Positions 1 through 64,000 of a stretch of 64,000 nucleotides of DNA are shown here, one piece after another. Made by a program: the position numbers and the translations under genes. Source of the stretch: Alphaproteobacteria bacterium. Its GTDB lineage: Bacteria; Pseudomonadota; Alphaproteobacteria; SP197. How positions within the stretch are numbered: the stretch's first letter is position 1; every line of letters starts with the position of its first letter. The notes below the pieces were generated by a model. The model worked only from the letters and a program-made list of their open reading frames with translations. It was not told the origin of the DNA and did no database searches. The stretch covers positions 3,415,757 through 3,479,756 of the forward strand of contig OZ244844.1 of the NCBI GenBank assembly GCA_965220805.1, read 5' to 3'.

Positions 1-751
1 GAACAACCCCAAGTTCCAGACCCAGACGATCCCGACCGGTGAATGGAAGGGCATCATCTTCCTGGTGGACAGACCGCCGTTCGACGATCCCAGGGTTCGC
101 AAGGCCGTTCGGATCGCCGTCGATCGTCAGGAGATGACCGATCTGGTCGCCGGCCCCGGGGGCGGCACGGTCGTGTGTGATCACCCTGTCTGGGCAGGAG
201 ATGCGTATCAGGCCGATATCGATTGCCCGCAGGACATTGCCGAGGCGAAGCGCTTGCTGGCCGAAGCCGGTTATCCTGACGGGATCGAGTTCTCTCTCTA
301 TTCCAGCGACAAGGACCCGCATTGGTCGACGATGGCCGAGGTGTACCAGGAACAGGTGGCTGACGCCGGCATTGCGGTCAATCTCGTCATGGCTCCAGCG
401 GATGGCTACTGGAACGACGTCTACCAGGTTGAGACGGTCTTCCAGACCTGGTGGTGGCAGAGATCCGCAGGCGTGATCCTGAACCTGGGGTGGCGCAGCG
501 ATTCATCGTGGAACGAAAACAACTGGAACAATGCCGAGTTCGACGCCAATCTCGACGCAGCGGCCGGGGAACCGGACTTCGAGAAGCGCAAGGCGCTCTA
601 CGGCATGCTCCAGCGGCAATTGTTCGAAGAGGGTGGCTCGCTCATTCCCTTTCACTTCAACATCACCCGGGCGTATGCCGCGAGTGTCGACGGCTTCCAG
701 CCGATCGAGGAGGCCAGCCTGAGATGGGAGTTGATCACGAAGAGCGAGTAG
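1..751 (+). CDS. ABC transporter substrate-binding protein, family 5 (peptide/nickel, DppA/OppA-like), 5'-truncated by window edge
   Basis: Frame 2 is open from nt 2 (NNPKFQTQTIPTGEWKGIIFLVDRPPFDD...) and continues into ORF 65..751; C-terminal region typical of SBP family 5. Confidence 0.7.
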   Translation, partial: NNPKFQTQTIPTGEWKGIIFLVDRPPFDDPRVRKAVRIAVDRQEMTDLVAGPGGGTVVCDHPVWAGDAYQADIDCPQDIAEAKRLLAEAGYPDGIEFSLYSSDKDPHWSTMAEVYQEQVADAGIAVNLVMAPADGYWNDVYQVETVFQTWWWQRSAGVILNLGWRSDSSWNENNWNNAEFDANLDAAAGEPDFEKRKALYGMLQRQLFEEGGSLIPFHFNITRAYAASVDGFQPIEEASLRWELITKSE

Positions 752-954
752 CGCCTCTCGCGGATTCACGGCGGGCGGCGGCTTGACCGCCGCCCCCGGG
801 TTCCCCGGATCGGGCTGGACGTTTCGAAGCGTGCGGAGACAGGCAACCTGACACTGCAGCTTCGACGGTTGGGAAGGCGTACCCGAAACAACCCGCGCTA
901 CAAGGTGCTTGACCCTCGGGATTTCGTGGCGGGGATTAAAGTGATATCGATTCT

Positions 955-980
955 GTCGACACGTCTCCCACTACGTGTCG
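955..980. promoter_or_regulatory. perfect 9-bp inverted repeat TCGACACGT-N8-ACGTGTCGA just upstream of lipB; possible operator or hairpin
   Basis: Read directly from sequence at 955-963 and 972-980, with ATCGAT-like half sites nearby. Confidence 0.3.
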
Positions 981-987
981 ATGAAAC

Positions 988-1713
988 GTGAAAACATCGA
1001 CATATGCGACCGGGCCGGGAGGCAACGGGGCCGAGTCCCGGCTGCGTGTGCGATCTGGTAGATTCACTGCGATGACATCTGTTCGCTGGAAGGTGAGCGA
1101 CCGGCCGGTGGACTATCCGGATGCGGTGCGCTCCATGGAAGAGACGGCTGCCGGCATTCGCGCCGGCGAGGCGCCGGAGACGGTATGGCTGCTCGAACAT
1201 CCGAGCCTCTTCACGGCGGGAACGAGCGCGCGGGATGACGAACTCATCGATGCCGGAGACATTCCGGTCTACCGCACCGGGCGCGGCGGCCGCTACACAT
1301 GGCATGGTCCGGGACAGCAGGTCGCCTACGTCATGCTCGATCTCGCCCGCCGGGGACACGACCTGCATGTCTTTGTCCAAGACCTTGAAACCTGGATCAT
1401 CCGGACACTGGAGCGCTTCGGTGTGACGGGTCAATGCCGCCGGGACCGCGTCGGTATCTGGGTGGTCGACGCGTGCGGACGCGAGGACAAGATCGCGGCC
1501 ATCGGCATACGCGTGCGCCGCTGGGTGACGTATCACGGGATCAGCATCAACCGTGCCCCGGATCTCGCGCCTTATGGCCGCATCGTGCCCTGCGGCATCA
1601 GGTCTCACGGCGTGACATCCCTGGCGGCGCTCGGTATCGAGGTCGAAGGCCATACCTTGCGCACGGCCATGGAAGAGACGTTCCGCGACGTGTTTCACAA
1701 GGGACATATATAG
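988..1713 (+). CDS. lipB: lipoyl(octanoyl) transferase LipB; real start possibly the internal ATG near 1072; last 4 codons are supplied by the IS end
   Basis: Motifs LLEHPSLFTAG, RTGRGGRYTWHGPGQQVAY, GISIN; stop TAG 1711-1713 lies inside the IS terminal repeat. Confidence 0.8.
   Translation: MKTSTYATGPGGNGAESRLRVRSGRFTAMTSVRWKVSDRPVDYPDAVRSMEETAAGIRAGEAPETVWLLEHPSLFTAGTSARDDELIDAGDIPVYRTGRGGRYTWHGPGQQVAYVMLDLARRGHDLHVFVQDLETWIIRTLERFGVTGQCRRDRVGIWVVDACGREDKIAAIGIRVRRWVTYHGISINRAPDLAPYGRIVPCGIRSHGVTSLAALGIEVEGHTLRTAMEETFRDVFHKGHI
1693..1700. repeat. 8-bp direct repeat TTTCACAA flanking the IS (left copy); right copy at 3046..3053; putative target-site duplication
   Basis: Identical octamers immediately outside both terminal inverted repeats. 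Confidence 0.5.
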
Positions 1714-1880
1714 GAGAGTCACATTCATGCGGCCCACCGATCCGTTTCACGGTTCGCAGGCCCGTTCGATGCGGCAACCTCCCCGTGCAGCAGCGCCTGT
1801 CCCCGACGCCGTATGGTGCGGGCCGCGTTCAGGTCCGCATGATCCGCATGGCCGCAGGCCACGCATTCGAATGTCCTGCC
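1701..1880 (-). ncRNA. hypothetical omega/reRNA region overlapping the tnpB 3' end and right end, by analogy to IS200/IS605; not demonstrated
   Basis: Positional inference only; only 3 nt separate the tnpB stop (1725) from the terminal IR, so any scaffold must lie within the CDS. Confidence 0.2.
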
Positions 1881-2921
1881 CCGGCGCGAAGCGGCGTCAA
1901 CCGCGCCGCACGCCGCGCAGGATTGGCTCGTGAAGGCCGGATTGACAGCCACGACGCGCGGGGCCTTGTAGTCGAGCATGGCCCGCAAGCCGCCCCAGCC
2001 GGTGGCGAGAATCTCGCGGTTCAGCCCGGCTTTCGCCTTCACGTTCATCCCGGGGTGCTCGACTGTTCCCTTCGCGCTTCGCGTCATGGCCTTTGTGTTG
2101 AGATCCTCGATGACGACCGTTCCGCCCGCCAGGGCCCGGGAAACATGGTGCTGCCAGTTGCGGCGGCGCATGGCGATCCGGCGCTGCGTTCGGGCAAGCT
2201 GGCGCCGCGTCTTCTTGCGACGCCGGGAACCGCGCACCTGTCTCGCCAGCTTCTTCTGGTAGCGCCGCCTGCGGGCTTCGAGGCGGCGCGTCTTCGGTGC
2301 CTGGAACAGCCGCCCGTCCGACGCCGCCACCTGCCGCACGTTCATGTCGAGGCCGGTCACCGTACCGTCGTCGGGCCGCTCGACAGACGCCACGCTGTAG
2401 CAGACCGTGGCGTACCACTTGCCGCAGCGCTGCTTGATCACCGCCTGCACCGGCTCGCCCCCGGGGTAGGGGTTCCCTCCCCGGCAGCGAAGCCGCATCG
2501 GCCCGATCTTCGGGACGTAGAGCATGCCGTTCCGGATGCGGATGTCGTCCGGGAGCGTCACCGAGTCATCGCCTCGACGCTTGAAGCGGGGCCGTCCGGC
2601 GCGCCCGGAGAAGAACGCCTGCCAGGCATCCGCCTGGTACTTGAGAGCGTAGCGGACGGGCGCGAACGGCATCTCCTGCAACCACGGCGTCACCCTGCGA
2701 AGCCGGGTGAAGGCCTTGCCGAGCGTGAAGAACGACACGCCTGGCAGCCGGTCCGCTCCCGCCAGTCTCGCCGCTGCAACAAGCTGCTCCTGCTGGTCGA
2801 GCATGGCGTTCCAGACGAAGCGGCACGCGCCCGCGGTGGCCGCAAGCTTGCGCGCCTTCGCCCGGCTGCCGGGGAGCAACCGGTAGGTGACTTGCCGATA
2901 TTCGTGAGTATCCTGAGCCAT
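1725..2921 (-). CDS. tnpB: TnpB RNA-guided endonuclease family (IS605 OrfB), likely start MAQDTHEYRQ with GGAGGG Shine-Dalgarno; ORF track extends to 2978
   Basis: RuvC-I GLDMNV, RuvC-II VVIEDLN, zinc finger CAACG...CVACG, RuvC-III HADLNAARTI; N-terminal YRLLP...RFVWN helical domain. Confidence 0.85.
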   Translation of the reverse strand: MAQDTHEYRQVTYRLLPGSRAKARKLAATAGACRFVWNAMLDQQEQLVAAARLAGADRLPGVSFFTLGKAFTRLRRVTPWLQEMPFAPVRYALKYQADAWQAFFSGRAGRPRFKRRGDDSVTLPDDIRIRNGMLYVPKIGPMRLRCRGGNPYPGGEPVQAVIKQRCGKWYATVCYSVASVERPDDGTVTGLDMNVRQVAASDGRLFQAPKTRRLEARRRRYQKKLARQVRGSRRRKKTRRQLARTQRRIAMRRRNWQHHVSRALAGGTVVIEDLNTKAMTRSAKGTVEHPGMNVKAKAGLNREILATGWGGLRAMLDYKAPRVVAVNPAFTSQSCAACGAVDAASRRGRTFECVACGHADHADLNAARTIRRRGQALLHGEVAASNGPANRETDRWAA

Positions 2922-3023
2922 GCGCGGTCGGCCCTCCATTGGCCGTCTGGTGGGGCGGGGCAGGCGACCCCAAACCACACGCGTGTCATCCCTCGTGAAC
3001 GCCCGGAAGTCAAGGCGATCATG

Positions 3024-3045
3024 GTGACTTTCCTATATAATTCCC
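3024..3045. repeat. terminal inverted repeat of the IS, tnpB-upstream end (partner at 1701..1722)
   Basis: 19/22 match to the other end in inverted orientation. Confidence 0.6.
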
Positions 3046-3047
3046 TT

Positions 3048-3344
3048 TCACAACGTGGGTCGTTGAGCGAAACCGCACGCCACCTCTTCCGCGAACGGCT
3101 CGCACGCAACCTTCTCGACGACGGCCAGCGGCGGCCCCTGTTTCAGGAGGCCCAGCATGGTCTCGATATCCTCCTGGCTTCCGGCAAGGACCGCCTCCAC
3201 CGAACCATCGCTGCGGTTGCGGACCCAGCCGTCAAGGCCGAGATCGCGTGCTTCCTCGCGTGTCCATGCCCGGTACCACACGCCCTGTACGCGGCCGGTG
3301 ACCGTCACGTGCACCCGCCGCTCGTGACCGGGACCGGTGGTCAT
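3048..3344 (-). CDS. acyP: acylphosphatase
   Basis: VTGRVQGVWYR and GWVRNRSDGSVE signature motifs; 98 aa. Confidence 0.85.
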   Translation of the reverse strand: MTTGPGHERRVHVTVTGRVQGVWYRAWTREEARDLGLDGWVRNRSDGSVEAVLAGSQEDIETMLGLLKQGPPLAVVEKVACEPFAEEVACGFAQRPTL

Positions 3345-5338
3345 GGGGAAGAATGCGCGGCGTATTCGAGGAGCGTGGAATCAACGGAAACCGAGTCGCC
3401 GACAGCGACATGAACCTTGGCGATTTCGCCGGAGCGCTCCGCCCGCAGCACGTTCTCCATCTTCATGGCGTCAATGACGACGAGCATCTGACCCGTCTCG
3501 ATCACGTCACCTTCCCCGACCGCAAGATCGACGATCCGCCCTGGCATTGGCGAGGTGACAAGACGGGAGAGATCGGCAGAGGGTCTTGCCGGCATCCGCG
3601 ACAACAGCTTCGCCGCCCCGCCCGAAAGAACTGTCATCTGCTCGCTGACGCCGGCATGCGAGAGTTCCCAGGAGGTCCCTCTGCGCAGCACCTGGACGAC
3701 GGCGGGGAGACCTTCCACCTCACCCTGAAACAGTGTCTGGCCCGGACTCCAGGAACTCGTCACCGTGATGTCGCGCTCGCCGTTCCTCCAGACGATGCCG
3801 TCCCCGGTCAACCGGGCCGACACCTCGAACTCTTCGCCGGGGAACTGCACGACCCAGTCACGGGCCATCGACTCCGGCTCACGCATCGTCCCCGTGATCC
3901 TGCGGTCACGCTCGAGAACTCTGAGGTGGGCAAGAAGGCCCACACTGGTCAGCACCGTTCTTTCGCGCTCCGTCACGGGCGCCCCGGAAAAGCCATCAGG
4001 CCAGGTGCGATCAATGAAGGCGGTCGTCATGTCGCCCGCGGCAAACTCGGGATCACGCATGATCGCCGCCAGAAAGTCGATGTTGTGCTGCACGCCCCTG
4101 ATCTCGAAGGAATCGAGTGCGTGGCGCATCGCAGCAATGGCGGCCTGCCGGTCATCGCCATGCACCACCAGCTTGGCGATCATGGGGTCGTAGAACATCG
4201 TCACCTCGGACCCCTCCTCCACGCCACTGTCGATCCTCAGCGAACGGGTGGTCTGTGGAGGCCGGTAGGTGCGCAGGCGGCCGGTCGACGGCAGAAATCC
4301 GCGCCGAGAGTCCTCGGCGTAGATTCGTGCCTCGATGGACCACCCGTCGATGCCGACATCGTCGGCCGTGAAGGCGAGGGGTTCGCCGGCGGCGATACGG
4401 ATCATCTGTTCAACGATATCGACTCCGGTAATGAATTCCGTCACCGGATGCTCGACCTGGAGACGGGTGTTCATCTCCATGAAGTAGAAGCTCCTGTCGG
4501 GGTCGACGACAAACTCGACCGTGCCGGCCGATCGGTAGTTGACAGCGCGCGCCAAGGCACACGCCTCCCCGGCCATGGCCCGGCGCGTCTCCTCGTCGAT
4601 GAGCGGGCTCGGAGCTTCCTCGATCACCTTTTGATGACGCCTCTGGATCGAGCACTCCCGCTCGTTGAGAGCCACCACGGCGCCGTGGTTGTCGGCCAGA
4701 AGCTGGATTTCGATATGGCGTGGGCGTGTGATGAACTTCTCGAGGAAGACCCTGGTATCGCCGAAGGCAGTGGCGGCTTCCGATTGCGAGGACCGGAACC
4801 CTTCGACGAGTTCATCGTCATCGCCAACCACCCGCATTCCCTTGCCGCCGCCGCCGGCCGCCGGCTTGATCATGATCGGGTACCCGATGTCGAGGGCAGC
4901 CGCGAGTGCCTCGTCGACATCACTGGTCTCGGAAGCGCTGCCGGGAACTACACTCACCCCCGCCGCTTCGGCGATCCTCTTGGATTCGATCTTGTCGCCC
5001 ATGGCGGCAACGGCGCTGGCAGGCGGACCGATGAAAACGGCGCCCGCGGCCTCGACCGCCTCGACGAAGCGGGCGTTCTCGGCAAGAAATCCGAAACCGG
5101 GGTGGACCGCTTCGGCACCCGATCTCACAAGGGCATCGATGATCCTTTCGATGACAAGGTAGCTCTCCCCCGGCGGCGGCGGTCCGATGGGAAAGGACTC
5201 ATCGGCCATCCGGACGTGGAGTGCATCCTCGTCGGCCTGTGAATGAACCGCGACCGTGGCGATACCCAGTGCCCGGCAGGTCGTGATGATCCGGCAGGCA
5301 ATCTCCCCACGGTTGGCAATGAGAATTCGGTTGAACAC
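3341..5338 (-). CDS. pccA: propionyl-CoA (acyl-CoA) carboxylase alpha subunit: biotin carboxylase plus biotin carboxyl carrier domains
   Basis: MFNRILIANRGEIACRI N-terminus, ATP-grasp region, C-terminal AMKMEN biotinyl-lysine motif; adjacent to pccB. Confidence 0.85.
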   Translation of the reverse strand: MFNRILIANRGEIACRIITTCRALGIATVAVHSQADEDALHVRMADESFPIGPPPPGESYLVIERIIDALVRSGAEAVHPGFGFLAENARFVEAVEAAGAVFIGPPASAVAAMGDKIESKRIAEAAGVSVVPGSASETSDVDEALAAALDIGYPIMIKPAAGGGGKGMRVVGDDDELVEGFRSSQSEAATAFGDTRVFLEKFITRPRHIEIQLLADNHGAVVALNERECSIQRRHQKVIEEAPSPLIDEETRRAMAGEACALARAVNYRSAGTVEFVVDPDRSFYFMEMNTRLQVEHPVTEFITGVDIVEQMIRIAAGEPLAFTADDVGIDGWSIEARIYAEDSRRGFLPSTGRLRTYRPPQTTRSLRIDSGVEEGSEVTMFYDPMIAKLVVHGDDRQAAIAAMRHALDSFEIRGVQHNIDFLAAIMRDPEFAAGDMTTAFIDRTWPDGFSGAPVTERERTVLTSVGLLAHLRVLERDRRITGTMREPESMARDWVVQFPGEEFEVSARLTGDGIVWRNGERDITVTSSWSPGQTLFQGEVEGLPAVVQVLRRGTSWELSHAGVSEQMTVLSGGAAKLLSRMPARPSADLSRLVTSPMPGRIVDLAVGEGDVIETGQMLVVIDAMKMENVLRAERSGEIAKVHVAVGDSVSVDSTLLEYAAHSSP

Positions 5339-5356
5339 GTTCCGACACCACCTTGA

Positions 5357-6889
5357 TTACAGGGGAATGTTATCGTGTTTCTTCCACGGGTTGCTCAACT
5401 CCTTGCCACGCAGCATGCGAAGCGCGTTGCACAGGCGCCTGCGTGTATTACGCGGCATGATGACGTCGTCGACGAACCCCCTCGAGGCGGCGACGAAAGG
5501 ATTGGCGAAGCGCTCCTGGTACTCTGCCGTACGGGCTTCCATGCGTCCGGGATCGTCAAGATCGGAACGGAATATGATCTCGACCGCCCCCTTCGATCCC
5601 ATGACCGCCACCTCCGCCGTCGGCCAGGCGTAGTTGATGTCGCCACGCAGGTGCTTCGAGGCCATGACGACATAGGCACCGCCATAGGCCTTGCGCGTGA
5701 TGCAGGTGAGTTTCGGGACCGTTGCCTCGGCGTAGGCATAGAGGAGTTTCGAACCGTGCTTGATGATCCCGCCGTGCTCCTGATCGGTTCCGGGCAGGAA
5801 TCCCGGGACGTCAACGAAGGTGATAATCGGAATGTTGAAACAGTCGCAGAAGCGAACGAAGCGCGCTGCCTTGCGCGCTGCCTCGATATCGAGGCAGCCA
5901 GCCAGCACCATGGGCTGGTTGGCGACAAGGCCCACCGTCGAGCCTTCCATGCGGGCGAACCCGACAACGATGTTGGCCGCGTGGGCCGGCTGGATCTCGA
6001 AGAAGTCCTGCTCGTCCACCACCCTCGTAACGAGTTCCTTGATGTCGTAGGGCTTGTTCGGATTGGAAGGCACCAGGGTATCCAGGGCAGGTTCGACCCG
6101 GTCGAAGGGATCGGAGGTTTCGACTACCGGGGGGCTCTCGCGATTCGAGGCCGGCAGGAAATCCACCAGGCGCCGTGTCTGCGCCAGGGCCTCGACGTCG
6201 TTGTCCCAGGCGAGGTCCGCCACGCCCGACCGCGTGGTGTGGGTTACGGCACCGCCGAGATCCTCGTGGCTGACAATCTCGTGGGTCACCGTCTTCACCA
6301 CATCCGGACCGGTCACGAACATGTAGGAAGTATCCTTCACCATGAAGATAAAGTCGGTCATTGCCGGGGAGTAGACTGCCCCGCCGGCACAGGGTCCCAT
6401 GATCAGCGACACCTGTGGCACGACCCCGGAAGCAAGGACGTTGCGCTGGAACACCTCGGCATATCCGGCAAGGGAATCCACACCCTCCTGGATGCGCGCT
6501 CCGCCACTGTCATTGAGTCCGATCACCGGAGCCCCCACCTGCAGGGCCCGGTCCATGATCTTGCAGATCTTGGTGGCGTGGGATTCCGAAAGCGATCCTC
6601 CGAACACCGTAAAGTCCTGGCTGAAGACGAAGACCAGGCGGCCGTTGATGGTGCCCCAACCGGTGACGACACCGTCGCCTGGCACCTTGTGGTCGGCCAT
6701 GCCGAACTCCGCCGAGCGATGTTCGACAAACATGTCCCATTCCTCGAAGGAGCCTTCATCCAGGAGCAGTTCGATGCGTTCGCGTGCGCTCAGTTTTCCC
6801 TTTGCGTGCTGACGGGCAATGCGCCCCTCACCACCCCCTTCCCGGGCGCGGGCGCGGCGCCCCGTCAGTTCACCGATCACATCCTGCAT
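5357..6889 (-). CDS. pccB: propionyl-CoA carboxylase beta subunit (carboxyltransferase); start set at [10 protein letters not shown] (ORF track extends to 6931)
   Basis: Strong match to PccB/methylmalonyl-CoA carboxyltransferase, about 510 aa after trimming. Confidence 0.85.
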
Positions 6890-6934
6890 CGTCCGCATCC
6901 GCCTGATTGAGGTCACCCGCCAGCATACCAAGGT

Positions 6935-7627
6935 TCATGCCTGCTGACGAAGCAGACGGAGAAAACGCTCAGCCTCACAAATGTCCGTTTGCCTGACATC
7001 CAGCCGGCGTCGTGCTTCGGCGTCATCGCCCCACACCTCAAGGGACCACAGATCGTCGAGGGAGCCGGCGCGAAAGGCCTCCCCGGCGCCCAGGCGTCCT
7101 GCAAGGAGCGCCAGGGCAATGACGAGGGAGCCGGTGGCGCTTGCGATACTGTGGACCGCAACGAGGTGGAAGCTGTCGAGGTCCTCAACCACCGATCGAA
7201 AGGCGTTGATCGACTCCGGGGGTTGTTCCAGCGGCATGATTCCGGTGGTGACGGCGAGCGCCGCACCGTGCTCTGCCGCGATCCAGTCGACAAGGGGCTG
7301 CCAGCACGCCACCTGGCGGCTGACCAGTTCCACCGGATGATCGGCACGAAAACACACGAGGTCGCTCATTCCCCAGGCCACGAGACCGGCGATGACGCGT
7401 GCGGGTTCGGGCGCAACACGGTCAATGGCCGTGGAGGCAAGACGCATCATGGGCATGGTCGAGGGATCGATGCGATCTCCCTGGCATGTCCACTCCCCGG
7501 CAATGGTGTCGCCAAGGGGCTTCGAGGGAACACGAAGGGGATGTCGTGCCGGTGTCATCACCGGCCGGCCGTCGAGTTCGATACGGTAGTCCCCTTCACT
7601 CCCGGCGACCGCGTACGGGCCTTTCAC
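6935..7627 (-). CDS. ATP12 family F1-ATPase assembly chaperone; probable GTG start overlapping the rluC stop (GTGA)
   Basis: LDGRPVMTPA, IAGEW, MPMMRLASTAIDRV, DLVCFRAD, GSLVIALA, EVWGDDAEARRR match the ATP12 family profile; the ORF track N-terminus (to 7840) overlaps rluC and is not supported. Confidence 0.6.
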   Translation of the reverse strand: MKGPYAVAGSEGDYRIELDGRPVMTPARHPLRVPSKPLGDTIAGEWTCQGDRIDPSTMPMMRLASTAIDRVAPEPARVIAGLVAWGMSDLVCFRADHPVELVSRQVACWQPLVDWIAAEHGAALAVTTGIMPLEQPPESINAFRSVVEDLDSFHLVAVHSIASATGSLVIALALLAGRLGAGEAFRAGSLDDLWSLEVWGDDAEARRRLDVRQTDICEAERFLRLLRQQA

Positions 7628-8583
7628 GGACCATCCCCGTCCACGCTGAATCCCAGCATCTCCCAGCTCTCCTGCAGGTCTTGCGGCAGGGCGCACCCGA
7701 GGTTCAGCATGCCGCCCTCGGGGTGCGGCAGGCAAAGCGACTGCGCGTGGAGGTGGAGGCGCCGGGCGCGCGAGATCCGTCCCGGTGCGCGGTTGCCGTA
7801 CTTTCCGTCCCCGAGAATGGGATGGCCGATGGCGGCGCAATGCACCCTGAGCTGGTGGGTGCGTCCGGTCATCGGGCGCAACTCAAGCCATGTGGCAATT
7901 CGACCGGCGCTTGCGACGATGCGCGCGAACGTCACCGCGCGCCGGCCTCCGTCGTCAGCGACCTCGACACGCTCGCGCCCCGGCCTGCCTCTCTTGACGA
8001 GCGGCATGACGAGGCGGCCTTCCCGCGGCAGGTCCGGAACACCGACGACGAGTGCCCAGTACGTCTTTTCGACCTTGCCGTCCCTGAAGCAGGCCTGCAG
8101 GGCGCGCGCCGCCGGAGCATGGCGAGCGAGAAGCAGGATGCCGCTGGTTTGCCTGTCGAGGCGATGAACCAGGCGTGGCCTCTCCGCCGCGCCAAATCGC
8201 AACCCGTCCAGCAGGGCGTCGAGGTGACGGGACAGTCCGCTGCCGCCCTGCACGGCAAGACCAGCCGGCTTGTCAATGGCAATGATCCAGTCGTCCACGT
8301 GAATGACCCGCGCAGCAATGTCCTCAAGGTCGCGGCTGTCGGGTGACCGGCGGACCGTTTCTGTCGCCGCAGGAGCCGCAGGAAGAGGAGGCAGTCGAAC
8401 CGTCTGACCAGCCTGCAATCTGGCTCCTGCACCGCACCTTCTGCCGTCGAGACGAATCTGGCCCGTACGCAGGAGTTTCGAGAGATGTCCGTGGGTGACA
8501 TGGGGAAAGCGCTGACGGAACCAGCGATCAAGTCGCACGTCGGCATCGGAGTCTGCGACCGTGAGATGGGTGACGGCCGTCAT
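7624..8583 (-). CDS. rluC: RluA-family 23S rRNA pseudouridine synthase (RluC/RluD-like) with N-terminal S4 domain
   Basis: S4-like N-terminus, HRLDRQTSGILLLA catalytic motif. Confidence 0.8.
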   Translation of the reverse strand: MTAVTHLTVADSDADVRLDRWFRQRFPHVTHGHLSKLLRTGQIRLDGRRCGAGARLQAGQTVRLPPLPAAPAATETVRRSPDSRDLEDIAARVIHVDDWIIAIDKPAGLAVQGGSGLSRHLDALLDGLRFGAAERPRLVHRLDRQTSGILLLARHAPAARALQACFRDGKVEKTYWALVVGVPDLPREGRLVMPLVKRGRPGRERVEVADDGGRRAVTFARIVASAGRIATWLELRPMTGRTHQLRVHCAAIGHPILGDGKYGNRAPGRISRARRLHLHAQSLCLPHPEGGMLNLGCALPQDLQESWEMLGFSVDGDGP

Positions 8584-8963
8584 GCGAGAATCACGCGCAT
8601 GAGGCGCAGTCCTGCCAGAAGGGCCAGGACCGAGAACACGACCGAGGCAACGACATAGAGGATCGCAAGGGAGTTGAACCCGCGCTCGAACTCGCTCACC
8701 ACGTCAAGGGAAAAGGCCGAGAACGTCGTGAAGGCTCCGAGAAAGCCGGTGGCGAGAAAGAGCCTCATGTCTCCGGGAGGCGTCCAGGCGGCTGACAGCA
8801 ACCCGATCAGAACCCCGAGAAGGAAGGATCCCACGACATTGACGATGAGAGTGCCCCAGGGAAATCCACCTCCCAACAGAGCCGCGGCACCGGCCGTCAC
8901 GAGATAGCGGCCCACCGCGCCCAGCGCGCCGCCGGCGGCAACGAGGAGACAGGCTTTGATCAC
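8580..8963 (-). CDS. crcB: fluoride ion channel CrcB/FluC
   Basis: 127-aa four-TM protein with GxxGAxxR and TFSAF motifs. Confidence 0.85.
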   Translation of the reverse strand: MIKACLLVAAGGALGAVGRYLVTAGAAALLGGGFPWGTLIVNVVGSFLLGVLIGLLSAAWTPPGDMRLFLATGFLGAFTTFSAFSLDVVSEFERGFNSLAILYVVASVVFSVLALLAGLRLMRVILA

Positions 8964-10369
8964 CCGTCCTCTCCGGCCTGCTGGCGCAGCCGCTCCCAGT
9001 AGGCAAGGCGTTTTGTGATTTCTCGCTCAAATCCCCGTTCCACCGGTCGGTAGAACTGCTGCCTTTCCATGCCTTCCGGGAAGTAGTCCTGACCGGAAAA
9101 CGCAGCCGGGGTGTCGTGGTCGTAACGGTATCCCTCGCCGTAGCCGAGATCCTCCATGAGGCGCGTCGGCGCATTGAGAATGATCTTGGGCGGCATCGGG
9201 CTTCCTTCGACCCTGGCACTCTTCGTGGCGGCAGAAAAGGCGCGGTAGGCAGCGTTGGACTTGGGAGCGGTGGCGCAATAGAGAACCGCCTGGGCAATGG
9301 CCAGTTCCCCTTCGGGCGATCCGAGGAAGGCAAAGGCATCCCGGGCAGCCACCGCCTGGGTGAGCGCCGCGGGATCGGCGAGACCGATGTCCTCGACCGC
9401 CATGCGGATGACACGGCGGGCAACAAAGAGTGGATCTTCACCCGCCTGAAGGATGCGGGCGAGCCAGTAAAGAGAGGCATCCGGATCCGATCCCCGGACC
9501 GACTTGTGAAGAGCGCTGATGAGGTTGTAATGGCCCTCCTCGGCCTTGTCGTAAACAGGAACCCGGCGCTGCACCACTTCCGCCAGACCCTGCCGGTCCA
9601 GAGGCGACGGCACATCGAGAGAGAGGAGTTCCTCTGCGATATTGAGCAGGAAGCGGCCGTCACCATCGGCCATCGCGGCAAGGGCCAGACGGGCATCGTC
9701 GTCCAGAGGCAGGTTTCGTTGCCGGAGTTTCTCGGCCCGACACAGAAGTTGGCCCAGCGCGTCCAGGGACAGCCTCTCCAGCACCAGCACCTGGCACCGC
9801 GACACCAGGGCCTGGTTGACTTCGAAGGAGGGGTTTTCGGTGGTAGCACCGACAAGAACGACAGTGCCGTCCTCGACGAAGGGCAGCATGGCATCCTGCT
9901 GTGCCTTGTTAAAGCGATGGATTTCATCGACAAACAGCAGTGTACCAAGACCGGTGGCGCGCCGCGAACGGGCTCGTTCGAAGACCTTCCTCAAATCGGC
10001 CACACCGGAAAACACGGCAGAAACGGGGTCGAAGGCGAGATCGACCCGTTCGGCGATGAGCCGAGCAATGGTGGTCTTGCCGGTTCCAGGCGGCCCCCAG
10101 AGGATCATCGAGGCAAGGCGTCCCTGGGCCACCATGCGGCCTAGCGGACCATCCTGCTTCAGCAGATGGTCCTGGCCCACGACGTCCTCCAGCACTGCCG
10201 GACGCATGCGGTCGGCCAGCGGCCGTGGTACTCCGTCTTCAAAGAGACCCGTCAAGCACCCGTTCCTTCCCTGGCTGGCGGACTGCCATGGTGCACCCTC
10301 CGCGGTCAAGGCGGCAACTGCCGGTGGCTCCTGGCGAAGGGATCGGTCATCATGGTGCCATGCTCTCAA
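8960..10369 (-). CDS. rarA: replication-associated recombination protein A (AAA+ ATPase RarA/MgsA)
   Basis: PLADRMRP, Walker A GPPGTGKTT, C-terminal MgsA domain. Confidence 0.85.
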   Translation of the reverse strand: MRAWHHDDRSLRQEPPAVAALTAEGAPWQSASQGRNGCLTGLFEDGVPRPLADRMRPAVLEDVVGQDHLLKQDGPLGRMVAQGRLASMILWGPPGTGKTTIARLIAERVDLAFDPVSAVFSGVADLRKVFERARSRRATGLGTLLFVDEIHRFNKAQQDAMLPFVEDGTVVLVGATTENPSFEVNQALVSRCQVLVLERLSLDALGQLLCRAEKLRQRNLPLDDDARLALAAMADGDGRFLLNIAEELLSLDVPSPLDRQGLAEVVQRRVPVYDKAEEGHYNLISALHKSVRGSDPDASLYWLARILQAGEDPLFVARRVIRMAVEDIGLADPAALTQAVAARDAFAFLGSPEGELAIAQAVLYCATAPKSNAAYRAFSAATKSARVEGSPMPPKIILNAPTRLMEDLGYGEGYRYDHDTPAAFSGQDYFPEGMERQQFYRPVERGFEREITKRLAYWERLRQQAGEDG

Positions 10370-10413
10370 GGAAAGCGGCCAGGATGAACCCCGCTCGCCA
10401 GGAAGCCTGAACG

Positions 10414-10728
10414 GTGTCCGTCCGGATCGCCTCGGTCGTGTGGGTCCAGGCTTTCCTGCGCCGCTGCGATCTTGCTGCCGTGCCCGTCTACGTGCTGCGG
10501 CGCGGAGATGCGGATGCCGGGGAAATCTGGCTCAAACTGGTGAAGGGACGAGATGAGGTCAGCATCCTGCAGGTGTCGCGGGACGATCACACGTCCACCG
10601 TGCACAAGGTGCTGGACGAGGCGGAGGCGGACCGCCATCTCGCCCGCCAGGAGACCTATGATCCCGATCTCTGGGTCATCGAGATCGACGACCGGGCGGG
10701 GCGGAGCAACACGCTGTTCCAAAACTGA
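10414..10728 (+). CDS. small conserved hypothetical protein (104 aa), alphaproteobacterial DUF-like
   Basis: Clean ORF with good codon bias; no recognisable catalytic motif. Confidence 0.4.
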   Translation: MSVRIASVVWVQAFLRRCDLAAVPVYVLRRGDADAGEIWLKLVKGRDEVSILQVSRDDHTSTVHKVLDEAEADRHLARQETYDPDLWVIEIDDRAGRSNTLFQN

Positions 10729-10760
10729 GCAACGGCGGCGGTGCCCGGGAAAGACCGGTC
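10729..10760. terminator. palindrome GAGACCGGTCTC in the convergent gap between the hypothetical gene and rplQ; possible bidirectional terminator
   Basis: Perfect 12-bp palindrome between converging genes. Confidence 0.25.
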
Positions 10761-11174
10761 TCAGTCCTCGTCTTCACTCTGCTGCAACGGGCCAGAGTCC
10801 TGGCCCTTGGCGTCCTCATCACGGTCCACAAACTCGACGACCGCCATGGGCGCGCTGTCGCCGTAGCGAAAACCCGCCTTGAGGACCCTGGTGTAGCCGC
10901 CTGCACGATCCTCATAACGCGGCGCCAGGGTTTCGAACAGCTTCACCAGCATCGCGTCGTCACGCAGCCTCGCATGGGCAAGGCGCCGGGCGTGAAGCGT
11001 ACCGCGCTTGCCCAGGGTAACGAGCTTCTCGACATAAGGAGAGACTTCCTTCGCCTTGGCAAGGGTGGTGGTGATCTGCTCGTGCTTGATCAGCGCCGCT
11101 GCCATGTTCCGCAGCATGGCGGTACGGTGTGCGCTCGTTCGATTGAGCTTGCGCCCCGAATGCCGGTGTCGCAT
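10761..11174 (-). CDS. rplQ: 50S ribosomal protein L17
   Basis: Homology; last gene of the alpha operon. Confidence 0.9.
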
Positions 11175-11193
11175 GACCCTCTCCCCGTCCTCG

Positions 11194-12222
11194 TCAGCTG
11201 AAGGGATTCTCGTAACGCCGCGCCAGCTCCTCGATGTTCTCCGGCGGCCAGTCCGGCAGATTCATGTCGAGGCCGAGCTGCATCTGCGCCAACACTTCCT
11301 TGATCTCGTTGAGCGACTTGCGGCCAAAGTTCGGGGTTCGCATCATTTCTGACTCGGACTTCTGAACAAGGTCGCCGATGTAGACGATGTTGTCCCCCTT
11401 GAGACAATTGGCTGAACGCACCGAGAGTTCAAGTTCGTCGATCTTGCGTAGCAGGTGCCTGTTGAATTCCGGCTCTCTCGCATCGTCGTGATCGACAAGA
11501 TCCTGCGGCTCTTCGAAGTTGACAAAGGGCTGCAGCTGTTCCTGAAGGATGCGTGCCGCCAGAGCCACGGCGTCCTCGGGGTTGACCGCACCGTTGGTCT
11601 CCACCGACATGGCAAGCCTGTCGTAGTCTGTCACCTGCCCGACGCGGCTGTTTTCCACCTTGAAGGCAACCTTGCGCACCGGACTGTAGATGGCGTCGAT
11701 GGGAATCAGTCCGATCTGCGCCTCCTCGTCGCGGTTGCGCGAAGCAGGAACGTAGCCGTTGCCGGTCGCCACGTGGAGCTCCATGTCCAGGCTGGCCCCG
11801 GCATCGAGAGTGCAGATGACATGATCGGGATCCAGAACCTCGAAGTCTGCCCCGCCGTCAATACGGCCGGCCAGCACGGCGCCAGGCTCGCTGGCGCTGA
11901 GAAAGACGCGTCGCGGCTGCTCAGGCGTATGGTCGCTGTGCATCTTGATGGCCAGCGCCTTGATGTTGAGAATGATGTCGGTCAGGTCCTCGTGCACGCC
12001 GCGGATCGAAGAGAACTCGTGAACGACATCGTTCACACGCACACCGACTACGGCCGCGCCGCGCAGCGATGACAGCAGAATTCTTCTCAGCGCATTGCCC
12101 AGGGTCGTACCGAAGCCTCTCTCGAGAGGCTCGACAACGATGTCCGCCTCACGCGAGGCGTCCATTCCGGGAATGATCTGCAACTTCCTGGGCTTGATCA
12201 GAGCCGTCCAGTTCTTGTCCAT
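11194..12222 (-). CDS. rpoA: DNA-directed RNA polymerase alpha subunit (start at [11 protein letters not shown])
   Basis: Homology; position after rpsK. Confidence 0.9.
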
Positions 12223-12294
12223 TGTGCTCCATTGCCTCATTGGTGACGCTGCCGCACCGCGGCGTCCGTCACGGTCATGATGTCAGGGACGAGG

Positions 12295-12684
12295 TCAGAC
12301 TCGGCGACGCTTGCGCGGTCGGCATCCGTTGTGCGGAATTGGGGTCACGTCCTGGATGGCGGTAATCTGAAAACCGATTGCCGACAGGGCACGCAGGGCC
12401 GATTCGCGTCCCGAGCCCGGGCCCTTGACATAGACCTCCAGAGTCTGGACGCCGTGTTCCTGCGCCTTGCGGCCGGCGTCTTCGGCAGCCATCTGCGCCG
12501 CATAGGGCGTCGACTTGCGCGATCCCTTGAAGCCCATGGATCCCGCCGACGACCAGGAGATGGCATTGCCCTGGGCATCGGTAATGGTGATCATGGTGTT
12601 GTTGAACGATGCGGTCACATGGGCAAGACCCGATGTGATGTTCTTCCTCTCCCGCCGCCTGACGCGGGTCGTTTCACGTGCCAT
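12295..12684 (-). CDS. rpsK: 30S ribosomal protein S11 (start [12 protein letters not shown])
   Basis: Homology; ORF track extension to 12747 is unsupported. Confidence 0.9.
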
Positions 12685-12694
12685 TGTGGAGAAT

Positions 12695-13063
12695 CTACTT
12701 CTTCTTGCCGGCGACCGGCCGCGCCTTGCCCTTGCGGGTTCGCGCATTGTTGTGAGTGTTCTGACCGCGGACCGGCAGCCCCTTGCGGTGACGGATACCG
12801 CGGTTGCATCCGAGATCCATCAGCCGCTTGATGCTCATGGCCACCTCACGACGCAGGTCGCCTTCAACCGTATAGTCGCAGTCTATCAGTTCGCGGATCT
12901 GGACAACCTCCGCGTCCGTGAGTTCATTGACACGTCGGGCATCGGGTATCTGCGCCGAACGGCAGATCTGGCGCGCACTCGTGCGGCCGATTCCGTGAAT
13001 ATAGGTCAGCGCCACTTCCACCCGCTTGGACGTCGGGATGTTCACTCCTGCAATGCGCGCCAA
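12695..13063 (-). CDS. rpsM: 30S ribosomal protein S13, probable TTG start preceded by GGGAGAG
   Basis: (L)[10 protein letters not shown]-terminus; upstream ATG would add 32 non-homologous residues and overlap adk. Confidence 0.85.
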
Positions 13064-13127
13064 AGCCGTCTCTCCCTGGCCAGTAACTGAAGGGGATATG
13101 GTTGAATTTGATTGAGGGACAAGGGAG

Positions 13128-13814
13128 TCATTGTAAGGGACACCCGCCGTCGCTGTCAATCGTCGACGGCACCGGAAGCGCCGCCAGTATCTGTTCCGTC
13201 ACCTCGTCGATGGCAGCCATGCCGTCGACGGTGACGAGGATGCCGCGGGAGGCGTAGTACGGCAGGAGAGGCTCTGTCTGACGATGATAGACGTCCAGCC
13301 TCGAACGCACCGTTTCCTCGTTGTCATCGGCGCGCCTGTCGAAGTCCCGACCGCCGCAGAAATCGCACACACCGCTCTCGAGGGGTCTGTGGAAGACATC
13401 ATGGTACCCGGCACCGCAGGCGCGGCAGGTGAAGCGTCCGGTGATGCGGCTGACGAGGATGTCGTCGTCGACGCCGATCTCGATGACACGATCAAGGGCA
13501 CTCGAGCGCGATGACAGCATGGCGTCGAGAGCCTCAGCTTGGGCCGGAGACCGGGGAAATCCGTCCAGGATGAAGCCGTTCCGACAGTCCTCCAGGTCGA
13601 TACGTCCCGCGATCATGGCAATGATGAGATCGTCGCCGACAAGATTACCCCTTTCCATGATCCGGGCCGCGGCGCGGCCGAGTTCGCTTCCATTGGCCAC
13701 CTCCCTGCGCAACATGTCCCCCGTGGCAAGCTGGGGTATGTCATAGCGCGCCATCAGGCGATGCGCCTGTGTCCCCTTGCCGGCCCCCGGGGGTCCGAGC
13801 AAAAGCAGCTTCAT
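13128..13814 (-). CDS. adk: adenylate kinase
   Basis: [18 protein letters not shown]-loop; zinc-binding LID CxxC...CxxC. Confidence 0.9.
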
Positions 13815-15157
13815 CGTCGCCTGCCCTTGAGCCTGGCCTTGCGGATAAGGCCCTCGTACTGGTGGGCCAGCAGGTGGGACTGGATCTGGGAGACCGTGTC
13901 CATGGTCACGGTTACGCAGATCAGCAGCGATGTTCCACCCAGGAAGACAGGAATGGCAAGGCTGCCTATCAGGTACTCGGGAAGCAGGCAGACGAGAGCC
14001 AGGTAGAGCGCACCCACGGTGGTCAGTCTGGTGAGCACGAAATCAAGGTACTCGGTGGTGTTCTTGCCGGGCCTGATGCCCGGAATGAAACCGCCGTTTT
14101 TTCTCAGGTTGTCCGCGGTATCAGCCGGATTGAAGACCACCGCCGTGTAGAAGTAGCAGAAGAAGACGATCGCCGAGCCGAAGATCAGCAGGTAGAGGGG
14201 CTCACCGCGGCCCAGCAGCCTGGTGATCTCCGTCAGCCAGCTCGAACCGCTCCCCACTGCCGAGAAGCTGGCAAAGGTCGCGGGCATCAGAAGGATGGAA
14301 CTGGCAAAGATGGGGGGAATGACGCCGGCGGTGTTGAGCTTGAGGGGGAGGTAGGAACTCTCGCCACCGAACATGCGGTTGCCGACCTGGCGTTTGGGGT
14401 ACTGCACGACGATGCGTCTCTGGGCCCGCTCCATCCACACGATCCAGTAGATGATCAGGCCGGCACCGATGAAGATCGCCATGATCGTGAACGCGGAAAG
14501 GGAGCCGACCCGGCCCAGTTCCAGCAGCTGGGCGATAGCACCCGGGAAGCTGGCGACGATACCGGCGAATATGATGAGGGAGACACCGTTGCCGACTCCC
14601 CTCTGGGTCACCTGTTCGCCAAGCCACAGCAGGAACATGGTGCCACCCAGCAGGGTCACCACCGTGGTGAATCGGAAGAAGAGACCGGGTTCCATGACCG
14701 CCGAGCCCTGACTTCCCGCCATTGCCTCGAGACCGACGGCAATGCCGTAGCCCTGGACGATGCACAGGGCCACTGTCAGGTAGCGGGTGTACTGGTTCAT
14801 TGTCTTGCGCCCCGCCTCACCTTCCTTCTTGAGCTGGTCGAGACGCGGCGAAACCGCCGTCATCAGCTGCATGATGATCGCGGCGGAGATATAGGGCATG
14901 ACGTTGAGCGCGAAGATCGTCATGCGTTCCAGGGCGCCACCGGCAAACATGTTGAACATCGACAGGATGCCGCCGGCCTGCTGCTGGAAGATGTCGCCCA
15001 GGATCGAGGGATCGACCCCGGGAATGGGGATGTAGGTGCCCAGGCGATAGACCACCAGCGCGCCCAGGGTAAACCAGAGGCGTTTCCTGAGTTCCGTCGC
15101 CTTGCCGAGTGCCCCGAGATTGAGCTGGCCGGCGAACTGGTCCTGGCGGGTTGCCAT
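13811..15157 (-). CDS. secY: preprotein translocase SecY
   Basis: Homology; 10 TM. Confidence 0.9.
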   Translation of the reverse strand: MATRQDQFAGQLNLGALGKATELRKRLWFTLGALVVYRLGTYIPIPGVDPSILGDIFQQQAGGILSMFNMFAGGALERMTIFALNVMPYISAAIIMQLMTAVSPRLDQLKKEGEAGRKTMNQYTRYLTVALCIVQGYGIAVGLEAMAGSQGSAVMEPGLFFRFTTVVTLLGGTMFLLWLGEQVTQRGVGNGVSLIIFAGIVASFPGAIAQLLELGRVGSLSAFTIMAIFIGAGLIIYWIVWMERAQRRIVVQYPKRQVGNRMFGGESSYLPLKLNTAGVIPPIFASSILLMPATFASFSAVGSGSSWLTEITRLLGRGEPLYLLIFGSAIVFFCYFYTAVVFNPADTADNLRKNGGFIPGIRPGKNTTEYLDFVLTRLTTVGALYLALVCLLPEYLIGSLAIPVFLGGTSLLICVTVTMDTVSQIQSHLLAHQYEGLIRKARLKGRRR

Positions 15158-15168
15158 GTCCCTGGTCG

Positions 15169-15630
15169 TCAGCCGGCGGTCACGTTGACGGTACCACCCT
15201 GTTCCTCGATCTGCCGGCGTGCCGACTTCGTGACCCGGGCAACCGTGATCTCGATGCGTGCCGCAAGGTCGCCCGAGCCAAGAAGACTGACTCCGTCGCG
15301 AAGCCGCCTGATGACACCGGCCTCGCGCAGGGTCTCGCCGGTCATGGCCTGGCTGGCGTCGAGCCTGCCGGAGTCGATGGCCCGCTGCAGGCGCTCCAGC
15401 GTCACTTCGACGTAGCGCTTGCGCGACGGGTTGGTGAACCCGCGCATGGGAAGGCGCCGGTAGATCGGCATCTGGCCACCCTCGAAGGTGGCAAGAGCGA
15501 CGCCGGACCGTGATTTCTGACCCTTGTGGCCACGCCCACCTGTCTTGCCAAGACCGGTGCCGATACCACGCCCGCGGCGCTTGCGCGCATGGGTGGCGCC
15601 GTGATTGTCACGGATCTCGTTGAGTTTCAT
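15169..15630 (-). CDS. rplO: 50S ribosomal protein L15
   Basis: Homology. Confidence 0.9.
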
Positions 15631-15839
15631 GAGCTGGAGTCTCCGCCGATCTCTTCCCAGTCCACCAGGTGATGCACCTTTCTCAGCATGCCGCGCACAG
15701 CCGGCGTGTCCTCGAGGATACGCGTTCTCGACATGCGCCCCAGGCCCAGGCCGACCAGTGTCTGACGCTGGTCCGCCGGCCGACCGATGGGGCTGCCGGT
15801 CTGCGTGACCCTGATGCGCCCGGTCCTTGCTTCTTCCAT
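15627..15839 (-). CDS. rpmD: 50S ribosomal protein L30
   Basis: Homology. Confidence 0.85.
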
Positions 15840-16390
15840 CAGGTCCTCGACTCCTGGATCAGGCGGTTCGACTTGTTGCGCTTGGCGGCCACCTGGCGTG
15901 GTGACATCGTACGCGCCAGCGCATCGAAGGTCGCCTTGACCATGTTGTGGGGATTGGCGCTGCCGGTCGACTTGCAGACGACGTCCTGGGCGCCGAGCGC
16001 CTCGAAGACGGCGCGCATCGGCCCACCGGCGATGACGCCGGTGCCCGGTGGTGCGGAACGCAGGACCACGCGCCCGGCGCCATAGCGCCCGGTCACGTCA
16101 TGATGCAGGGTGCGCCCTTCCCGCAACGGCACCCGGACCATGTTGCGGCGTGCCTGTTCGGTCGCCTTGCGGATGGCCTCGGGCACCTCACGCGCCTTGC
16201 CGGCGCCATGACCGGCGCGGCCCTTCTGGTCACCGACAACCACGAGCGCGGCAAAGCCGAACCGCCGGCCGCCCTTGACGACCTTGGCGACGCGGTTGAT
16301 GCTGACGAGCTTCTCGAGAAACTCGCTTCCCTCCCGGTTGTCACCGCCGCCGCGGCGTCCGCCGCCCCGTTCACGACCCGATGTTGCCAT
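15839..16390 (-). CDS. rpsE: 30S ribosomal protein S5
   Basis: Homology. Confidence 0.9.
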
Positions 16391-16415
16391 CCCCTATCCC
16401 TTCCAAGAACACGTT

Positions 16416-16778
16416 CTATAGTTTGAGACCGCCTTCACGGGCGGCATCGGCGAGTGCCTTGACGCGGCCGTGATAACGGTAACCTCCCCTGTCAAAGACC
16501 ACCTCGGTGACTCCGGCAGCGATGGCGCGTTCGGCGATGACCTTGCCGATACGAGACGCCGCTTCGATCGTGGCGCCGTTCGCGACCTCGCCCTTGATTC
16601 CGCTGTCGATGCTGGACGCCGAGGCCAGGGTAACCCCGGCGCCGTCCTCGATGATCTGCGCATAGATGTTCCGTGACGAGCGGAAGACAGAGAGCCGCGG
16701 CCGACCGGCAGCCCGTGCCTTCAGCTTGAGACGTGTACGCGCCCGGCGGCGCGCCTGGAGTTCCCTTGCCGTCTTCAT
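16416..16778 (-). CDS. rplR: 50S ribosomal protein L18 (start [12 protein letters not shown])
   Basis: Homology; ORF track extension to 16949 overlaps rplF. Confidence 0.85.
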
Positions 16779-16786
16779 GGCCGCCC

Positions 16787-17320
16787 CTACTTCTTCTTGC
16801 CTTCCTTGCGCAACACGACCTCGCCGCTGTAGCGGATTCCCTTGCCCTTGTACGGCTCCGGTGGCCGCAGACGCCTGATTTCGGAGGCAAGCTGGCCGAC
16901 GCGTTGCTTGTCGATGCCGCTGATGACGATCTCCTGCTGGTTCGGACACTCGACGGCGAGGCCATCAGGCACCGGAACCTCGATGTCGTGACTGTAGCCG
17001 ACCTGGAGTCTCAGCGTCCCTCCCTGCATCTGTGCCCGGTAGCCGACGCCCTGGAGTTCGAGAGTGCGGCGGAATCCCGAGGTGACCCCGGTCACCATGG
17101 ACTGGATGTTGGAGCGTGTCGTGCCCCACAGGGCCGTTGCCTGGCGCGATGACGAATTCGGTGTCACCGTCAGCACGTCCCCTTCCAGGGCTACCGACAC
17201 CTCGGGAAGGAAGGACTGCGTGAGCGACCCTTTCGCCCCGGAGACCTCGATCGAGGACTCGCCAACGGTGACGGCGACTCCCTCGGGCACGGCGATTGCA
17301 TTCTTTCCGATGCGGGACAT
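16787..17320 (-). CDS. rplF: 50S ribosomal protein L6
   Basis: Homology. Confidence 0.9.
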
Positions 17321-17348
17321 GGTTTACCTTTCCTCGCCAGCGCTGGCG

Positions 17349-17747
17349 TCAGAAGATGCGGCAGAGCACTTCGCCGCCTACATTGGCCGCCCGTGCCTCG
17401 TCGTCTGTCATCACGCCCTTGGGCGTTGACATGATGGTGATGCCCAGACCGCCATAGACGCTGGGCATGTCCCTGACACCGGTATAGATCCTGCGTCCGG
17501 GCGTGGAAATCCTGCCGATCTCGCGGATCACCGGCTCGCCTTCGTAGTACTTGAGCTCGATCACGAGTTCAGGGCGCGACGGCATCTCGCTGTTGCGGTG
17601 CCAATCGCGGATGTAGCCTTCACGCTTGAGCACTCCGAGCACGTTTTCCTTGAGTTTCGACGCCGGGCAGTTGATGCGCGTCTTGCCGCGCATGTGCCCG
17701 TTGCGGATGCGGGCCAGCATATCGCCCAGGGGATCGGTCATCGTCAT
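17349..17747 (-). CDS. rpsH: 30S ribosomal protein S8
   Basis: Homology. Confidence 0.9.
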
Positions 17748-17766
17748 GACACTTGTCTCACCTCGC

Positions 17767-18072
17767 TCACCAGCTTGACTTGACCATGCCGGGAATCAGG
17801 CCGTCGGAGGCCAGTTCGCGCAGCATCACCCGGGACATGTCGAACCGCCGGTGGTAACCGCGCGACCTGCCGGTCACGGCGCAACGGTTGCGCACCCTGA
17901 CCTTCGCTGAATTGCGCGGCAGCTTGGCGAGCTTGAGTCTCGCCTGGAAGCGCTCTTCCACGGGAAGGTCCTGCGACTTCGCCTGGGCAAGGAGTGCAGC
18001 CCGCCGGTCGGCGAAGCGTGCGACGAGCTTTTTCCGCCGCTTGTTTCTTTCAATGGCGCTCTTCTTTGCCAT
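17767..18072 (-). CDS. rpsN: 30S ribosomal protein S14 (start [13 protein letters not shown])
   Basis: Homology; 101 aa. Confidence 0.9.
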
Positions 18073-18109
18073 GATCGTCCTTTCGTTGGGAACTCCCTCG
18101 ACAGATGGT

Positions 18110-18676
18110 TCACGTCCTGGTGAATGGCATGTGGAAACCGTCAAGCAGGTGCCAGGCCTCGTCGTTGTTCCTGGCTGTGGTGCAGATGACAATGTCCAGC
18201 CCGCGAATGCGGCTGACCCGGTCATAGTCGATCTCGGGGAACACGATCTGTTCCCTGAGGCCCATGGCGAAATTGCCCCTGCCGTCGAAGCTCTTCGAAC
18301 TGACGCCGCGAAAGTCGCGCACCCTGGGCAGCGCGATTGTGACGAGACGGTCGAGGAATTCGAACATGCGGCGTCCGCGCAGCGTAACCCGCGCACCGAC
18401 AGGCATGCCTTCCCTCAGCTTGAAGTTCGATACCGATCGCGAAGCCCGGGTGACCACCGCTTTCTGTCCGGCAATCAACGTCAGTTCCCCGGCGGCCGCC
18501 TCCGCCTGCCTCGAATCCTGTACGGCATCGCCCACACCCATGTTGAGGACGATCTTGTCCAGTCTCGGGACGGCGTGGATGTTCCTGTAACCGAACGTCT
18601 CCATCATCGCCGGACGGATGGTGTCGTTGTACATCGCCTTGAGACGCGGCACGGCCATGGCGTTGCCCTCCGTCAT
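18110..18676 (-). CDS. rplE: 50S ribosomal protein L5
   Basis: Homology; ATGA overlap with rplX. Confidence 0.9.
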
Positions 18677-18990
18677 CCGTCAATCACTTCGCCGGAACGC
18701 TTGGCCACGCGGACCTTGCGGCCATCGTCCAGGGTGCGAAATCCGACACGGGTTGGTCGGCCGTCTACAGGATCGGCCACTGCCAGATTCGAAAGATCGA
18801 TCGCGAGTTCCTTGGTGATGATGCCACCCGGGTCCCGCGCCGTCGGTTTGGTGTGACGCCGCACCACATTGACGCCGGAAACAATGGCCCGGCCCTCGCG
18901 TGGCAGGACCTTGAGGACCTCGCCCTGCTGACCCCGGTCTCGGCCGGCGAGCACGATCACGCGGTCTCCGTGTTTGATCCTTGCAGCCAT
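18673..18990 (-). CDS. rplX: 50S ribosomal protein L24
   Basis: Homology. Confidence 0.9.
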
Positions 18991-19373
18991 CAGAGCACCT
19001 CGGGCGCCAGAGATATGATCTTCATGAAATTGCGGGATCGCAGTTCGCGCGTGACCGGGCCAAAGATGCGGGTACCCACCGGCTCGTTCTGCCGGTTGAT
19101 GATCACCGCCGCATTGCGGTCGAAGCGCAGGGCACTGCCGTCCGGGCGGCGAATCTCCTTGGCGGTGCGCACGATTACGGCGCGGGCCACGTCACCCTTC
19201 CTGATCTTGGCGCTGCGGTCAGGTGACTGGGGATCGGCGTCCTTCACCGTGACGACGATGATGTCGCCGACGCTCGCGGTCTTTCGTTTCGAGCCACCAA
19301 GCACCTTGATGCACTGCACACGCCTCGCACCGGAGTTGTCGGCCACAAAGAGATTGGTCTCAGCCTGGATCAT
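18990..19373 (-). CDS. rplN: 50S ribosomal protein L14
   Basis: [17 protein letters not shown]...[10 protein letters not shown]. Confidence 0.9.
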
Positions 19374-19401
19374 CGATCACTTCTCCCAACGAACGCGCCG
19401 G

Positions 19402-19638
19402 TCAGACGGCGGGCTCGAGAACCGTCCACCGCTTGAGCTTCGACAGCGGACGGCTTTCACCGATCCGGACCTTGTCACCGACCTGGACCTCGTTGGTCTC
19501 GTCGTGGACGTGATAGCGCTTGGAGCGGCGGATTGTCTTCTTGTAGAGCGGGTGCTTCATCAGCCGGTCGACCCTGACCACGACGGTCTTGTCTCCCGAC
19601 TTCCCTGTCACCACTCCCTGCATCGTGCGTCGCGACAT
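19402..19638 (-). CDS. rpsQ: 30S ribosomal protein S17
   Basis: Homology. Confidence 0.9.
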   Translation of the reverse strand: MSRRTMQGVVTGKSGDKTVVVRVDRLMKHPLYKKTIRRSKRYHVHDETNEVQVGDKVRIGESRPLSKLKRWTVLEPAV

Positions 19639-19641
19639 GGC

Positions 19642-19848
19642 TCACGTGCCTCCCTCAAGGTTGGTCCGGGACCGCCCTTCAACAGTCTTGATGCGTGCGA
19701 TGTCGCGGCGGATCTGCCGGACACGCGCCGTGTTTCCCTCGCGCCCGTTGGCGTGCTGGAAGCGCAGGTTGAAGAGTTCCTTCTTCAGCGAAAGAAGTTG
19801 TTCCTTCCTCTCGTCAGCGCTCATGGCCCGGATTTCCACCGCCCTCAT
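19642..19848 (-). CDS. rpmC: 50S ribosomal protein L29 (start [10 protein letters not shown])
   Basis: Homology; embedded in a longer artefactual ORF 19642..20478. Confidence 0.85.
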
Positions 19849-20267
19849 GCCGTGCCTCCGGAATGGCGCTGGATGAAGCGTACCGGTATCGGCAGCTTTG
19901 CCGCACCCAGCCTGATGGCCTCGCGCGCCGTCGTCTCGTCGACCCCGTCGAGCTCGAACATCACGCGACCGGGCTTCACTCGGCACATCCAGTACTCCGG
20001 AGAACCCTTGCCCTTGCCCATCCGCACCTCGGCCGGCTTGGTGGACACCGGAACGTCGGGGAACACGGTCACCCAGACACGCCCGGCTCGCTTCATGTAG
20101 CGGGTGATGGCGCGCCTGGAGGCCTCGATCTGACGTGCCGTGATGCGCCCGGCGGACTGCGCCTTCATGCCGTAGGCGCCGAAATTGAGGCTGGTGTACC
20201 CCTTGGCGTGGCCGTGGATACGGCCCTTGTGCGCCTTGCGGTAGCGTGTCTTCTTCGGAGAAAGCAT
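19845..20267 (-). CDS. rplP: 50S ribosomal protein L16
   Basis: Homology. Confidence 0.9.
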
Positions 20268-20272
20268 GACCG

Positions 20273-20962
20273 TTACATCCTCGCCTGGGTGCCGTGAAGT
20301 TCCGTCTCACGGCGCTCGTGGGCCCCCGGATCGTGGGTGAACACCTCACCCTTGAAGACCCAGGCCTTGACACCGAGTGTTCCGTAGGCGGTCTTGGCTG
20401 TGACCCGGCCGAAATCAATGTCGGCCCGCAGGGTATGGAGCGGCACCCTGCCCTCCCGATACCACTCCGCGCGGGCAATCTCGGCGCCGCCGAGGCGTCC
20501 CTCGACGTTGATGCGAATGCCTTCCGCTCCGAGCCGCATGGCAGACTGCACGGCGCGCTTCATGGCGCGGCGGAAGGAGACACGCCGTTCCAGCTGCTGG
20601 GCGATGTTCTCTGCGATCAGGTAGGCATCCACTTCGGGCTTGCGGATCTCGACGATGTTGACCGCGACGGTCGACTCGGTCAGCGCCTGGAGACTCTCGC
20701 TCAGCGACTTGATTCCCTTGCCGCGCGTGCCGATGACGACACCGGGCCTCGCCGTATGAATCAGCACCCGCACCCTGGATGCCTGGCGTTCGACGACGAT
20801 CTTCGAGATGCCCGCCTGCGACAACTGGCTGCGCACCAGGCGGCGTATGGCGAGGTCTTCATGCAGCATGCGGGCATAGCCCGCGCCACTGGCATACCAG
20901 CGCGAATCCCATGTCCGGTTGATGCCGAGGCGCAAGCCGACGGGATTGACCTTGTGTCCCAT
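20273..20962 (-). CDS. rpsC: 30S ribosomal protein S3 (start [13 protein letters not shown])
   Basis: Homology. Confidence 0.9.
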
Positions 20963-20963
20963 A

Positions 20964-21347
20964 TCAGTCCTCACCTTCCTGGGTCTCGCACAGCACGATC
21001 TCGAGATTCGAGAACGACTTGCGATAGGGATGAACGCGGCCGCGGCCGGCCGGCCGGAATCGGCGCATCTTCAGTCCCGGGCCCACTGTGGCCTCGCTGA
21101 CGACGAGACGGTCGACATCGAGGCCGTGATTGTTTTCCGCGTTCGCCATGGCCGACAGCAGAACCTTGCGTACATCGCCGGCGATACGGCGGCGGGAATA
21201 CAGCAGTTCGTTGAGCGCCCTATCAAGGGACTTTCCCCTGATCGGAGCCACCACCTCGTTGAGCTTGCGCGGGCTGACCCTCAGGGAACGGGCGCGGGCG
21301 TGCACCCGGTCGTCCCCCGTATCAAACAGTGAGTGCCGTCTTGCCAT
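20964..21347 (-). CDS. rplV: 50S ribosomal protein L22 (start MARRHSLFD)
   Basis: Homology. Confidence 0.85.
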
Positions 21348-21351
21348 GGCG

Positions 21352-21630
21352 TCAGCCTCTCCGTGCCTTCTTGTCGGCGGCATGTCCGTAGTAGGTCCTG
21401 GTCGGCGAAAACTCGCCGAACTTGTGGCCTACCATGTTTTCCGTCACCAGCACCGGAATGTGCCGGCGGCCGTTGTAGACGCCGAACGTGAGGCCGACAA
21501 ACTGCGGCACGATGGTCGAACGCCGGGACCAGGTCCTGATGACTTCCTTGCGCCCGGACTCGCGCACAGCCTCGGCCTTCTTGAGCAGATAGCCATCCAC
21601 GAAAGGTCCTTTCCAGACAGATCGGGTCAC
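21352..21630 (-). CDS. rpsS: 30S ribosomal protein S19
   Basis: Homology. Confidence 0.9.
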
Positions 21631-21640
21631 GTCGGATCTC

Positions 21641-22474
21641 CTAGCGTTTTCTGCGGTGGCGACGGGCGATGATCAGCTTGTCGCTGGCCTTTTTCGAGCG
21701 CGTGCGCGCACCCTTGGTCGGCTTTCCCCACGGAGTCACGGGATGACGGCCGCCACTGGTGCGCCCCTCGCCGCCGCCATGGGGATGGTCCACCGGGTTC
21801 ATCACGACACCGCGCACCGAGGGTCTCTTGCCAAGCCAACGTGACCGTCCGGCCTTGCCGAGCTTGCGGTTCTGGTGTTCGGGATTGGAGACCGCACCGA
21901 TGGTGGCCATGCACTCCCCGCGCACCACGCGCATCTCGCCGGACTTGAGACGGAGCTGGGCGTATCCCTGGTCCTTGCCGATGAGCTGGGCATAGGCGCC
22001 CGCCGAACGGGCGATCCTGCCACCGGCTCCGGCCTTGAGCTCGATGTTGTGCACCACGGTACCCACCGGAATGTTCTGCAGCGGCATCGCGTTGCCGGGC
22101 TGGATGTCGACCCTGGAACCCGACACCACGCGGTCGCCGACGCCGAGACGCTGGGGAGCGAGAATGTAGGACTGTTCGCCGTCCTCATAGCGCACGAGGG
22201 CGATGTGGGCAGAACGGTTGGGATCGTACTCCAGGCGCTCGACCGTCGCCGGGACATCGAACCGCGCACGACGGAAGTCGACCTTGCGGTACCGGCGCTT
22301 GTGCCCGCCACCACGCCGGCGGGTCATGATGCGGCCGTGGACGTTGCGTCCACCCTTCCTGTTGAGTCCCTCGGTCAACTCCTTGACCGGCGCGCCCTTG
22401 TGAAGATGGCGGCGATCGACCTGGACGAGGCCGCGTCTGCCCGGTGTCACAGGTTTCTGGGGTCTGAGTGCCAT
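21641..22474 (-). CDS. rplB: 50S ribosomal protein L2 (start MALRPQKP)
   Basis: Homology. Confidence 0.9.
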
Positions 22475-22476
22475 GG

Positions 22477-22770
22477 TCAAAGTGTCCCGGTCACGTCAAT
22501 CCGCTCGCCCTCGGCCAGCGTCACGACCGCCTTCTTGACGGCATTGCGACGGCCCAGGCGGCCACGGAATCTCTTGACCTTGCCCGTCTGGTTCATGGTG
22601 TTCACCGCCTTGACCGTAACACCGAAGATGGTCTCGACGGCCTGGCGGATCTCTTTCTTGGTCGCCCTGCGGTCCACCTGGAAGGTGACCTGATTCCATT
22701 CGGCGCCCCGCATCGACTTTTCCGTGATGACCGGCCGATGAATAATGTCGTAGCACTTCTCTGGCGTCAT
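22477..22770 (-). CDS. rplW: 50S ribosomal protein L23
   Basis: Homology. Confidence 0.9.
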
Positions 22771-23426
22771 TGGAGCCGTTCCTTCAGCGCCGCCACGGCA
22801 TCGGTGGTCAGAACCAGCGTGTCGTGACGCAGGATGTCATGGACGTTGATGCCGCGTGAAGGCAGCACGTCGATCCCGGGAATGTTCGAGGCGGCGCGCC
22901 GGAACCCGGCGTCAACATCACTGCCGTCGACGACGAGCGCATTGCTGATACCCATCTCCTGCAGGCGGGACCTGAGGTGGCCGGTCTTCGCCTCGCTGAG
23001 CCGGGTGCTGTCCACCACCACCAGCTTGCCCTCTCCGGCCTTGAGGGAGAGCGCCGTCTTCAGACCCAGGGCACGGACACGCCGGGGCAGCGCGTGGGCA
23101 TGACTGCGGGGACGAGGGCCATGGGCCACGGCGCCACCGCGAAAGATGTTCGTCTTGCGACTGCCATGGCGGGCGGTGCCGCCGCCCTTCTGGCGCCGGA
23201 ACTTCGCCGTGGTCCCGGTCACCTCACCGGTCGTCCTGGTCATGTGGGTTCCCTGACGCCGCCTGGCCAGTTGCCAGCGCACCACGCGGGCAAGAATGTC
23301 CGGCCTGACGGGAAGACTGAACACTTCTTCGGGCAACTCGACATCGCCCTTCGCGCTGCCGTCAAGGAAAGCAGGTCGATCTTCATGACGTCTCGTCCGG
23401 GTGATCGTCATCGCTGACAAAGGCAC
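22767..23426 (-). CDS. rplD: 50S ribosomal protein L4 (start uncertain; may be a few codons shorter)
   Basis: Homology; N-terminus overlaps the long C-terminal tail of rplC. Confidence 0.8.
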
Positions 23427-24084
23427 CGGGAAAGGGAACGTCGTCTCCAGGCGGAGCCTTCACCGCATCGCGGATCAGTACCCAGCCCGAGGGCGCACCC
23501 GGTACCGCGCCCTTCACCATGATGAGACCCTTGCCGGCGTCAGTCGAGACGACCTCGAGATTCTGCACCGTGACCTTCACGTCTCCCATGTGCCCGGCCA
23601 TCTTCTTGCCCTTCCACACGCGGCCAGGGTCCTGGCTGTTGCCCGTGGAACCATGAGCGCGATGGGAGACCGACACACCATGGGTGGCGCGCATGCCGCC
23701 AAAGTTGTGACGCTTCATGGCGCCGGCAAAACCGCGGCCACGGCTCACGCCCGTGACGTCGACCTTCTGGCCGGGCACGAAGTGATCGACCGAGAGCGTT
23801 GCTCCCACCGGCAACATGGCCTCATCGCTAACGCGGAACTCGACGAGCTTGCGCAGCGGCTCGGTGCCGGCCGCGGCGAAGTGTCCCCGACGGGGCCGGT
23901 TGAGATGCCGGGCCTTCGCCTCTTCCGTGCCGATCTGCAGGGCCGTGTACCCGTCGCGCTCAACGGATCGCCTGGCAACGACGCGGTTCGCCCCCACCTC
24001 GAGCACGGTGACCGGGACATGCCCGCCGTCCCCGGTGAATATCCTGCTCATTCCGAGCTTTCTGGCGATCATGCCGCAACGCAT
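23383..24084 (-). CDS. rplC: 50S ribosomal protein L3 (start [16 protein letters not shown])
   Basis: Homology. Confidence 0.85.
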
Positions 24085-24094
24085 GGCCTTCACC

Positions 24095-24403
<309 letters not shown>

Positions 24404-24408
24404 GGTCT

Positions 24409-25627
<1,219 letters not shown>

Positions 25628-25656
25628 TCATCCGTCCTTCGTTAAGTGACTCGCAC

Positions 25657-27732
<2,076 letters not shown>

Positions 27733-27786
27733 TCCTGCTCGTCCTTGGGGTCGCTTCGGAGGGCCCCGGGTTACCAGCTTCGACCG

Positions 27787-28257
27787 CTACCAGCGGTAGT
27801 GCGAAAACGCCTTGTTCGCGTCCGCCATCCGGTGGGTGTCTTCACGTTTCTTGACAGCAGCACCACGCTGCCTCGAGGCGTCCAGGAACTCTCCCGAGAG
27901 GCGCTGAACCATGGTGGTTTCCGAACGGGCACGGGCGGCGCCGATGAGCCAGCGGATGGCCAGCGCCTGCTGCCTGTCGGGACTGACCTCCACCGGCACC
28001 TGGTAGGTGGCGCCGCCGATCCGCCGCGAGCGCACCTCGACGGCCGGTCTGACAGCGTTCAACGCCAGGTGAAAGACGCCGATGGGATCCTGGCCGGTGG
28101 TGTCGCGAATTCTGTCAAGGGCGCCATAGACGATACCCTCGGCGACTGCCTTCTTGCCGTCTCGCATGACGCTGTTGATGAACTTGGTGAGCACGATGTC
28201 ACCATGGAGGGCGTCGGGGAGGACATCCCGCCTATCGGCGGCGCGGCGGCGTGACAT
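27787..28257 (-). CDS. rpsG: 30S ribosomal protein S7
   Basis: Homology. Confidence 0.9.
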
Positions 28258-28272
28258 GGCGGGATCCCTTTC

Positions 28273-28644
28273 TTACCTGGGACGCTTGGCGCCGTACTTG
28301 GAACGGCTCTGGCGGCGCTGAGCGATGCCCTGGGTATCGAGGGTGCCGCGAATGATGTGGTAGCGCACACCGGGCAGGTCCTTGACGCGTCCGCCCCTGA
28401 TCATGACCACCGAATGCTCCTGCAGGTTGTGACCCTCGCCCGGAATGTAGCTCGTTACCTCGAACCCGTTGGTCAGACGGACCCGCGCCACCTTGCGCAG
28501 GGCCGAATTCGGCTTCTTGGGCGTCGTCGTGTAGACGCGGGTACACACGCCACGTTTCTGCGGACAGGCCTCAAGGGCCGGTACCTTGTTGCGCGCCCGC
28601 CGCGGCTTGCGCGGCTTGCGGATCAGCTGGTTCACGGTAGGCAT
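28273..28644 (-). CDS. rpsL: 30S ribosomal protein S12
   Basis: [12 protein letters not shown]...; 123 aa. Confidence 0.95.
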
Positions 28645-28832
28645 GCGCCTGGTTCCCGATTCCGTCGCACAAACAAAACACTTCCCGCTCTCCCGCGTGG
28701 CCCGCGCCCCGGGATCGTGAGAGTGTGTTCAAGGGCTTCCCCTTCCCCTCCCCGCAGGGTGGCAAGGGGAAGCGGACTATAGTGCCGGCTCCTCACCCGG
28801 TCAAGTCCCCCGCAAAGGCGAAACTCCTGCAT

Positions 28833-33029
<4,197 letters not shown>

Positions 33030-33053
33030 GCCCTGTCTCCTGTTGACTGGCGG

Positions 33054-36000
33054 TCAGCCCGCCTGTTCAAGCTCGACATTGAGGCCGAGCGCCTGCATTT
33101 CCTTGACCAGCACGTTGAAGCTCTCGGGAATGCCGGCCTCGAAGTACTGATCACCCTTGACGATGGACTCATAGATCCGCGTGCGGCCGGCGACATCGTC
33201 CGACTTGACGGTGAGGATCTCCTGGAGCGTGTAGGCCGCACCATAGGCCTGCAGGGCCCAGACCTCCATCTCGCCGAAACGCTGGCCACCGAACTGGGCC
33301 TTGCCACCGAGCGGCTGCTGCGTGACGAGGCTGTAGGCGCCGACCGAGCGGGCATGGATCTTGTCGTCGACAAGGTGATGGAGTTTCAGGATGTAGTGGT
33401 AGCCCACGGTGACCGGCCGGTCGAAGGGCTCCCCGGTCCGGCCATCGATGAGTATCTCCTGGCCACTGGCGGAGAGACCGGCAAGCTCGAGCATGTCGGT
33501 GATCTCCTTTTCGCCGGCACCGTCAAACACCGGAGTGGCGACCGGAATGCCGGACCTCAGCTCGTTGGCGGACTCCATGAGTTCGGTGTCCTTCATGCCT
33601 GAAAACCGACCGGTCTCCGGATCCTCTCCGTAGACCCCGGTGAGCAGGGTGCGCAGGTCGTCATGGGTTGACACCCTGTCACCGTCGAGAGGCATCTCGA
33701 TGGTCATGCTGTCGACCATCCGGCCGATCTTCCTGCCGATACCGGCGCTGGCCCAGCCGAGGTGTGTTTCGAGAATCTGCCCGACGTTCATGCGGCTCGG
33801 CACACCAAGAGGATTGAGCACGATGTCAACCGGCGTGCCGTCCTGGAGATAGGGCATATCCTCGATGGGAACGATGCGGGAAATGACACCCTTGTTGCCA
33901 TGGCGTCCGGCCATCTTGTCACCGGCCTGGAGCTTGCGCTTCACCGCGACGAAGACCTTGACCATCTTGAGCACGCCAGGCTGCAGTTCGTCGCTCGCCT
34001 CGAGCTTCTCGAGGCTGGCCCTGTGCAGCCGCTCAAGATCCGCCATCCGGTCGTCGTAGCGAGCCTTGAGCTCTTCGATGGCCTCCATGGTGGCACGATC
34101 GGCCACGACGATCTGCCATCTCTGGCCATGAGTGAGGGAATCGAGAAGATCCCGGTCGACCACGGCGCCCTTCGCAACACCCTTGGGGCCGCGCTTGACG
34201 GTGCCCCCGTCGAGCAGGTCAACGAGCCGCGCCTGAACCGTTCGCTCGATTATGGAGTGCTCGTCGGCCCGGTTCTGTTCGAGGCGGTCGACCTCGGCGC
34301 TGTGAATGGTCTCGGCGCGCTGGTCCGTGTCGTAGCTTGCACGCGAGAAGACCCGCACCTCGACCACGGTTCCCTGACCTCCTGGAGGCACGCGAAGCGA
34401 AGTATCACGCACATCCGAGGCCTTTTCGCCGAAGATGGCGCGCAACAGCTTCTCTTCCGGGGTTGTCGGACTCTCCCCTTTCGGGGTGATCTTGCCGACA
34501 AGAATGTCATCGGCCTCGACTTCGGCCCCGATGTAGACAATGCCCGCCTCGTCGAGGTGCCGCAACGCCTCGTCCCCGGCATTGGGGATGTCGCGCGTGA
34601 TCTCCTCTGGGCCGAGCTTGGTGTCACGGGCCACCACTTCGAACTCCTCGATGTGAATCGAGGTGAAGACATCATCCCTGACGATGCGTTCGGAAATGAG
34701 GATCGAATCCTCGAAGTTGTATCCGTTCCACGGCATGAAGGCACACAGCACGTTGCGCCCGAGCGCCAGTTCTCCGTGGTCGGTCGAGGGTCCGTCCCCG
34801 AGGATCTCGCCCTTTTCCACCCGCTGACCTGTCTTGACCAGCGGTCGCTGGAGGATGCACGTGCTCTGGTTGGACCTCTGGAACTTCAGCAGCGGATAGA
34901 TGTCGACATTGAGCGTGTTGAGCGCTTCCTCCTCGTTGACCCTGATGACGATCCGCTGTGAGTCGACCTGGTCGACCACGCCGCCTCGGCGGGCGACGAT
35001 GGTGGACACGGAATCCCGGGCCACCACTTCCTCCATACCGGTGCCGACGAGCGGCGCTTCGGCGCGGATCAGGGGCACGGCCTGACGCTGCATGTTGGAG
35101 CCCATCAGGGCGCGGTTGGCATCATCGTTCTCGAGGAAGGGAATGAGGGCAGCGGCGACCGACACCAGCTGCTTGGGCGACACGTCCATCATGTCGACAT
35201 AGGCCGATTCCGCCATGACGAATTCGCCGTTCCGGCGGCATGACACCAGCTCGTCGGCGAAACGGCCATCCTCGGTAAGCCTGGCATTGGCCTGGGCAAT
35301 CGTGTGCTGCCGTTCCTGCATCGCCGTCAGGTACTCGATCCTGTCGGTCACCCGGCGTTCACCGTCGACCAGTTCCACCTTGCGGTATGGACTCTCGATG
35401 AATCCGTGCTGGTTGATGCGGGCGAAGGTCGCAAGGGAGTTGATGAGACCGATGTTCGGCCCTTCCGGCGTCTCCACGGGGCAGATCCGACCATAGTGGG
35501 TCGGATGTACGTCGCGCACCTCGAAGCCGGCGCGCTCTCGGGTCAGCCCACCCGGCCCGAGCGCCGACAGGCGGCGCTTGTGTGTCAGTTCCGAGAGCGG
35601 ATTGGTCTGCTCCATGAACTGGGAAAGCTGGGACGCGCCGAAGAACTCGCGCACCGCCACCGCCGTGGTCTTGGCGTTGATGAGATCGTGCGGCACTTCC
35701 TTGTCGAGTTCGGCCTGGCTCATGCGCTCGCGCACCGCCCGTTCCATGCGCAAAAGGCTTGCCCGGTACTGGTTCTCGAGCAATTCACCGACGGAGCGCA
35801 CGCGACGGTTGCCGAGGTGATCGATGTCATCGATGTCACCTCGGCCATCGCGCAGTTCCACCAGTGTCTTCAGACAGGCCATGATGTCGCCGGGCGTCAG
35901 CACGCGGCCGGTTTCAACATGATCGGGACCAAGGCGTTCGTTCATCTTGACGCGCCCGACCGTCGACAGATCGTAGCGGTCGGCATCGAAGAAGAGGCCC

Positions 36001-37889
36001 TTGAACAGGGTCGCTGCGGCTTCCGGCGTGGTCGGATCGCCGGGACGCATGACCTTGTAGATCTCGATCTGCGCCTCCTCGCGGTTCGATGCCTTGTCGA
36101 TGCCGAGGGTCTTGCAGATGTGGGGGCCCACCTTGACGTGATCGATGTCGAGGGTTGTCACCTCGTCGTTCGCGTGACTGGCGAGGAGGTCAAGCAGTTC
36201 CCGGTCGATCTCGGCGCCGGCCTCGGCGAGAACCAGCCCGTTCGTTTCGTCAATGTGGTCTCCGGAAAGGAACCTGCCCAGCAGAAGCTCATCGCCCACG
36301 AACTGCTCCTTGAGCCCGGCGTTTGCCAGTTTGCGGAGCTGCAGCCTGGTGAGTTTGGTGCCGGCTGTCGCCATGACGGCGCCGTCGGCGGCATTGACGA
36401 GGTCACGTGTCAGCTTGGTGCCCAGCAGAGCCGAGGTTTCCGAGGCGTCGAACGGCACTTTCCAGCCCGGGCGAACGAGACGCTTCGCGGTCACCGTACC
36501 GCCTTCCTTGAACAGCGTGATGCTCTCGACATCGGAGCGCACCAGCTTGTTGAGCAGCTTGCGGTCGACATGGGCGCCAACAGCGGCGACCACGGTGTCA
36601 CCGGAGCCCTGCACGTCAACGGCCAGCGTCCGCCCCTCAAGCTCCTCCCGGCTTACTTCGACGCCCAGCGGCCGTCCGTCGGTACTGGCGAGGATCTCGT
36701 CACGCCATGCATCCGTCATCCTCGTCCCTGCAGGGGCGACAACATCGCCGGAGCGGACGTCAAGGAGGTCTTGATCAAGCGCGTCTCCGGTCGCGCCGGC
36801 GACATCGAAGGCGAAGAACCACTTCCTGTGTCCGCCCGAGCGCAGGGCCACGGTCGGCGAGTCACCGCCGAACATGGTGATCTCGCCGACTTCAGCGGAT
36901 CCCAGTGCAGAGAGTTCGCGACGGGTCAGCACAGTACCGGCATCGATGATGACCAGGCCTGATTCCGGATCGATGACATCCTCGGCAAGGCAGCGCCCCA
37001 CAAGAGCGTCGTCCCTGACATGGCTGGCAAGGTTCCTGGAGGACCTGCTCCTCTTCGGCAGCGTCGAGCCGGCTGCAGCCGCAACACGCCCCTTCGCCAG
37101 GTCGATGACATCGTGCCCAAGAACCCCGCCGGCCCGTTCCGCATCCGCGAGGGGCAGCGCCCACTCCTGGTGGACACGCACGAACGGCACCGTGTCGTAG
37201 AATGTCTCCAGAATGTCCTCGGCGGTGTAGCCCAGAGCAAAGAGCATGGTCGTCGCCGGCAGCTTGCGGCGGCGGTCGATGCGGACGTGGACAATGTCCT
37301 TGGCATCGAACTCGAACTCCAGCCAGGAGCCGCGGTAGGGGATGACGCGGGCGGCGAACAGGAACTTGCCCGAGGCGTGGGTCTTGCCCTTGTCGTGGTC
37401 GAAGAAGACACCCGGTGACCGGTGCATCTGCGAGACCACCACGCGCTCGGTGCCATTGACAATGAAGGTCCCCTTGTCCGTCATGAGAGGAATGTCACCC
37501 ATGTAGACATCCTGCTCCTTGACGTTGCGGACCTCCCTCTTGCCGATGTCGCGGTCGACATCATAAAGAACCAGACGCAGCTTCACCCGCAAGGGCGCAG
37601 CATAGGTCAGGTCCCGCGCCAGGCACTCCATCTCCGTGTGTTTTGGCGGCTCGATCTGGTAGCGCACGAACTCGAGATCGGCGCGATCGGAAACATCGCT
37701 GATCGGAAAGACCGAGCGGAACACGCCCTCGAGTCCCTCGTCGAGAATTTCGTCCGGCCCCGCATCGCGCTGCAGGAAATGGTCATAGGAGATGCGCTGC
37801 ACATCGATCAGGTTGGGCATGTCGATCACCGGCGGGATCCGCCCGAAGTTGCGCCGCATGGCGGAACGCCTGTTCATGTGCTTTTCCAT
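33054..37889 (-). CDS. rpoB: DNA-directed RNA polymerase beta subunit, unusually long (about 1610 aa) owing to an insertion of roughly 230 aa in the beta lobe (aa about 236-470)
   Basis: Conserved beta-subunit regions throughout; extra segment between TFYDTV and PGWKVPFDA. Confidence 0.9.
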
Positions 37890-37984
37890 GATGTCAGTCC
37901 CTGCAATCGATCAGCCCGGAATATGCGTTGACACCCGCCCCCTGCCGGCAGGACTCGCGCGCCCTCACCGGCAAGGAAACGAGA

Positions 37985-38013
37985 TCACCACAAGGGGGCG
38001 GACCCCTTGTGGT
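37985..38013 (-). terminator. rplL-rpoB intergenic attenuator hairpin (12-bp perfect stem CACCACAAGGGG / CCCCTTGTGGTG)
   Basis: Read from sequence; position matches the known partial terminator between rplL and rpoB. Confidence 0.35.
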
Positions 38014-38029
38014 GGAAACACGTGTCGAC

Positions 38030-38410
38030 CTACTTGACCTCGACAGTCGCGCCGGCGTCCTCGAGACGCTTTTGCAACGCTTCGGCCTCGTCCTTGGAAA
38101 CGCCTTCCTTCACCGCCTTCGGCGCATCCTCGACGAGCGCCTTGGCTTCCTTGAGGCCGAGATCCGTGATCGCCCGGACCTCCTTGATGACGGGAATCTT
38201 GCTGGTGCCGAAGCCGGTGAGGACGACGTCGAATTCCGTCTTCTCCTCGACGTCGGCCTTCTCGTCTCCCGCACCACCGGGCACGGCCGCGACAGCAACC
38301 GGCTGAGCGGCGCTCACGCCCCATTTTTCTTCAAGCATTTTCGAGAGTTCTGCCGCCTCGATAACGGTCAGCGACGACAGGTCCTCGACGAGTTGTTCAA
38401 TCTTGCTCAT
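38030..38410 (-). CDS. rplL: 50S ribosomal protein L7/L12
   Basis: Homology. Confidence 0.9.
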
Positions 38411-38458
38411 GGTTTTCCATAACTCCAGTTGGGGTATTTCGGTTGTGACCGAACCGGA

Positions 38459-38968
38459 TCATTCCGCCGTTTGCCGAGAACTGAGCAGCCGGGCAAGGCG
38501 GCTCCCCGGTTCCTTCAGGACTCCCGCAACCCTCGTTGCCGGCGTGTTGATCAGCATGATCAGTCTGGCACGCAGTTCATCGAGTGACGGCAGCTGGGCA
38601 ATTGTCCGGACCCCGTCCGCGTCAAGCGCACGGCCGTCCATGGTCCCACCGACAATGACCAGCTTGCCGTTCTTCTTGGCATAGTCGACGGTAACCCTGG
38701 CGCCGGCCACGGGATCCGTTGCCGTGGCAATGGCGGAGGGTCCATGGAACATCTCGGCGATCGCCTCCATCCCGGCACGCTCGAGGGCGCGCAGAACCAG
38801 CCGGTTCTTGACCACCCGAAAGCTGGCGCCGGCATCGCGCACCGAACGCCGAAGCTCGGTCGCCTCGGCAACGCTGAGACCCTCGTGACGCGCGACGATG
38901 ACGATCTCGGCACCGCCGAGAACACTCTCGAGCTCACTGACGATCTCTTCCTTCCTTGAACGTTCCAA
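38459..38968 (-). CDS. rplJ: 50S ribosomal protein L10
   Basis: Homology. Confidence 0.9.
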   Translation of the reverse strand: MERSRKEEIVSELESVLGGAEIVIVARHEGLSVAEATELRRSVRDAGASFRVVKNRLVLRALERAGMEAIAEMFHGPSAIATATDPVAGARVTVDYAKKNGKLVIVGGTMDGRALDADGVRTIAQLPSLDELRARLIMLINTPATRVAGVLKEPGSRLARLLSSRQTAE

Positions 38969-39239
38969 AGGACTCCTCCATCAGATCGGAACGCCGGGCC
39001 GAAACCCGTCGATCCGGTTCACTGGTTGTCTCTCTCCCCGGTTCACGGGCGAGGGAGACGTTGGTGTCCTGCCCCGGAATCCCCTCCTGGTCCCGGAACT
39101 CCGGTACCGGCTGGTCTCCCGTCTCGTGCCGGCGGCATCGCCATTGAACCCGCCATCGGGTACCGGCAGTCTCGGACAGGGTTGCGGCACGCCAGAGCAT
39201 GCCGCCGGACGGCCGGAGCCGTCCGTAGGTCCCGGGCCG
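38969..39239 (-). promoter_or_regulatory. rplJ 5' leader (about 270 nt), probable L10(L12)4 autoregulatory leader
   Basis: Long untranslated gap between rplA and rplJ, as in other bacteria. Confidence 0.4.
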
Positions 39240-39938
39240 TCAGGCGGCCGCGAGGCTTTGCGTGGCAACGTGGACACCCGGCCCCATGGTGGTGCTGAGT
39301 GTCGCGCGTTTCATGTAGGTTCCCTTGACTGCCTGGGGCCGTGCCTTCGCCACGGCATCCACCAGCGCCCGGGTGTTCTCGGCAATCTTCTCGACCGGAA
39401 AGGACACCTTGCCGACACCAGCGTGAATAATGCCCGCCCGTTCCACGCGGTACTCCACCTGACCTGCCTTCGCGGCGGTCACGGCACCGGCAACATCCAC
39501 GGTGACAGTACCGAGTTTCGGGTTCGGCATGAGTCCGCGCGGCCCGAGAATCTTTCCGAGCCGACCGACGACGGGCATCATGTCGGGTGTGGCGATGCAG
39601 CGGTCGAATCCGAGATCGCCTTCCTGGATGCTCTGGGCGAGATCCTCCGCACCGACCCTGTCGGCTCCGGCCTCTCGGGCCTCGTCAGCCTTGGCGTCGC
39701 GGGCGAAGACGACAACCCTGACCACACGCCCGGTGCCGTGCGGCAGGCTGACCACGCCACGCACCATCTGGTCGGCATGGCGCGGATCGACGTTGAGATT
39801 GAGCGCCAGTTCGACGGTCTCGTCAAACTTCGCGGAGGCAGTGTCCTTGAGCGCCTGGATCGCCTCCTCCAGATCATAGTCCCGCTCCCGCTCGACGGTC
39901 GCATAGGCCGCGACGAGTTTCTTGCCGTGTCGTGCCAT
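39240..39938 (-). CDS. rplA: 50S ribosomal protein L1 (start MARHGKKL)
   Basis: Homology. Confidence 0.85.
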
Positions 39939-39942
39939 GTTC

Positions 39943-40371
39943 CTACTCCACCACCTCGACACCCATGGATCGCGCCGTTCCGGCGATGATCCGCGATGCC
40001 GCCTCGATACCGTTGGCGTTGAGGTCCGTCATCTTCGCCTCGGCAATCTCGCGCACCTGCTCCATGGTGACCGACCCGGCAACGGCGCGGCCAGGCAGGG
40101 CCTCACCCTTTTCGAGACCGGCCGCCTTCCTGATGTACCACGCCGCCGGTGGTGTCCTTGTGACAAAGGTGAACGAACGGTCCGCATAGGCCGTGATCAC
40201 CGTCGGCACCGGAGTTCCCTGCTCGACGTTCTGCGTGGCCGCATTGAAGGCCTTGCAGAATTCCATGATGTTGAGGCCGCGCTGACCGAGCGCAGGGCCG
40301 ATGGGAGGCGACGGATTTGCCGCTCCTGCCGGAACCGTGAGCTTGATCGTGCCTGCGATCTTCTTGGCCAT
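39943..40371 (-). CDS. rplK: 50S ribosomal protein L11
   Basis: Homology. Confidence 0.9.
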
Positions 40372-40403
40372 TGTCTTGCGATTTCCATCCCCTGGTGGAC
40401 GTC

Positions 40404-40934
40404 TCAGGTCTTCTCGACCTGGGTGTATTCAAGTTCGACGGGCGTAGGGCGGCCGAAGATCAGCACCGCGACCTTCAGGCGCGCCCGGTTCTCGTCGATT
40501 TCCTGGACCGTGCCGTTGAAGGACGTGAACGGTCCGTCAGCCACGCGCACACTCTCGCCGATCTCGAAGGTGATGGACGGTCTCGGCCGTTCGACTCCTT
40601 CCTGCACCTGGCTGATGATACGCGCCGCCTCGGAATCGGGAATCGGCCTGGGGCGGTTGCCAGCCCCCAGGAAACCGCTGACCTTCGGCGTGTCCTTGAC
40701 CAGGTGCCAGGTGGCATCCGTCAGCTCCATGTGCACCAGCACGTACCCGGGAAAGAACTTTCGGTCGGTCGAGATCTGCTTGCCGCCGCGCATTTCCGTG
40801 ACCTTCTCCGAGGGAACCAGGACCTGACAGATCTGCTCCGTCATGCCATTCGCCTCGGCGCGCTCCCTGATGGCGTTCTCCACCTTCTTCTCGAAGCCGG
40901 AATAGCAATGGACGATGTACCAGCGATGCGTCAC
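40404..40934 (-). CDS. nusG: transcription termination/antitermination factor NusG
   Basis: NGN and KOW domains. Confidence 0.9.
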
Positions 40935-41140
40935 AGCCCCTGCCTCCCCAGCCCGAGAATGAGCTGGATCGCCTCGGCGAAGACGAGATCAATCAGGAAA
41001 AAGAAGATGGCCACGAGCACGATCATCGCGAACACGGTGAGCGTGGTGATCCCCGCTTCCCTGGTTGTCGGCCAGGTCACCTTCCTGATGGCCTCGGCCC
41101 GGACCTGTCTGACAAATTCGGCCGGTGACACTTTCACCAT
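40931..41140 (-). CDS. secE: preprotein translocase SecE (start MVKVSPAEFVRQVRAE)
   Basis: Single TM, VTWPTTRE motif. Confidence 0.8.
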   Translation of the reverse strand: MVKVSPAEFVRQVRAEAIRKVTWPTTREAGITTLTVFAMIVLVAIFFFLIDLVFAEAIQLILGLGRQGL

Positions 41141-41186
41141 GAGATGATCCGCTGTTTCCCCGCTCTTCAATCAACGAGCCCGCCGG

Positions 41187-41262
41187 TGGCAGGAGTGGCA
41201 GGACTCGAACCCGCAACCCCCGGTTTTGGAGACCGGTGCTCTACCAGTTGAGCTACACTCCT
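41187..41262 (-). tRNA. tRNA-Trp (CCA anticodon), 3' CCA encoded
   Basis: Manual fold: acceptor AGGAGTG/CACTCCT, anticodon loop CUCCAAA, T-loop TTCGAGT. Confidence 0.9.
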
Positions 41263-41277
41263 TGAAATGCCTGTTTT

Positions 41278-42468
<1,191 letters not shown>

Positions 42469-42550
42469 CCTTCTCGACCTCTCCTGGTCAATGACCCTCC
42501 CTCACGAGGGAGGTGTTCCTGGTTATCACAAACATGGTCCCTGGTCGGGG

Positions 42551-42621
42551 AGCGGGTGGCGGGAATCGAACCCGCGTAACCAGCTTGGAAGGCTGGGGCT
42601 CTGCCACTGAGCTACACCCGC
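42551..42621 (-). tRNA. tRNA-Gly (TCC anticodon), 3' CCA not encoded
   Basis: Manual fold: acceptor GCGGGTG/CACCCGC, anticodon loop CTTCCAA, discriminator U. Confidence 0.85.
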
Positions 42622-42659
42622 CTCGTCGAGGTCCGCAACCGCCCCTCCCGGACCATGGA

Positions 42660-42744
42660 TGGTGGAGGGAGGTGGATTCGAACCACCGTAGGCATAGCCA
42701 ACGGGTTTACAGCCCGTCCCTTTTAACCGCTCAGGCATCCCTCC
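42660..42744 (-). tRNA. tRNA-Tyr (GTA anticodon), long variable arm, CCA encoded
   Basis: Manual fold: acceptor GGAGGGA/TCCCTCC, anticodon loop CTGTAAA, T-loop TTCGAAT. Confidence 0.85.
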
Positions 42745-42884
42745 GGGCAACATGTACTGCTGATGGTTGGTTTCGCGACACGATCAATCCGACAGCAGCC
42801 GCGCAACAAGGGCAGTGCCTCCTGCACTGTTGACGACCACGCCGGATTTCCAATTGGTGGAGCGCTCATATATAGCACAACGCC

Positions 42885-43628
42885 ATGGTCCGCAAGCACC
42901 TGGCACAACAAAAGTTCGCGAGGCCGCTGTGGATTCACGGGCACCACCCGGTGGCGGCGGCACTCGCCAATCCGCGACGGCGCGTGGTGCGCCTCGCAGC
43001 GACGCGCGAGATGCTCGAGCGGCTGGCGCCGCTGCTTTCGCAACGCCGCGACACGATTGCCTGTGATGCGATGGCGTCATCGTCGATTGCCGCTCTCCTC
43101 GAGGGGGACACCCGCCACCAGGGGGCGGCCCTCCTCGTCCATCCGCTTCCGGACCTCGCCCTCGGCGACATTCCCGGATCGGCCGATATCGTCGTGGTCC
43201 TCGACCGCATCAGCGATCCCCGCAACGCCGGCGCCATCATGCGATCGGCCGCCGCCTTTGGCGCGGCGGCGGTCATCATGCAGGAACGCCATGCGCCACC
43301 CCCTTCAGCGGCCCTTGCCAGCGCCGCCTCCGGGGCCCTCGAATGGGTGCCCCTGGTGCGCGTCCCCAACATCGCCCGCGCCCTCGACGGCCTCAAGCAA
43401 CGCGGTTTCTGGATTACCGGCCTCGATGCCCAGGCACCCCTCACCATGGGCCAGGCGCCGGTGCCGCTTCCCGCCGCACTGGTCCTCGGCGCCGAGGGGA
43501 GCGGTCTGCGCCGTCTCGTTGCCCGGACCTGCGATCAGCTGGTGAGCATCGCCACCCCGGGCCGCGACCTCAGTCTCAACGTGGCCAGTGCCGCCGCCAT
43601 TGCCCTCCACGAGATCCGCACCCATTGA
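42885..43628 (+). CDS. rlmB: TrmH/SpoU-family RNA 2'-O-methyltransferase (RlmB-like)
   Basis: SPOUT motifs VLDRISDPRNAGAIMRSAAAFGA and LVLGAEGSGLRRL. Confidence 0.75.
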   Translation: MVRKHLAQQKFARPLWIHGHHPVAAALANPRRRVVRLAATREMLERLAPLLSQRRDTIACDAMASSSIAALLEGDTRHQGAALLVHPLPDLALGDIPGSADIVVVLDRISDPRNAGAIMRSAAAFGAAAVIMQERHAPPPSAALASAASGALEWVPLVRVPNIARALDGLKQRGFWITGLDAQAPLTMGQAPVPLPAALVLGAEGSGLRRLVARTCDQLVSIATPGRDLSLNVASAAAIALHEIRTH

Positions 43629-43723
43629 CGAGGGAGCAGCACGGGCGGGCGACCGCTTACTTTGCGAATCAATCCGGCGCAATCACATCGGCCGACCCGA
43701 AGCAGATGTGAAGCCGCAAGGAT

Positions 43724-43759
43724 GGGGCCGGACTCCCCGAGGGGAGATCCGGCCCGTTT
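43724..43759 (+). terminator. GC-rich hairpin (GGGCCGGACTCCCC...GGGGAGATCCGGCCC) followed by GTTT, between convergent rlmB and the substrate-binding-protein gene
   Basis: Read from sequence; weak T tract. Confidence 0.3.
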
Positions 43760-43787
43760 GACAATATGGAACCGCCTGGCCTGTGCG

Positions 43788-45398
43788 TCAGGCTACACCT
43801 TCCCTGAACGACCACTTCCGGAACATGCGGAAGCTGTCAAAAGGCGTTGCGCCAAGAACCTCACCGCCGGTATCGATCCGGTCGCGGACGCCATGCACCA
43901 GGTTCTGGAACAGGGGCACGATGGTCGAGCCGCGCTCGTGCAGGATCAGCTGCACGTCGGCATAGAGAAGCTTGCGCTTCTCGGTATCGAGCTCGGTCCT
44001 CGCGGCCACCACCAGATCGGTGAACTCGCGGTCACACCAGTACGTGTCGGCCCATGCCGCATCGCAGATGTAGGCGAGCGTGAGCATCAGGTCCGGGGTC
44101 GGCCGTGCGTTCCAGTAGCAGTAGGAGAAAGGTACCGTGCCCCAGACATCGGCCCAGTATCCGTCGACCGGTTCGCGCACGACTTCGAGGTTGAACCCGG
44201 CCTGCTTGGCGTTCTCCGCATAGAGGACGCCGGCATCGACCGAGCCGCTGAACGCCGCGGCAGAGGCATGGATCTGGATCGTCTCACCACCGTAGCCGGC
44301 CTTCTCCAGATGGTGCCTCGCCCTGTCAGGATCGAACTCGCGCTGCGGAATGGCGGGATTGAAGAACTGGTCGAACGGTGCGACCGGATGATCGTTCGCG
44401 ACCGAGGCATGACCGTTGAAGATCACGTCGCGCATCTGCTCGCGATCAACCAGGTACTTCATGGCCAGCCGGAAATCGAGGTTGTCGAATGGCGCCGTGT
44501 CGGCGCGCATCGGCATCGTGATGGTCGAGCCGCCGGCAACGCTCAGAATGTCCACACCCTGGTTCTGAGCCAGCAGGTCCGCGGTCTTCGGCTCGACCGG
44601 CCACACCGCCTGGACGGAGTCGCTGGCCAGTGCCGACGAGAGGGAGGCGTGATCCTTCACCGAGAGATGCTCGAAGGAATCAAAGAAGCCCTGGTCTTCC
44701 AGGAAGTAGTTCGCGAACCGCTCCCCTGTGCCGCGCACACCCGGCTCATAGCCCTGCATGACGTAGGCGCCTGTGCCCATGCCCGACATGTCGACCTCGC
44801 CGTCGACCGACGGCGCCACCTGGAACAGGTACTGCGCCATGTAGTAGGGGAAGTCGGCCGCGGGCTCGCTCAATTCGAAGATCACGTCGTCGCCGTCCGA
44901 GCGGATGTCCGACACGATCGCCATCATTGACGCGCCGCCTGACTGTGAATCGGGGCCACGGTGAACGTTCATCGAGTCGATCACGTCCTGGGCTTCAAGG
45001 GACTTGCCGTTGTGGAACTCGACGCCCTGGCGCAACTTGAAGGTCCAGGTCGCGCCTGCGTCCGAAGCATTCCACTCTGTGGCCAGCATGGGATCGAGTC
45101 CGCCATCGGTCCGCGCATCGACCAGCTTGCTGCGGAAGGTCTCCGTGAGCAAGGTCTGGTGCGAGTTGCCGGCATGGCCAATGATGAAGGAGTCGGCCGA
45201 CTGCCCGTCACCCGCCGCCGTGACGACGTGCCCGCCCCGGACCTGTTCGGCGCGCGCCGATTCACTCCACAAGGTCGTGGCAGCCGCAACCGTCAGGCCC
45301 GATGCAACCGCCCGTTCCATGAAGTCGCGGCGTGTCACGCCCTTCCGACCGGCAAAGGCCCTCAACGTCCGTTCAACATCGTTGGTCTGTTCGTTCAT
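43788..45398 (-). CDS. ABC transporter substrate-binding protein family 5 (peptide/nickel) with Tat signal (RRDFMERAVASGL); start taken at MNEQTNDVE
   Basis: Homology to DppA/OppA-like SBPs; twin-arginine motif. Confidence 0.75.
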   Translation of the reverse strand: MNEQTNDVERTLRAFAGRKGVTRRDFMERAVASGLTVAAATTLWSESARAEQVRGGHVVTAAGDGQSADSFIIGHAGNSHQTLLTETFRSKLVDARTDGGLDPMLATEWNASDAGATWTFKLRQGVEFHNGKSLEAQDVIDSMNVHRGPDSQSGGASMMAIVSDIRSDGDDVIFELSEPAADFPYYMAQYLFQVAPSVDGEVDMSGMGTGAYVMQGYEPGVRGTGERFANYFLEDQGFFDSFEHLSVKDHASLSSALASDSVQAVWPVEPKTADLLAQNQGVDILSVAGGSTITMPMRADTAPFDNLDFRLAMKYLVDREQMRDVIFNGHASVANDHPVAPFDQFFNPAIPQREFDPDRARHHLEKAGYGGETIQIHASAAAFSGSVDAGVLYAENAKQAGFNLEVVREPVDGYWADVWGTVPFSYCYWNARPTPDLMLTLAYICDAAWADTYWCDREFTDLVVAARTELDTEKRKLLYADVQLILHERGSTIVPLFQNLVHGVRDRIDTGGEVLGATPFDSFRMFRKWSFREGVA

Positions 45399-45681
45399 GT
45401 CCTCCCCCCCTGTTCCCGAGGTTGTCTTGCTGTCGAGGTTCCCGGACAAGCGCACCCGGGACACTCGAATGAATGACAATCCTAGCATGAAACGTCGTCG
45501 TGCCTATTGACACGATCAGACCGCGGCCGAAATCGGCGCGGCGATATCACGGGAGAGCGGCAACGCGCGCCATGTGATCTGCGCGCTCAAGAGAGGGCAT
45601 GGCCGGCCCGCCCGACTGCGGGTCTTGGACTCATACATGTCTGCTGGCGTCGGCAGACTGTCACCGTTTCATCCTGGCCGG

Positions 45682-46416
45682 TCAGGCAGCGCGCTCCAAC
45701 GCGGCCTCGAACCAGCGGATCCACGCCTCGCCAGGGACAACGAAACTGTACCCGGCGACCAGGCGGGGACGCCGTTCGCGGGCGATGGCGAGCAGGCGAC
45801 GGCCCCGGTTCGCGATCTCCGCGGGGTCACTGTAGGGATTGAGCTGCATGGTGTCGTCCGGCGGGAAGGCGTAGTCGCACGCGAAGAGCACGTCCTGCCA
45901 CAGGTAAGCCGTGAATCCCGGGGTGTGGCCACCGATATGGAAGGCCTCGATGCCGTGGCTTGTGAAATCGCCACGGAAGGCATCGTCCACGGGAAAGGCA
46001 GCGGCGAGCGGGCTCTCCGTCTCGGCCTCGTGGATGTGAACAGCCGCGTTCCACTGTGCGCGGTACTGGTTCGAAGCGCCCATGAAGTCCTTGTGGGTGA
46101 AGAAAATGTCGCTGACGGGCGCAAGTGTGCGGTTGAACGCGCTGGGGGAGTCGATCCATACCGACCCTTCGTCCGTCTCGATGCGGTAGCAGGCGTGCTC
46201 CAGACCGAGGCGCGGACGGGAAAGAAGCTGGCTGACGCCGTCGGTGACGTCCCTCGCCTCCACGCGATATCGCTCCTCGCCGACGTCCCAGGAGACGAAG
46301 CGGTCATGGCGGGCGCCGCAGAAGGGGCAGACGTCTGGCATTTCGCCGATCATGTTGTATCCGCAGGGCACACAGACCCACTGCCTCAGCGGAAATCCCT
46401 CCACGAGTTCCATCAT
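45682..46416 (-). CDS. rubredoxin-like zinc-ribbon (CVPCG...CPFCG) fused to a metallo-beta-lactamase-fold domain; start ATGATG with GGAGGG Shine-Dalgarno (ORF track extends to 46761)
   Basis: CxxC-N14-CxxC ribbon; MBL-like HIGGHTPG motif; R-rich N-terminal extension looks like a GC artefact. Confidence 0.55.
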   Translation of the reverse strand: MMELVEGFPLRQWVCVPCGYNMIGEMPDVCPFCGARHDRFVSWDVGEERYRVEARDVTDGVSQLLSRPRLGLEHACYRIETDEGSVWIDSPSAFNRTLAPVSDIFFTHKDFMGASNQYRAQWNAAVHIHEAETESPLAAAFPVDDAFRGDFTSHGIEAFHIGGHTPGFTAYLWQDVLFACDYAFPPDDTMQLNPYSDPAEIANRGRRLLAIARERRPRLVAGYSFVVPGEAWIRWFEAALERAA

Positions 46417-46795
46417 GCCACCCTCCGAGTTCGAGCCATCATAGCGACCGAAGTCCCCTTCCGCAGCATGTCCAAGCGAGGACGACGACCTCCTCGACCC
46501 AAAGGGCGATGTATCGCGCATCACAATCCAGCACCGTGGGCCAGGCAATTGTCGAAAATCGCGATGTCTTCGACGTCGGTGAGCCTCACCAGGTCTGCGT
46601 TGCGATCGGTTGCAGGTGCCGGAGCGGCGGCGTCTGCCCGCGTCGAAGTTCTCGCGCTGGCGAATATGGACAGGATGAAGATGGTTCCGCCGAAGCGGCT
46701 GACAGCGTCTTCGTTCGGGAGTGCGGGGCAACCCCGGATCCCGCGGGCGGGAGTGTTTCACAAGGGGCGTGGTCCCGTGCTACGAAGCGGCGGGA

Positions 46796-46871
46796 GCCGG
46801 GTTAGCTCAGTTGGTAGAGCAACCGCCTTGTAAGCGGTAGGTCGCGAGTTCGAGTCCCGCACCCGGCACCA
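46796..46871 (+). tRNA. tRNA-Thr (TGT anticodon), CCA encoded
   Basis: Manual fold: acceptor GCCGGGT/ACCCGGC, D-arm GCTCAGTTGGTAGAGC, anticodon loop CTTGTAA. Confidence 0.9.
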
Positions 46872-46885
46872 CATTCCCTGAGTTG

Positions 46886-48241
46886 TCACGCAGCCTTCTG
46901 GCGCATGGTGACGAACTCTTCGGCGCTGGTCGGGTGGATGCCGACCGTGGCGTCGAAATCGGCCTTGGTGGCGCCCGCCTTGAGGGCAACCGCAAGTCCC
47001 TGCAGGATCTCGGCGGCATCCTCTCCCACCATGTGGACCCCGACAACGCGGTCCGTGGCCGAGGCCACGACGAGCTTCATCAGCGTCTTTTCTTCGTTCA
47101 GGGAAATCGTGTGGCGCAGAGGCCTGAAACGCGCCATGTAGACGTCGATGCCGTCAGCGTACTGCCGGCGCGCTTCTGATTCCGTAAGGCCAACCGTGGC
47201 CAGTTCCGGCTGACTGAAGACGGCCGACGGAATGTTCGTGTAGTCGACGCCCTTCGGACCGTCGCCAAAGAGCGTGGCGGCCACAGCCATGCCTTCGGTG
47301 GTCGCCACCGGCGTCAACTCCATGCGGCCGAGGACATCGCCGATGGCGAAGACCGACGGCACGTTCGTGCGGAGGTGGTCGTCAACCGGAATGGTGCCGT
47401 CGTCGTTGACGGCCACCCCGGCTTCCTCGAGCCCGAGACCGGAGGTCAGCGGCCGCCGACCGGTGGCATACATCACCAGGCCGGTATCCAGGGAGGCGCC
47501 ATCAGTCAGACTGACGGAAAAGCCGCCATCCGTCCGGGCGATGGCCGCCACGTCGCTGGAGAACCTGAGATCGATTCCCTTCGTCCGCATTTCTCCGGCG
47601 AGATGGTGCCGGATGTCGTCATCGAAGCCGCGCAGGAAGAGTTCTCCCCGGTAGAGCTGCGTGACCTCGACACCAAGGCCATGAAAGATCCCGGCAAACT
47701 CCGCAGCGATGTACCCGCCACCGACGATGACGATGCTCCGGGGCAGCTCGTCGAGGAAGAAGCACTCGTTCGACGTGATGGCGTAGTCCCTGCCGGGAAT
47801 GTCCGGAACGTAAGGCCAGCCTCCGGTGGCGACGAGAATGTTCGCGGTGCGGAAGCGCTGATCGTCGATGTCCACTTCATGTGGACCAGCGAGGCGGGCG
47901 TGGCCCTCGAGGACGCTGCAGCCGGCGTCCTTGAGCATGTTCACGTAGATCCCGTTCAACCTGGTGATCTCGGCCGTCTTGTTGTCACGCAACGTCGGCC
48001 AGTCGAAGCGGGGATCCATGGATGACCAGCCGAAACGCCGGGCATCCTGGAACGCCTCGCTGTAATGGGCGGCATAACCGAAAAGCTTCTTGGGAATGCA
48101 CCCTACATTGACACAGGTTCCACCCCAGTCACGCTCTTCGACAATCGCCACGCGGGCGCCTGCTGCAGCCGAAAACCGCGCCGCACGCACCCCGCCCGAG
48201 CCGCCACCGATGACGACAAGATCGTAGTCGAAGGAACCCAT
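46886..48241 (-). CDS. gor: glutathione-disulfide reductase
   Basis: GGTCVNVGCIPKK redox-active disulfide; FAD and NADPH Rossmann motifs. Confidence 0.9.
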   Translation of the reverse strand: MGSFDYDLVVIGGGSGGVRAARFSAAAGARVAIVEERDWGGTCVNVGCIPKKLFGYAAHYSEAFQDARRFGWSSMDPRFDWPTLRDNKTAEITRLNGIYVNMLKDAGCSVLEGHARLAGPHEVDIDDQRFRTANILVATGGWPYVPDIPGRDYAITSNECFFLDELPRSIVIVGGGYIAAEFAGIFHGLGVEVTQLYRGELFLRGFDDDIRHHLAGEMRTKGIDLRFSSDVAAIARTDGGFSVSLTDGASLDTGLVMYATGRRPLTSGLGLEEAGVAVNDDGTIPVDDHLRTNVPSVFAIGDVLGRMELTPVATTEGMAVAATLFGDGPKGVDYTNIPSAVFSQPELATVGLTESEARRQYADGIDVYMARFRPLRHTISLNEEKTLMKLVVASATDRVVGVHMVGEDAAEILQGLAVALKAGATKADFDATVGIHPTSAEEFVTMRQKAA

Positions 48242-48258
48242 CCCTTCAGGAATCCGTG

Positions 48259-49716
48259 TCAGCTGTCGACGCCGGCAACACAGACGTATTTGGATTCGAC
48301 GTACTCGTCGATTCCCATGTGGCTGCCTTCGCGCCCGACTCCTGATTCCTTGACCCCTCCGAACGGCGCCACCTCGGTGGAGATGATACCGGTGTTGACG
48401 CCGACGATGCCGTACTCCAGGCCTTCGCTGACACGCCAGATACGACCGATGTCACGGGCATAGAAATAGCTGGCAAGGCCGAATTCCGTGTCATTGGCGA
48501 GGGAAACCGCCTCGTCCTCGCGCTCGAACCTGAAGAGTGGCGCCAGGGGACCGAAGGTCTCGTCGCGGGCCACGAGCATTTGCGGATTGACGTCCGCCAT
48601 GACCGTCGGCTCGAAGAAGGTGCCGCCGAGCGCGTGACGCTGACCGCCAACGAGGACACGTGCGCCCTTTGCCGATGCATCGGCGATGTGCTCCTCCACC
48701 TTGTCGACCGCGGCCTGATTGATCAGCGGCCCCTGCACGACGCCCTCATCGAGGCCATTGCCCACCTTCATCTCGCTGACCCGTGCCGCAAGTCTCTCGG
48801 CGAAGGCATCGTGAACTGCCGACTGGACATAGATCCGGTTGGCACACACGCAGGTCTGTCCCATGTTGCGGAACTTCGACTGAATAGCGCCCTCAACCGC
48901 AGCATCGAGATCGGCATCATCGAACACCAGGAAGGGCGCATTGCCGCCCAGTTCCATGGTGACCTTCTTGACCGTGGACGCCGCCTGCTCCATCAGCATC
49001 TTGCCGATCTCCGTGGAACCGGTGAAGGTGATCTTGCGGACCACGGGATTGCCCGTGAGTTCGCTGCCGATCTCCGCCGACTTGCCGGTCAGGATGTTGA
49101 GAACTCCCTTCGGCAAACCGGCGCGTTCGCCCAGTTCTGCCAGAGCGAAGGCCGAATAGGGGGTCTCGGTCGCCGGCTTGCAGACAATGGTGCAGCCAGC
49201 AGCAAGTGCCGGTCCTGCCTTGCGCGTGATCATGGCCGAAGGAAAGTTCCAGGGCGTGATCGCGCCCACCACGCCCACAGGTTCGCGCAAGACCAGGATG
49301 CGGCGATCGGCGAGGTGCTGGGGAATGGTCTCGCCGTAGATTCTCTTGCCCTCTTCGGCAAACCACTCGATGAAGCTTGCGGCATAGGCGATCTCGCCAC
49401 GCGCCTCGGCCAGAGGCTTGCCCTGCTCGAGGGTCATGAGCTGCGCCAGGTCCTCCTGGTTCTCGAGCATCAGCTCGAACCAGCGGCGCAGCACCGATGC
49501 CCGCTCCTTCGCTGTCTTCGCCTTCCAGGCCGGCAATGCAACTGCAGCCGCCTCGATGGCCCTGCGGGTCTCGGCCGTGCCCATGCGGGGAATGGTCCCG
49601 AGTACCCCGGAGGTGGCCGGATTCCTGACATCGATGGTGTCGCCCGAATCGGCATCGCACCAGGCGCCGTCGATGTAGCACTGTTGGCGAAACAGGGTTG
49701 CATCACTGAGATCCAT
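48259..49716 (-). CDS. gabD: NAD(P)-dependent succinate-semialdehyde dehydrogenase (start MDLSDATLF)
   Basis: Aldehyde dehydrogenase motifs ELGGNAP and catalytic GQTCVCANR. Confidence 0.85.
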   Translation of the reverse strand: MDLSDATLFRQQCYIDGAWCDADSGDTIDVRNPATSGVLGTIPRMGTAETRRAIEAAAVALPAWKAKTAKERASVLRRWFELMLENQEDLAQLMTLEQGKPLAEARGEIAYAASFIEWFAEEGKRIYGETIPQHLADRRILVLREPVGVVGAITPWNFPSAMITRKAGPALAAGCTIVCKPATETPYSAFALAELGERAGLPKGVLNILTGKSAEIGSELTGNPVVRKITFTGSTEIGKMLMEQAASTVKKVTMELGGNAPFLVFDDADLDAAVEGAIQSKFRNMGQTCVCANRIYVQSAVHDAFAERLAARVSEMKVGNGLDEGVVQGPLINQAAVDKVEEHIADASAKGARVLVGGQRHALGGTFFEPTVMADVNPQMLVARDETFGPLAPLFRFEREDEAVSLANDTEFGLASYFYARDIGRIWRVSEGLEYGIVGVNTGIISTEVAPFGGVKESGVGREGSHMGIDEYVESKYVCVAGVDS

Positions 49717-49792
49717 GGGAAATCCTCGCAAGGTTCAAAAGAAGAGACGGACCGCTCACCGGCGAGGGCGAATGTAGACTCCGGCGGCGTCG

Positions 49793-50980
49793 ATGGGAAT
49801 GACGGAATTCGACTTTAACCAGGTGATCGACAGGCACGGTACGAGCGCTGCCAAGTGGGCGCACGCGACGACCAATGGTGGCCCTCCCCTGCTGGCGATG
49901 TCCATCGCCGACATGGAGATTCCGGCGCCGGACCCAGTGTTGAAGGCGATGGCGAAACGCGTCGAACATGGAATTTTCGGCTACACCATGGCCGGTGACG
50001 CATACTTCGAAGCCGTTGCCGCCTGGCAGATGGAGCGCCATCACCACGCCATCAGCCCGGAGTGGGTGGTAACCCACCACGGGGTCCTTCCTTCGCTTTT
50101 CCAGATGATTCGCGCCTTTCTGCCGCCGAATTCCGGGGTCGTGGTGATGACCCCCGCTTTCCCGCCCCTTCTCGATGCCATCACCCTCAACGGCCACCGT
50201 GTCATCACCAGTCGACTGGTGCGCCACGGGGACTCCTATGCCATCGACTTCGAGGCATTCGAGGACGCCTGCCGGGATCAGGCCACACGGCTCTTTATCC
50301 TGTGCAATCCCCACAATCCTACCGGCCGTAACTTCACGGCGGACGAGCTTCACCACCTTGCGTCGATCGCCGCGCGATACAGGGTGATGGTCTTCGCCGA
50401 CGAGATTCACGGCGACCTCGTGTTGCCTCCCGGTCGTCTGGTACCATTCCTGTCCGTCTGCGACGGTCTCGACATCGAGGCGATGGCGGCAAATGGCCTT
50501 TCCAAGACGATGAACCTCGCCGGCCTGGGCCTCAGCAACATCGTCATTCCATCACAGGGGCTTCGCGAACTGTTCGAGGACGCCGTGCGCAGGAACGGGG
50601 AATGGGGTGTCAATCCGGTCTCCCGGGCAGCCGCTCTCGCCGGCTACGCCCACTGTGGCGCCTGGCTCGACGCACTTCTCGATCACATTGCAGGCAACAT
50701 GGCGCTCGTCGACGACTGGTGCGCCCGGGAACTCGCTGGCGTGGTCGCGGTGAAAACCGAGGCCACCTACCTGAAGTGGCTTGACACGACGCGAACCGGC
50801 CTTGACGAAGAGGATCTCATGGACCGTCTGATCAACGGTGAGAGACTGCTCGTGCAGGCGGGAAGCGACTTTGGAGTGATGGCGCGGGGATTCCTGCGCC
50901 TTAACCTGGCCTGTCCCCGCACCATGGTGACGTCCGCATTGAGCCGTATCGCAAGGGCCATCGGGCCGGTGGCAGGCTGA
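49793..50980 (+). CDS. MalY/PatB-family PLP-dependent C-S lyase (cystathionine beta-lyase-like aminotransferase class I/II)
   Basis: Homology including the SKTMNLAGL PLP-lysine region. Confidence 0.8.
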   Translation: MGMTEFDFNQVIDRHGTSAAKWAHATTNGGPPLLAMSIADMEIPAPDPVLKAMAKRVEHGIFGYTMAGDAYFEAVAAWQMERHHHAISPEWVVTHHGVLPSLFQMIRAFLPPNSGVVVMTPAFPPLLDAITLNGHRVITSRLVRHGDSYAIDFEAFEDACRDQATRLFILCNPHNPTGRNFTADELHHLASIAARYRVMVFADEIHGDLVLPPGRLVPFLSVCDGLDIEAMAANGLSKTMNLAGLGLSNIVIPSQGLRELFEDAVRRNGEWGVNPVSRAAALAGYAHCGAWLDALLDHIAGNMALVDDWCARELAGVVAVKTEATYLKWLDTTRTGLDEEDLMDRLINGERLLVQAGSDFGVMARGFLRLNLACPRTMVTSALSRIARAIGPVAG

Positions 50981-50990
50981 AGTAACGTGG

Positions 50991-52814
50991 CTACTCGACC
51001 GTGACACTCTTGGCGAGGTTGCGCGGCTGATCAACATCCGTTCCCTTGCGCATGGCAGCGTGGTAGGCGATCAACTGCACCGGGATAGCGTGAACGAGCG
51101 GCGTGACCAGGGCATCGACGGCAGGCAGGACAACCATCCTGTCGGCGACGGGTCCTGCGCCGTCGGCACCGGCCTCGTCGGTAATGAGGATGATCCTGCC
51201 GCCTCGCGCTCTCGCTTCTTCAACGTTGGACATCGTCTTGTCGAAGAGTTCATCGCCCGGCGCAACGACAATGACCGGAACATGCTCGTCTATCAGCGCG
51301 ATCGGCCCGTGTTTCATCTCTCCCGCGGCATGGGCCTCCGCGTGAATGTAGCTGATTTCCTTGAGCTTCAGCGCTCCCTCCATGGCAATGACGGCGGACG
51401 TGCCACGGCCAAGGTAGAGAACATGGCGCGCTTCGGCGATGTCCCAGGCAATCTGCCGAAACTCTTCCTCCATGGCGATGACGCGGGCCAGCGTTGACGG
51501 CAGGGTGGTCAGAACGCCGGCAAGTCGGGCGACCTCATGTTGGTCAATGACCCCGCGGTCACGCGCCGTCGCCACGGCAAGGCAGAAGAGGACGGCAACC
51601 TGGGAGGTGAAGGTCTTGGTCGCGGCCACACCGATCTCGGGGCCCGCATGGGTGGCGAGGACCAGGTCCGCCTCCCTTGCCGCCGTGCTGGTCTCGGTGT
51701 TGGTGACGGCGAGGACAGTCCTGCCGAGACCACGTGCATAGCGCATGGCAGCCAGGGTATCGGCTGTCTCTCCCGACTGCGAGATGAAGACACCGAGACC
51801 ACCTTCGACCATCGGCGCCTGGCGGTAGCGGAACTCCGAGGCAATATCGGCATCGGCTGGAAGTCTGGCCAGGCGCTCGAGCCAGTACTTGCCGATGAGG
51901 GCGGCGTAGTAGGCCGTGCCGCAGGCAATCAGGGTCATCCTTTCGACAGCCCCGGGGCCGAGGTCCGCCCCGGGGATTGTGATCGAACCCGCCTCGGGGT
52001 CGAGATAACGCCCCAAGGTCTCGCCGACGGCCACCGGCTGCTCATGGATCTCCTTTTCCATGAAATGGCGGTAGTTCCCCTTCCCAATCACCGCACCGGA
52101 GAGTTCGGTGTCCACCACCGGGCGTTCCACGGGACGACCACCCGTGTCGAGAATCTCGACCCCGTCCCGGCGAACCAGCGCCAGGTCGTCCTCTTCCAGG
52201 TAGGAGACCTTGCGGGTGTGACCGGCAAGGGCGATGGCATCGGACGCAAGGAAGAGACCGCCTTCGCCCCAACCCACCGCAAGCGGTGCGCCCCGCCTTG
52301 CTCCGGCAAGCACCACGTCGGCACCCTCGATGAGAATGGCGAGGGCAAACATGCCCTCGAGACGCTCCATCAGGGCGGTCATGGCCGCTGCCGGGGTTCC
52401 TTCGGCCTTCAGCAACGCGTCAAACAAATGGGCAACCACCTCGGTGTCCGTCTCCGACTCGAAACAGCGCCCCCCGGCACGCATGTCATCGCGGAGCGTG
52501 CGATAGTTCTCGATGATGCCGTTGTGGACGACGGCGACACGCCCGGTCATATGGGGGTGTGCGTTTCTGCGCGTGGGCGCTCCATGGGTCGCCCATCGCG
52601 TATGACCCACCCCGGCGTCTCCCGTCACTCCGTTCGATGTCAGCATGGCCTCGAGATTGGCGATCTTGCCGGCCGCGCGCCGACGCACAATTCCCTCCTG
52701 GTTGAGGACCGCGATGCCTGCCGAGTCGTAGCCGCGATACTCGAGGCGGCGCAGTCCGTCGAGGAGAACCGGAACCGCCTCGCCGTTCCCGAGATAACCG
52801 ATAATCCCGCACAT
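50991..52814 (-). CDS. glmS: glutamine--fructose-6-phosphate aminotransferase (start MCGIIGY)
   Basis: N-terminal Cys glutaminase domain plus tandem SIS domains; 607 aa after trimming. Confidence 0.9.
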   Translation of the reverse strand: MCGIIGYLGNGEAVPVLLDGLRRLEYRGYDSAGIAVLNQEGIVRRRAAGKIANLEAMLTSNGVTGDAGVGHTRWATHGAPTRRNAHPHMTGRVAVVHNGIIENYRTLRDDMRAGGRCFESETDTEVVAHLFDALLKAEGTPAAAMTALMERLEGMFALAILIEGADVVLAGARRGAPLAVGWGEGGLFLASDAIALAGHTRKVSYLEEDDLALVRRDGVEILDTGGRPVERPVVDTELSGAVIGKGNYRHFMEKEIHEQPVAVGETLGRYLDPEAGSITIPGADLGPGAVERMTLIACGTAYYAALIGKYWLERLARLPADADIASEFRYRQAPMVEGGLGVFISQSGETADTLAAMRYARGLGRTVLAVTNTETSTAAREADLVLATHAGPEIGVAATKTFTSQVAVLFCLAVATARDRGVIDQHEVARLAGVLTTLPSTLARVIAMEEEFRQIAWDIAEARHVLYLGRGTSAVIAMEGALKLKEISYIHAEAHAAGEMKHGPIALIDEHVPVIVVAPGDELFDKTMSNVEEARARGGRIILITDEAGADGAGPVADRMVVLPAVDALVTPLVHAIPVQLIAYHAAMRKGTDVDQPRNLAKSVTVE

Positions 52815-52821
52815 GGGCCTG

Positions 52822-54183
52822 TCAGTTCCTGCTGTCTGACCTGCTGCGGCGCCACCTGGACGCCACGCGCTCGCGAACCGTCTGCGGCGCCCTTTCGAGG
52901 GCCATCGCATCGTCGCCGACATCCCGGGTGATCGTGCTGCCGGCGCCTATCATCGTACCGTCGCCAATGGTGAGCGGCGCCACCAGGGAAGCGTTGGACC
53001 CGATGAACGCCTCCTTCCCTATCCGCGTCGGGTGCTTGGTCACCCCGTCGTAGTTGCAGATCACGACTCCGGCCCCGAGATTCGTCCCGGCACCGACCTC
53101 GGCGTCACCGACATAGGCCAGGTGGTTCGCTTTCACTCCCGACTCCAGCGTCGAAGCCTTGATCTCGACGAAATTGCCAATTCTCGTGTTCGTCCCAAGG
53201 CGGGTTCCGGGACGCAGCCGGGCAAAGGGGCCAATCACGGCGCCGTCGCCGACATGACAGTCCTCCAGATGGCTGAAACTGCGGATGATCGCGCCCTTGC
53301 CGATCGTCACCCCCGGGCGGATCACCACATCGGGCTCGATCACGACATCGCTCCCGATCACCGTATCCCATGAGAGCCACACCGTCTCGGGCGCCACCAT
53401 CGAACAGCCGGCAGTCATGGCGGCATGGCGCAGGCGGCGCTGCATGACCGCTTCGAAACGGGCCAGGTCCACACGGTCGTCGGCGCCGACGGTATCGTCG
53501 GGATCCGTGGTCTCGAGAACGGCGGTCGCGAGACCGTGGCGGCGAGCAACGGCGACAACGTCGGAGAGGTAGAATTCTCCCTTGGCGTTGTCGTCGGACA
53601 CTTCATCAAGGAGATCGAAGAGACAGCCTGCCTCGATGCTCATCATCCCTGAATTGCACAGCGTCGAGGCACGCTCGGCCTCGCTGGCATCATGAAATTC
53701 GACAATTCTCTTGAGCGTGCCGTCGGCATCCATCACCAGCCGGCCATAGCGGTTGGCGGAGGTGACATGAACTCCCAGGACCGAGGCCACGGCACCGCTG
53801 CTGCGCCGCATCGCCACGAGATCGTGAATGGCAGAGGCCTCCAGGGTCGGCGCATCGCCAAACAGCACCACGACATCTCCTTCGTCAGCCAGACCCTCGA
53901 TGCCGGGACGCGCTGCCTTGACGGCATCGGCCGTACCGCGTGGCTCCTCCTGGATGACGACACCAGCGGGCCTGACGGCTTCGGCCGTTCTGATGTCCCC
54001 GGGTCCGGTCACCACGACGACGCGTTCGGGGTCGATCTCGGCGGCCGCGGCAATCACATGATTGACCATGGGTCTGCCGGCGATCGGGTGCATGGCCTTG
54101 GGCAGGTCCGATTTCATGCGTGTGCCCCGTCCTGCCGCGAGGACCACCACGGCGACATCCTTCAGGGCGAGAGCGGAATCCAT
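52822..54183 (-). CDS. glmU: bifunctional GlcNAc-1-P uridyltransferase / GlcN-1-P acetyltransferase (start MDSALALKDVAVVVLAAGRGTRM)
   Basis: LAAGxGTRM motif and C-terminal left-handed beta-helix hexapeptide repeats. Confidence 0.9.
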   Translation of the reverse strand: MDSALALKDVAVVVLAAGRGTRMKSDLPKAMHPIAGRPMVNHVIAAAAEIDPERVVVVTGPGDIRTAEAVRPAGVVIQEEPRGTADAVKAARPGIEGLADEGDVVVLFGDAPTLEASAIHDLVAMRRSSGAVASVLGVHVTSANRYGRLVMDADGTLKRIVEFHDASEAERASTLCNSGMMSIEAGCLFDLLDEVSDDNAKGEFYLSDVVAVARRHGLATAVLETTDPDDTVGADDRVDLARFEAVMQRRLRHAAMTAGCSMVAPETVWLSWDTVIGSDVVIEPDVVIRPGVTIGKGAIIRSFSHLEDCHVGDGAVIGPFARLRPGTRLGTNTRIGNFVEIKASTLESGVKANHLAYVGDAEVGAGTNLGAGVVICNYDGVTKHPTRIGKEAFIGSNASLVAPLTIGDGTMIGAGSTITRDVGDDAMALERAPQTVRERVASRWRRSRSDSRN

Positions 54184-54314
54184 GAATACCCCTTTCGGCA
54201 ACCAGCGGTTGGTGCCACACTTGAAAAATTGACCGAAGTCAAGAATTGCAACACTCAATGACACGAGTCAGCCGTCATGACGGGCCCTCTGCGCCGGCTG
54301 CCATGTGAGCGAAC

Positions 54315-54989
54315 GTGACAACCGTTCGCCAGCACAGGTTCCGCGCGGTCATCTTTGATCTCGACGGAACACTGATCGACAGCGCACCGGATATCGCCGA
54401 TGCCATCAACATGGTGATGGCCGAATACGGACGCCGGGCGTTGACCGAACGGACGGTGCGGGACATGGTGGGCAGCGGCTGGGCGGGCCTGCTCGAACGC
54501 GCCATGACCCTGACCGGAGGCATGCCCGACGGGGCAGAATCTGCCATCGAAGAGAGGTTTCGCCAGTTTTACCTTCCGCGCAGCACGCGCCTTTCAAGCC
54601 TCTATCCGGGTGTCGCCCGGACCATTGACTCACTCCACCGGAACGGCACGGCAATCGGCGTGTGCACCAACAAGCGGCAAACCGGCGCCGACCATGTCAT
54701 TGCCACCTTCGGACTCGGGCGGGCGGTAGGCGCCGTGGTTGGCGGCGACACCGGCGTGATGAAACCCGACCCAGCCCATCTGGCCATCGTTCTCGACCGG
54801 CTCGGCGTGGGCGCCGCGGAAGCCGTCATGGTGGGAGACAGCCACGCCGACGTTGCCGCCGCCCACGGCGCCGGCATGCCGTGTGTCGTCGTCAGTTACG
54901 GCTATGCCGGCGGACCACCCGCTTCGCTGGGCGCCGACTGCATGATCGACTGCATGAAGGACCTCATCCCGGCACTTGCCGGCCTGTGA
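54315..54989 (+). CDS. gph: HAD-family hydrolase, phosphoglycolate phosphatase-like
   Basis: DLDGTL motif I, CTNK and GDS-D motifs. Confidence 0.7.
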   Translation: MTTVRQHRFRAVIFDLDGTLIDSAPDIADAINMVMAEYGRRALTERTVRDMVGSGWAGLLERAMTLTGGMPDGAESAIEERFRQFYLPRSTRLSSLYPGVARTIDSLHRNGTAIGVCTNKRQTGADHVIATFGLGRAVGAVVGGDTGVMKPDPAHLAIVLDRLGVGAAEAVMVGDSHADVAAAHGAGMPCVVVSYGYAGGPPASLGADCMIDCMKDLIPALAGL

Positions 54990-55002
54990 ACATCCCCTCG
55001 GT

Positions 55003-56532
55003 TCAACTGACGGTTTCAGGCAGTTCAGCCTTGCGCCGGACCATGAAGTCCTGCAGCGCCTCGTCACGGGCCTCATCCAGCGGCGGCGGCTCATAGGCCT
55101 CCAGGCGCCTCCTGGCAGTGGCCACGGCGCGCTCGTCATGAGTCAGCTCACCCTCGGCCTGCCATTGCTCGAAACTGTTGTTGTCGGCAATTTCGGGGAT
55201 GAAGAACCCCTCAAGGTAGTTCCGTCTGGTATGGGCACAACCGAGGAAGTGGTTGCCCGGACCGACTTCACGTATCGCCTCGAGACCGAGACCATTCTCG
55301 GAGAGGTCAAGCCGGCGGCAGAAACTCTGCAGCATCGCCACCTGTTCGGTGTCCATGATGAACTTGCCGTAGCCGGCGGTCAGCCCCGCCTCGAGCCAGC
55401 CGGCGGCATGCAGCACGAAGTTGGTCCCCGCCAGCAATGTTGCCGTCATGGTCTGCATCGATTCGTAGGCTGCCTGCGCATCGGCGATCTTGGCGCCGTT
55501 GAGCATGCCTCCGGACCGCAGTGGGACCCGGTAGCGGCGGGCGAGCTGTCCCACCGCATAGATCATCTGGAGGGTTTCCGGCGTTCCCATCATCGGTGCC
55601 CCCGAGCGCATCGAGACGGTGGCAAGGAAGCTGCCGTAGACCATGGGTACACCGGGACGGACGATCTGGGCATAGGCGAGTCCTGACACCACCTCGGCGT
55701 TGAGCTGGGCGATGGCGCCTGCGGTCACGACCGGGGCCATGGCCCCGGCCATGATGAACGGCGTCACGAGAACAGCCTGGTTGTGCTCGGCATAGTGGCG
55801 CAATGCGCCAAGCATGGAGCCGTCCCAGACCAGGGGTGAATTGCAGTTGACCACCGAGGTCATCACCGTGTTCTCGCGAATGGTGTCGGCGCCGAAGAGA
55901 ATTTCGCACATGCGGCACGAATCGAGAGCGCGTTCGGGGGCTGACTGCACACCCATGAACGGCTTGTCGGAGTACTTCATGTGAGAATAGACGATATCGA
56001 GATGGCGCCTGGGCACCGGCACGTCCACCGGCTCGCAGATGATTCCCCCGGAATGGTGGAGGACAGGCGACATGTAGGCGAGCTTGACGAAGTTCTGCAG
56101 GTCCTCAAGTGTCGCGTAGCGCCGCTGGTTGGCAAGATCACGTACGAAGGGCGAGCCAAAGGTGGGGGCAAAGACCGTGTTGTCGCCACCCACCACCACG
56201 TTGCGCTCGGGGTTGCGCGCCATCTGGACATAGCTTTCCGGCACCATGGCGAGGAGGTTCTCGATCAGGGTCCGAGGAATCCTCACCCGCCGCCCGGTCA
56301 CATCGGCGCCCGCCTCCTTCCACTGGCGGCAGGCGTCATCATCGAGGAAGTCGATGCCGGTCTCCTCGAGGATCTGCATGGAGGTGTCGTGAAGCAGCTC
56401 GACTCCCGCTTCGTCGAGGAGCTCGTAGACCGGGATCTCGCGCGTGATGTAGCGTTGCTGGACAATGGGCGCACCGATACGCTCGCGATGGCGCCTCGCC
56501 CGCCCCCCGCGCCGTCCACGCGTTTGTGCCAT
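55003..56532 (-). CDS. MttB-family (trimethylamine methyltransferase-like, non-pyrrolysine) methyltransferase; alternative TTG start at 56583
   Basis: Full-length TIM-barrel MttB homology without an in-frame amber codon. Confidence 0.75.
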   Translation of the reverse strand: MAQTRGRRGGRARRHRERIGAPIVQQRYITREIPVYELLDEAGVELLHDTSMQILEETGIDFLDDDACRQWKEAGADVTGRRVRIPRTLIENLLAMVPESYVQMARNPERNVVVGGDNTVFAPTFGSPFVRDLANQRRYATLEDLQNFVKLAYMSPVLHHSGGIICEPVDVPVPRRHLDIVYSHMKYSDKPFMGVQSAPERALDSCRMCEILFGADTIRENTVMTSVVNCNSPLVWDGSMLGALRHYAEHNQAVLVTPFIMAGAMAPVVTAGAIAQLNAEVVSGLAYAQIVRPGVPMVYGSFLATVSMRSGAPMMGTPETLQMIYAVGQLARRYRVPLRSGGMLNGAKIADAQAAYESMQTMTATLLAGTNFVLHAAGWLEAGLTAGYGKFIMDTEQVAMLQSFCRRLDLSENGLGLEAIREVGPGNHFLGCAHTRRNYLEGFFIPEIADNNSFEQWQAEGELTHDERAVATARRRLEAYEPPPLDEARDEALQDFMVRRKAELPETVS

Positions 56533-56602
56533 GTCTTGTCCCCCGTCGAGCGGCATCGCATGTGAAATCACGGGGCGAGGCAAGTCAATCGGGCAAAGCC
56601 GA

Positions 56603-56630
56603 TTGACACGCCCGGCACGGCTTATCTAAT
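56603..56630 (+). promoter_or_regulatory. sigma70-like promoter for the atp F0 operon: TTGACA-16 bp-TCTAAT
   Basis: Perfect -35 hexamer at 56603-56608 and 5/6 -10 at 56625-56630, about 50 nt upstream of atpI. Confidence 0.35.
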
Positions 56631-56680
56631 GTGCGCGCGCATTTTCCGGCGGCCCTTGACTGCCTGGCTGGCGAGACGAC

Positions 56681-57010
56681 ATGGCGGATGATCCATCCGA
56701 TCTGGAGGCACGAATCGCTGCAGCCCGCAAGACGGGCAAGGGTGGCAGGACGACGGGGAAGGCACAGGCATCCGGTTACGGCATGGCCGTCCGCATGGCG
56801 GTCGAAATGGTTGCTGCCCTGGCCGTTTCCGTCTTTCTGGGACTCTGGATCGACGGGGAACTGGATACCGCGCCGCTGTTCCTGGTGATCTTTCTGGTCA
56901 TGGGCATGGCGGCCGGTGTCATCAATGTGGTGAGGGCCGCAGGGATGATGACTCGCGGATCGCAGCGCGGTCCCGACAGGAGTGAAGGGGATCAAACGCG
57001 TGGCGACTGA
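56681..57010 (+). CDS. atpI: ATP synthase protein I (AtpI-like, F0 assembly)
   Basis: Small two-TM basic protein immediately upstream of atpB. Confidence 0.7.
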   Translation: MADDPSDLEARIAAARKTGKGGRTTGKAQASGYGMAVRMAVEMVAALAVSVFLGLWIDGELDTAPLFLVIFLVMGMAAGVINVVRAAGMMTRGSQRGPDRSEGDQTRGD

Positions 57011-57749
57011 CTCCGGGCACAATCCGCTAGAGCAGTTTGCAGTGTCGTCTGCAGTCGAGTTCGGCATTGGTGACCTCGACCTTGCGATTACCAACTCGGC
57101 AATCTGGATGATGGCGGCGACCGCACTTGTCATCATCTTCACCACCGTGTTCATCGGTCGGCGCAACATGGTCCCGGGACGCATGCAGTCCCTGGTGGAG
57201 ATCTCTTACGAGTTCATCGCCAACATGCTGGAAGACAACGTCGGGGATCAGGGCCGCCCGTTCTTTCCCTTCGTCTTCACCCTCTTCATGTTCATTCTCT
57301 TCTGCAACATGCTGGGCATGTTGCCGTACAGCTTCACGGTGACAAGCCAGATCGTTGTCACCTTCGGACTCGCTCTTGTCGTCTTCATCGGGGTCACGAT
57401 TGTCGGCTTCGTGAAGCATGGCCTGGGCTTCTTCAAGTTCTTCCTCCCCCACGGAGTCCCGGGTTTCCTCGCCCCCCTTGTGATCCCCATCGAGATCCTG
57501 TCCTACCTCATTCGCCCGGTGAGCCTTGGTCTGCGCCTCTTTGCCAACCTGACGGCGGGCCACACCATGCTGAAGGTGTTCGCCGGCTTCGTAGCACCGC
57601 TCGGGGCCTTGTGGATCCTCCCCGGCGCCATCCCCATGGCGGCGGTGATCGGACTGACCCTTCTCGAATTCGCCATCGCGTTCCTGCAGGCGTATGTCTT
57701 TGCCGTGCTGAGCTGCATCTACCTGCACGACGCGATTCACATGCACTGA
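57000..57749 (+). CDS. atpB: ATP synthase F0 subunit a (GTG start at 57000 preferred; alternative GTG at 56982)
   Basis: NPLEQF N-terminus, conserved arginine in LRLFANLTAGH. Confidence 0.85.
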   Translation: MATDSGHNPLEQFAVSSAVEFGIGDLDLAITNSAIWMMAATALVIIFTTVFIGRRNMVPGRMQSLVEISYEFIANMLEDNVGDQGRPFFPFVFTLFMFILFCNMLGMLPYSFTVTSQIVVTFGLALVVFIGVTIVGFVKHGLGFFKFFLPHGVPGFLAPLVIPIEILSYLIRPVSLGLRLFANLTAGHTMLKVFAGFVAPLGALWILPGAIPMAAVIGLTLLEFAIAFLQAYVFAVLSCIYLHDAIHMH

Positions 57750-57800
57750 CGGATTTTTCCCCGTTCAGGCAAATCCTCCTCGAACTGAAAAGGATCTTTC

Positions 57801-58031
57801 ATGATGGATGCAGAAGCTGCGAAGCTCATTGGCGCCGGCCTTGCGGTGATCGGACTGGGTGGTGTCGGGGCCGGTATCGGCAACATCTTTGCCTCGATGA
57901 TCTCCTCGGTGGGACGCAACCCGGCGGCAGCCGGCAATGTCCAGGGTTTCATGTGGATCGGCTTCGCTCTCGTCGAGGCCGTGGCGCTCTACGCCCTGCT
58001 CATCGCCCTTCTTCTCCTCTTCGTCTTCTGA
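57801..58031 (+). CDS. atpE: ATP synthase F0 subunit c
   Basis: 76-aa hairpin proteolipid with conserved carboxylate. Confidence 0.9.
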   Translation: MMDAEAAKLIGAGLAVIGLGGVGAGIGNIFASMISSVGRNPAAAGNVQGFMWIGFALVEAVALYALLIALLLLFVF

Positions 58032-58066
58032 CCATCCGCGGCGTCTGATCCGGAGGAGCACGATCC

Positions 58067-58552
58067 ATGCCACAGCTGGAATTCTGGCACTTCCTGCCGC
58101 AGTTCTTCTGGCTCGCGGTCTGCTTCGTGTTCCTCTACGTCATCATGGCGTTTGTCGCGTTGCCACGGATCGGCCGTGTCCTGACGGATCGCAAGCACAG
58201 GATCGAACAGGATCTTGACGGCGCCGAGAAGGCGAGGGCCGATGCCGAACAGGCGCGTCAGGACTACGAGGATTCCCTTGAGAAGGCCCGCGACAGGGCA
58301 CGCTCCATCATCGGGGAGGCCGTCCAGCAGGCTGGAGAGGAGGGGGAACGGCGGCTCGAGGAGCTCGATCGCGAGATCGGGCGCGAACTCGAGGAGGCCC
58401 AACGCACCATCGACGAGGCCCGGACCGCAGCTCTCGCCAATCTCGAGGCAGTGGCGGTGGAAGCGGCGCGCCTGGCAACCCGCCGGCTGACCGGCGCCGA
58501 TGTCAGTGACGAGGACGCGCTCAAGGCGCTGGCGGCGGTCCGGGAGAACTGA
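58067..58552 (+). CDS. atpF2: ATP synthase F0 subunit b-prime
   Basis: One N-terminal TM plus long charged helix; alphaproteobacterial b/b' pair. Confidence 0.8.
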   Translation: MPQLEFWHFLPQFFWLAVCFVFLYVIMAFVALPRIGRVLTDRKHRIEQDLDGAEKARADAEQARQDYEDSLEKARDRARSIIGEAVQQAGEEGERRLEELDREIGRELEEAQRTIDEARTAALANLEAVAVEAARLATRRLTGADVSDEDALKALAAVREN

Positions 58553-58554
58553 TC

Positions 58555-59046
58555 ATGGAACACCTCTTCGAGGATCCTTCGTTCTGGGTGGCCGTCGCCT
58601 TCGTGATCGCCGTTGCCATCGCCGCCAAACCGCTTTCCTCCATGATCATCTCCGCACTCGACAGGCGCAGTGGCGAGATCGCAAGGAGGCTCGACGAAGC
58701 GAACGCGCTGAACGAGGAGGCAAAGGAGTTGCTCTCCTCATACCGACGCAAGCACCGCGACGCCGAAGCCGAGATTGCCGACATCATGTCGCGGGCAAAC
58801 GAGCAGGCGGAAATCCTGAAACGCAACGCATCCCGAGAACTCCAGGAGAGACTGGCCCAGCGGCGCCAGGCGGCACAGGAGAGAATCCGCCAGGCCGAAG
58901 CCGACGCCGTTGATCAGGTTCGCGAAGCCGCGGTCGACCTCGCCCTTGGCGCCACCGCGAATCTCATCCGCACGCGGCTTGACGACAGCGAACAGGCACG
59001 TCTCGTGGACGAAGCCATCAACGAACTCGACCAGCGCCTCGCCTGA
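58555..59046 (+). CDS. atpF: ATP synthase F0 subunit b
   Basis: As above. Confidence 0.8.
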   Translation: MEHLFEDPSFWVAVAFVIAVAIAAKPLSSMIISALDRRSGEIARRLDEANALNEEAKELLSSYRRKHRDAEAEIADIMSRANEQAEILKRNASRELQERLAQRRQAAQERIRQAEADAVDQVREAAVDLALGATANLIRTRLDDSEQARLVDEAINELDQRLA

Positions 59047-59163
59047 ACGGGCGGTTCCCGAGTCAGGCACTCAACGCCTGGCCGGGGGTCATTCCTGTCT
59101 TCATGACGTGTGCCACACAGACGTGCGGCGTCTGAACAGACGCCATTCCCTCAAGCCCGACCG

Positions 59164-60651
59164 TCAGGCGGTGTCAGGCTCCCAAGCCAGGACGGGACGG
59201 CGGGCAGCAGCCGTCTCGTCGAGCCGCTTCCAGGGGGCGAGTCGCGGCGCGTGGTGGAAGAGATCCTGGTTCCCTTTCCTCGCCTCGTCTGCCAGATGCA
59301 CCATGACATCGCAGAACCGGTCGATGCTCTGACGGCTTTCCGTTTCCGTCGGCTCGATGAGCATGGCGCCATGGACGATGAGCGGGAAGTACATGGTCAT
59401 GGGATGATATCCCTCGTCGATCATCGCCTTGGCGATATCGAGCGTGGAGATCCCCGTGTCCTTCAGGTTTTGGTCATCGAAAAGGCACTCGTGCATGCAC
59501 GGTCCCGGAAACGGCGCATTGTAGGCGTCGGAAAGACGCGCCAGCACGTAGTTGGCATTGAGCACGGCATCCTCGGCGACCTGGCGCAACCCGTCGGCGC
59601 CATGACTCATCATGTAGGCGAGCGCCCGCACGAACATGCCCATCTGCCCGTGGAAACTGCGCAGGCGGCCGAATGCCAGCCCGTCACCGTCGTGTTCGAT
59701 GAGCCGCCAGTCATCACCATCGGCCTCGATGCGCGGCAACGGCGCAAAGGGCAGCAGTTCCTCGCAGAGAACAACCGGTCCACTTCCCGGACCACCGCCG
59801 CCATGGGGCGTCGAGAAGGTCTTGTGAAGATTGATGTGCATGGCGTCAACGCCGAGATCTCCCGGTCTCACCCGGCCGACGATGGCATTGAAGTTGGCAC
59901 CATCGGCATAGAGGAAGGCTCCAGCAGAGTGCAGCATGTCGGCAATCGTCTTGATGTCGGTCTCGAAGAGTCCGCAGGTGTTGGGGTTGGTCAGCATGAG
60001 GGCGGCGACATCGTCGTCCAGGGCCCTCTCGAAGGCAGCCAGATCGACGCGCCCTCTCGCATCGCAGGGCACCGTATCAACCCTGTAATCGCAGAGGGCC
60101 GCCGTCGCCGGATTGGTACCGTGGGCTGATTCCGGAACAAGGATCCTGCGTCGCGCATCACCCCTGGAAGTGAGAGCGGCGCGAATGCACATCAGACCGG
60201 CGAACTCGCCGTGCGCGCCGGCCGCCGGTGACATGACCACGCCCTGCATGCCGGTGAGAGTGGTGAGCCAATGCGCCAGAGTGGCGATGAGTTCCAGGCA
60301 ACCCTGTGCCGTCGCCGGTGGCTGCAGGGGGTGAGCCATGGCAAATCCTGGCAATCTGACGACCTTTTCGTTGAGCCGGGGATTGTGCTTCATGGTGCAC
60401 GATCCCAGGGGATAGAGGCCCGAATCGATTGCGTAGTTCTTCTGCGACAACCGCGTGAAGTGGCGCATCACTTCGGGCTCCGAGACTCCCGGCAGGCCGA
60501 TGGCCCGGCGCTGCCTGACGCCGCCCAGCTTCGGTGTCCTTCCTTCCGGTTCCGGAAGATCGACTCCGCTGCGCCCACCGCCGTCGAGTTCGAACAGCAG
60601 CGGCTCATCCATGACAAGGCCTCGATGGCCACCCGATGTCGTGTCGCTCAT
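59164..60651 (-). CDS. gcvPB: glycine dehydrogenase (decarboxylating) subunit 2
   Basis: PLP-lysine NLHKTF motif; homology. Confidence 0.9.
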
Positions 60652-61991
60652 GACAGGATCTCCTGCAGTGCGCCGGCAAGGGCGTCTATCTCTGCCGCCG
60701 TCGTCATTTCCGTTGCGGCTACCAACATCAGGTTCCCGAGGGCGTCGTTCGCCGGTTCGAATCGCGACACCGGAACACCTCCCAGGATGCCCCGGTCGGC
60801 AAGTTGATCGACGACATCCGCGGCAGGTCGGGGAAGTTCAAGCGTGAACTCGTTGAAGAAACCGTCGTTCGGCGTGGAAACCCCCTCGATGGCCACGAGT
60901 CGCTCCATGGTCCGCTGTGCCGCTTCGTGGTTGAGGGCGGCCAGCCGGGCAAGGCCGTTTTCCCCGAGCAATGCAAGATGAACGGTGAAGGCAAGCGCAC
61001 ACAGGCCCGAGTTGGTGCAGATGTTGCTTGTCGCCTTCTCGCGCCGGATGTGCTGCTCGCGTGTCGACAGAGTGAGAACCCAGCCCCTGCGCCCCTCGGC
61101 ATCCACGGTCTCGCCGGCCAGCCGTCCCGGCATCTGCCGGACATGGCGTTTCCTGGTGGCAAAGAGACCGACATAGGGCCCGCCGAATCCGAGGGAATTG
61201 CCCAGTGACTGACCCTCGCAGACGACGATGTCAGCCCCCATGTCGCCCGGCGGGGCAAGAAGGCCGAGCGACACCACTTCGCTCACGGCGACAACCAGAA
61301 GCGCGCCCGCCTCGTGGCAGGCTTCTGCCAGCGCCGAAACATCATGAGGGCGGCCGAAAACATCGGGCGTCTGCACGACGACACAGGCCGTCGATCCATC
61401 GACCTCGGCCGCGAGGTCAGTCTCCTCGACGGCCATTGGCAACGTCACGACATCGAGGTCGGCATGACGCACATAGGTGGCAACGGTATCGCGGTAGTGG
61501 GGATGAAGCCCACCCGACACGACGGCCCGCCGGCGTCTTGTCACACGGCTTGCCATGAGGACGGCTTCCGCCGCCGCCGAGGCGCCGTCATACATGGAAG
61601 CATTGGCGACCTCCATGCCCGTCAGCATGGCCACCATGGTCTGGAACTCGAAGAGCATTTGCAGAGTGCCCTGGGAGATCTCCGGCTGATAGGGCGTGTA
61701 GGAGGTCAGAAACTCGCCTCGCTGGATGAGGGCGTCCACGGTGGCCGGCACATGGTGGCGATAGGCTCCACAGCCGAGAAAGAACGGGGCATTGCCGCCG
61801 TGCAGGTTTCTCTCCGCCATGGCGGCGAGCCTCCTCTCGACCTCGATCTCGCCCTGGTGGAGGGGCAGGTCGAGAAGTTCCTCGCGCCACGCCTCCCGGG
61901 GAACATCGCCATAGAGATCTTCGATGCTACCGGCTCCGACAACCTCGAGCATGGCAGCGCGGTCGGTATCCGTCAGGGGCAGGTACCGCAT
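60648..61991 (-). CDS. gcvPA: glycine dehydrogenase (decarboxylating) subunit 1 (start [10 protein letters not shown])
   Basis: Homology; ORF track N-terminal extension of 73 aa is arginine-rich GC artefact. Confidence 0.9.
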
Positions 61992-62368
61992 CAGGCAAGT
62001 TCCGAGAGGTAGTTCCCGTAGGCGTCCTCGTTCATCAGGTCGTCGAGTTCCCCGGCATCCGTGAGCCGGATTCGTACAAACCAGCCCGCACCATAGGGAT
62101 CGGCATTGACCTCCGCCGGGTCGTCGCCGAGCGCGTCGTTGACCTCGACGACCTCTCCGGAGACAGGAGCGTAGACTTCGCTGGCCGCCTTGACCGATTC
62201 GACGACACACAGTTCATCATTGCGTGTCACCTGGCGTCCCGATTCCGGCAGCTCCACGAAGACCACATCACCAAGCTGTTCCTGGGCGTAATCGGAGATG
62301 CCGACGGTGCCGATATCATCGTCGACATCGATCCACTCGTGTTCCCTGCTGTAGAGCCTGTTCCCCAT
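61991..62368 (-). CDS. gcvH: glycine cleavage system H protein (start [14 protein letters not shown])
   Basis: Lipoyl-lysine motif ESVKAAS. Confidence 0.9.
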
Positions 62369-62396
62369 GGTGTCGTCTCCCTTCACGTCATCGGTG

Positions 62397-63524
62397 TCAT
62401 GACCGGTGATAGCGGTGTGGCACGAACGGCAGCGGCCGGATCTCGGCCTCCACCCATGAATTCCGTCTCTCGACCTCGACCGCAGTACCTTCCGCGGCCG
62501 CATCGCTCGCCACATAACCCATGGCGACCGGTCCCTGCGCCGTCGGACCGAAAGCGCCGCTCGTCACGGTCCCGAGTGGCGCGCCCGAGGACGAGCGAAT
62601 GGCCGCCCCTTCCCTCACCGGCGCCCTTCCGTGCGGAACCAGGCCGACCCGGCATCTCGGCGGGCCGTCACGCAGTTGCGAGACGATCACGTCGGCGCCG
62701 GGAAAACCGCCCTCGAGACGCCGCCGTTTCTGGATGGACCAGGCGAGTCCGGCCTCGACCGGAGTTGTCGTGGTGTCGATGTCGTGGCCGTGGAGGCAGA
62801 GGCCGGCTTCGAGGCGCAGGCTGTCCCGCGCGCCAAGCCCGGCCGGCTCGACACCGTCCCGGGAAAGCAGACGCCGGACCAGGGATTCAACGCCGCGGGA
62901 GGAGACCGACACCTCGACGCCGTCTTCACCGGTGTAGCCGGACCGGCTGACCATGAGTGTCTCGCCCTCCAGGGACCACAGGGCGGCCTGCATGAAGGAA
63001 AGACCTTCCGATTCCGGGACCAGGCGGGCGAAGGCGGCCACGGCTGCAGGACCCTGCAGGGCGATTAGGGCTCTTGTCTCGAGGACCTCGATATCGCACT
63101 CCTCGCCAATCAGCACATTCAGGCGCTCGATGTCGTCGTGCTTGCGTGCCGCGTTCACCACCAGCCACAGGTGATCCCCGAGCGAGGTCACCATCAGGTC
63201 GTCGAGTATGCCCCCGGTGCCGTTGGTGAACTGGGTGTAGCGCTGTCGTCCGGGACCAAGGCCAACGATGTCCGCCGCCACCAGGCGTTCGAGGGCGCAG
63301 GCCACGCTCTCCATGGACGCGCCCGGTCTGGCGGAAAGGCGGACCTGGCCCATGTGAGAGACATCGAAGAGGCTGGCAGAGTTTCGCGTGTGGCGGTGTT
63401 CGGCAAGAATGCCGGTCCTGTACTGCAACGGCATGGCATAGCCGGCAAAGGGCACCATGCGGGCCCCAAGCTTCCGGTGAAGGGCGCCAAGAGGAGTCTC
63501 GAGAAGAGTGTCATCAGGGGTCAA
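62397..63524 (-). CDS. gcvT: aminomethyltransferase (glycine cleavage T protein); TTG start at 63524 preferred because the GTG at 63560 lies inside the riboswitch terminator stem
   Basis: LGARMVPFAGYAMPLQY and downstream T-protein homology. Confidence 0.85.
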   Translation of the reverse strand: MTPDDTLLETPLGALHRKLGARMVPFAGYAMPLQYRTGILAEHRHTRNSASLFDVSHMGQVRLSARPGASMESVACALERLVAADIVGLGPGRQRYTQFTNGTGGILDDLMVTSLGDHLWLVVNAARKHDDIERLNVLIGEECDIEVLETRALIALQGPAAVAAFARLVPESEGLSFMQAALWSLEGETLMVSRSGYTGEDGVEVSVSSRGVESLVRRLLSRDGVEPAGLGARDSLRLEAGLCLHGHDIDTTTTPVEAGLAWSIQKRRRLEGGFPGADVIVSQLRDGPPRCRVGLVPHGRAPVREGAAIRSSSGAPLGTVTSGAFGPTAQGPVAMGYVASDAAAEGTAVEVERRNSWVEAEIRPLPFVPHRYHRS

Positions 63525-63545
63525 TGAACCTGTCCCGGTCGTTGC

Positions 63546-63752
63546 AAAGGGGGCGCGCACACGCCCCTCTTGCCCCCTCTGTCACCGAACCTGAGAGCAT
63601 CACCGGAACACCGGCTTTCCCCTTCGGTGAGAAGACGCACCAGCGCCTTCTTCTCTCCAGAGCAGCCATTCACCTGCGGTCCCTTTGCCTGAGAGATTTC
63701 GGGACAGATTGCACCTTCGGCGCCGGTCTCGGGACCGGTCTCTCCCGCAGGT
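63546..63752 (-). promoter_or_regulatory. tandem glycine riboswitch (two aptamers) with a terminator-like GC hairpin and U tract at its 3' end (63546-63566), upstream of gcvT
   Basis: Minus strand reads CGGGAGAGACCGG...GCGCCGAAGGTGCAA...CUCUCAGGCAAAGGGACCG then CUCUGGAGAG...CACCGAAGGGGAAAG...CUCUCAGG...GACAGAGGGGGCAAGAGG, matching the glycine aptamer consensus twice; followed by GGGGCGTGTGCGCGCCCCTTTG. Confidence 0.8.
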
Positions 63753-64000
63753 TTCAGCGGCTCCCAAGACTATTGAACCCGCCACCCGCCGTGTCAACCT
63801 CCAACCGGCAATCAGGTGGGACACGGTTCCAATGGACTTGCTGATGCTGTTGCGGGCTTTCCGACCATGGCGGATACCGTGTCGTACCCTTGATCGATCA
63901 GGGCGAGGAGCGCGAACACTGAAACCCGCGTTTGCGGCGCACGACGACAAGCTTGAGGTGGGTCCGGCGAACGGGCGAACCCGCTCGCGGCCCCTCTGGG

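Follow-up and report, generated by a model that had tools for sequence, protein, structure and literature searches.

The window, i.e., the whole 64-kb stretch of DNA that was analysed, contains a tnpB element inserted at the junction of lipB and acyP (Table 1). Its terminal inverted repeats (TIRs), i.e., 1701-1722 (GGGACATATATAGGAGAGTCAC) and the reverse complement of 3024-3045 (GGGAATTATATAGGAAAGTCAC), are identical at 19 positions out of 22. With up to 3 mismatches allowed (<=3), the TIR sequence occurs at these two sites only in the 64-kb window, and the pair is present in 0 of 100 shuffles; the 1345-bp TnpB element with 22-bp imperfect TIRs proposed in the original prediction is confirmed by this match and this search. 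The distance between the tnpB stop codon (1725-1727) and the repeat had been given as 3 nt and is in fact 2 nt (1723-1724).

Table 1. Features of the element and of its two neighbouring genes (positions in the window; TSD: target-site duplication).
Feature	Position	Strand	Remarks
lipB (lipoyl transferase)	988..1713	+	end runs into the element
Predicted guide segment	1681..1700	-	TTGTGAAACACGTCGCGGAA, made up of the duplication and the 3' end of lipB; corresponds to the empty lipB-acyP junction
TSD copy adjoining the right end	1693..1700	.	TTTCACAA; once only in L081
Whole element	1701..3045	-	1345 bp; probable non-autonomous IS1595-type element with tnpB; missing from the empty site L081
Right-end TIR	1701..1722	-	GTGACTCTCCTATATATGTCCC (tnpB strand); the guide-RNA scaffold presumably has its 3' end here
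tnpB	1725..2921	-	398 aa plus stop; sole ORF of the element
Conserved RNA helices, presumed omega/reRNA scaffold	1748..1809	-	overlaps the tnpB 3' end; RNAalifold, 26 diverse tails
Scaffold helix 1	1805-1809/1793-1797	-	
Scaffold helix 2	1784-1787/1748-1751	-	
Left subterminal region / tnpB 5' leader	2922..3023	-	
Left-end TIR (tnpB orientation)	3024..3045	-	GGGAATTATATAGGAAAGTCAC; 22 bp
TSD copy adjoining the left end	3046..3053	.	TTTCACAA; acyP stop codon (3048-3050) inside
acyP (acylphosphatase)	3048..3344	-	intact; stop codon within the duplicated octamer
G 5' of the left duplication copy	3054..3054	- (tnpB strand)	candidate last base of a target-adjacent motif

The boundaries of the element and its 8-bp duplication are proven by an empty site. 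Metagenome contig L081 (ENA ERZ23495076 scaffold_54420) has an uninterrupted lipB-acyP junction, which reads ...GCGACGTG-TTTCACAA-CGTGGGG... and whose flanks are near-identical to those of the window. The identical 8-bp direct repeats predicted at 1693-1700 and 3046-3053 are thus confirmed and, as L081 contains one octamer, the duplication did not exist before the insertion; a comparison with such a junction was among the checks proposed together with the prediction. The octamer is short and occurs 4 times in the window vs. 0.82 expected, and nothing else speaks for the inverted repeats and duplication being a chance product of the local sequence. That reading has practically no probability left in view of the shuffles, of the empty site and of the recurrence of the same pattern across the family.

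The sole ORF had been described as a catalytically intact TnpB, and the Pfam domains (HTH_OrfB_IS605, OrfB_IS605 and Cas12f1-like_TNB, i.e., PF12323, PF01385 and PF07282), the RuvC D/E/D residues and the zinc finger were all found. The protein aligns to ISDra2 TnpB (8BF8/8EXA) with an E of 1e-20. On this alignment the RuvC triad corresponds to D192, E272 and D363 (motifs GLD, IEDL and HADLNAA) and the CxxC...CxxC zinc finger to C335/338/353/356; judged from these motifs, both are intact. Protein P0001 of a public collection is 100% identical to the window TnpB, and an exact look-up of the latter returned no record. No sigma-70 consensus promoter was found in the tnpB leader, and a promoter/terminator scan was empty. 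Against plasmids, BLASTN of the element gave weak tnpB fragments only; the nearest tblastn matches (36-38% identical) are E. coli IS609-type tnpB, with nothing on the ends.

Related TnpB proteins are numerous: a threshold of E <= 1e-20 gives 1072, and one genome alone yielded up to 15 loci. Other copies were to be inspected for TIRs and duplications according to the original prediction: the architecture recurs family-wide, with variable 8-bp duplications, so that the prediction, together with the empty site, stood up to both of its refuting conditions. A repeat pair could be recognised at 61 related tnpB loci; the flanking 8-bp duplication is perfect in 34 of these and matches at 7 positions out of 8 in 7; the close relatives L009, L010 and L226 likewise have 8-bp duplications. 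The terminal repeats (22 bp in the window element, ~26 bp in the family) start with GGGRMTTATAT... in 60+ relatives, and this start is also present in IS1595 transposase elements. In almost all of the 62 elements compared, 5-29 nt separate the tnpB stop codon from the right end; two have no stop before the end. Viral contigs scanned with the repeat pattern gave no match. The same kind of scan on metagenomes gave mostly chance matches, including a recurrent human-gut sequence, GGGAATTATATAAATTTTTTGACAGA; lacking a partner repeat, these matches were set aside. Several Paracoccaceae copies share a 2-kb upstream segment, which was considered as a candidate transposase and is a group II intron.

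These copies bear on the possibility of an ordinary IS200/IS605 (IS1341-group) element, moved in single-stranded form by a Y1 TnpA acting in trans, the «duplication» being then a fixed target/TAM at the left end and, on the other side, a similar sequence belonging to the right end of the element itself. Pfam assigns the protein to OrfB_IS605, the TnpB family and domain order are those of this group, the presumed scaffold, as in that group, overlaps the gene at its 3' end and stops at the boundary, and one empty site by itself does not tell a true duplication from a target plus a look-alike end. However, the flanking octamers of the relatives (41 sites) are all different and AT-rich; since they vary among copies, a fixed tetra- or pentanucleotide target of the IS605 type is excluded. 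Moreover, the ends are inverted repeats of 22-26 bp and not asymmetric hairpins, and the same ends belong to DDE transposase genes and to 190-bp miniature elements. Thus, among the features of IS200/IS605 elements, the TnpB protein is found, whereas TIRs and a TSD are present and no fixed target/TAM exists (only the G at -1 is conserved, see below). This possibility is very improbable, and the blanket label IS200/IS605 for tnpB-only elements is wrong in the case of the clade with IS1595 ends described here.

Ends of the type GGGRMTTATATA...TTGACA combined with an 8-bp AT-rich duplication match a clade of IS1595-family elements, whose transposases contain Zn_ribbon_IS1595 and DDE_Tnp_IS1595 (Pfam DDE_Tnp_IS1595 4.7e-21). 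Transposase genes are enclosed by the same repeat type, with 8-bp duplications, in L198, L197, L202, L203 and L205-L212, and further in L214-L216 and L220-L224; the GGGRMTTATATA...TTGACA type is common to L202, L203, L209, L214, L220 and others encoding DDE_Tnp_IS1595. L103 and L180, with a left repeat and a full transposase and no right repeat in the contig, were not counted as complete elements. The repeats of the transposase-bearing elements are similar, not identical, to those of the tnpB elements (about 16-22 positions of 26). Miniature derivatives of 192-193 bp (L124, L150, L169 and L178) have the same ends and 8-bp duplications and no gene. IS1595 transposases and tnpB elements co-occur in the WGS projects or metagenomes LXNI, MKWU, Ga0209754 and JGI24794J26673. 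An IS1595 consensus gave no match in the first 80 loci and matched real transposases among later metagenome loci.

The ISNwi1 group reportedly has the end consensus ggnnatTAT, as attributed to Siguier and co-workers in 2009, and the TIRs of the window element, starting with GG(G)..ATTAT, and its 8-bp AT-rich duplication resemble those of the ISNwi1-like group, passenger forms included. The IS1595 family, a bacterial relative of the eukaryotic Merlin superfamily, is characterized by an 8-bp TSD, Zn_Tnp_IS1595 and DDE_Tnp_IS1595 (PMC8101967). Among these features, GG-starting TIRs and the 8-bp TSD are found in the window element, and a DDE_Tnp_IS1595 transposase of its own is lacking. No IS1595 transposase was detected in the 64-kb window nor in any of ~100 tnpB loci; as tnpB is the only ORF, the element is therefore assigned as a non-autonomous derivative and not as an autonomous member. 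It differs also from the family by its cargo, an RNA-guided nuclease whose scaffold would be fused to the right repeat, and by a one-sided G.

It can be stated with good confidence that the element is a non-autonomous DDE transposon of the IS1595 family, devoid of a transposase gene and carrying tnpB and a guide RNA as cargo. Its movement is most likely due to a transposase whose gene is located elsewhere: none of the tnpB loci examined carries a transposase, and mobilisation in trans is therefore inferred. The DDE-type signature recognized in the original prediction can thus receive a family name, i.e., IS1595, on the basis of the shared ends, the 8-bp duplications and the encoded transposases; the two readings then proposed (a TIR element mobilised in trans, or an IS group with a TnpB cargo) are both supported and are the same thing.

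The same absence of a transposase in or near any tnpB element examined, together with the nuclease-like asymmetry at the target, could suggest that TnpB alone makes the insertions, RNA-guided staggered cleavage and fill-in producing the 8-bp duplication. But the same ends and 8-bp duplications are found in DDE elements without TnpB and in gene-less miniatures. TnpB cuts 15-21 nt from its motif and not beside it, and no strand-transfer activity is known for it. It is hardly credible that TnpB acts in this way.

The second part of the preferred reading, i.e., the guide RNA, is related to the 3' end of the element. The consensus of 26 diverse tails (RNAalifold) contains 4 helices with 16 pairs, 11 of which show compensatory changes. 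Covariation of the tails is 0.487 vs. 0.183 after shuffling, and the covarying RNA adjoins the right end even in lineages whose proteins are as little as 42% identical. For the last ~150 nt of the element, pairing reaches 95.9% vs. 77.8% in shuffled sequences and 34-49% in slid controls, a value attained by 0 of 500 shuffles. Folded as a single sequence, the window tail does not exceed shuffled sequences (z = 0.73), and in the alignment row of the window copy the inner consensus hairpin is weaker or misaligned. An Rfam scan of 1500-3300 gave no family match. The conserved 3' structure is consistent with a guide RNA that would be read out across the right end; the position of the guide segment is predicted from canonical TnpB biology, from the location of the scaffold and from the empty site. 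With reference to OMEGA systems, the element thus has the RuvC triad and zinc finger and, in a weaker form in the window copy, the conserved 3' RNA ending at the boundary.

The base located directly 5' of the left duplication copy (position -1, tnpB strand) is G in 46 of 48 tnpB elements vs. 7 of 15 autonomous IS1595 copies (Fisher p = 6e-5). At the mirror position, on the right side, G is found in 22 of the 48 tnpB elements (left vs. right, p = 5e-8). As percentages, G stands at the left-hand position in 96% of the tnpB elements and in 47% of the autonomous copies, and at the mirror position in 46%. Seven additional tnpB sites all have G at -1, leading to a total of 53/55. A 9-bp duplication or a shifted boundary was rejected as the source of this G: the right end always terminates with C, and the base following the right duplication is not G. 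From the sequences, a one-sided G would fit, without proving, a target-adjacent motif of the nuclease.

TnpB could also be a mere passenger of an IS1595 element, or have another role (defence, regulation), G being then a preference of the transposase. In the IS1595 clade, unrelated passenger genes are usual (type I R-M, SocA_Panacea, small ORFs). TnpB motifs normally comprise 4-5 nt, and one of a single base would be unusually short. The G rate of autonomous copies (7/15) is above a background of roughly 25-30%, so that part of the signal may stem from the transposase. On the contrary, this preference leaves a large gap between autonomous copies and the left side of tnpB elements, with no equivalent at the mirror position; furthermore, a stop codon near the right end and an abutting covarying RNA correspond to the geometry that read-out guides require and that a random passenger would not. 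Mobilisation by IS1595 with such an idle or differently employed TnpB is considered unlikely, though clearly less so than the other alternatives to the preferred reading.

In the preferred reading, the following steps can be proposed: (i) the TIRs of 22-26 bp (GGGRMTTATATA...) and the 8-bp AT-rich duplication are, by comparison, ends of the IS1595 clade; (ii) an IS1595 transposase supplied from elsewhere in the cell would bind the repeats and move the element, generating the 8-bp duplication; (iii) transcription of tnpB would start at the left end, the scaffold whose conserved structure is described above would consist of the right repeat and the ~150 nt that close the gene, and read-through into the flank would provide each copy with a guide matching the site where it is inserted, i.e., the duplication and the right flank; (iv) as the statistical signature suggests, the TnpB-RNA complex would cut an unoccupied site having G directly 5' of the guide match, the occupied site being spared since this position is there the C of the repeat end, and repair from the occupied copy would restore or spread the element. 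This would follow the homing logic of the TnpB of IS605/IS607 and of Fanzor.

The usual view of TnpB is that it earns its place by restoring a transposon that a Y1 or serine transposase has excised without a scar. The association of TnpB with DDE transposases is argued to be rare in prokaryotes, as cut-and-paste already leaves a break (2026 review, PMC13565253). DDE-associated TnpBs with inverted terminal repeats are nevertheless already known in prokaryotes: Altae-Tran et al. 2023 PNAS describe branches DDE-1 to DDE-6 (PMC10691335). As in these branches, the window tnpB is bounded by TIRs and its 3' end is near the transposon end; solo tnpB copies described there share their ends with transposase-bearing elements, which implies mobilisation in trans (PMC10691335). 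Contrary to the DDE-1 to DDE-6 branches, tnpB and a DDE transposase were never found inside one TIR pair among the tnpB elements examined here. The transposases named with DDE-TnpBs, either by Altae-Tran et al. (PMC10691335) or in the 2026 review (PMC13565253), are IS630, ISL2 and IS1031; the main text of Altae-Tran et al. has no mention of IS1595. Neither the IS1595 link nor the G signature turned up in the literature that was searched.

A parallel exists in eukaryotes, the element being most likely a bacterial counterpart of Fanzor-carrying transposons. Fanzor1/Fanzor2* elements of eukaryotes and their viruses (Bao & Jurka 2013; Yoon et al. 2023) are likewise non-autonomous cut-and-paste elements, bounded by TIRs and TSDs, whose sole gene encodes a TnpB-type nuclease; a TIR belongs to their guide-RNA scaffold (PMC10711439), as is presumed for the window element. 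The window element differs in being bacterial and in its candidate motif, located 5' of the duplication, whereas Fanzor RNAs take the duplication into the scaffold and not into the guide, so that the motif would be placed elsewhere (PMC10711439); here the 8-bp duplication is variable and thus cannot itself serve as a fixed motif. The element resembles also mobile insertion cassettes and MITEs, i.e., IS ends around non-transposase DNA moved in trans (L124, L150, L169 and L178 being true MITEs with this end type), except that the tnpB cargo probably favours the persistence of the element and is not neutral.

A broader proposal, put forward tentatively and with chances slightly below even, is that a large TnpB clade co-evolved with IS1595 as transposase-less riders, with a scaffold fused to the transposase-binding repeat and a nuclease filtering insertion sites via a minimal «...G» motif. 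Such riders would represent a prokaryotic version of the Fanzor lifestyle, and would provide population-level evidence that TnpB homing shapes the sites where DDE transposons persist. A widespread tnpB-only family with IS1595 ends, a presumed repeat-fused scaffold and a one-sided signature makes the benefit of a nuclease to a DDE transposon testable in bacteria. The clade also supplies compact nucleases (~400 aa), the target-adjacent motif of which is possibly minimal.

On the side of the host genes, the last 4 codons and the stop codon of lipB are now derived from the element: compared with L081, the protein ends with ...FHKGHI* in place of ...FHNVGR*.

The best description of the window element (1701-3045) is that of an IS1595-family element that carries tnpB and lacks a transposase. 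Its imperfect terminal inverted repeats (TIRs) agree at 19/22 positions; a degenerate search allowing ≤3 mismatches recovers no other site from the entire 64 kb, and none at all from 100 shuffles of the window. The octamer TTTCACAA adjoins both ends (1693-1700 and 3046-3053). The inverted repeats and the identical 8-bp direct repeats of the original prediction are thus borne out, and so is tnpB as sole ORF with an intact RuvC D/E/D triad and zinc-finger CxxC pairs: (i) the Pfam domains are HTH_OrfB_IS605, OrfB_IS605 and Cas12f1-like_TNB; (ii) residues 13-374 align to the solved ISDra2 TnpB (E 1e-20), the aligned motifs giving D192, E272 and D363 as RuvC residues; (iii) two CxxC pairs are present. 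The spacing between the tnpB stop codon and the TIR, predicted as 3 nt, is 2 nt. It must be noticed that residues 282-303, after RuvC-II, form an insertion (SAKGTVEHPGMNVKAKAGLNRE) absent from ISDra2 TnpB and common to the best PDB match, 9j09_A (540-aa 'Transposase', E 7e-30).

Features of the window element (ends named in tnpB orientation) and complete transposase-bearing IS1595 elements of the comparison loci (L-numbers). TSD: target-site duplication.
Feature	Window position	Strand	Size	Sequence or TSD	Remark
TIR, right end	1701-1722			GGGACATATATAGGAGAGTCAC	
TIR, left end	3024-3045			GGGAATTATATAGGAAAGTCAC	reverse complement
tnpB	2921..1725	minus	398 aa		only credible ORF of the element
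RNA helix 1	1793-1809				mapped from consensus
RNA helix 2	1748-1787				mapped from consensus
L202			2197 bp	TSD AAAATTTT	
L203			2163 bp	TSD ATAATTTG	
L205-L208			3031 bp	TSD AAGCAATA	
L209, L210				TSD AATATTTT; ATTGATTG	
L214-L216			4038 bp		cargo type I R-M
L220-L222			2226 bp		cargo SocA_Panacea
L223			1971 bp	TSD GAAATAAG	

Comparison with an uninterrupted lipB-acyP junction, as had been proposed, shows that the duplication is genuine. L081, a 2.8-kb metagenome contig (ENA ERZ23495076) found through an exact match to the AcyP protein encoded next to the element, carries convergent lipB and acyP without the element, and its junction (...GCGACGTG-TTTCACAA-CGTGGGG...) contains a single octamer. 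The element thus inserted where the 3' ends of these convergent genes overlap. The acyP stop codon is retained because it falls within the duplicated octamer; the last four residues of LipB are changed from NVGR to KGHI, and the LipB stop is now inside the TIR (window 1693-1713, 3046-3064).

The same architecture is found across the family. The window TnpB has 1072 homologues in the protein database at E ≤ 1e-20, and a scan of the genome collection gave 163 related loci, 80 of them retained, almost all from uncultured marine MAGs (Alpha- and Gammaproteobacteria, Paracoccaceae, Rhodothermales, Arenicellales). Script-based pairing of end motifs finds a recognisable TIR pair in 61 loci, starting with GGG(G/A)(A/C)TTATAT and often running on to ...TTGACA; perfect 8-bp repeats flank 34 of them and 7/8 repeats a further 7, so that the check on other copies supports the prediction. 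The nearest relatives (L009, L010 and L226, ≥90% identity) behave in the same manner. A fixed IS605-type target combined with a look-alike right end would also place an octamer at both ends; this is excluded, since the octamers are all distinct between loci (e.g., AATGTTTC, CAAAACTA, TTCTCATG, ATTGGAAA, TATAATTG).

In the ISNwi1 group of the IS1595 family, ends have the form ggnnatTAT and duplications are of 8 bp. The hallmarks of the family are an 8-bp TSD, a zinc finger, DDE_Tnp_IS1595 and kinship to eukaryotic Merlin (PMC8101967). Metagenome contigs were scanned with the end pattern GGGRMTTATATMNNTNNNTTGAC in order to test an IS1595 origin of the ends. Most matches are due to chance, but genuine elements are among them: (i) additional tnpB elements (L132, L112, L146, L155); (ii) four miniature elements of 192-193 bp with 8-bp TSD (L124, L150, L169, L178); (iii) four loci (L198, L197, L103, L180) in which the TIR is directly followed by a Zn_ribbon_IS1595 + DDE_Tnp_IS1595 gene. 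The miniature elements, from LXNJ contigs, have ends GGGGCTTATATCCATGAGTTGAC... of the same type as tnpB elements. Two of the additional tnpB elements (L132 3058-4988, L112 212-2113) are 1.9-kb elements with IS1595-type ends and 8-bp TSD, encoding longer variants (528 and 627 aa) with just 29-42% identity to the window TnpB; the association with IS1595 ends thus covers very divergent TnpB lineages. GGGAATTATATAAATTTTTTGACAGA, repeated in about 40 human-gut metagenome contigs (L082-L201) without partner TIR, probably represents a conserved, promoter-like region that has no connection with the tnpB element.

A profile built from the transposases of type (iii) gave about 8000 homologues, whose contexts were fetched. 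The complete elements are 1.9-4.0 kb long, each with ~26-bp TIRs like those of tnpB elements (left ends: GGGGATTATATACTTAGTTTGACAAC for L202, transposase, vs. GGGGATTATATACTTAACTTGACACG for L062, tnpB) and, with the sole exception of L212, perfect AT-rich 8-bp duplications. Passenger genes are almost always present downstream of the transposase (L202, L203, L205-L212, L214-L216, L220-L224, L197, L103), e.g., type I R-M methylase and specificity subunit, an R-M pair, SocA_Panacea or small unknown ORFs. Transport of cargo appears to be a general trait of this IS1595 clade.

The TIR/TSD architecture and the IS1595 family of the ends are assigned with high confidence. No IS1595 transposase was found in any of ~100 tnpB loci; it follows that the tnpB elements are non-autonomous, which supports the predicted TnpB riding in a non-autonomous TIR element, and there is good confidence that they are mobilised in trans. 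Some metagenome projects contain both IS1595 transposases and tnpB elements. Judged by ends and duplication, the window element departs from IS200/IS605 in three of four respects; it has the ends and duplication of IS1595, but no transposase.

The general kind is already known: six TnpB branches associated with DDE transposases, each having inverted terminal repeats, are described in Altae-Tran et al. 2023 (PMC10691335), along with solo tnpB copies whose ends resemble those of transposase-bearing systems. IS630, ISL2 and IS1031 are the DDE transposases named in that paper and in a 2026 review; IS1595 is absent from the main text of PMC10691335, and literature searches on TnpB with IS1595, ISNwi1, sponge symbionts, or IS1341 with inverted repeats gave nothing relevant. 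What is new is the assignment to IS1595, how broad the clade is, and a one-sided G signature. In function the window element comes closest to the non-autonomous Fanzor1 of eukaryotic viruses, which has TIRs and TSDs and whose guide RNA incorporates the TIR (PMC10711439). It is a DDE-linked TnpB and a bacterial counterpart of Fanzor elements.

In almost every one of 62 elements the tnpB frame stops at a distance of 5-29 nt from the right terminus, often at the TAA within TATAA of the right TIR; L060 and L080 reach the element end without a stop. The final 150 nt of 26 diverse tnpB elements, once aligned, yield a consensus RNA of four helices and 16 pairs, 11 of them with compensatory changes (e.g., one pair that is CG and GC in 13 sequences each). 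Paired cells reach 95.9% vs. 77.8% in the shuffled control, and the covariation score 0.487 vs. 0.183, a value attained by 0/500 shuffles; sliding partner columns by 1-3 lowers pairing to 34-49%. This predicted RNA is consistent with an omega/reRNA (TnpB guide RNA) scaffold overlapping the tnpB 3' end and stopping at the element boundary. The inner hairpin is poorly aligned in the window copy, whose tail is uninformative when folded as a single sequence, and no Rfam family matches the element RNA.

Insertions were oriented by tnpB, empty sites reconstructed and flanking bases counted. The base directly 5' of the left TSD copy (position -1) is G in 39/41 genome loci, including the window (...CACG|TTGTGAAA|GGGAATT; complement of 3054), in 7/7 metagenome elements, in two more close relatives and in five intron-bearing copies, i.e., 53/55 sites. 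The mirror position beyond the right copy is C in just 20/41 genome loci. For the first 48 sites the left-right difference is significant (Fisher, p = 5e-8), as is that between tnpB carriers (46/48) and 15 independent autonomous IS1595 insertions (7/15; p = 6e-5); G or C flanks 3/8 sides of the miniature elements. Shifted boundaries or a 9-bp duplication are rejected as cause, the right end invariably finishing in C. The simplest reading, of moderate confidence, is a target-adjacent motif (TAM) ending in G. The empty site would carry this G directly 5' of the match to the read-out guide (TSD plus right flank), while the occupied right junction would offer C at the TAM position and the occupied left junction a guide match limited to 8 nt. 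However, so short a motif would be unusual, a moderate preference for G seems to lie with the transposase itself, and the Fanzor duplication is reported as part of the scaffold (PMC10711439). A homing role of TnpB is likewise held with moderate confidence.

Other mobile DNA is found in tnpB elements. An identical group II intron of ~2.03 kb lies 1-2 nt within the left TIR of at least five of them (L014 ~775-2801, L017, L018, L020, L021; truncated in L015, Paracoccaceae MAG OY759767.1), each at a separate site with its own 8-bp duplication. Its 446-aa reverse transcriptase (RVT_1 + GIIM) is on the strand opposite to tnpB. The intron seems to take the conserved TIR as homing site and probably immobilises the copies holding it. 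In L068 (4245-6045) a 478-aa DDE_Tnp_1-like transposase is nested between the tnpB stop and the right TIR, and in L225 (about 3705 onward) an IS110-family element interrupts the right TIR.

What the first reader, a model, noticed from the sequence alone, without database searches (positions are those of the whole stretch)
1701..1900. If an omega/reRNA exists it must lie almost entirely inside the tnpB coding 3' end, and its guide would be the lipB 3' end
In characterised TnpB (OMEGA) systems the guide RNA scaffold spans the tnpB 3' end and the right end, and the guide is the flanking DNA. Here the right end is only 25 nt long, inverted repeat included, and abuts the lipB stop codon. A scaffold would therefore have to be encoded within roughly the last 150-200 nt of tnpB, and the adjacent guide-equivalent sequence is the reverse complement of the lipB C-terminal codons (TTGTGAAACACGTCGCGG...). 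Whether this TnpB is an active RNA-guided nuclease, and what it would target, is open.
Basis: inference. Interest (0 to 1): 0.55.

Follow-up and report, generated by a model that had tools for sequence, protein, structure and literature searches.

The report
TnpB guide RNA inside gene end
The last ~110-140 bases of this mobile element, nearly all inside the tnpB gene, encode a conserved folded RNA that looks like the guide RNA of the TnpB nuclease; that layout is normal for TnpB, but the element carrying it is an IS1595-type cut-and-duplicate transposon rather than the usual IS605 type.

Summary
tnpB (minus strand, stop 1727-1725) ends 24 nt before the element end at 1701, and the flank reads TTGTGAAACACGTCGCGG.

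Across 39 relatives (50-100% protein identity) the last ~140 nt fold into a conserved multi-stem RNA on the tnpB sense strand. 94% of pair cells are paired, against 28-42% in slid controls. 21 of 36 pairs show compensatory double changes. Synonymous constraint rises over the last ~40 codons. The layout resembles the ISDra2 omegaRNA, whose tnpB stop also lies about 10 nt from the element end, so a scaffold inside the coding sequence is normal.

- The element (1701-3045) has 24-nt terminal inverted repeats and a perfect 8-bp target duplication (TTTCACAA).
- A metagenome scaffold carries the exact empty site.
- In Rhodothermales relatives the same ends flank an IS1595-family DDE transposase, and transposase and tnpB modules transpose together.
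- So this is a non-autonomous IS1595-family element, not IS200/IS605.
- The inverted repeat also encodes the 3' end of the scaffold.
- A G precedes the duplicated 8-mer on the left side in 39 of 42 insertions, with no mirror-image C. This is a candidate one-base TAM.

RNA expression and nuclease activity are untested.

The parts
1725..2921 (-). tnpB coding sequence including stop (398 aa). An in-frame GTG at 2978 would add 19 residues.
   Evidence: ORF list. Pfam and NCBIfam guided_TnpB at 4e-61. The RuvC residues D192 and D363 are invariant and E272 is nearly invariant; of the zinc-finger cysteines, C338, C353 and C356 are invariant and C335 is nearly invariant, in 41 homologs.
1701..1842 (-). 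Candidate omegaRNA scaffold, 142 nt, read 1842 to 1701. The core from stem S2 to the end is 1809-1701 (109 nt).
   Evidence: Covariance model R1 hits here at 109.9 bits, the only hit in the 64-kb window; this copy was among the sequences the model was trained on.
1824..1839 (-). Stem S1 (UGCG/CGCG). It lies upstream and has the weakest support. It may correspond to the dispensable 5' region of the ISDra2 omegaRNA.
   Evidence: helix 1: 92.9% of cells paired, one pair with double changes (GC 23, GU 8, AU 4).
1793..1809 (-). Stem S2 (GCGUC/GGCGC) with loop GGGGACA. The loop is complementary to the 3' tail UGUCCC, a possible pseudoknot at -103..-98 with -6..-1.
   Evidence: helix 2: 98.5% paired, with a GC-to-CG swap in 11 sequences. 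The pseudoknot pairing is possible in 84% of cells but has no covariation support. Its position matches the ISDra2 pseudoknot, -105..-103 with -5..-3.
1748..1787 (-). Long hairpin S3: CACGG/CCGUG outer stem, AGGU/GCCU middle stem, CCG/CGG tip.
   Evidence: helices 3-5: 96-100% paired. There is a CG-to-GC swap in 9 sequences, and all four tip pairs show double changes.
1713..1738 (-). Hairpin S4/S5. Its 5' strand is the last tnpB codons and its 3' strand is the inner half of the right inverted repeat. The stop codon UGA (1727-1725) sits in the loop.
   Evidence: Per-sequence folds in 30 relatives. helices 6-7: 85-89% paired, 11 of 14 pairs with double changes (for example AUCG/CGAU replaced by AUAC/GUAU).
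1701..1712 (-). Single-stranded 3' tail of the scaffold, UAUAUAUGUCCC. It is the outer half of the inverted repeat. The last LipB codons and the lipB stop codon overlap it on the plus strand.
   Evidence: The terminal TCCC is conserved in nearly all copies; only the final CCC is invariant.
1701..1724 (.). Right terminal inverted repeat.
3021..3045 (.). Left terminal inverted repeat (GGGAATTATATAGGAAAGTCACCAT on the tnpB strand).
1693..1700 (.). Target-site duplication copy TTTCACAA on the right-end side. On the tnpB strand it reads TTGTGAAA, the first 8 nt after the scaffold.
   Evidence: The empty allele L081 holds a single copy.
3046..3053 (.). Target-site duplication copy TTTCACAA on the left-end side. 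It contains the acylphosphatase stop codon (3048-3050).
1681..1700 (-). Candidate guide TTGTGAAACACGTCGCGGAA, antisense to the lipB 3' end. If the duplicated 8-mer is skipped, as in Fanzor, the guide would start at 1692 (CACGTCGCGG...).
   Evidence: The position is inferred by analogy with TnpB systems. Conservation stops at 1701 and the flanks vary between copies. The exact target exists in the empty allele.
3054..3054 (-). G immediately 5' of the duplicated 8-mer on the left side (C on the plus strand). Candidate TAM base of the empty-site target.
   Evidence: G at this position in 39 of 42 independent insertions (p = 7e-19 against a background of 0.28). The mirror position shows C in 15 of 42, not significant.
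2922..2983 (-). 62-nt leader upstream of the ATG, almost invariant between two clades whose TnpB proteins are only ~75% identical. Function unknown.

Best explanation
Window 1701-3045 is a 1345-bp non-autonomous transposon of the IS1595 (DDE) family whose only gene is tnpB.

The tnpB transcript continues through the stop codon and the 24-nt right inverted repeat into the flank. Its last ~110-140 nt before the element end fold into an omegaRNA scaffold:
- stem S2, whose loop may pair with the 3' tail as a pseudoknot;
- a long three-part hairpin, S3;
- a hairpin, S4/S5, that pairs the last tnpB codons with the inner half of the inverted repeat and holds the stop codon in its loop;
- a short single-stranded tail ending ...GUCCC.

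The flank that follows, TTGTGAAACACGTCGC..., is antisense to the lipB 3' end, and its first 8 nt are the target duplication. It would serve as the guide. TnpB loaded with this RNA would recognise the unoccupied lipB/acyP junction, 5'-G|TTGTGAAACACGTCGC. At the occupied junction the base 5' of the match is the C that ends the repeat, and at the left junction only 8 nt match, so both would be spared. Movement to new sites is done in trans by an IS1595-family transposase that recognises the same ends.

Shown here: the anatomy, the target duplication and empty site, the structure conservation and covariation, the intact catalytic residues, and the shared ends with a transposase in relatives.

Inferred: that the RNA is made and bound by TnpB, where the guide starts, that G is the TAM, and that a cognate transposase exists in this genome.
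For: Protein: TnpB domains, an invariant or near-invariant D-E-D triad and the zinc-finger cysteines.

RNA structure:
- RNAalifold on an unfitted MAFFT alignment of 38 ends finds stems with compensatory changes.
- The named structure on the raw alignment A3 gives 90% paired cells, against 31-40% with slid partners, and 11 pairs with double changes, against 2-5.
- On the model-fitted alignment A5 (39 sequences) 94% are paired, against 28-42%. 21 of 36 pairs have double changes and the covariation score is 0.314, against 0.03-0.07.
- Many conserved G-U pairs (U38-G48 in 37 of 39 sequences) are only possible on the tnpB sense strand.
- Some swaps cost amino-acid changes on both sides, such as His/Glu to Asp/Gln at the S3 outer pair.
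- Synonymous codon identity rises from about 0.5 to 0.63-0.80 over residues 355-398.

Resemblance to a solved system: the order of elements and the position of the possible pseudoknot match the ISDra2 omegaRNA. The ISDra2 scaffold also overlaps tnpB almost to the element end.

Guide position and read-through: flanks diverge exactly after ...TCCC in 78 copies. There is no intrinsic terminator between the stop codon and the flank.

Transposon type:
- Terminal inverted repeat plus perfect 8-bp duplication.
- 42 independent insertions with at least 7 of 8 bases duplicated.
- An exact empty allele in a metagenome scaffold.
- An IS1595 transposase with the same ends, and 8 composite transposase-plus-tnpB copies each with its own perfect duplication.
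Against: - No RNA data, so expression, processing and binding are all inferred.
- No Rfam family matches the region, even at E <= 10.
- Single-sequence folding energies are no better than shuffles (z = 0.49 and 0.08). Thermodynamic stability therefore gives no support, and the case rests on covariation.
- The pseudoknot has no covariation support. About half the family has a U-U mismatch in it.
- The window copy has a divergent S3 tip and scores lower against the model than most relatives (110 against up to 167 bits).
- No IS1595 transposase lies within the 64-kb window. A metagenome scan for this copy's repeat sequence found nothing.
- The G at -1 could reflect a transposase preference rather than a TAM. 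No tnpB-less elements with the same ends were available to separate the two.
Confidence: 0.75

Rival explanations
1. The omegaRNA is as described, but the guide starts only after the duplicated 8-mer, at 1692 (CACGTCGCGGAACG...). The 3' copy of the duplication would be carried as a linker, and the TAM would be read from the 8-mer itself. This is what is reported for Fanzor proteins in DDE transposons.
For: A review of Fanzor structures states that the 5' target duplication is part of the TAM and the 3' duplication is included in the omegaRNA scaffold (PMC13565253). The 8-mer has a composition bias, A/T-rich at positions 1-3 and 6-7.
Against: The 8-mer varies in sequence between copies, which is hard to reconcile with protein-read TAM recognition. 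This model gives no reason for the strong one-sided G nine bases upstream of such a guide (39 of 42). Fanzor duplications are 2-4 bp, not 8.
Confidence: 0.15
2. The conserved structure is not a guide RNA. It would be an mRNA 3' stability or translation-control element, or a by-product of the transposase-binding repeat plus codon constraints. TnpB here would be inactive or would use no flank-derived guide.
For: No Rfam match. No thermodynamic signal in single sequences. Part of the conservation, the outer repeat and the RuvC-III motif codons, has other explanations.
Against: Compensatory changes occur in five separate helices, including between coding sequence and the repeat. The architecture parallels a solved omegaRNA. 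The catalytic residues are intact and the family is highly mobile, with dozens of copies per genome each carrying its own duplication. There is no U-tract terminator.
Confidence: 0.07
3. The element is a conventional IS200/IS605 (IS1341-group) tnpB-only element moved by a Y1 TnpA. The 8-bp direct repeat would be a coincidence or a cleavage-site motif.
For: NCBIfam IS200_TnpB matches below its cutoff (148 bits against 425). tnpB-only elements are usually filed this way.
Against: There are 24-nt terminal inverted repeats. Perfect 8-bp duplications have a different sequence at each of 42 sites. The empty allele holds a single copy. The same ends flank an IS1595 DDE transposase, and composites move as a unit. 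IS200/IS605 elements have neither inverted repeats nor target duplications (PMC13565253).
Confidence: 0.02

Closest known systems
ISDra2 TnpB-omegaRNA (Deinococcus radiodurans, IS200/IS605 family)
   Same: - Protein of about 400 aa with D-E-D at nearly the same positions.
- Scaffold of about 116 nt encoded on the sense strand over the dispensable C-terminal tail of tnpB.
- Stop codon a few nt from the element end (-10 in ISDra2, -25 here).
- Same order of elements: a stem whose loop region pairs with the last bases before the guide, a long internal hairpin, a final hairpin, then the guide in the flank (PMC10097598).
   Different: - No detectable sequence similarity of the RNA.
- The element ends are terminal inverted repeats with an 8-bp duplication, not asymmetric hairpin ends.
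- The partner enzyme is a DDE transposase, not a Y1 TnpA.
- The candidate TAM is a single G rather than TTGAT.
- The first 8 guide bases are a target duplication.
DDE-transposase-associated TnpB branches (DDE-1 to DDE-6 of Altae-Tran et al. 2023, PMC10691335)
   Same: tnpB sits inside a transposon with symmetrical inverted terminal repeats. The tnpB 3' end is close to the transposon end. Solo tnpB copies are flanked by the same ends as transposase-bearing copies, implying mobilisation in trans. This is exactly what is seen here.
   Different: The families named in the text available to me are IS630 and ISL2, IS630 and IS1031. IS1595 appears in neither paper's main text nor together with TnpB in any paper found. 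The supplementary tables could not be read, so overlap with one of the six branches cannot be excluded. No omegaRNA structure or TAM has been described for such elements in what I could read.
IS1595 family insertion sequences (ISNwi1-type ends, with or without passenger genes)
   Same: 8-bp target duplication and inverted repeats. The transposase has DDE_Tnp_IS1595 and Zn_ribbon_IS1595 domains. From memory of the ISfinder family table, the ISNwi1 group has ends 'ggnnatTAT', 8-bp duplications and passenger-carrying members. That matches GGGAATTATAT and GGGGCTTATAT here.
   Different: The window element has no transposase at all; tnpB is its only gene. Its right repeat also encodes part of a structured RNA. 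The subgroup assignment rests on memory, not on a test.
Fanzor (eukaryotic TnpB homologs) in DDE transposons
   Same: An RNA-guided nuclease carried as a passenger of a transposon that has inverted repeats and makes target duplications. The guide RNA runs through the repeat into the flank.
   Different: This element is bacterial and the protein is of ordinary TnpB size. The duplication is 8 bp and variable in sequence, so it is more likely part of the guide than part of the TAM.

Membership tests
TnpB-omegaRNA (OMEGA) system | TnpB protein with a RuvC D-E-D triad and a zinc finger | tested here: met
   Pfam and NCBIfam hits. D192 and D363 are invariant and E272 is nearly invariant in 41 homologs. 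Of the four zinc-finger cysteines, C338, C353 and C356 are invariant and C335 is nearly invariant.
TnpB-omegaRNA (OMEGA) system | Conserved structured RNA on the sense strand spanning the tnpB 3' end and the element end | tested here: met
   Covariation (94% paired, 21 of 36 pairs with double changes, controls 28-42%). G-U pairs are strand-specific. Synonymous constraint is raised.
TnpB-omegaRNA (OMEGA) system | Variable, copy-specific sequence (the guide) directly after the conserved scaffold | tested here: met
   All 78 copies share an end of the form ...TCCC (only the final CCC is strictly invariant) and then diverge.
TnpB-omegaRNA (OMEGA) system | Pseudoknot between the last scaffold bases and an upstream segment | tested here: inconclusive
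   The S2 loop GGGACA can pair with the tail UGUCCC (6 bp in the window), at the same relative position as in ISDra2. There is no covariation, and about half the family has a U-U mismatch there.
TnpB-omegaRNA (OMEGA) system | Fixed TAM 5' of the target in the unoccupied site | tested here: inconclusive
   G at -1 in 39 of 42 sites, and one-sided. A transposase preference cannot be excluded.
TnpB-omegaRNA (OMEGA) system | RNA is expressed, processed and bound by TnpB; RNA-guided DNA cleavage | not testable with these tools
   No expression or biochemical data are available.
TnpB-omegaRNA (OMEGA) system | Match to a curated RNA family for TnpB- or IscB-associated RNAs in Rfam | tested here: not met
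   No relevant hit at E <= 10 in 1400-3300. This is not a defining feature of the system, only of the curated families.
IS200/IS605 family (IS1341 group) | No terminal inverted repeats, no target duplication, insertion next to a fixed 4-5-nt motif, Y1 TnpA | tested here: not met
   24-nt inverted repeats. 8-bp duplications of variable sequence. The empty site holds one copy. The defining features are as stated in PMC13565253.
IS607 family | Serine-recombinase TnpA, no inverted repeats, no target duplication | tested here: not met
   The same anatomy as above. NCBIfam IS607_TnpB scores 91 bits against a cutoff of 350.
IS1595 family | Terminal inverted repeats and an 8-bp target duplication | tested here: met
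IS1595 family | Ends shared with an element encoding a DDE_Tnp_IS1595 transposase | tested here: met
   L046 1556-3330 encodes a transposase (Pfam 9e-38, NCBIfam transpos_IS1595 3e-56) between nearly the same repeats as the neighbouring tnpB module. Eight composites are each flanked by their own 8-bp duplication. This was shown in Rhodothermales relatives, not in this genome.
IS1595 family | A cognate transposase present in the same genome as the window element | not testable with these tools
   There is none in the 64-kb window. The rest of the 4.1-Mb genome could not be scanned.
IS1595 family, ISNwi1 group | End consensus ggnnatTAT | not tested
   The ends GGGAATTATAT and GGGACATATAT fit the consensus as I recall it from the ISfinder table. 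No source for it could be read here.

The most novel reading that the evidence does not exclude
This is a previously undescribed bacterial pairing of a TnpB-omegaRNA module with IS1595-family DDE transposons. In it, the transposase-binding inverted repeat doubles as the 3' end of the guide-RNA scaffold. The 8-bp target duplication becomes the seed of the guide. The nuclease needs only a single G as its TAM. That would give a 398-aa RNA-guided nuclease with an almost unrestricted target range. It would also be a bacterial counterpart of the Fanzor/DDE-transposon partnership, in which the one-sided G at insertion sites records selection by TnpB-driven homing rather than a transposase preference.
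Probability: 0.3. Interest if true: 0.7.

Novelty: new member of a known kind. Interest (0 to 1): 0.5.

Why it matters
For the question asked, the answer is reassuringly ordinary. A guide-RNA scaffold buried in the tnpB 3' end is how the best-studied TnpB works, and this family shows clear comparative evidence for one.

The context adds three things:
- It gives a well-sampled example of TnpB riding a classical DDE transposon with inverted repeats and target duplications in bacteria. Hundreds of copies lie in sponge- and marine-associated genomes (560 relatives confirmed, 80 examined), with solo and transposase-linked forms and a natural empty allele. This class is known to exist but has not been characterised mechanistically.
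- It makes concrete, testable predictions for that class: a scaffold model, a guide start, and a one-base candidate TAM.
- If the single-G TAM is real, these compact nucleases would be attractive for genome editing.

It also bears on why a cut-and-paste-type transposon would keep a homing nuclease.

Tried and rejected
- Rfam, permissive search of 1400-3300 and gathering-threshold search of the whole window: no relevant RNA family.
- Single-sequence folding of the window and L012 scaffolds: energies no better than shuffles, so not used as evidence.
- Pseudoknot covariation: none.
- Sigma-70 promoter and intrinsic terminator scans of 1500-3200: none found.
- Exact-protein lookup of the window TnpB in the contig index: not on record.
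- Cluster listing: gave no organism names beyond Rhodospirillales MAGs.
- Metagenome scan for the window's repeat sequence, looking for a transposase-bearing partner: 0 hits.
- tblastn of the IS1595 transposase against the window: no hit.
- Search for tnpB-less elements with the same ends and a perfect duplication, to separate transposase preference from TAM: none in the 80 loci.
- Literature searches for TnpB with IS1595 or ISNwi1: nothing relevant. The supplements of the PNAS 2023 survey are not held.
- Plasmid collection: closest TnpB relatives are below 40% identity, so no annotated close relative exists there.
- The IS200/IS605 and IS607 readings were considered and rejected on anatomy (see the membership tests).
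Full report
**What is at the coordinates**

On the minus strand, tnpB runs from ATG 2921 (an in-frame GTG lies at 2978) to TGA at 1727-1725. The 398-aa product has the three TnpB Pfam domains and matches NCBIfam guided_TnpB at 4e-61. In an alignment of 41 homologs the RuvC residues D192 and D363 are invariant and E272 is nearly invariant. Three of the four zinc-finger cysteines are invariant and the fourth, C335, is nearly so.

lipB (plus strand, 1072-1713) and an acylphosphatase gene (minus strand, 3048-3344) flank the element. Only 24 nt separate the tnpB stop from the point where the element ends (1701). The one correction concerns the lipB stop codon (1711-1713). It lies inside the right end rather than next to it.

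**The element is not an IS200/IS605-type element**

- The 24 nt after the stop are one arm of a terminal inverted repeat, 1701-1724 against 3021-3045. The arms are 88% complementary, and none of 100 shuffles matched.
- The element is bracketed by a perfect 8-bp direct repeat, TTTCACAA (1693-1700 and 3046-3053).
- I fetched 80 loci encoding relatives of 50-91% identity from species-representative genomes. In 78 of them the right end could be located and ends ...TATAAKTCCC or a close variant. The tnpB stop lies 5-32 nt before it, and in Rhodothermales the TAA is inside the repeat itself.
- Left ends begin GGGGCTTATAT, GGGAATTATAT and similar. 42 independent insertions carry an 8-bp duplication of different sequence, with at least 7 of 8 bases matching.
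- A metagenome scaffold (L081) encodes the identical acylphosphatase and the lipB 3' end. It holds ...CCCACG-TTGTGAAA-CACGTCGCGGAACG... with a single 8-mer and no element. This is the exact empty allele.
- In the empty allele LipB ends ...RDVFHNVGR. In the window it ends ...RDVFHKGHI.

**Who moves it**

In Rhodothermales relatives a 318-aa ORF lies between nearly the same inverted repeats as the neighbouring tnpB module (GGGAGTTATATAGCTGA... against GGGAGTTATATGGCTGA...). It has DDE_Tnp_IS1595 (9e-38), Zn_ribbon_IS1595 and NCBIfam transpos_IS1595 (3e-56). Homologs on plasmids are annotated as IS1595 family transposase.

Eight loci carry a 3.7-kb composite of the transposase module, a 470-bp spacer and the tnpB module. 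Each composite is flanked by its own perfect 8-bp duplication. The tnpB module alone also occurs with its own duplications.

The window element is therefore best read as a non-autonomous IS1595-family element mobilised in trans. No transposase lies in the 64-kb window, so for this genome that step is an inference.

**Is there an omegaRNA?**

Rfam gives nothing. Single-sequence folding is no better than shuffles. The comparative evidence is strong.

- Synonymous codon identity among 30 non-redundant homologs is about 0.5 along the gene. It rises to 0.63-0.80 over residues 355-398.
- RNAalifold on an unfitted alignment of the last 180 nt of 38 elements finds stems with compensatory changes.
- I defined a structure with five helical regions, S1 to S5, and counted it on a raw MAFFT alignment. 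It gave 90% paired cells against 31-40% when partners are slid. It gave 11 pairs with double changes against 2-5, and a covariation score of 0.171 against 0.02-0.07.
- A covariance model built from it hits every element end at 94-168 bits. It hits the window only at 1701-1842. The window copy was among the sequences the model was trained on.
- On the model-fitted alignment of 39 sequences, 94% of cells pair and 21 of 36 pairs show double changes. The covariation score is 0.314, against 0.03-0.07 in controls. That alignment leans towards the structure, but the unfitted alignments say the same.
- Conserved G-U pairs place the structure on the tnpB sense strand.
- Some swaps change amino acids on both sides. 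CACGG/CCGUG becomes GACGG/CCGUC, which turns His and Glu into Asp and Gln.

**The structure in the window copy**

Positions below run 1842 to 1701.

| Element | Window coordinates | Description |
|---|---|---|
| S1 | 1839-1824 | UGCG/CGCG; weakest support |
| S2 | 1809-1793 | GCGUC/GGCGC with loop GGGGACA |
| S3 | 1787-1748 | CACGG/CCGUG, AGGU/GCCU, CCG/CGG |
| S4/S5 | 1738-1713 | Last codons paired with the inner half of the inverted repeat; UGA in the loop |
| Tail | 1712-1701 | UAUAUAUGUCCC |

Pairing between the coding strand and the repeat covaries across clades: AUCG/CGAU, AUAC/GUAU and GUGGC/GCUAC. The repeat is therefore constrained both as a transposase site and as RNA. The S2 loop can pair with the tail (GGGACA with UGUCCC), but this has no covariation support.

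**Comparison with known systems**

In ISDra2 the omegaRNA overlaps tnpB residues 335-408, positions -231 to -10. The functional 116-nt scaffold lies over the dispensable C-terminal tail. A pseudoknot joins -5..-3 to -105..-103 in the region of stem 1. A long internal hairpin and a final hairpin precede the guide (PMC10097598).

The order of elements here is the same. The possible pseudoknot, -6..-1 with -103..-98, sits at the same place. A scaffold almost wholly inside the coding sequence is therefore the rule, not an oddity.

TnpBs associated with DDE transposases are also already on record. They have inverted terminal repeats, and some solo copies are mobilised in trans (PMC10691335). The families named are IS630, ISL2 and IS1031. 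I found no mention of IS1595 together with TnpB, and I could not read the supplementary tables.

**What the guide would be and what it would target**

Conservation stops at 1701 and the flanks differ between copies. No terminator intervenes. By analogy the guide is the flank, TTGTGAAACACGTCGC..., whose first 8 nt are the target duplication.

Across 42 insertions the base just 5' of the duplicated 8-mer on the left side is G in 39 (p = 7e-19). The mirror position on the right shows C in only 15, which is not significant. A symmetric transposase preference would predict both. A one-sided G is what a TAM adjacent to a guide that begins with the duplication would leave.

On this reading the target is the empty allele, 5'-G|TTGTGAAACACGTCGC, which exists in nature. 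The occupied right junction has C at -1. The left junction matches only 8 nt. Both would be spared.

The alternative is that the guide starts after the duplication, as reported for Fanzor. It is less likely because the 8-mer is variable, but it is not excluded. I could not find tnpB-less elements with these ends to test whether the G comes from the transposase.

**Verdict**

The feature it highlights is normal for TnpB.

The added value is the context. This is a member of a large, mobile clade of TnpB-omegaRNA modules carried by IS1595-family DDE transposons. It comes with a concrete RNA model, a natural empty site, and a candidate single-base TAM. Expression, TnpB binding, cleavage and the TAM all remain to be shown.

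Noticed in passing
window 2922-2983 (minus strand), and the same stretch in L002-L010: The 62 nt immediately upstream of the tnpB ATG (GCGCGTGTGGTTTGGGGTCGCCTGCCCCGCCCCACCAGACGGCCAATGGAGGGCCGACCGCGC) are almost invariant between two clades. Their TnpB proteins are only ~75% identical and their inverted repeats differ. This points to a functional leader such as an RNA structure, a regulatory site or an N-terminal extension from GTG 2978. Other clades have an unrelated leader with a GUGUUCUUGUGCUACAAGAACAC hairpin.
   Followed up: partly
L036 3805-3875 against 5173-5247; L030 3785-3859 against 5170-5248: In Paracoccaceae elements the left/right inverted repeat extends to about 70 nt. It includes an inverted copy of the 3' half of the omegaRNA scaffold and the last tnpB codons at the left end. 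The covariance model gives weak antisense hits there (21-35 bits). A truncated outward-reading scaffold at the left end is conceivable.
   Followed up: partly
window 1693-1713 and 3046-3066; L081 2620-2638: In the empty allele lipB and the acylphosphatase gene converge and overlap by 19 nt. The insertion landed in that overlap. The duplicated 8-mer preserves the acylphosphatase stop codon, and LipB keeps its length with its last four residues changed (NVGR to KGHI). Neither gene is truncated.
   Followed up: yes
L046, L053, L054, L059, L061, L062, L065, L069 (about 1550-5256): A 3.7-kb composite occurs at eight different sites in one Rhodothermales genome, each with its own 8-bp duplication. 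It consists of the IS1595 transposase module, a 470-bp captured spacer and the tnpB module, and it uses the outermost ends. That genome holds dozens of tnpB copies.
   Followed up: yes
L013 and L035: Two copies from different MAGs share the same left flank but have different right flanks. Only L035 has a matching duplication. This suggests recombination between copies or a rearrangement at one of them.
   Followed up: no
L056 5257-6120: A tnpB element sits directly upstream of a second, 64%-identical IS1595 transposase gene that contains an in-frame stop. The arrangement looks like an insertion into or next to a decaying IS1595 copy.
   Followed up: no
window 63569-63757 (minus strand); 41190-46868: A tandem glycine riboswitch (two aptamers, 46 and 76 bits) and four tRNA genes were found by the Rfam gathering-threshold scan. 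They are unrelated to the finding.
   Followed up: no
L032 757-909 and L072 2656-2809: Additional full-length matches to the omegaRNA model lie upstream of the main tnpB copy in these loci. They are presumably further element copies or fragments.
   Followed up: no

Follow-up and report, generated by a model that had tools for sequence, protein, structure and literature searches.

The RNA polymerase beta subunit encoded in the window (that is, the whole stretch of 64,000 nucleotides that was analysed) has 1611 aa, versus 1371 aa in the nearest relatives that lack the additional sequence. What is this sequence, where did it come from and what could it do for the enzyme? The protein is a bacterial RpoB, both by its complete set of Rpb2 domains (Pfam Rpb2 domains 1, 2, 3, 45, 6 and 7 are all found, with E values from 1e-21 to 3e-137) and by its close similarity to solved RpoBs, which are matched at E = 0 in a PDB search. 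The order rplJ-rplL-rpoB-rpoC is found in full in the loci of relatives and, in the window, rpoC adjoins rpoB (Table 1). No matching length change was seen in the product of rpoC, which is 1391-1398 aa long where the insert is present and 1394 aa long in the single insert-free genome that was examined.

Position and composition of the extra block

The whole excess forms a single block of 233-238 aa, placed between ...[10 protein letters not shown] and the motif PGWKVPFDA (aa 474-482), and following the conserved TFYDTV (aa 229-234). The original prediction, which had expected a protein of about 1610 aa with its excess between TFYDTV and PGWKVPFDA (positions 36480-37184, equivalent to aa 236-470), is borne out by the comparison with Caulobacter and by an alignment of 15 sequences. 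In the best solved relative, C. crescentus RpoB (7ye1_C, 1356 aa), residues 242-1355 of the chain align with 475-1609 of the query, and in E. coli RpoB residues 256-1341 of the chain align with 500-1609 of the query. These two alignments leave approximately 235 extra residues directly upstream of the segment equal to E. coli ~230-346, a range that is given by the offset between query 500 and E. coli chain 256 and that corresponds to unit C, described below. In the 15-sequence alignment, one block of 233 aa is present in the window RpoB after position 241 of a 1371-aa sister sequence (P0012), and this alignment contains no second large length difference between the two proteins. The block thus lies at the beta-i4/SI1 site, between the lobe flank TFYDTV and the canonical beta-i4, as placed by the E. 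coli and Caulobacter alignments.

The block consists of two complete extra copies (units A and B) of the adjacent canonical unit (unit C), that is, a triplication in which no sequence is left unexplained. Unit C is collinear with the beta-i4 of all the insert-free relatives in the 15-sequence alignment. The insert has two BLASTP matches to this canonical segment, which are separate, collinear and nearly full-length: aa 243-338 of unit A match aa 476-578 with 34.6% identity (E 1e-12), and aa 358-458 of unit B match aa 480-578 with 30.4% identity (E 2.7e-9). Over 1000 shuffles, the Smith-Waterman z-scores are 17.2 for A-C, 11.1 for B-C and 10.5 for A-B. Additionally, HHalign against a profile of the canonical unit (121 sequences) returns a probability of 99.2% for unit A (E 1.2e-19, 100 columns) and of 99.1% for unit B (E 1.7e-18, 102 columns), and the two extra units align with each other with a probability of 98.6% (E 1.1e-15, 107 columns). 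Units A and B are therefore well above the HHalign probability to other RpoB BEAN domains (>70%; CATH 3.90.105.10) that has been used to recognise such domains (PMC11515920). Finally, the three kinds of unit align end to end in a joint alignment of 54 units. The block had been predicted to derive from a tandem duplication of the adjacent beta-lobe module, and BLASTP, HHalign and the unit alignment all agree with this proposal. It had also been described as a diverged repeat plus extra sequence; the repeat stands (BLASTP, z-scores), but the unplaced "extra sequence" turns out to be a second full copy of the beta-i4 unit, as indicated by BLASTP, HHalign and the end-to-end alignment of the units.

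The internal organisation of the units is repeated as well. In the 54-unit alignment, the opening Trp is invariant in each unit (W243, W357 and W476), and the Gly and Asp positions of both BBM2 motifs are conserved across units. There are six BBM2-type half-units, which can be aligned both among themselves and with canonical beta-i4, as in a tandem BBM2 array. The total array, with its three domains and six motifs, has approximately 355 aa and is not "Eco-like", a class with exactly two BBM2 and ~119 aa (PMC2939025). The TGD/E motif of RpoB BEAN domains was counted as present, being degenerate in unit C of the clade: the aligned position reads E(S/T/A)G(L/E/V) in unit A, (S/P)(G/N)(D/N)(T/S), mostly SGD(T/S), in unit B, and (T/S)(N/D/S)GL in unit C, versus TGE in other Alphaproteobacteria.

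Table 1. Features of the rpoB locus, with positions in the window and residues of RpoB
Feature	Positions	Strand	Residues	Basis and remarks
rpoB, RNA polymerase beta subunit	33054-37889	minus	1611 aa	4836-nt ORF; Pfam and PDB matches
rpoC	28833-33029	minus	1398 aa	ORF; immediately downstream of rpoB; context only
beta2 lobe, N-terminal part hosting the array	37185-37442	minus	150-235	Conserved flank ending in TFYDTV
Unit A, first extra beta-i4 BEAN copy, connector strands included	36825-37184	minus	236-355	BLASTP, HHalign, unit-A profile
BBM2 motif A1	37014-37133	minus	~253-292	Approximate boundaries; G-x-L-x-x-D-x-x-D-x-x-x-G-x-V-x-x-x-AG pattern aligned with first BBM2 of unit C
BBM2 motif A2	36870-37013	minus	~293-340	Approximate boundaries; [26 protein letters not shown]... 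aligned with second BBM2 of unit C
Unit B, second extra beta-i4 BEAN copy	36471-36824	minus	356-473	
BBM2 motif B1	36654-36791	minus	~367-412	Approximate boundaries; HHalign and unit alignment
BBM2 motif B2	36504-36653	minus	~413-462	Approximate boundaries; HHalign and unit alignment
Unit C, canonical beta-i4/SI1	36120-36470	minus	474-590	Orthologous to E. coli beta 225-343
BBM2 motif C1	36300-36422	minus	~490-530	Approximate boundaries; alignments
BBM2 motif C2	36150-36299	minus	~531-580	Approximate boundaries; alignments
beta2 lobe, C-terminal part past the array	35790-36119	minus	591-700	Pfam Rpb2_2 match at 601-698; alignment

The relationship with solved beta-i4 domains can also be recovered from profiles that were built from unit A only or unit B only, without any canonical unit. 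In the PDB, the unit A profile matches X. oryzae RpoB 260-339 (E 6.5e-4) and C. crescentus RpoB 243-350 (E 2.3e-3), and the unit B profile matches C. crescentus 247-345 (E 1.2e-4), X. oryzae 250-339 and P. aeruginosa 248-339, all of them within beta-i4. When the insert was used as a single sequence, phmmer gave marginal PDB matches (E 0.03-0.5), which fall on beta-i4 too. AF2 modelled unit B, with 51 homologous units, at a pLDDT of 93.1 and a pTM of 0.78, in an alignment that included canonical units and therefore makes the model lean towards the canonical fold. In a Foldseek search with this model, the top 50 PDB matches are RpoBs with beta-i4, including the E. coli beta2-beta-i4 crystals 3lti and 7egs, with a probability of 1.0 and modest TM values (0.44-0.51); the E. 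coli lobe/beta-i4 comes first, and other known BEAN proteins come after it. The model of the 238-aa insert (A+B), for which a 5-sequence alignment was used, was poor (pLDDT 60). Altogether, units A and B are predicted to share the BEAN fold of E. coli beta-i4. The alternative reading of the block as a sandwich-barrel hybrid motif (SBHM) insert was rejected, as it has neither the fold nor the sequence of that motif.

Comparison with known insertions

The closest known system is the E. coli beta-i4, also called SI1 or "dispensable region I" (beta 225-343 as delimited in PMC2939025; PDB 3LTI, 7EGS), which occupies the same beta2-lobe site and is a BEAN domain of two BBM2 with an acidic surface. 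Its ortholog in the window RpoB is unit C; A and B are paralogs that are predicted to fold in the same way. Three domains (six BBM2) are present here, against a single one (two BBM2) in E. coli and in every proteobacterium described to date. The original prediction had mentioned BBM2 modules in other taxa; they do exist, but not as a separate thing, as the duplicated module is itself the BBM2 pair (BEAN) of beta-i4/SI1 (PMC2939025, PMC11515920).

In PMC2939025, where Iyer et al. 2004 and Lane & Darst 2010 are cited for it, the number of tandem BBM2 repeats predicted for beta-i4 is two in Proteobacteria and ranges from one to six over the bacteria as a whole. The multi-BBM2 forms mentioned there use the same site and the same building block, and the six motifs found here are within the predicted range; however, those forms were reported outside Proteobacteria, while the present case is a separate and much younger event in one alphaproteobacterial clade with insert-free sisters. 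More recently, RpoBs have been sorted by their BEAN insertions into types 1-4 and 4* (Alvarez-Carreno et al. 2024, PMC11515920). Type 4 has a single BEAN at the beta-i4 site, versus three here, and type 4*, reported for Armatimonadetes, has additional multidomain insertions; a term search of that paper found no mention of three BEAN domains in tandem at a single site. A similar mode of growth, by repeats of one small domain, is described in PMC10895346 and PMC2939025 for beta' Si3 (beta'i6), a tandem SBHM insertion that is strongly expanded in cyanobacteria. By contrast with beta-i4, Si3 belongs to another subunit, site and fold (SBHM vs BBM2/BEAN), and, as part of the trigger loop, it moves during catalysis, while the location of beta-i4 is peripheral (same sources).

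The block is thus made of a known building block, at a known site and within a known range of copy number, but it has an independent origin, recent enough for the ancestral state to survive in sister taxa. Its size is unusual for Proteobacteria, although not unprecedented, and it represents an ordinary kind of RNA polymerase evolution. Its value lies in being a clean, datable case of growth of a lineage-specific insert of RNA polymerase for which insert-free sister taxa are available.

Constraint on the extra units and their possible role

Selection on the units was estimated as dN/dS by the Nei-Gojobori method, with bootstrap intervals. For the insert (A+B), the ratios are 0.15-0.64; all pairs are significantly below 1, and no bootstrap upper bound exceeds 0.87. 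The corresponding values are 0.05-0.25 for unit C and 0.02-0.18 for the N-terminal core (aa 1-235). Both extra units are kept in frame and at a near-constant length, under a purifying selection that is 2-9 times weaker than that on the neighbouring lobe. Between the more distant lineages, the insert retains 44-60% amino acid identity, versus 86-90% in the core. Among the five full-length insert-bearing genes, unit C is the most conserved unit (69-95% amino acid identity), the length of the insert varies by no more than 5 residues and 71 of its 238 columns are invariant. A resident surface domain seems to have been amplified in tandem, with the ancestral copy conserved and the new copies drifting.

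The function of the additional domains can be considered in the light of what is known about E. coli beta-i4, a compact acidic domain of 22 x 50 Å that is joined by two short connectors to the tip of the beta2 lobe (PMC2939025) and follows the movements of the lobe as a rigid body (PMC6970531). It supplies most of the TraR-lobe interface (PMC6970531), and its deletion reduces growth and impairs TraR-mediated regulation (PMC2939025, PMC6970531). Each domain has its two ends together at the base, so that the three would be expected to gather at the lobe tip and not to form an end-to-end rod; from their topology, they would look like a bouquet of acidic cylinders. The lobe tip would be one wall of the downstream-DNA channel and would adjoin the rim of the secondary channel. 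The canonical role of beta-i4, to which in E. coli both the contact with TraR/DksA-type factors and the rigid-body movement of the lobe belong, would remain with unit C. Units A and B, which would take no part in catalysis, would add a peripheral acidic surface where lineage-specific partners may dock or which may sterically tune the access to the face of the downstream and secondary channels. All units have in fact an acidic net charge, from -2 to -13, in agreement with the acidity reported for E. coli beta-i4 (PMC2939025).

Taken as a whole, the best explanation, and in our opinion a very probable one, is that three BEAN domains were formed by tandem duplication within the clade and that, under weak constraint, they add surface to the lobe tip. 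The function that we infer from this arrangement would be to enlarge the acidic surface that the beta lobe offers for docking. A more specific idea, that A+B form a clade-specific docking platform, is in our view quite improbable. Such a platform might recruit a regulator absent from other Proteobacteria or might change how the lobe is engaged by DksA/TraR-type factors, sigma region 1.1 or UvrD-type helicases and, if it were real, transcription initiation or repair coupling would be regulated in another way in this clade. The basic patch of E. coli is recognisable in unit C, where the corresponding helix is basic (KLTRLQLRK), but it is not conserved in the extra units, as the sequence of the helix varies in A and is mostly acidic in B, all of this according to an approximate mapping. 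Consequently, A and B are unlikely to duplicate the interaction of the basic patch. Together with the fast change of both units, the lack of conservation of the basic helix would fit with a weak function or with no specific function at all. In any case, should the extra domains bind something, they would provide a handle on the role of beta-i4, which is still poorly understood.

The last observations lead to a serious rival, although we consider it somewhat unlikely, namely that the two extra domains are almost neutral. A duplication would have happened at a permissive surface site, from which the clean removal of a folded domain is rare, and the sole constraint on the product would be to stay folded and soluble, as a "tolerated accretion". 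The dN/dS values of the insert, which exceed those of the flanks by 2-9 times and reach 0.64 in one pair (upper bound 0.87), would be expected under such a scenario, as would the gap in amino acid identity between insert and core, a GC3 that is slightly lower in the insert than in the rest of the gene (0.74-0.76 vs 0.81-0.84, with a similar overall GC content) and the fact that E. coli beta-i4 was first named as a dispensable region (PMC2939025). Nevertheless, dN/dS is significantly lower than 1 in every pair, the length is held within 5 residues with 71 of 238 invariant columns (a block of about the same size is even found in the more divergent contig L010, see below), and the whole-protein search and cluster look-up revealed no loss of unit A or B in any member of the clade. 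Moreover, the deletion of the single domain of E. coli has growth and regulatory phenotypes (PMC2939025, PMC6970531).

Origin and distribution of the block

The array would have originated by an in-frame tandem duplication of the coding segment of the resident beta-i4 in an ancestor shared by the members of one uncultured alphaproteobacterial clade. Unit C is the ancestral canonical domain, and A and B are paralogous copies of ~115 aa each, connector strands included. Between positions 36000 and 37300 there is no tandem or direct DNA repeat beyond chance 17-25-mers and, as no repeat is left at the DNA level, the duplication is not recent. In a neighbour-joining tree of the units, all the A copies from six genomes group together, and so do their B and their C copies, each kind on its own (bootstrap 99, 99 and 98%), and the monophyly of each kind places the triplication before the split of the six lineages. 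The mean identity to the clade's own unit C is 32% for A and 30% for B, versus 28% and 26% to other alphaproteobacterial beta-i4, and A, B and C group together with a bootstrap of 61%. Identity and grouping give weak but consistent support to a duplication in place.

It is very unlikely that the block was instead acquired by recombination with a foreign rpoB that already held several BBM2 pairs at beta-i4. Multi-BBM2 forms that could act as donors are predicted in other phyla (PMC2939025), and units A and B are just ~30% identical to C, with which they group at the 61% bootstrap only; but both are on average closer to it than to other alphaproteobacterial beta-i4, and a profile search of 1.84 billion representatives found no closer donor. 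Furthermore, the GC content of the block is like that of the rest of the gene, no seam is visible at its flanks, and the connectors of the resident domain recur at the unit boundaries (W...PF at the start, I-T-x-F at the end), all of which favour duplication of the resident domain. An intein or other mobile element was also considered and rejected, given the lack of Hint or endonuclease Pfam domains, the GC content, the lack of DNA repeats and the homology with beta-i4, which explains the block.

The distribution of the block was established from a whole-protein search, a cluster look-up, a genome scan and the search of representatives. It is present in four 90%-identity clusters of 37, 10, 1 and 2 members, represented by proteins of 1611 aa (P0001, 96% identical to the window RpoB), 1608 aa (P0002, 83%), 1606 aa (P0003, 80%) and 1606 aa (P0004, 79%), and in the 15-sequence alignment it is confined to these four and the window RpoB. 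The next best whole-protein matches, with at most 75% identity and 1371-1410 aa, do not have it; the neighbouring insert-free sequences are labelled as Rhodospirillaceae or Rhodospirillales MAGs, and the whole-protein search found no named isolate carrying the insert. The insert-bearing genes come from different ENA samples and assemblers, in contigs of 0.3-4.4 Mb. Additionally, the block occurs, with 84% identity, in the 4.7-Mb chromosome of a GTDB representative MAG (OZ220705.1, L007), and a more divergent long-read contig rich in frameshifts (L010) has ~700 nt between the conserved flanks, that is, an insert of similar size. Overall, the block is present in seven or more independent assemblies, all from one alphaproteobacterial clade, and it is absent from the sister group.

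These data already refute the idea, with next to no chance of being right, that the additional residues stem from an error of sequencing or assembly (such as the collapse or expansion of a repeat): nothing specific speaks for it beyond an unrelated long RpoB (P0008) that looks misassembled, whereas the three units are ~30% identical and share no DNA repeat, so that there was nothing for an assembler to mis-join, the same architecture is found in those seven or more independent assemblies, including megabase contigs and a complete chromosome, and the insert sequences are 44-88% divergent among them. The 1738-aa P0008 had been a candidate for a second large-insert example, but in its 241-aa block core RpoB motifs are repeated in the wrong order, a sign of misassembly, and the protein was discarded on those grounds.

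The original prediction had regarded the insertion as a lineage-specific taxonomic marker, and in this it was right, as the block is common to the clade and absent from its sisters. The close relatives do not have a common length without an internal repeat; they share both the length and the repeat, and it is the nearest outgroup that lacks the block. The presence of the block in independent assemblies likewise removes the artefact that the prediction had allowed for. An indel of 233-238 aa in a universal gene is consequently a robust marker for this uncultured alphaproteobacterial clade. When the length or the alignment of rpoB is used in phylogeny or binning, though, it should be noted that ~240 aa of these genes are paralogous to the neighbouring segment, with the risk of misalignment that this implies.

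Among the matches listed by a scan of metagenome contigs, only distant beta-i4 was found. In the profile search of the 1.84 billion representatives, tandem BBM2 arrays appeared mainly in beta' subunits of other lineages. BEAN-like stretches were found by the same search at three separate sites of one gamma-like RpoB.

Extra sequence in other RpoB proteins

Several RpoBs carry extra sequence of other kinds. P0008, a database RpoB of 1738 aa that is 67% identical to that of the window, contains a 241-aa block (aa 890-1130) in which core RpoB motifs are repeated out of order and which, because of this disordered recurrence, points to a misassembly. Apart from this block, the same protein has, at the end of beta-i4, an insertion of about 70 aa that is rich in Glu and Ala (aa 333-406). 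A shorter insertion, of 25 aa (approximately aa 220-244), lies directly upstream of beta-i4 in P0103, the 1396-aa RpoB of Indioceanicola profundi, and was found only in this protein among the aligned RpoBs. A similar insertion may explain the length (1396-1398 aa) of the RpoBs from Niveispirillum and Azospirillum. Finally, the first approximately 330 aa encoded by the ORF of P0252 (1491 aa) resemble a Ser/Thr kinase and are followed in frame by a complete RpoB N-terminus; the C-terminus is frameshifted. This ORF is either a real fusion or an artefact of gene calling or assembly.

Amplification of BBM2/BEAN modules

BEAN-like stretches are present at three different sites of the beta subunit in P0201, a gamma-like RpoB of 1718 aa, and four to eight BBM2-like stretches occur in tandem in P0237, P0248 and P0251, which are beta' fragments or proteins. 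Judging from these sequences, amplification of the module is common elsewhere in RNA polymerase. P0249 (1340 aa) is built from approximately 21 nearly identical 63-aa repeats, and 21 of its stretches match the BBM2 profile (E 2.7e-19).

A divergent locus and the reach of the searches

In the contig L010 (ena:ERZ25070743:contig_65), frameshifts fragment every gene from secE to rpoC, a pattern suggestive of a long-read assembly that was left uncorrected. Despite these frameshifts, a divergent rpoB can be recognized, and at the site of the insert in the window RpoB it carries a block of about 233 aa. In the homologous-protein search, neither the insert nor aa 225-600 as the query retrieved P0001, the insert-bearing relative that is 96% identical to the window RpoB; for segments rich in Ala, Gly, Val and Leu, such as the insert, negative results of this search are not trustworthy.

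Genes upstream of rpoBC and a glycine riboswitch

The usual genes, secE-nusG-rplKAJL, are expected upstream of rpoBC in the window, and this order is present in the loci of relatives. The tRNA genes and a 396-aa ORF, which is taken to be tuf, are located in this upstream region. The window also contains two adjacent glycine riboswitch aptamers, tandem pairs being the usual arrangement of this riboswitch.

Features annotated in the window
Feature	Position	Strand	Remarks
tRNA-Trp, tRNA-Gly, tRNA-Tyr	41187-42744	-	near the 396-aa ORF
396-aa ORF	41278-42468		putative tuf
tRNA-Thr	46796-46871	+	
Glycine riboswitch aptamers (two)	63569-63757	-	Rfam RF00504, 76 and 46 bits
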